NCBI GenBank assembly: GCA_964618805.1
Contig: CAZUBM010000031.1
Location: 1-18,304, forward strand
DNA: 18,304 nucleotides
Reading direction: 5' to 3'
Source: an uncultured Nitrososphaerota archaeon
Lineage (GTDB): Archaea; Korarchaeota; Korarchaeia; Korarchaeales; Korarchaeaceae
Part shown: positions 1 to 18,304 of the stretch, piece by piece
Position numbering within the stretch: the stretch's first letter is position 1
How the letters are laid out: every line of letters begins with the position of its first letter
Translations under genes and position numbers: made by a program
The notes under the pieces: model-generated
Told to the model about the DNA's origin: nothing
Seen by the model: the letters and a program-made list of their open reading frames with translations, nothing else
Databases searched by the model: none

Positions 1-123
1 CGCGCCGTTAGGCCCCAGTAGAGCCGTTGCTGATCCCTTAGTCACTGAAAAGGAGATCCCTCTTAGGGCCTGAACTCTGCCAAATCTCTTTTTGAGGTCC
101 CTCGAGACTATGACTTGAGCCAC
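1..123 (-). CDS. ABC transporter ATP-binding protein, N-terminal part (runs off the window edge)
   Basis: Not in the ORF track. Manual translation from GTG at 123 gives MAQVIVSRDLKKRFGRVQALRGISFSVTKGSATALLGPNGA, a typical ABC ATPase N-terminus ending inside Walker A (GPNGA[GKS/T]). Confidence 0.88.
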   Translation of the reverse strand, partial: MAQVIVSRDLKKRFGRVQALRGISFSVTKGSATALLGPNGA

Positions 124-144
124 TTCCCTATGGTAAATGCTTAT

Positions 145-162
145 TCGTATAAAAAGAATCTT
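145..162 (-). promoter_or_regulatory. Putative TATA box for the ABC ATPase gene; the T-tract could also terminate the upstream regulator transcript
   Basis: The minus strand reads AAGATTCTTTTTATACG, with TTTTTATA about 24-31 nt upstream of the GTG at 123. Confidence 0.4.
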
Positions 163-164
163 AG

Positions 165-584
165 TTAACCTTCTTTCTCATCAGATGTGTGTTTGGAAAA
201 CTCGGAAAATATGGACCTTTCGGATATGAACTTGATGAACTTCCTAAGCTTTTCAAGCGTGTCTGGATGAAGGTCATGTTCAACTTTGCATGCATCTTCC
301 AGCGCAATCTTCTCCTCCACACCTAAAGCCCTAAAGAAATCTGCAAGCAATTCATGACGCGCTGCTATCCTTGCTGCTATCTCCATACCTTTTTCCGTTA
401 GGGTAACCTCGCCATAAGGTTCATATTCAACAAGTCCCTCGGCTTTCAGCCTCTTCATCATCTCACTAGCGCTTGGAAGCCTTACACCCATCGTTTGTGA
501 TATATCAGAGATCTTTGCTGATCCTCTTTCCTTAGAGAGCCAATAGATCGCTTCTAGGTAATCTTCCATTGCTCTTGTTATCAT
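165..584 (-). CDS. DtxR/MntR family metal-dependent transcriptional regulator
   Basis: N-terminal MEDYLEAIY, winged HTH (ISDISQTMGVRLPSASEMMKRL...GLVEY...VTLTEKG) and the metal-binding/dimerisation motifs RHELLADFF and EDACKVEH. At 139 aa it has no FeoA/SH3 tail, so it is MntR-like. Confidence 0.95.
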   Translation of the reverse strand: MITRAMEDYLEAIYWLSKERGSAKISDISQTMGVRLPSASEMMKRLKAEGLVEYEPYGEVTLTEKGMEIAARIAARHELLADFFRALGVEEKIALEDACKVEHDLHPDTLEKLRKFIKFISERSIFSEFSKHTSDEKEG

Positions 585-610
585 GGTTATTGAATCTTAC
601 TTGGAATTAT

Positions 611-626
611 GATTAAAATCTTTCAC
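611..626 (-). promoter_or_regulatory. Putative BRE + TATA box for the DtxR/MntR gene
   Basis: The minus strand reads GTGAAAGATTTTAATC: a purine-rich BRE followed by TTTTAA, about 30 nt upstream of the ATG at 584. Confidence 0.55.
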
Positions 627-661
627 ATATTCACAGCGTGAACCCTATTGTCTCAAGCCGC

Positions 662-681
662 AAAAACCAAAAAATAGAAAG
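662..681 (-). terminator. Putative oligo-T terminator downstream of the YkgJ-family gene
   Basis: The minus strand reads CTTTCTATTTTTTGGTTTTT, about 110 nt past the stop at 791. It matches the T-tract after the solute-binding gene (9024-9038) at 14/15 positions. Confidence 0.4.
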
Positions 682-790
682 CTGGGCATGCCGGCAAATG
701 CCCTACAAAAGATTTCGCTTTAAGAATTGGTAGTTTTAGTTCAATAACCTTTAGATCATCCCATGACTTAGGAAAATCCATTTAATAGCT

Positions 791-1447
791 CTAGATTCTC
801 CTATCATATATGTAAGATGAGATCTCCCTTGACATTGAGGCTTTCCGATGAGCAGACAATTGATTTATCAGATAATCCTGAAACTCGATGCTCCTTGCGA
901 ATTCTGCTATCTGGTAGTCGGTTATGCTTAAAGTAAGCATTGGAAACAATTGTTCTCGAATCGGTCTTTTAAGGTGGGATGTTGTGAAGTCTTGATGTGT
1001 CCTAGTGCCAAGCCTTAGCTCTACCACTTCTGGCAATACTTTCTGGAAGAAATGAACTGATGGCTTTCCGTAAGTTATTCCTGGACATCTTGGATCCAAA
1101 TAAATGTAGAAGCGTTCTCCTGAATGCTCAAAGATGGCTTCCTCATCTCTGCCATATTTTGGCTTTGATAATGGGATGAAAGGCCAAAGTTTACATGCAA
1201 CAGGCTTCATATCCATCTCCTGTAGGAGACAAAGCCACTTATTCCGCATCTTATACTGAAATATGCACCTGGAAGAGGTCCTTCTAATGTAGGCTTTTCC
1301 CACCTTGAACTCAATGGCCCATTCTCCGAACGTATGAAGCATCCTTGCAAGTTCATCTGCTCTTAGAGGAACCAAAAACCATTTACAGCACTCTCCACAA
1401 GCAAAACACCTCCAATCTTGGACTCTAGTCCATGGAACTGGTTTCAA
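791..1447 (-). CDS. YkgJ family cysteine cluster protein (putative Zn/Fe-S chelating, UPF0153-like)
   Basis: CxxCGxCC (CFACGECC), central C-I-F and C-L-L cysteines, KPVACKLWPF and a late CPG motif. TTG start. Confidence 0.88.
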   Translation of the reverse strand: MKPVPWTRVQDWRCFACGECCKWFLVPLRADELARMLHTFGEWAIEFKVGKAYIRRTSSRCIFQYKMRNKWLCLLQEMDMKPVACKLWPFIPLSKPKYGRDEEAIFEHSGERFYIYLDPRCPGITYGKPSVHFFQKVLPEVVELRLGTRTHQDFTTSHLKRPIREQLFPMLTLSITDYQIAEFARSIEFQDYLINQLSAHRKASMSREISSYIYDRRI

Positions 1448-1644
1448 TTAAGGTCCAGTTTATGTTTTTAGACCATTTGAGATTTATGCCTTATCCATAT
1501 TTGGACATGCCTCTTGCGTTTCAGTGCGTTGCAATATCCTCTGAAACAAACGTTTATTTAGCTCTATTATGTGAAACCTTTTTGCCGTTATCTTGGCATT
1601 CAACAATTAAATTGTGAAATGTTAGAAAAATACGGGGAAATGGT

Positions 1645-3828
1645 TTGGGCGAAATAAAACGCTATCTAAGATTGTTTGGCTACCTAAAGCTATTAGATTG
1701 GGCTTCGATCGCAATTATTGTTGCTCACTTCATCCTGCTGTTTTCAAAAAGGAACATGCTTCCCTTTGGCTTTGACACACCTTACCACCTTCTGATGGGG
1801 AAGATGTACGCTGATTTCGATAGAGTAGTCCTCTGGGATTATTATGAGTTTGCTCCCGTAGGAAGACCTCAGCTATATCCCCCATTCGAGCACGTTCTCA
1901 TTTGGTGGATCCATGATGGCCTTGGGCTGAATTACGTTGTAATAGGAAGGCTGATAGCAGTAGTTCAATATCCTCTGACCCTCTTCCTCTCTTGGTTGAT
2001 AATCAGGCTTCTCTTCGATGATGTAACTGCGGCCTCCTTTCTAGGTCTTTTGTCTGCTGACGGAAGCTTTTGGAGCTGGCAACTTACTGTGGCCCCTACC
2101 GCTATGATATTGGCTTTGTACATGCCTTTCCTTTACTTCTTCCTGAAAAAGAGGAGATATATAGCAACAGCCCTCCTTACGATCTTCCTTTACTCCCACC
2201 TAGGCATGCCCTACACCATAATGCTTTCTCTAGCAATATCAGCAGTTCTCATGTATAAACTGGATCATAGCTACCTCAAGGAAGCTGCCTTTGTGACTTG
2301 CCTTTCCCTGATACTCTTCTTCCCTTGGGCTTTCCACATCCTCAACAACCTCGATGCTCTCAGAGCAAACTTGGCCAGAGGAAAATTCCAAATACTCGGG
2401 TTCCTATCCATGAGCATCCCGACCCTTCTCCTGCTCCCTCTTGGGATTTATGCCTGTTTTAAGGAGAAGCTCAAAGGGAGGCTGTTTATCGGGAGCTTCC
2501 TAGGTTTCTTTTCAATCCTCTTCACTTATGGTTCGAGGTACTTCCTCCATGCACCTCTGGTGAACTCAGTGATAGCTGCTCTTGGCTACAAGAGGATTAT
2601 TGGACGTACGAACAACAGGAAGCTTATCTTAACTGTTACTCTAGTGTTTCTGACAGTGAATTCCTTATTCAGCTTTTCTCTTATTCCAATAGGACCTAGA
2701 CGACAATTAAAAAGGCCTAAAATCATAGAACCAGCTCCATTGACAAGAGAACTTACTACAATGGTTTCAGAGGAGCCTAAGGCTTGGGGGGCATTCAGCC
2801 TGAACAATCCGGACCTAATATCATTAGCTGATTGGATAATTGAAAACACAAGAGAGGACGAGATAATACACGTAAGGGTAGGCCCCCTTGCAGATGCCAT
2901 TACCCTTCTAACGGGCAGGAGAACCGATCATGGCATGTATCCGGAGGTTAGAACTGAAGAGATGTTTAGGGCAATTGCTCAAGGTAGAAAAAGCGGTCTT
3001 TTTGTTTTGACGACAGAACAGCTAAGGATCATGAGATTATTCGCGATAAGATCTGAGATATTGGCCGTCTTCGGCAGTTTCGTAGTAGTCTATGCAACCG
3101 GTGAGGTTAAGCCTCCAAACCTTCTAGCGAAGCCTATTTCTATTTACATAAGACTCCCTGATCTAAGGCATGTCGATCAAAAGTTGCTTGATGCATGGCT
3201 CAACTTAATCCATGAATTGAATCCAGATAGGGTTTCCATTGGGGTGCACCAGAGAGATCTTGGAAATCCAAAGCTTTTCACGTTTATCTCAGAAGTTAAG
3301 GGAGTCGTGGACATCATAGAGATCTCGATCTTCGTAGTTGATCAAAGCAGCCTTAAGTCCAACATAAAGTCCCTAATTTCTGCCATAGGAAGCCAGATAG
3401 ATGCATTAAGGATCTGTGGAAAACCCGCTATATTTACTCCAGAACTCATTGAAGGTATCAGGAAAGAGGTAGGAGATAGGGACTTAGGAATTGGAGTTAT
3501 AGGTTTTCCAGCAGAGGAGTTAAGGGAATGGCATAATCCGGAGGAGATCTTTGAACTAATCGATTATTTTGTACGTCACGTGCCTCCCTCTGCAGATTTC
3601 ATTTTGCATGCGGTGCAGGCTGATGTAAATGCATTTGAACGATTTAAAAAACCTATTTTAGTCCAAATAGACCTATCAATAGCGAGAATAAAGGATGAAA
3701 CAGCTTTGCTGAATTTACTTGCAGCAACCCATCAAACGAATGCTTCTGGCATTCTAATTGAGTTCGATGATCCCTTTATACCGCCGAAAATCTTAGAACT
3801 CCTCAAAATGGCAGCAAGCCATCATTAA
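1645..3828 (+). CDS. Polytopic membrane protein with a GT-C/STT3-like glycosyltransferase architecture and an additional C-terminal soluble domain
   Basis: The first ~350 aa are a series of hydrophobic helices. The first external loop GFDTPYH...WD...APVGRPQLYPPFEH resembles the GT-C/STT3 EL1 pattern. LADWIIENTREDEII...AITLLTGRRT resembles the STT3-type soluble core. TTG start after GGGGAA. Confidence 0.7.
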   Translation: MGEIKRYLRLFGYLKLLDWASIAIIVAHFILLFSKRNMLPFGFDTPYHLLMGKMYADFDRVVLWDYYEFAPVGRPQLYPPFEHVLIWWIHDGLGLNYVVIGRLIAVVQYPLTLFLSWLIIRLLFDDVTAASFLGLLSADGSFWSWQLTVAPTAMILALYMPFLYFFLKKRRYIATALLTIFLYSHLGMPYTIMLSLAISAVLMYKLDHSYLKEAAFVTCLSLILFFPWAFHILNNLDALRANLARGKFQILGFLSMSIPTLLLLPLGIYACFKEKLKGRLFIGSFLGFFSILFTYGSRYFLHAPLVNSVIAALGYKRIIGRTNNRKLILTVTLVFLTVNSLFSFSLIPIGPRRQLKRPKIIEPAPLTRELTTMVSEEPKAWGAFSLNNPDLISLADWIIENTREDEIIHVRVGPLADAITLLTGRRTDHGMYPEVRTEEMFRAIAQGRKSGLFVLTTEQLRIMRLFAIRSEILAVFGSFVVVYATGEVKPPNLLAKPISIYIRLPDLRHVDQKLLDAWLNLIHELNPDRVSIGVHQRDLGNPKLFTFISEVKGVVDIIEISIFVVDQSSLKSNIKSLISAIGSQIDALRICGKPAIFTPELIEGIRKEVGDRDLGIGVIGFPAEELREWHNPEEIFELIDYFVRHVPPSADFILHAVQADVNAFERFKKPILVQIDLSIARIKDETALLNLLAATHQTNASGILIEFDDPFIPPKILELLKMAASHH

Positions 3829-3835
3829 TGCGAAT

Positions 3836-3847
3836 AAGATTTTTAGA
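3836..3847 (+). promoter_or_regulatory. Putative BRE/TATA-like element for the ORF at 3869
   Basis: AAGATTTTTAGA, with the T-run starting 29 nt before the ATG at 3869. The same 10-mer AAGATTTTTA precedes the malic enzyme gene. Confidence 0.4.
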
Positions 3848-3868
3848 TGATCATTTATCCTTTACTAG

Positions 3869-4315
3869 ATGGAAATGAGGAGCCAAAGCGATATCGACGA
3901 TCTCATGAAGGTGCTTGAGAATATAAGGAATTTGGCTCAGAACTCATCTTGTATAGAGACGATAAGCAGATGTAACGATCTAATCGTGAAATCGATTAAG
4001 TTAGCACTCAAGAAAGCTAGTAGTAAAATAGAGGGCCTCTACAGCCTTAATCAACTGAAAAGAGCTGGACTTCCTAGTTGGTACATGGATGCTGTTTGTA
4101 AGGCATGTTGCCATTGGAGTTGAGATTGGAAACGGGCGAGATTTTTCATAGAACATGATGAAAGAGACTACTTAGAAATGACGGACTACGGCTGGAACAT
4201 GGGAGAGCTTCCCACAATTACAGATGTATGGAACAGCTTAGTTCACTGTGCTGCATCCTGTTCATGTACCAGTTCCACTTTCAGTGGTATCTTGAGTCCT
4301 AATAGTCTCAATTAG
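3869..4315 (+). pseudogene. Hypothetical protein interrupted by an in-frame TGA at 4121-4123 (pseudogene or recoded gene); remnants may extend to 4625
   Basis: After the 84-aa ORF the same frame stays open for 63 more codons (DWKRARFFIEHDERDYLEMTDYGWNMGELPTITDVWNSLVHC...) to TAG at 4313-4315. No family is recognised. Confidence 0.45.
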
Positions 4316-4621
4316 AGGAGATGAACCTGTGATAAATGCTATCGCTGTCATCGAAAGCTTGGGAAATAAAAAAGAGTGTTAAACATATCTGCTGGTTTTA
4401 AGGGAGCTGGAGTACTGATCATACGGCTAAAAATAGCGAAAACTTCGCGTGTTACCAGAGAAGCCTGCACTATCTCCATCAGCTTGGAGTGGCCAGAGAT
4501 TATTAGACATAGGTAATTCGTTGTCAGACTTATGAGCGAGGGAAGGAAGGTTGACGAAGTCTTGGCTAATAGCTTCTTATATGTATCAGCTCTTAGAAAA
4601 ATATATGGAGGGAGGGAACGA

Positions 4622-5968
4622 TTAACCGTATATTTTCTTCCCTGGAGGAGTTCTTATGACGCCAGAATCCAACAGAGCTTTCATCTGCTTCCTTGCTTCT
4701 CTTATCTTCTCTTCACATTTGTTGTAGAGTTCATCCCTACTCAAGACCCTTCTTGCAACATCCTGTTCTATGGCTTTTAGACCTGTTGCTGTTGCGACTC
4801 TTGGATAAACCTCCCATTCCATCATCGTAGGTATGATGTACTCCTCATGGAGGCCTTTCTCCTCAGCGAACTTTGCAAGTTCGAATGCAGCCGCAGCGGC
4901 CATTTCATCAGTTACTGTTCTTGCTCTAACCTCTAGAGCTCCTCTAAAGACCGCTGGGAACACTAAGCTGTTGTTGACCTGATTCGGGAAGTCGCTCCTG
5001 CCTGTTGAAACAACCCTAGCTCCTGCTTCCTTAGCCTCCCAAGGCCATATTTCAGGTACTGGGTTTGCCAACGTAAATACTATTGGATCCTTTTCCATGC
5101 TAGCTACCCACTCCTTCTTTATCGTTCCAGGCCCAGGCTTAGATGCCGCTATGACTACATCCATTCCCTCCATTGCCTCCTTTATTCCCCCCTTTCTACC
5201 TTCCTCGTTGCTCTTCATAGTCCACTTATACTTCCAGGGATTCTTCTTCTTAAGATCCTCCATGTCTGGTCTTTCCTTATGTAAAATCCCCTTGCTATCT
5301 ACAAACACCCAGTTCTTCGGATTACCTCCAGCAACCTCTATAACTCTGGCATTTGCAACATTTGCTGCTCCACATCCTATGAAAGCAATGGTTGCATCCC
5401 TAAGTTTTCTTCCAGTTAGCTTTAGGGCATTTATTAGGCCAGCAAGAGTTGCTCCAGCAGTTCCCTGCTGATCATCGTGCCAGACGACGATATTCATCTC
5501 CTTTCTAAGCCTTTCTAATATGTAAAAACAATCAGGAGAGCGAATATCTTCGAGATTTATACCACCAAAAGCAGGTTCAAGCCTTTTAACTGTCTCTATA
5601 AAAACATCAGGGTCCTTCACATTTATTGGAAGAGATATTGCATCTACCCCTCCCAAATATTTGAAGAGCAGCGATTTTCCCTCCATGACTGGTATGGAGG
5701 CTTCTGGACCTATATCTCCTAAACCAAGAACTCTTGTTCCATTTGTTATAACAGCAATGAAGTTCCATCTATTCGTGTAATACCAAACCTTATCAGGATC
5801 CTTTTGTATTGCCCTACACACCTCAGCAACTCCAGGTGTATACCAAACTGCGAAATCCTTGAGGTCATAAACTGGAACATAGGGTGCTATGCATATTTTG
5901 CCCCCGTAAAATTTGGCAAACTTGATTGCAAGCTTATAGGGCTTGTCTACTTCCTTCGTATTACTCAT
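4622..5968 (-). CDS. mae: NAD(P)-dependent malic enzyme (malate oxidoreductase, decarboxylating), 448 aa
   Basis: YTPGVAEVC, TNGTRVLGLGDIGPEASIPVMEGK, GGINLEDI, HDDQQGTA, GxGAA and TGRSDFPNQVNN motifs. The start is moved from 6118 to the ATG at 5968 (MSNTKEV), where family similarity begins and a promoter-like element lies upstream. Confidence 0.96.
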   Translation of the reverse strand: MSNTKEVDKPYKLAIKFAKFYGGKICIAPYVPVYDLKDFAVWYTPGVAEVCRAIQKDPDKVWYYTNRWNFIAVITNGTRVLGLGDIGPEASIPVMEGKSLLFKYLGGVDAISLPINVKDPDVFIETVKRLEPAFGGINLEDIRSPDCFYILERLRKEMNIVVWHDDQQGTAGATLAGLINALKLTGRKLRDATIAFIGCGAANVANARVIEVAGGNPKNWVFVDSKGILHKERPDMEDLKKKNPWKYKWTMKSNEEGRKGGIKEAMEGMDVVIAASKPGPGTIKKEWVASMEKDPIVFTLANPVPEIWPWEAKEAGARVVSTGRSDFPNQVNNSLVFPAVFRGALEVRARTVTDEMAAAAAFELAKFAEEKGLHEEYIIPTMMEWEVYPRVATATGLKAIEQDVARRVLSRDELYNKCEEKIREARKQMKALLDSGVIRTPPGKKIYG

Positions 5969-5998
5969 GTGATATCCCGAGCGAATCTTGGATTGAAC

Positions 5999-6013
5999 TG
6001 TAAAAATCTTTTT
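5999..6013 (-). promoter_or_regulatory. Putative BRE + TATA-like box of the malic enzyme gene
   Basis: The minus strand reads AAAAAGATTTTTACA, with the T-run starting 38 nt upstream of the ATG at 5968. Confidence 0.5.
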
Positions 6014-6199
6014 GTTGTTAGTCAGAATGCCTGCTAAATCAGGCTTAGTCCTTTTGCTAAACCAGCTCATGAAGTTGTCGTTCAAACAATCTTTGTTTTT
6101 AGGACATATGAATGTCATTTAGACAGCTATCAGATCCTCGCCTGAGAATTTTTTAGATTCTAATGTAAGAAGGTGGCTAAGTGAACCTCTACATAACAT

Positions 6200-6212
6200 T
6201 ATTTTTATTAAG
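6200..6212 (+). promoter_or_regulatory. Putative TATA box of the ABC peptide transporter operon
   Basis: TATTTTTATTAAG about 50-60 nt upstream of the ATGs at 6263/6269, with a G-rich SD-like GGGGGA in between. Confidence 0.45.
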
Positions 6213-6262
6213 GAACTGATTGCCCTTAGTCCTAGGGCACAAAGTAGCCCGATAAATGGGGG

Positions 6263-9001
6263 ATGTCAATGAGATATATGAAAAGGATTTCTGCAATTTT
6301 AATCCTCGGGCTATTCGCACTATCCGCCTTTGCCATAATGCCAGTCTCCGCACAACCAAAGAAAGGCCCAGCTGTGGACGAAGTTATCATTGAGGTAAGA
6401 GCTTCAGGAGAAGTGGGTGTCGGCGACGTTGCCACAGGCCTACTCGATGCTTACTGGAAGTCACTTTCTCCATCAGTTTACGCAGGACTGCCTGAGGAAT
6501 GGAAGAAGAATCTCAAGTTAATAAAGAACGCGGGCGGCTTTAATGGACTAATATTAAACCCAGTTCACGATGAGGACAGTCCATACCTCGTAACAGTTGG
6601 TGGAAAGCAGTACTTCAATCCCTTCGCTATTAAGCAAGTTAGATTTGCAATGAACTTCATCTTCAGCAGGAAATACGTTGTGGATGAGATCCTCCTCGGC
6701 GGAGGACAGGGAATGTATGGGATGCCTCAACCGTCCAATCCAAGAAACAGTTTGGTAGAGGACATATACGCTAAGGCCGGATTCTCTCCAGAAGGAGATT
6801 TTGAGTACGGCTTCAATTTGATACAAGATGCTCTTACCAAGGCTGCATCTGAGCTTGGAGGAAGGCTTGAAAAGAGGATCGATCCAAAGGCTCCTGCAGG
6901 CTTCTGGTGGTACTTCGACGGGGAACCAGTTACGATAACGTTCCTGATAAGGATAGAGGATGAGAGACATGAGATGGGCCTTTACATAGCTGATCAGATA
7001 GAGAAGTGCGGGATAAAGGTTGATAGAAGGGAGATAACATTTGCAGAAGGTATAAGGCTGACCTACTACACCGATCCAAAGGACTATGAGTGGAGCATTT
7101 ACACAGAAGGATGGTCGCTGGGTCAGGGAATTAATCCTCTCTACTACGCTGATTATGCAGTTATCTTCTATGCTCCCTTCATAGGGCTCATGCCAGGTTA
7201 TCAGGAGGAGGGATGGTGGCAATATACCAATGATACTCTTGATGATGTAGGCCTTAAGATATGGCTCAGGAAAGTTGAAACCATGGAGGAATTCCACAAG
7301 CTTGCACATGAAGTTGTGGAAATGGGAGTTCAAGAGTCAGTAAGGATTTACATAGTTGAGACTTGGGAGTACTTCCCGGTTAACAAGGAACGTGTGACCA
7401 GGGTTGCTTATGATCCTGCAAGAGGTCTTTGGTCTGAATGGCCCTTGTACACCGCAGATACCCCAGATCACAAGCTCAGGATTTCGGTAGAATCTGCTCA
7501 GCCTGCAATGTTCACCGAGGCCATGAATCCGATAGGCGGCTTTGGGGATGTATACACCGAGTACGGAGTGCGCGTAGCCATAACGGATGATGGAACAGAA
7601 TCAAGCCCAGTCACAGGAGAGCCTGAGCCTTACAGGGCAAACTGGACGATGGAGAAGAAGTATCACTATGAAGCAGGCGAAGTTGTAGGAGAAATCGACG
7701 TTCCTCCAGATGCAGTGATGTACGACACTATGGAGAACAAGTGGGTTGAGGTAGGAGAGGGCGTTAAGGCAGCTGTTAAGGCCACGTTTACCCTTACGTT
7801 CAGCAACTTCCACCACGGCATCATGGAGGACATGAATGACATAAGATACGCTATTGCCCACATGTTTGAGTGGGCAACGCTGGATGAGCCAGGCGACAGG
7901 AAGTATGATGCTAGATATGCTTCTGATCTTGCAGAAACTTTGCCTCTGATAAAGGGGTTCAGGTTCATCGAGCCTAACGTAGTTGAGGTCTACCATAACT
8001 TCATAGAGATTCAATCGGATGCAGTAACCGCTACATTCATCGTCCCATGGACGGCCTGGCCATGGGAGCTTTGGGAAGCAATGGATTGGATAATAGTTAA
8101 TAACGGAAGCGTTACTGGGAACCTCTATTCATGGAACAAGGTTGAGGGCAAGGAATGGCTTAACCTGATAACTGAGGATCATGTTAAGGATCTCATAGCT
8201 GCTCTTGAGGAAATGAGGAACAGAAGACACGTGCCAGATGCGCTTAAGGGATTCATAGATCCTGTAAGGGCTATAGCTAGGTACAACACTGCCATAAGAT
8301 GGGGTCGCGAGAAAGGACACATGCTTATATCAAATGGTCCATTCTACGTGGAGACGTACGATCCAATAAGGCCTTACATGTTGCTTAAGGCCTTCAGAGA
8401 CCCAACTTATCCGTTCACATCTGATTACTGGTACTACAAGTACAGGGTCGTAAGGGAGGTAATAGAGAAGATAGATGCTCCGGTCTCTGCAACCACCGGA
8501 AGCGACATAACGGTTAAGGCTAGCATCATTGAGGTAGTTGAATTCCCGGAGGCAGGAGAAGCTCCATCAGAGAAAGCTTACGTGACAATTTCTCTTGTAT
8601 CACCAGCAGGAGTCACTGTATTCAGCGAAGTAGCAAGCCTTATTGAGCCTGGAGTCTTCCAGGTAACGATACCTGGCAGTGAAACTGAGGGATTAGAAGA
8701 GGGATCATACACAATAAAGGTTACTGCAGCTACTCACGAACTAGCTCCATATGCTGAAGTAGCGACTCAAGAGATCGTTCTTACTGCTCCAGCTGTCACG
8801 CCAACTCCAACTCCAACGCCAAGCCCCACGCCAACCCCAAGTCCAACCCCAAGTCCAACCCCAAGTCCAACCCCAAGTCCAACCCCAAGTCCAACGCCAG
8901 CGCCAACTCCTGCACCAAAGACGAGGCTTTACATCATTGCAGGTGTAATCATAGTAATAATAGTAATTATCGCGGTCTATCTGCTCACAAAGAGGAAGTA
9001 G
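6263..9001 (+). CDS. ABC transporter substrate-binding protein, family 5 (DppA/OppA-like, archaeal type) with C-terminal membrane anchor
   Basis: Signal peptide ([25 protein letters not shown]), [43 protein letters not shown] and ISNGPFY motifs. These are followed by a beta-rich C-terminal domain, a Pro/Thr/Ser linker and a TM helix with a KRK tail. It is the first gene of a BCDF operon. The true start may be 6269 or 6278. Confidence 0.93.
8798..8917 (+). repeat. Coding tandem repeat for the Pro-Thr/Ser linker; five perfect copies of CCAACCCCAAGT at 8831-8890 inside degenerate flanking units
   Basis: Read directly from the sequence. It encodes [15 protein letters not shown](PTPS)[10 protein letters not shown]. 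Confidence 0.95.
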
Positions 9002-9010
9002 AATCTATTA

Positions 9011-9040
9011 CTCCTCCCCTCTTTATTTTTTAGTTTTTAT
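9011..9040 (+). terminator. Putative intra-operon oligo-T terminator/attenuator after the binding-protein gene
   Basis: Pyrimidine tract CTCCTCCCCTCTTTATTTTTTAGTTTTTAT between the stop at 9001 and the SD GGGTGA (9041-9046) of the next gene. Confidence 0.5.
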
Positions 9041-9052
9041 GGGTGAAGAAGT

Positions 9053-10126
9053 TTGAAGATAAGCAGCTACCTGGTTTTAAGGCTTGTAAATGCCCTATTA
9101 GTACTTACAATCGCTCTTTTAATCTCAGCTCTCGTGTTCAATAAGCTTGCGGATCAGCAAATGAGAAGCATGATAAGAGAAATAGTAAAAGGGGAACTAC
9201 AATCAAATCCAGAATTGTTAAGAAGTCTTCAGAAGAACTCGACAGCACTTAAGATATGGATGGAGGAGAGAACGAAATACTACATGAGCGTTTATGGCCT
9301 AGACAAGCCGCTTTGGTATAGGGTGTTTCACAGGGTAGTTCAACAGCTAAAATTTGATTTTGGCTCATCTTCGACAATGATATCTGCCAGTGGAAGTAGC
9401 AGGGTCAGCGATATAATATTGGAAGCACTTCCTAGAACCATTCTTCTGTTCACTACGGGTACTATATTCGTGATTATACTAGGTTTGTTGTTGGGAATGA
9501 AAGCCGCTCAGATGGCTGGCAGTACTCTAGATAAGAGCATCTCCATATTTGCATTGCTCTCTTACAGCTTGCCTATGTGGTGGACAGGAATGCTTTTCAT
9601 CATAATCTTCGCATATTATCTGAGGATAGTTCCATCAGGCGGGATGATGTCAGCACCTCCTCCAGAAGGTCTGTTAGCTAAGATAGGCGATGTACTTTAT
9701 CACTTAGCCCTTCCAGTTGCAACTTATGTGTTCGTTAGTTTTGGAGGATGGTCATACGTCACTAGAAATGTGGTTCTTAGCAACCTTCAAGAGGACTTCG
9801 TCATGGCAGCCAGGGCTAAGGGACTTCCTGAAAGGAAGGTTCTGTATGGCCATGTGTTAAGGGCCTCCGCCCCTCCGATAGTAACGATGATTATAGGAAG
9901 CTTGCTTGGATCCTTAGGCGGGGCCATGATCTCAGAAATAGTGTTTAATTGGCCAGGGATGGGAAGATTATACTGGAATGCACTTAATCAGTTCGACATC
10001 CCTGTTCTAATGGGGAACACCACCATAAGCATGATACTCTTCTTAGCATCATTGGTGTTGATGGACATCACATACATCATACTTGATCCGAGAGTTAGGG
10101 TTGGTGCTATGAGAGTACAGAGGTGA
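9053..10126 (+). CDS. dppB: ABC peptide/nickel-type transporter permease (DppB/OppB-like)
   Basis: YGLDKPL, LPRTILL, YHLALP, EAA loop EDFVMAARAKGLPERKVLYGHVLR, EIVFNWPGMG and C-terminal LDPRVR. TTG start after GGGTGA. Confidence 0.93.
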   Translation: MKISSYLVLRLVNALLVLTIALLISALVFNKLADQQMRSMIREIVKGELQSNPELLRSLQKNSTALKIWMEERTKYYMSVYGLDKPLWYRVFHRVVQQLKFDFGSSSTMISASGSSRVSDIILEALPRTILLFTTGTIFVIILGLLLGMKAAQMAGSTLDKSISIFALLSYSLPMWWTGMLFIIIFAYYLRIVPSGGMMSAPPPEGLLAKIGDVLYHLALPVATYVFVSFGGWSYVTRNVVLSNLQEDFVMAARAKGLPERKVLYGHVLRASAPPIVTMIIGSLLGSLGGAMISEIVFNWPGMGRLYWNALNQFDIPVLMGNTTISMILFLASLVLMDITYIILDPRVRVGAMRVQR

Positions 10127-10130
10127 TAGT

Positions 10131-11558
10131 ATGAGGCTGAAGGATCTCATAGAGAGCCTTAAGGACTTCTGGTTTGAGTACAGGAGACAGAAGATAGGAC
10201 TAGTTGGTTTAGCCCTTTTAATCTTCTTCTTAGGCATGGCGTTGCTTGCTCCTCTTGTAGCACCTGCAGAAGCTAGCAGAAGATGGGGAGATCTTCTATA
10301 CTGGAAGGATTATCCAAAGGCAGCCAAGCCTGGCTGGGTAAAATGGTTTTCTTCCAAGAAAATCCCTGAACACACGATACTGACTGATTATAACATGAGT
10401 AGAAGAGCGATAGGTGCTAAGCTCACAGAGCTTGAGTTTACTTTTGATTACCTCTTTGAGTACGATGAGCCACACACCGAGATAATATTGAAATACGATC
10501 AAAACCTATCAAAGGAAAGCGCTCCTCCAACGCTTATAGTTACTTTCCAGAGACCAGATGGGTATGTGCTCGAGTTGCTTAGCATTAAGGCTCATGAAAC
10601 TGGAGGCTCCGCAAGGCTCAGGATATCATCTGAGCAGTCCCTAATAAACTCGGTTAAGAGCTTTTCAAGGAAGTTCGAGTCGCAGGAACTCATGAACAAA
10701 CTTGGCAAGGAGTTCTTTAGCCCAATGATTCCTTTGTTCTCAAAAGCTCAGGAAGGAATGATATCACCCGAGCTGTCTGAGCCTCTCAGAGGTAAGTACA
10801 GAATAACCGTGACTTTCTATTTGAATAATCCAGAGGACGTTGTAGAGAATGTCACAGTCATACTAGGAGGGAAATTGTACGGCGTGCTGGGAACGGATGT
10901 TTACAGGAGAGATCTGTTCGTTGGAATAGTTTGGGGATCAAGGGTTTCCTTGGCAATAGGTATAATAACATCAGTACTTATGGTAGCTGCTGGGATATTT
11001 TATGGGGTTACGAGCGCTTATCTTGGAGGTTACAAGGACGAGATTATGCAGAGGATATATGAGATATTTTCCTCGATTCCAGTCCTTCCAATACTAATAA
11101 TGATAGGGGCCGTATACAGGTTAACCATATGGAAGACCATTGGAATTCTGATGCTATTCGGCTGGATGGGTGGCTCAAGGGTTGCAAGGAGCATGGCCTT
11201 CCAGATAAAGGAGATGGAATACGTTGATGCGGCCAGAGCCATGGGAGCAAGCAGCTGGTGGATTATAAGGAAGCACATTCTCCCTCAGATAATACCATAT
11301 GCCTTTGCCTCCATGGCCTTAAGTGTGCCAGGAAACGTCCTTCTGGAAGCCGGTCTTTCCTTCCTGGGCCTGGGTGATCTAACAAGGGTAACCTGGGGCA
11401 GGATACTACACGACGCTCAAGCAAACGCTGCAACCATAAACGGCCTATGGTGGTGGGTTCTTCCACCAGGACTTTCGATAGCTCTGCTTGGCTTGGGATT
11501 TGCCTTCATAGGATCTGCTTTAAATACCGTACTGTTCCCGAAGATGAGAAGAATATGA
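10131..11558 (+). CDS. dppC: ABC peptide/nickel-type transporter permease (DppC/OppC-like) with a large extracytoplasmic insertion
   Basis: LGTDVYRRDLF..IVWGSRVSL, EYVDAARAMGAS...IIRKHILP, EAGLSFLGLG, WG.ILH.A and WWWVLPPG motifs. About 200 aa of soluble sequence follows TM1. SD GAGGTGA overlaps the upstream stop. Confidence 0.93.
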   Translation: MRLKDLIESLKDFWFEYRRQKIGLVGLALLIFFLGMALLAPLVAPAEASRRWGDLLYWKDYPKAAKPGWVKWFSSKKIPEHTILTDYNMSRRAIGAKLTELEFTFDYLFEYDEPHTEIILKYDQNLSKESAPPTLIVTFQRPDGYVLELLSIKAHETGGSARLRISSEQSLINSVKSFSRKFESQELMNKLGKEFFSPMIPLFSKAQEGMISPELSEPLRGKYRITVTFYLNNPEDVVENVTVILGGKLYGVLGTDVYRRDLFVGIVWGSRVSLAIGIITSVLMVAAGIFYGVTSAYLGGYKDEIMQRIYEIFSSIPVLPILIMIGAVYRLTIWKTIGILMLFGWMGGSRVARSMAFQIKEMEYVDAARAMGASSWWIIRKHILPQIIPYAFASMALSVPGNVLLEAGLSFLGLGDLTRVTWGRILHDAQANAATINGLWWWVLPPGLSIALLGLGFAFIGSALNTVLFPKMRRI

Positions 11559-11582
11559 TATAGAGAAGGAAAGGGATCGAAT

Positions 11583-12548
11583 ATGCCTCCAGTTATGAAA
11601 GCTACAGATCTAAAAACCTATTATTTCATTTCCAGAGGAGCGGTAAAGGCTGTGGACAAAGTTTCTCTGGAACTAGAGCCAGGATATTGTCTAGGTCTGG
11701 CTGGAGAATCGGGGTGTGGAAAGAGCACTTTCGGCTTCTCCCTTCTTAACCTGGTTCCTCCTCCTGGAAGAATAGTTGACGGAAGCATCTTGATAGATGG
11801 CATAGAAATAGTTGGAATGAAGGAATCTGAGCTCAGAAAAAAGGTGAGATGGAAGAAGGTAAGCATGATATTTCAAGGAGCAATGAACGTCCTGAACCCA
11901 GTTTACAAAGTGGGTTATCAGATGGCTGAGCCCCTGCTCTATCATGAGGATATTTCCAAGAAAGAGGCAATGAAAATAGTTCATGAATATCTGGATCTGG
12001 TAGGGCTAACCCCAGCAGTAGCAGACATGTATCCTCACGAGCTAAGCGGGGGGATGAAGCAAAGAGTTGTGATAGCTACGGCCCTCTTGACCAAACCCAA
12101 GCTATTGATAGCGGATGAACCAACTACGGCCCTAGATGTTATAGTGCAAGCTCAGATCATAAATCTACTTAAGAGATTAAAGAAACAGCTTGACCTCTCC
12201 ATACTGATAATTTCCCACGATCTCAGCGTAATATCTGAAATAGCGGATCATCTTGCAATCATGTATGCTGGGAAGATAGTCGAATATGGGACCTCAGATA
12301 AAGTATACTTGGAGCCAAAGCACCCATACACTAGGGCCTTGCTAGGTGCTTTGCCAAGGCTAAGGGTTAAACAGGAGAGACTAGAATTTATCCCTGGAGC
12401 TCCTCCAGATCTATTGGCACCTCCTCCCGGCTGCAGGTTCCATCCAAGGTGTCGTTATCGTTTTGAGCCGTGTGATAAGGAGGAGCCAGAGTTAATTGAA
12501 GTGGAGCCAGGACAGTGGGTTGCTTGTCATCTGTTCTCAAGGAGGTGA
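11583..12548 (+). CDS. dppD: Peptide ABC transporter ATP-binding protein (DppD/OppD-like)
   Basis: Walker A GESGCGKS, YPHELSGGMKQR, ADEPTTALD, PKHPYT and C-terminal GCRFHPRC...C...VACH. Confidence 0.95.
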   Translation: MPPVMKATDLKTYYFISRGAVKAVDKVSLELEPGYCLGLAGESGCGKSTFGFSLLNLVPPPGRIVDGSILIDGIEIVGMKESELRKKVRWKKVSMIFQGAMNVLNPVYKVGYQMAEPLLYHEDISKKEAMKIVHEYLDLVGLTPAVADMYPHELSGGMKQRVVIATALLTKPKLLIADEPTTALDVIVQAQIINLLKRLKKQLDLSILIISHDLSVISEIADHLAIMYAGKIVEYGTSDKVYLEPKHPYTRALLGALPRLRVKQERLEFIPGAPPDLLAPPPGCRFHPRCRYRFEPCDKEEPELIEVEPGQWVACHLFSRR

Positions 12549-12553
12549 GTTTT

Positions 12554-13576
12554 ATGAGCGAAGCAGAACAAATCAGAAAGGTAGAAGGAGTCATTAGCGT
12601 TGAGAACTTGAAGAAGTACTTCCCGGTAAGAGGAGGTCTAAGAGAATTCATAAGAAGAAGCCTACCTAAATACGTCAAGGCCGTCGATGGTGTTACCTTC
12701 TCCGTAAAGGAAAAGGAGACCTTTGGCCTAGTAGGCGAGTCAGGATGTGGAAAGACCACCACTGGTAGGCTAATAGTAAAGCTGCTGTACCCAACGGAAG
12801 GAAGGATATATTTCAATGGAGCTGATGTGACATATCTGAGCCCAGAAGAGGAGAGGGAATACAGGAAGTTAGTGCAGATAATCTTCCAAGACCCATATTC
12901 ATCGCTCGATCCAAGGCTCAGGGTTTACGACGCCCTTGAGGAACCCCTAATCATCATGAAGCTTGGGGAGAAGGAGGAGAGGAGGGAAAAGATCTACAGG
13001 ATATTGGAAGATGTAAGGCTGGTTCCTCCCGAGGACTTCATGAGCAGATTTCCCCATCAGCTTAGCGGCGGCCAGAGACAAAGGGTTGCAATAGCGAGGG
13101 CCCTAATAGTAAATCCGATTTTCCTAGTGGCAGATGAACCAGTTTCCATGTTAGATCTTTCAATTAGAGCGGAAATCCTTGAGCTTATGAAGGAGCTCAA
13201 GGAAAGGTATGGGCTAACTTATCTTTACATAACTCATGATCTATCAACCGCTAGGTACTTCTGCGATAGGATAGCTGTGATGTACCTTGGTAAGATAGTG
13301 GAGCTGACCACAACAGATAAACTAATAGAGAACCCGTTGCATCCTTATACCAAGGCGCTGCTTATCGCAGTTCCAGAGCCAGATCCGTCTCAGAGGCACA
13401 TTACAAAGGAAATCCCAATAATTGGGGAGGTTCCAAGTGCTTTGAACATCCCATCGGGGTGCAGATTCCACACTAGGTGTCCTTACAAGTTCGATCTATG
13501 CGAGAGGGAGGAGCCAGAGTTAATTGAGGTGGAGCCAGGACATTATGTGGCATGTCATCTTCTATCAAAGAAGTGA
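12554..13576 (+). CDS. dppF: Peptide ABC transporter ATP-binding protein (DppF/OppF-like)
   Basis: GESGCGKT, IFQDPYSSLDPR, FPHQLSGGQRQR, ADEPVSMLD and GCRFHTRC...C...VACH. The start is moved from 12515 to the ATG at 12554, which follows a perfect SD GGAGGTGA (12541-12548). Confidence 0.95.
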   Translation: MSEAEQIRKVEGVISVENLKKYFPVRGGLREFIRRSLPKYVKAVDGVTFSVKEKETFGLVGESGCGKTTTGRLIVKLLYPTEGRIYFNGADVTYLSPEEEREYRKLVQIIFQDPYSSLDPRLRVYDALEEPLIIMKLGEKEERREKIYRILEDVRLVPPEDFMSRFPHQLSGGQRQRVAIARALIVNPIFLVADEPVSMLDLSIRAEILELMKELKERYGLTYLYITHDLSTARYFCDRIAVMYLGKIVELTTTDKLIENPLHPYTKALLIAVPEPDPSQRHITKEIPIIGEVPSALNIPSGCRFHTRCPYKFDLCEREEPELIEVEPGHYVACHLLSKK

Positions 13577-13640
13577 GCAGAGCACTGTTGTTAGTGTAAA
13601 TAAGCGCGCTCAAGCTGCTAAAAGGCCCTATTTCAGAAGA

Positions 13641-14156
13641 GTGCTGAGAAACAAGTCTCTTATGATAGGATTTTCCTTTCTAATAGTTGCTTTTCTCATA
13701 TCGCTGTTCACTGTAATACCTAGGACTCATCTCGTCCTTGGAGAAGAGATAATACCCAACACAAAGAGCACTACAGTGCGCTTAAACGCCTTAAGCAGCC
13801 TAGGAAAGAAATACGGGGGTCTTTGGGGAAACATGACTTTCATAAGCTCCTCAAGTTCTACAATAACTCTAAAACTAGAGCATGTAAACGGCACAGAATG
13901 TGAAAAAACCCTTTTTCTGTCCTCTCGTGTACCTGGAACAATTTCAATTCATGGATTGATACCGAAGGAGATGGATTTTGTTACTGAAGGAGGAATTCAT
14001 GCAAACTTAACATATAGTTATGTGCTGAAATATTACAGCTATCCAACATCTTCTTTTGGAATTCTGGCAGCAATAATATCTATTTTAGGGGCCATTTTTG
14101 GGTTTAGAGGGCTCTTCTATCATATCATGGGGATCGCTTCTGAGGAGACTAGCTGA
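13641..14156 (+). CDS. Hypothetical membrane protein (two TM helices around a ~110-aa external domain)
   Basis: Hydrophobic segments MIGFSFLIVAFLISLFTVI and FGILAAIISILGAIFGF. The beta-rich middle carries N-x-T sequons (NMT, NGT, NLT). The start is uncertain: GTG 13641 or ATG 13662, whereas the track start at 13524 overlaps dppF. Confidence 0.7.
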   Translation: MLRNKSLMIGFSFLIVAFLISLFTVIPRTHLVLGEEIIPNTKSTTVRLNALSSLGKKYGGLWGNMTFISSSSSTITLKLEHVNGTECEKTLFLSSRVPGTISIHGLIPKEMDFVTEGGIHANLTYSYVLKYYSYPTSSFGILAAIISILGAIFGFRGLFYHIMGIASEETS

Positions 14157-14561
14157 CTTACATAGCTTTATTTTGTTCTTATCATGTTTAAAGGGACAAA
14201 TCGAGAGAATTCAAAAACTATCTTTTCAAAGCACACCTATATAGGCTCTGATCTGGTTCCATAACTTTTCTCACAAATCTAAGCTCCAAGATATCGCTTT
14301 GCAAGAGCAGCACATCATGGCGAAATATAGACAACGAGTCGAAAGCTTAAAAGGGACAGATGGCTTTACGATAAAACAGCTGGAGAAATAGAGAAACTAG
14401 AAGAAAAGACAAGAGGCATTTCGACGAGTTTCTAATGGATCATAGAGAATTCTTGAATGAAGCAATTAATTCTGGTAATGATCGAACGACTACTCTGATA
14501 TTTTGAGGAAGTGTTTTTCAAATTTAATGGGAACTATTTCATCGCAATCGAGGTGTTGTAA

Positions 14562-14969
14562 TTGGAGTTCAAAGAAGATATGGAAACCACACTGGCCGGG
14601 CTTACCTCCCTTTTGGGCGTTAATGCGGTTCTCATCTCTGACAGAGAGGGCAGCAAAACCTATTCTTGGTACAGGACTGATCTCGACAAGAGAGACGTCC
14701 GAGTCGCTGGAGAAGAGCTATTGAGGATGTTACAAGTCTCTCAAGGCTTTGGAGTGAATTCTAACATTGGAGGACTGGCCAACATAATTGTTAGAGGTCC
14801 TAAGGGTGTAGCGATACTGGCTCCAGTGGGAGAGTCATTTATCCTATATGTCTCTGCCGACAAAAGGGCTAACCTGGCCTTGCTACTAGTAAGGATAAGA
14901 AGGGCAGTAGAGCGACTTCTGAGGATGTTGGGAGGAGGACCTGTTGGAGGAGTTAGCATCGGTCCTTGA
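14562..14969 (+). CDS. Roadblock/LC7 (MglB-like) domain protein
   Basis: The pattern L..L....GVNAVLISDREG...(long helix)...IGGLANIIVRGPKGVAILAPVGESFILYVSADKRANLALLLVRIRRAVERL matches the Roadblock/LC7 consensus. TTG start after SD GAGGTG (14550-14555). Confidence 0.88.
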   Translation: MEFKEDMETTLAGLTSLLGVNAVLISDREGSKTYSWYRTDLDKRDVRVAGEELLRMLQVSQGFGVNSNIGGLANIIVRGPKGVAILAPVGESFILYVSADKRANLALLLVRIRRAVERLLRMLGGGPVGGVSIGP

Positions 14970-16323
14970 GAGAGCTTTGGAGCTTGGAGCATCGTATGCA
15001 GATGTCAGGGTTACAAAGTCCTTTAGAACGAGGATGTCCGTAGTCAATGGAAACGTTGAGAGGGTAGTTCCCAGCGTTGACCTTAGCGTTGGTGTAAGGG
15101 TCTTGTACCAAGGCGTATGGGGCTTCTCCACTTGTAACTCAACATCAAAGGATGACCTGCTCGAAGCCATTTCCAATGCAGTCAAGCTAGCTAAAGCAGG
15201 GTCTAGCATAGGTGCAGGACGTATTCAGCTGGCTAAGGTCAAGGCTGTAACTGATAGGGTTGAATTAGAGGGTATAAGCGATTCCAGAGAAGTTCCGCTG
15301 GAAGAAAAGCAGGAAATAATATTAGAATCGGATAAGATTGCAAGGGAGCTTGATCCAAGGATCGTCAGGACCCAGTTCGATTACGAGGATTGCGTGGTTG
15401 AAAGACACCTTTTCAGCAGCGAGGGAGGAAAAATATACGAGATCAATCCTTTTACAAGCTTGAGATTCACAATTACAGCAAGGGAAGGTGATAGAATAGA
15501 GAGGACGATAGGGAGGCTTGCTGCGAGTGCTGGACAGGAGTTGTTAGCATTTGCAGATCCAATAGAAATGGCCCAAGGGCTTGCAATGGAGGCCCTTGAC
15601 CTGCTAAAGGCAAAACATCCGCCATCCGGGAGAATGCCGATTATAGTTGACAACAAGATTGCTGGACTAATTGCGTTATGCGTGGACTTGATGGCCACGG
15701 CCACGTTAGCATCAGTCCCAGAGAGCGAAATGGGAGTGTTTTATGGAAGGGTTGGGAAGCAAATTCTCCCAGAAACGTTAGACATTACCGATGACCCAAC
15801 GTCTCCTGGATTGCCAGCCTCATACAAGTACGATGAGGAGGGCGTTGAATCAAGGCCAATGAAGATAATCGAAGCTGGGGTCTTAAAGGGATATCTGCAC
15901 TCAAGGGAGACAGCATATAAGCACGGTACAAGCCCTACTGGTCATGCAAGGGCTCCTAATGCCTCTTTTCTTCCAGTTCCAATGGTTTCAAATGCGATAA
16001 TAGATCCAAGGGATTACACGTTTGAGGAACTTTTTGAGGACGTTGAGAGAGGAATCTATGCTAGGGGGATCGTTGGGGCCACAATTGGCAGGTTCGTTCA
16101 GTGCAAGACGATGATAGCTCAGACCATTGAAAACGGAGAGCTCAAGGATGAGATCTTGAAAGGACCGTCTCTGAGGCTGGATCTTCTAAAGGATCTCTTC
16201 TCAATAGATGCCATAGGCTCAGATTACGATTACCTACCTTTGAGACTAACTAGGGCTGACGAAGCATATTCCGTATCTGGAGGAGGGCCCCATTTAAGGT
16301 TTAGCCAACTCGAGGTGATTTGA
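14944..16323 (+). CDS. tldD: TldD/PmbA family protein, TldD-like subunit lacking the canonical HExxxH metal-binding motif
   Basis: GASYADVR, GVRVLYQGVWGFS, PPSGRMPIIVD, DITDDPT, YDEEGV, IIEAGVLKGYLHSRETA, TGHARA and the terminal GGGPHLR typical of TldD. TTG start after GGAGGAGG; overlaps the Roadblock gene by 26 nt. Confidence 0.9.
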   Translation: MEELASVLERALELGASYADVRVTKSFRTRMSVVNGNVERVVPSVDLSVGVRVLYQGVWGFSTCNSTSKDDLLEAISNAVKLAKAGSSIGAGRIQLAKVKAVTDRVELEGISDSREVPLEEKQEIILESDKIARELDPRIVRTQFDYEDCVVERHLFSSEGGKIYEINPFTSLRFTITAREGDRIERTIGRLAASAGQELLAFADPIEMAQGLAMEALDLLKAKHPPSGRMPIIVDNKIAGLIALCVDLMATATLASVPESEMGVFYGRVGKQILPETLDITDDPTSPGLPASYKYDEEGVESRPMKIIEAGVLKGYLHSRETAYKHGTSPTGHARAPNASFLPVPMVSNAIIDPRDYTFEELFEDVERGIYARGIVGATIGRFVQCKTMIAQTIENGELKDEILKGPSLRLDLLKDLFSIDAIGSDYDYLPLRLTRADEAYSVSGGGPHLRFSQLEVI

Positions 16324-16325
16324 AC

Positions 16326-17717
16326 ATGGATCTCCAAGAGAAGGCGAAGAGATTCCTTCAGATAGCTTTAGAGGAAGAAGGCGTTGAGCAAGCAGAAGTC
16401 TTCTTCTTAAGCAGAAAAAGTACCAGGAACTCCATATTAAGGGAGGCCGGAGAGAGGAAGTTCTTCAGTCAGTTTCTAGAGGACAGAGGAGTTGCTTTTA
16501 GGGTCAAGGTTGGTAAAAAATTGGGCTTCGCCTACAGCTCAGACCTTAGTGAGAGATCAATTAGATTTGCGATCAAGCAGGCAGTTGCTTCTTCGCAAGA
16601 AACGCAAGGTTTTGAATCCTTTCCAAGCCATGCTGGATTGAAAGAACGCGTTGAATATGATGAAGAAGTGGTTGCATTGGATGAGGAGAGGGTTCTTGAG
16701 TTTGTCAAAGGCATGGAAGAGGTAGCTACCTCCCTCTCTCCCAACATAACCGCCGTGGACCTTACTTTTGAGAAGGCCTTAATTCAAACGGCTGTTTTCA
16801 ATACAGAAGGTTCAGAACTCGTTCAGGAGGGCACATATGTTGGAGCTTCAGCAACTCTGAGTTATAGGGATGAAAAACCGATTCAGTACAGCAAAATCCA
16901 GCTCGGAAGAGAGCTTAACCAAGTTAACCCAAGATCTTTGGTCAAACAAGTTTCAGAGGAGCTTATCAGGCTTTCTAAGGATCCAGTAACTGTGGAGAGC
17001 GATGAGTATGAAGCATTGCTATCCCCTGTCGTTGTAACTGAGCTGTTGAGCTATTCATTTGTCAACGCTCTCTGCGCTGATCAGGTGAGATCTGGAGTAT
17101 CTCCTCTCGCAGATAAATTGGGAGAGGAAATTGCTTCTCAGCCTGTGACGATCTGGGATGATCCTACGTATGAGGGAGGTTTGTACACAACTTCCTTCGA
17201 TGACGAAGGAGTCCCTTCCTCCAGGACGTTTCTGATAGAGGACGGAGTCTTAAAAGGGTACATGTATGATAGCATTGCTGGCAGACTTGGAGAGTTCAGA
17301 AGCACCAGTAATTGCGCGAGATGGGAGAGCCCATTATGGGATAAGTTCTTTGCAAGGTCCTATAAGTGCAGACCCAGGATATGGATGAGTAACCTGATCA
17401 TAAGGCCAGGGAAAGGAAAAGTTGAAGACTTGCTCCCTGAAATGAGCAAGGGGATATATTGCTTGGAGATCTTTGCTGGATTCACCATGAGCCCTTCTGG
17501 AGACTTCAGCCTTCCCATACTCCATGGTTACTACGTGGAAGGGGGGCAGATAGTAGGTCCAATAAGGGGTCTTTCCATAAAGGGAAATGTGTTTGAACTG
17601 TTAAAAGGGGTTGTAAGGATAGGAGAGGAGCCAGAGATAACGGTTCCAAACAGCTCATCCGGTTCTGTAGTGACCCCTCCAATTCTGGTTGAAAAAATAA
17701 GGGTGGCAAAGGGATAG
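16326..17717 (+). CDS. pmbA: TldD/PmbA family protein, PmbA/TldE-like subunit
   Basis: QAEVF, GVAFRV..GKKLGFAYSS, ADQVRSGVSPLADKLGEEIAS, FDDEGVP, LIEDGVLKGYMYD, SGDFSL, GNVFELLK and terminal TPPILVEKIRV. No HExxxH, as expected for PmbA. The ATG at 16326 is best spaced from SD GAGGTGA; TTG at 16320 is the alternative. Confidence 0.92.
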   Translation: MDLQEKAKRFLQIALEEEGVEQAEVFFLSRKSTRNSILREAGERKFFSQFLEDRGVAFRVKVGKKLGFAYSSDLSERSIRFAIKQAVASSQETQGFESFPSHAGLKERVEYDEEVVALDEERVLEFVKGMEEVATSLSPNITAVDLTFEKALIQTAVFNTEGSELVQEGTYVGASATLSYRDEKPIQYSKIQLGRELNQVNPRSLVKQVSEELIRLSKDPVTVESDEYEALLSPVVVTELLSYSFVNALCADQVRSGVSPLADKLGEEIASQPVTIWDDPTYEGGLYTTSFDDEGVPSSRTFLIEDGVLKGYMYDSIAGRLGEFRSTSNCARWESPLWDKFFARSYKCRPRIWMSNLIIRPGKGKVEDLLPEMSKGIYCLEIFAGFTMSPSGDFSLPILHGYYVEGGQIVGPIRGLSIKGNVFELLKGVVRIGEEPEITVPNSSSGSVVTPPILVEKIRVAKG

Positions 17718-17723
17718 ACCGCT

Positions 17724-18304
17724 TTATCCCTTTAACTGCGCTGCCCTGAGCCTCCTATATACCCAAAGACCGACTAAGCCAACTGCCCCAATGGGAGCAG
17801 CTAAGAAGGAGCCAACTATGATAAAGGATATTGCAGCGTAAAGTACTGATAAGGCAAGGTTAAGGGTCTTTACAATGTTGAATTCAGGCAGTTCCATCCC
17901 TTTCTTCTCCTCTATGGTTATAGTAAGCGTGCTGTAATCTATCCTCGACATTAGGTTCTTAATCTGAGCTTCCAAAACTTCTACCTCTTCCCTAACTACT
18001 TTAAGCCTATCCTCTACCATAAGAACATCGTTAACGCTTTCAGCCATCGATAGAATCTCAAGAAGCCTTTTTTCAGCTGCCTTAGAGTTGTTTAACCTGA
18101 CTTCAAGATCTATGAGTTGATCTGTAACATCATAGGCGTTAAGATTCTCTGATTTAACCTCTCCTAAATTCTTAATGGCATCCATGGCGGCATCGAGCTG
18201 GTCCGCTGGTACCTTAATTGAGATCACTGCCGCGCGCGCCGCGCGCGCTAGGTTGAGCTATTAATGTGTAGAAGAATCCCAAAGCACTGAGCAATAACAG
18301 GGCT
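17724..18304 (-). pseudogene. DUF4349 domain membrane protein, internally deleted or frameshifted (or misassembled); 5' end beyond the window
   Basis: 17724-18227 encodes the C-terminal part of DUF4349 (ISIKVP...LGEVKSE...DVTDQLIDLEVRL.N....E.RLL......YSTLTI plus TM helices). An in-frame TAG lies at 18258-18260. A hydrophobic segment ALLLLSALGFFYTLIAQPS sits just upstream in another frame. Confidence 0.7.
18229..18248. repeat. 20-bp pure-GC tandem repeat (GCCGCGCGC)x2+GC
   Basis: Read directly from the sequence. It is compositionally unique in this moderately AT-rich window and lies at the DUF4349 breakpoint. Confidence 0.9.

Follow-up and report, generated by a model that had tools for sequence, protein, structure and literature searches.

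The window, that is, the whole stretch of 18,304 nucleotides analysed here, contains three consecutive genes on the + strand throughout (14562-17717, ORF listing), which we call Robl*, TldD* and TldE*; the asterisk marks these module genes of the window and their counterparts in other lineages. Robl* (14562..14969, +) starts with TTG and encodes a divergent Roadblock/LC7 protein of 135 aa. TldD* (14944..16323, +), also with a TTG start, encodes a TldD-derived paralogue of 459 aa without the metal site, and TldE* (16326..17717, +), the dedicated TldE/PmbA partner, has 463 aa when counted from the ATG at 16326, with an alternative TTG at 16320. As the sequence-only reading had proposed, each of the co-oriented genes has its own SD-like site: GAGGTG upstream of Robl* (14550..14555, +), in which GGTG is invariant in 5/5 aligned upstream regions, GGAGGAGGA ahead of TldD* and within the Robl* coding region (14931..14939, +), and GAGGTGA ahead of TldE* and within the 3′ end of TldD* (16312..16318, +). 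The TTG start of Robl* is also invariant in 5/5 sequences of the window's own lineage. A promoter-like T/A-rich block with the 3′ end AAATTTAA (14501..14527, +) is located about 35-60 nt 5′ of the Robl* start. It is near-invariant in all five aligned upstream regions of this lineage, while the sequence farther upstream diverges, and it is conserved upstream of Robl* only. The block could represent an archaeal BRE/TATA element.

The ORF coordinates confirm the overlap of 26 nt between Robl* and TldD*; its length ranges between 26 and 29 nt in the window's lineage and is 4 nt in the Odin-like lineage. The start of TldE* had been placed on the stop codon of TldD*, but the ATG at 16326 is the better candidate, because GAGGTGA precedes it by 7 nt but TTG 16320 by just 1 nt, the protein has 463 aa in its database copy and the orthologues begin with MDL. 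From this ATG, TldE* begins 2 nt past the TldD* stop (16321-16323). This tight spacing in two lineages speaks for an operon, but the suggested translational coupling is not universal, as the triad genes of the Atabeyarchaeia loci are spaced by 39-49 nt. A reading of the triad as an anti-phage defence system was rejected, since PADLOC defence models gave 0 matches for Robl*, TldD* and TldE* at E<=0.01.

The Pfam score of Robl* for Robl_LC7 is borderline (23.5 bits with a cut-off of 23). We nevertheless consider the protein a Roadblock because three other comparisons agree. Aligned by hhalign with the ordinary Roadblocks of the same genome, of which there are four, it reached a probability of 97.6 % (E 2.8e-12), its profile matched dynein LC roadblock (E 3.9e-5) and the Roadblock proteins 9jue_D (6e-5) and 7f8m_A (1.5e-4) among PDB sequences, and 27/30 of its ESM-Atlas matches were Robl_LC7 clusters. 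Judged by these matches, Robl* belongs to the Roadblock/LC7 superfamily. Its own family comprises 45 clusters among 5.8 billion proteins, all with E<=1e-34, and carries the signature WYRT...D(K/R)RANLALL; Robl* proteins score 23.5 and 26.6 bits against Pfam Robl_LC7 and the Odin-like copies have no match. Together with Roadblocks from other Asgard genomes whose genes adjoin those of Ras-family GTPases, Robl* forms one superclade with a support of 99. No fusion of Robl* with TldD was found among 54 profile matches from 1.84 billion representatives, in a scan that left out two long repetitive matches of 1250 and 2475 aa. Fifteen of the 54 matches, with E<=1e-10, measure 72-156 aa, and the 13 longer ones that were scanned (221-507 aa) contained TPR, receiver/DUF4388, or Robl_LC7 alone.

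TldD* has all three PmbA_TldD domains (61, 46.2 and 141.3 bits in Pfam), aligns over its entire length with E. coli TldD (E ~1e-37, compared to 1.6e-18 for PmbA) and falls within the TldD half of the tree. These alignments and the tree indicate that it descends from a true TldD, not from TldE. The protein is nevertheless far from the NCBIfam equivalogs, with 196.3 bits for archaeal TldD (cut-off 635) and 104.8 bits for the other equivalog (cut-off 513). The site of the lost HExxxHxxExD helix (15676..15705, +) reads LCVDLMATAT according to the alignment and column statistics, and the site of the lost G-x-C-G-K clamp, with its Cys ligand and Lys (16240..16254, +), reads LRLTR. The earlier observation that neither Tld subunit has HExxxH is thus correct, and TldD* lacks the C-terminal CGK as well, where TldD proteases have a Cys (or Asp) as third ligand. 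Compared to E. coli TldD, it is devoid of H262, E263, H267, E270, D272, the R362 equivalent, C454 and K456. The catalytic Glu, every one of the three metal ligands and the cleft-tethering residues are thus gone. In the structural description of the E. coli protein, E270, D272, R362 and K456 are the residues that tether the peptide cleft (Ghilarov et al. 2017, PMC5810440), and Cys454 and Lys456 of the G-x-C-G-K motif are described there as the metal ligand and the clamp residue, respectively. At the active site, clamp and brace, TldD* has a replacement for every residue that canonical TldD proteins keep invariant. The boundary of the family is sharp: HExxxH or CGK is found in 0/25 TldD* clusters (E<=1e-155), but HExxxH is present in 45/45 of the next database matches after the clade (E 1e-76 to 1e-23).

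TldE* also has all three PmbA_TldD domains and no metal motif, its gene adjoins the TldD-type gene, and it scores 68.1 bits against the NCBIfam PmbA equivalog with a cut-off of 438. It also carries an invariant insert of 11 residues, CARWESPLWDKFFAR (17313..17357, +), in which C330, W333, E334, P336, D339, F341 and R344 are shared by 19/19 TldE* rows, whereas nearly all of the 31 rows of ordinary TldE are gapped at most of these positions. The insert corresponds in position to the inward-facing brace of TldD, the role of which is described in PMC5810440. In a tree of 59 rows, the TldD* clade (SH-aLRT 100, stem 0.7) and the TldE* clade (SH-aLRT 100, stem 0.5, within the TldE half) hold identical lineage groups. 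By these sequence criteria, TldE* is a specialised, co-diverged partner of TldD*.

The gene order proved to be conserved in distant lineages. The motif-less TldD* directly follows Robl* in 12/12 distinct Robl* loci with downstream DNA and TldE* comes next in 11/11 loci reaching that far; four further Robl* loci that stop within or right after Robl* are outside this count, as are several additional WYRT-type Roadblocks and the third TldD* subgroup. Within the phylum of the window, the same 3/43 genomes carry Robl* (E<=1.5e-47) and TldD* (E<=1e-80), and in Asgard archaea, the 5/400 genomes with TldD* (E<=1e-90) are the same five that have Robl* (E<=1e-31). Not a single genome among these 43 and 400 has only Robl* or only TldD*. 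Adjacency and co-occurrence are kept across four lineages while the flanking genes differ between them, which makes a shared function of the triad genes hard to avoid. All three genes are under strong purifying selection, with dN/dS of 0.06-0.16 for Robl*, 0.03-0.05 for TldD* and 0.05-0.06 for TldE*. The carriers are heat-loving archaea, namely Asgard records named Atabeyarchaeia, Njordarchaeota and Odinarchaeota and one genus of another phylum; the sequencing runs found were DNA runs of hydrothermal-vent metagenomes, one of them possibly the source. Two members of this genus (G040 and G041, 75-78 % complete) lack the module, and since the flanking DUF4349 gene is absent there too, loss and incomplete assembly look the same in them. 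Most likely, the module originated in Asgard archaea and the genus of the window's phylum received it by transfer from an Odin-like donor.

The other TldD/TldE genes of the same genome (2.18 Mb) served as a control. They form five pairs, all with HExxGH, and none of the five intact pairs has a Roadblock within 14 kb, the distance of the nearest one, compared to the absence of the motif in 12/12 Robl*-adjacent genes; Roadblock adjacency and loss of HExxxH are therefore strictly linked in this sample. All 49 small ORFs from 16/21 other TldD-homologue loci stayed below the Robl_LC7 threshold; the check for HExxxH covered L022-L024 of these loci. At L023, a sub-threshold LAMTOR5-like ORF adjoins a KaiC-like gene.

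We consider it reasonably likely that one conserved operon encodes a non-proteolytic shell of the TldD/TldE type with its own Roadblock subunit. TldD* and TldE* would continue to assemble into a hollow heterodimer like that of E. coli, and Robl* would bind this heterodimer, probably via the more derived TldD*, whose gene overlaps Robl*. Instead of working as a protease, the assembly may then serve in binding, scaffolding or regulation, and it may connect to another factor, for example a Ras-like GTPase encoded elsewhere. Both the "complex" of Robl*, TldD* and TldE* and the "signalling" are proposals. The idea of a repurposed peptide binder is weakened by our results: besides the zinc ligands, TldD* has lost the equivalents of E270, D272, R362 and K456, and because these residues stabilise the cleft, simple retention of peptide binding is disfavoured.

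It is unlikely that TldD*/TldE* has kept an enzymatic activity, at a relocated or altogether different active site and under the regulation of Robl*. Candidates for such a site would be the invariant Cys, Glu and Asp of the TldE* insert, which is conserved in 19/19 rows and placed just where TldD has its brace, or the newly fixed Arg and Glu of TldD*, in which R40, E124, R139, E166, R174, R191, R383 and D413 have become invariant charged residues, and the very strong purifying selection would agree with an activity. However, the column statistics revealed no new conserved His or Cys in TldD*, known catalytic motifs are unmatched, the family and defence models searched name no such activity, and the conserved charges would be just as compatible with an interface or with a ligand site.

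We give a similarly small chance to co-transcription without any three-way complex, in which Robl* would work with a GTPase encoded elsewhere and TldD*/TldE* would modulate the five canonical proteases, e.g. by forming mixed inactive dimers. As noted before, the window has no small GTPase gene; the family search found no small-GTPase match on its whole contig, and no GTPase gene lies within any of the 12 module loci. Elsewhere in the genome, there are two strong Ras-family genes (on contigs C30 and C34), both without an adjacent Pfam-detectable Roadblock, and an MglA-like/Roadblock pair at C1:175402-176528, so Robl* might signal through a GTPase encoded in trans. The Asgard study in PMC10933270 describes Roadblock and GTPase genes as mostly outside shared operons and often unlinked to each other, and Robl* could for this reason serve a GTPase in trans while merely sharing a transcript. 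Potential targets of a modulating pair are also available, as every module-bearing genome examined has further TldD/TldE pairs, between 3 and about 8 of them. Against this stand the strict adjacency and exact co-occurrence in four lineages in which all flanks change, and the co-divergence of TldD* and TldE*, which fits mutual pairing rather than pairing with other paralogues. As for a GTPase link of the favoured assembly, no specific partner emerges: the phyletic pattern of the C34 Ras-like GTPase is uninformative, as this GTPase is far more widespread than the module (11/43 genomes of the phylum vs 3/43) and present in both module-less members of the genus.

A more far-reaching reading, which we regard as quite doubtful, is that the dead cage would sense an enclosed peptide or anionic small molecule and that Robl* would relay its occupancy to a Ras-like GTPase encoded elsewhere. 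If true, this would be an archaeal, Asgard-born counterpart of nutrient sensing on Roadblock platforms, such as Ragulator-Rag. Finally, a decaying paralogous pair lying by chance beside an unrelated small gene can practically be dismissed: this is the sixth TldD/TldE pair of the genome, with a fragmentary seventh copy on contig C15, and no other pair of the set scores lower in Pfam and NCBIfam, but every frame is intact, dN/dS amounts to 0.03-0.16, the triad remains 33-54 % identical between phyla in discrete clades with many clade-specific invariant residues, and the arrangement recurs in other lineages while the five other TldD genes of the genome keep HExxGH.

Our verdict is that the triad is a real and previously undescribed module, predicted to combine a pseudo-protease cage and its dedicated Roadblock subunit. 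The suspicion that no roadblock-tldD-pmbA module had been described was borne out in the literature searched, in which we found no paper that connects Roadblock proteins with TldD or PmbA. Roadblock domains are seen as NTPase platforms; in this case, a Roadblock lineage is strictly partnered in genomes with a presumably non-cutting protease cage, and the module lacks a GTPase gene. The 25 TldD* and 45 Robl* clusters in 5.8 billion proteins define a small and sharply bounded family of putative pseudo-enzymes. The module bears on the role of a TldD/TldE shell that does not work as a protease, in a group in which the function of the many archaeal paralogues is itself poorly understood, and on whether Asgard Roadblocks were already adaptors of machinery other than GTPases.

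Among known systems, the closest is the heterodimeric metalloprotease TldD/TldE of E. coli (PmbA; PDB 5NJ5 and related; PMC5810440), which is likewise encoded by two adjacent paralogous genes for three-domain proteins, and whose TldE subunit is also naturally non-catalytic. Unlike that system, the module operon includes a Roadblock gene, TldE* bears the extra invariant insert, and both TldD* and TldE* fall far short of the NCBIfam equivalog cut-offs. Robl* resembles MglB of the MglA/MglB system in its size and in the conserved C-terminal helix region, and it groups with Roadblocks encoded immediately upstream of a Ras-family GTPase, but its sequence has diverged far from ordinary Roadblocks and its partners in the module are TldD*/TldE*, with no GTPase gene in any lineage. 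Small Asgard Roadblock proteins are described as forming dimeric platforms (Tran et al. 2024, PMC10933270), and PDB entries 7f8m and 9jue, named Roadblock/LC7, align with the Robl* profile along its whole length. In that article, the Asgard Roadblock/Ragulator/LAMTOR platforms are discussed as regulators of GTPases, whereas the genomic partner of Robl* is a predicted dead protease cage; a resemblance of the module to Ragulator nutrient sensing is speculation.

Three ORFs in the same orientation occupy positions 14562-17717 of the window, which is one complete contig (C31, 18,304 bp) out of the 62 of a 2.18 Mb genome that is 93.7% complete. The first (14562-14969, 135 aa, TTG start) encodes a divergent Roadblock protein, here called Robl*, the second (14944-16323, 459 aa) a TldD paralogue without the metal site, TldD*, and the third its TldE partner, TldE*, which ends at 17717. 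The sequence-only reading had reported three co-oriented genes, each with a Shine-Dalgarno (SD) site, and a Roadblock gene overlapping tldD by 26 nt; the ORF map and the SD-like sites ahead of all three genes agree with this. It had also placed the pmbA start at the tldD stop, and here we correct it. The sequence GAGGTGA at 16312-16318 lies 7 nt from ATG 16326 and 1 nt from TTG 16320, the database copy of TldE* has 463 residues and orthologues start at the same Met, which favours ATG 16326. Across five aligned loci from the window's lineage, Robl* keeps its TTG start, the GGTG core ahead of it and, 35-60 nt upstream, a block rich in T/A; beyond this block the DNA diverges. The conserved block would fit a promoter in front of Robl*.

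Regarding the surroundings, the 405 nt at 14157-14561, between the gene of a 210-aa membrane protein and Robl*, contain no genes. The matching interval in L018, an 85% identical relative, holds four ORFs over about 2 kb, including an opposite-strand gene for a Lys/Glu-rich protein of 121 aa that is found again in L045/L065, L062 and L066. A peptide-type ABC transporter lies upstream of the module (6263-13576), with a 912-aa SBP_bac_5 protein bearing a Pro/acidic C-terminal repeat, two permeases and two oligo_HPY ATPases; the last of these ATPases and the membrane protein lie upstream in L018 as well, and neither is present in the Asgard loci. Neither Pfam nor NCBIfam gave a match for a 727-aa ORF at 1645-3828. 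On its downstream side TldE* is followed by the convergent DUF4349 gene, and by eye we noticed an inverted repeat, GGGATA ... TATCCC (17711-17730), between the two and across the TldE* stop.

Both TldD* and TldE* carry all three PmbA_TldD Pfam domains. The TldD* profile matched E. coli TldD with an E-value of ~1e-37 as against 1.6e-18 for PmbA, and TldD* falls within the TldD half of the tree, so by sequence comparison the protein is TldD-derived, with a score far below the NCBIfam TldD cut-off (196 bits versus 635). In an alignment with its paralogues and 23 canonical TldD sequences, every residue around the active site that canonical TldD keeps invariant was replaced in TldD*, namely both His and the Glu of HExxxH, the Glu and Asp that follow, the brace Arg-Met, and the G-x-C-G-K clamp with its Cys ligand and Lys. 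Passages of Ghilarov et al. 2017 (PMC5810440) assign zinc binding to H262, H267 and C454, catalysis to E263 and tethering of the peptide cleft to E270, D272, R362 and K456. The absence of HExxxH, remarked on from the sequence alone, is confirmed, and loss of the tethering residues weakens the accompanying idea that a cleft for peptides was kept.

The genome encodes six full TldD/TldE pairs and a fragmentary seventh copy (C15:27903-28992). HExxGH is present in the first gene of five pairs (C1:118153-120928, C1:233889-236602, C2:55622-58434, C2:128036-130789 and C3:57426-60192), and the window's pair is the only one without it. PmbA_TldD domain matches numbered 14-17 in Atabeyarchaeia genomes and 8-10 in Odin-like ones, both Asgard lineages. 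TldE* has an 11-residue insert (17313-17357) whose Cys, Trp, Glu, Pro, Asp, Phe and Arg are invariant in all 19 TldE* rows, and nearly all of the 31 ordinary TldE rows are gapped at most of these columns. The active site could conceivably have been relocated, for example to the Cys, Glu or Asp of this insert; in TldD* the alignment revealed no new conserved His or Cys, and several Arg, Glu and Asp residues are newly invariant.

Searching 5.8 billion proteins, we recovered 45 clusters with the Robl* profile, all at E<=1e-34. With the TldD* profile, 25 clusters scored E<=1e-155, and HExxxH and CGK (the C-terminal clamp) are missing from all of them; HExxxH is present throughout the next 45 matches (E 1e-76 to 1e-23), and CGK in 44 of these, the remaining one being truncated. 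The gene order is conserved in relatives: the motif-less TldD* is the next gene in all 12 distinct Robl* loci with downstream DNA from genomes and metagenomes, and TldE* is present in all 11 that extend far enough, while four further loci end too early to judge their neighbours. Robl* proteins 75-80% identical are labelled 'Candidatus Korarchaeota archaeon', a label in conflict with that of L018 ('uncultured Nitrososphaerota archaeon'), and TldD* proteins 45-54% identical are labelled Atabeyarchaeia and Promethearchaeati, Njordarchaeota and Odinarchaeota. The flanks comprise the ABC transporter and DUF4349 in the window's lineage, a GDPD gene and another TldD/TldE pair in Atabeyarchaeia, and different genes again in Odin-like genomes. 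Among 43 genomes of the window's phylum, strong Robl* and TldD* matches occur in the same three, all of the window's genus; the apparent absence of the module from two other members (75-78% complete) may reflect incomplete assembly, since the flanking gene is missing too. Among 400 Asgard genomes, TldD* was found in five (four candidates scored per genome), identical to the five with strong Robl*. As far as tested, the co-occurrence is exact.

Linkage of Roadblock genes to intact TldD, which would have made the motif loss unrelated, was not found to be equal. In the window's genome the closest Roadblock is 14 kb from any of the five intact pairs, and 49 small ORFs at 16 of 21 other TldD-homologue loci included no Robl_LC7. 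A Micrarchaeota locus (L023 345-3023) has a KaiC-like ATPase gene, an adjoining sub-threshold LAMTOR5-like ORF of 107 aa, a UPF0175 gene and then intact TldD (HEAVGH), two genes from the LAMTOR5-like ORF. In Atabeyarchaeum (L085 2112-6729; G043:C1:856500-864500), an ordinary Roadblock gene is upstream of, and divergent from, an M24 peptidase gene, after which come intact TldD (HETIGH) and TldE. In three other Asgard genomes (L080-L082) an M24 gene of this kind likewise comes after a Roadblock, with no TldD; the Atabeyarchaeum Roadblock groups with the generic ones, outside Robl*. This M24 neighbourhood is a second, looser Roadblock-peptidase association.

Robl* only just reaches the Pfam Robl_LC7 cut-off (23.5 bits, cut-off 23). 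Profile-profile comparison with the genome's ordinary Roadblocks gave a probability of 97.6% (E 2.8e-12), its profile matched dynein light chain roadblock among PDB sequences (E 3.9e-5) and, over the full length, the Roadblock/LC7 proteins 9jue_D (6e-5) and 7f8m_A (1.5e-4), and 27 of its 30 language-model neighbours were Robl_LC7 clusters. On these three results we regard family membership as settled at the sequence level. Outside the module, the best Asgard matches to the Robl* profile (E 1e-13 to 1e-18) are Roadblock-like genes of 148-164 aa, each directly before or after a Ras-family GTPase gene (four genomes: L076 1363-2548, L077 1426-2605, L078 1140-2337, L079 749-1986); the two GTPases scanned scored 111-116 bits as Ras family, and the one Roadblock-like gene scanned had no Pfam match at 1e-3. 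In a 46-row tree these genes and all Robl* groups form one superclade apart from generic Roadblocks (support 99), with the branching order inside left unresolved. An exhaustive profile search added stand-alone proteins with the WYRT...ANLA signature. In Atabey/Njord-type Robl* proteins the Roadblock core is preceded by a conserved N-terminal peptide, F-G-T-P-M-P-x-R-E-P (L019 593-640, L020 3481-3540, L067 2082-2140, L068 4911-4990), which may be a short docking motif; the window's lineage lacks it and has a Gly-rich C-terminal tail instead.

Robl* might merely be co-transcribed and serve a GTPase in trans. The genome offers an MglA-like GTPase adjoining an ordinary Roadblock (C1:175402-176528) and two strong Ras-family genes, on C30 and C34, next to which Pfam detects no Roadblock; the C34 gene is present in 11 of the 43 phylum genomes and so does not track the module. 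The C30 gene is a Ras-family frame (128 bits; G000:C30:9065-10136, L086 1039-2137) that lacks its own start codon, comes after a membrane ORF of 217 aa in a different frame and has one TAA counted within the match; the GTPase may be frameshifted or anchored in the membrane. By eye, the 298-aa gene ahead of it has a longin- or Roadblock-like beginning. Elsewhere (G000:C18:23681-24943, L015), a Roadblock gene lies beside an opposite-strand GPN-loop GTPase (ATP_bind_1) split into ORFs of 74 and 103 aa.

TldD* and TldE*, with 12 and 10 rows in a 59-row tree, are each a long-stemmed clade (SH-aLRT 100), and the same lineage groups recur in both; within the TldE* clade the window's lineage and the Odin-like one are sisters (support 99). 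Several Asgard lineages have the module, as does one genus out of the ten in the window's phylum, and this pattern suggests transfer to that genus from an Odin-like donor. Pairs from the window's lineage gave dN/dS values of 0.06-0.16 (Robl*), 0.03-0.05 (TldD*) and 0.05-0.06 (TldE*), with dS near saturation in several of them; the three genes are maintained, not decaying. The triad is a selection-maintained, horizontally mobile unit: a Roadblock, a TldD that has lost its zinc site, and a TldE dedicated to it. We propose that TldD* and TldE* would still form a hollow heterodimer, that Robl* would be its subunit or adaptor, and that the assembly would bind or regulate instead of cleaving.

The sequence-only reading knew of no described roadblock-tldD-pmbA module, and this stands within the literature searched. 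We found nothing there on TldD together with Roadblock, the co-mentions of PmbA and Roadblock among the papers listed were unrelated as judged by title and abstract, and the co-mention of TldD and Asgard came from a geothermal metagenome survey. The module itself is real; to judge by these searches, it is undescribed. Regarding known systems, passages of Tran et al. 2024 (PMC10933270) describe dimers of Asgard Roadblock proteins and place GTPase genes generally outside operons with Roadblock genes.
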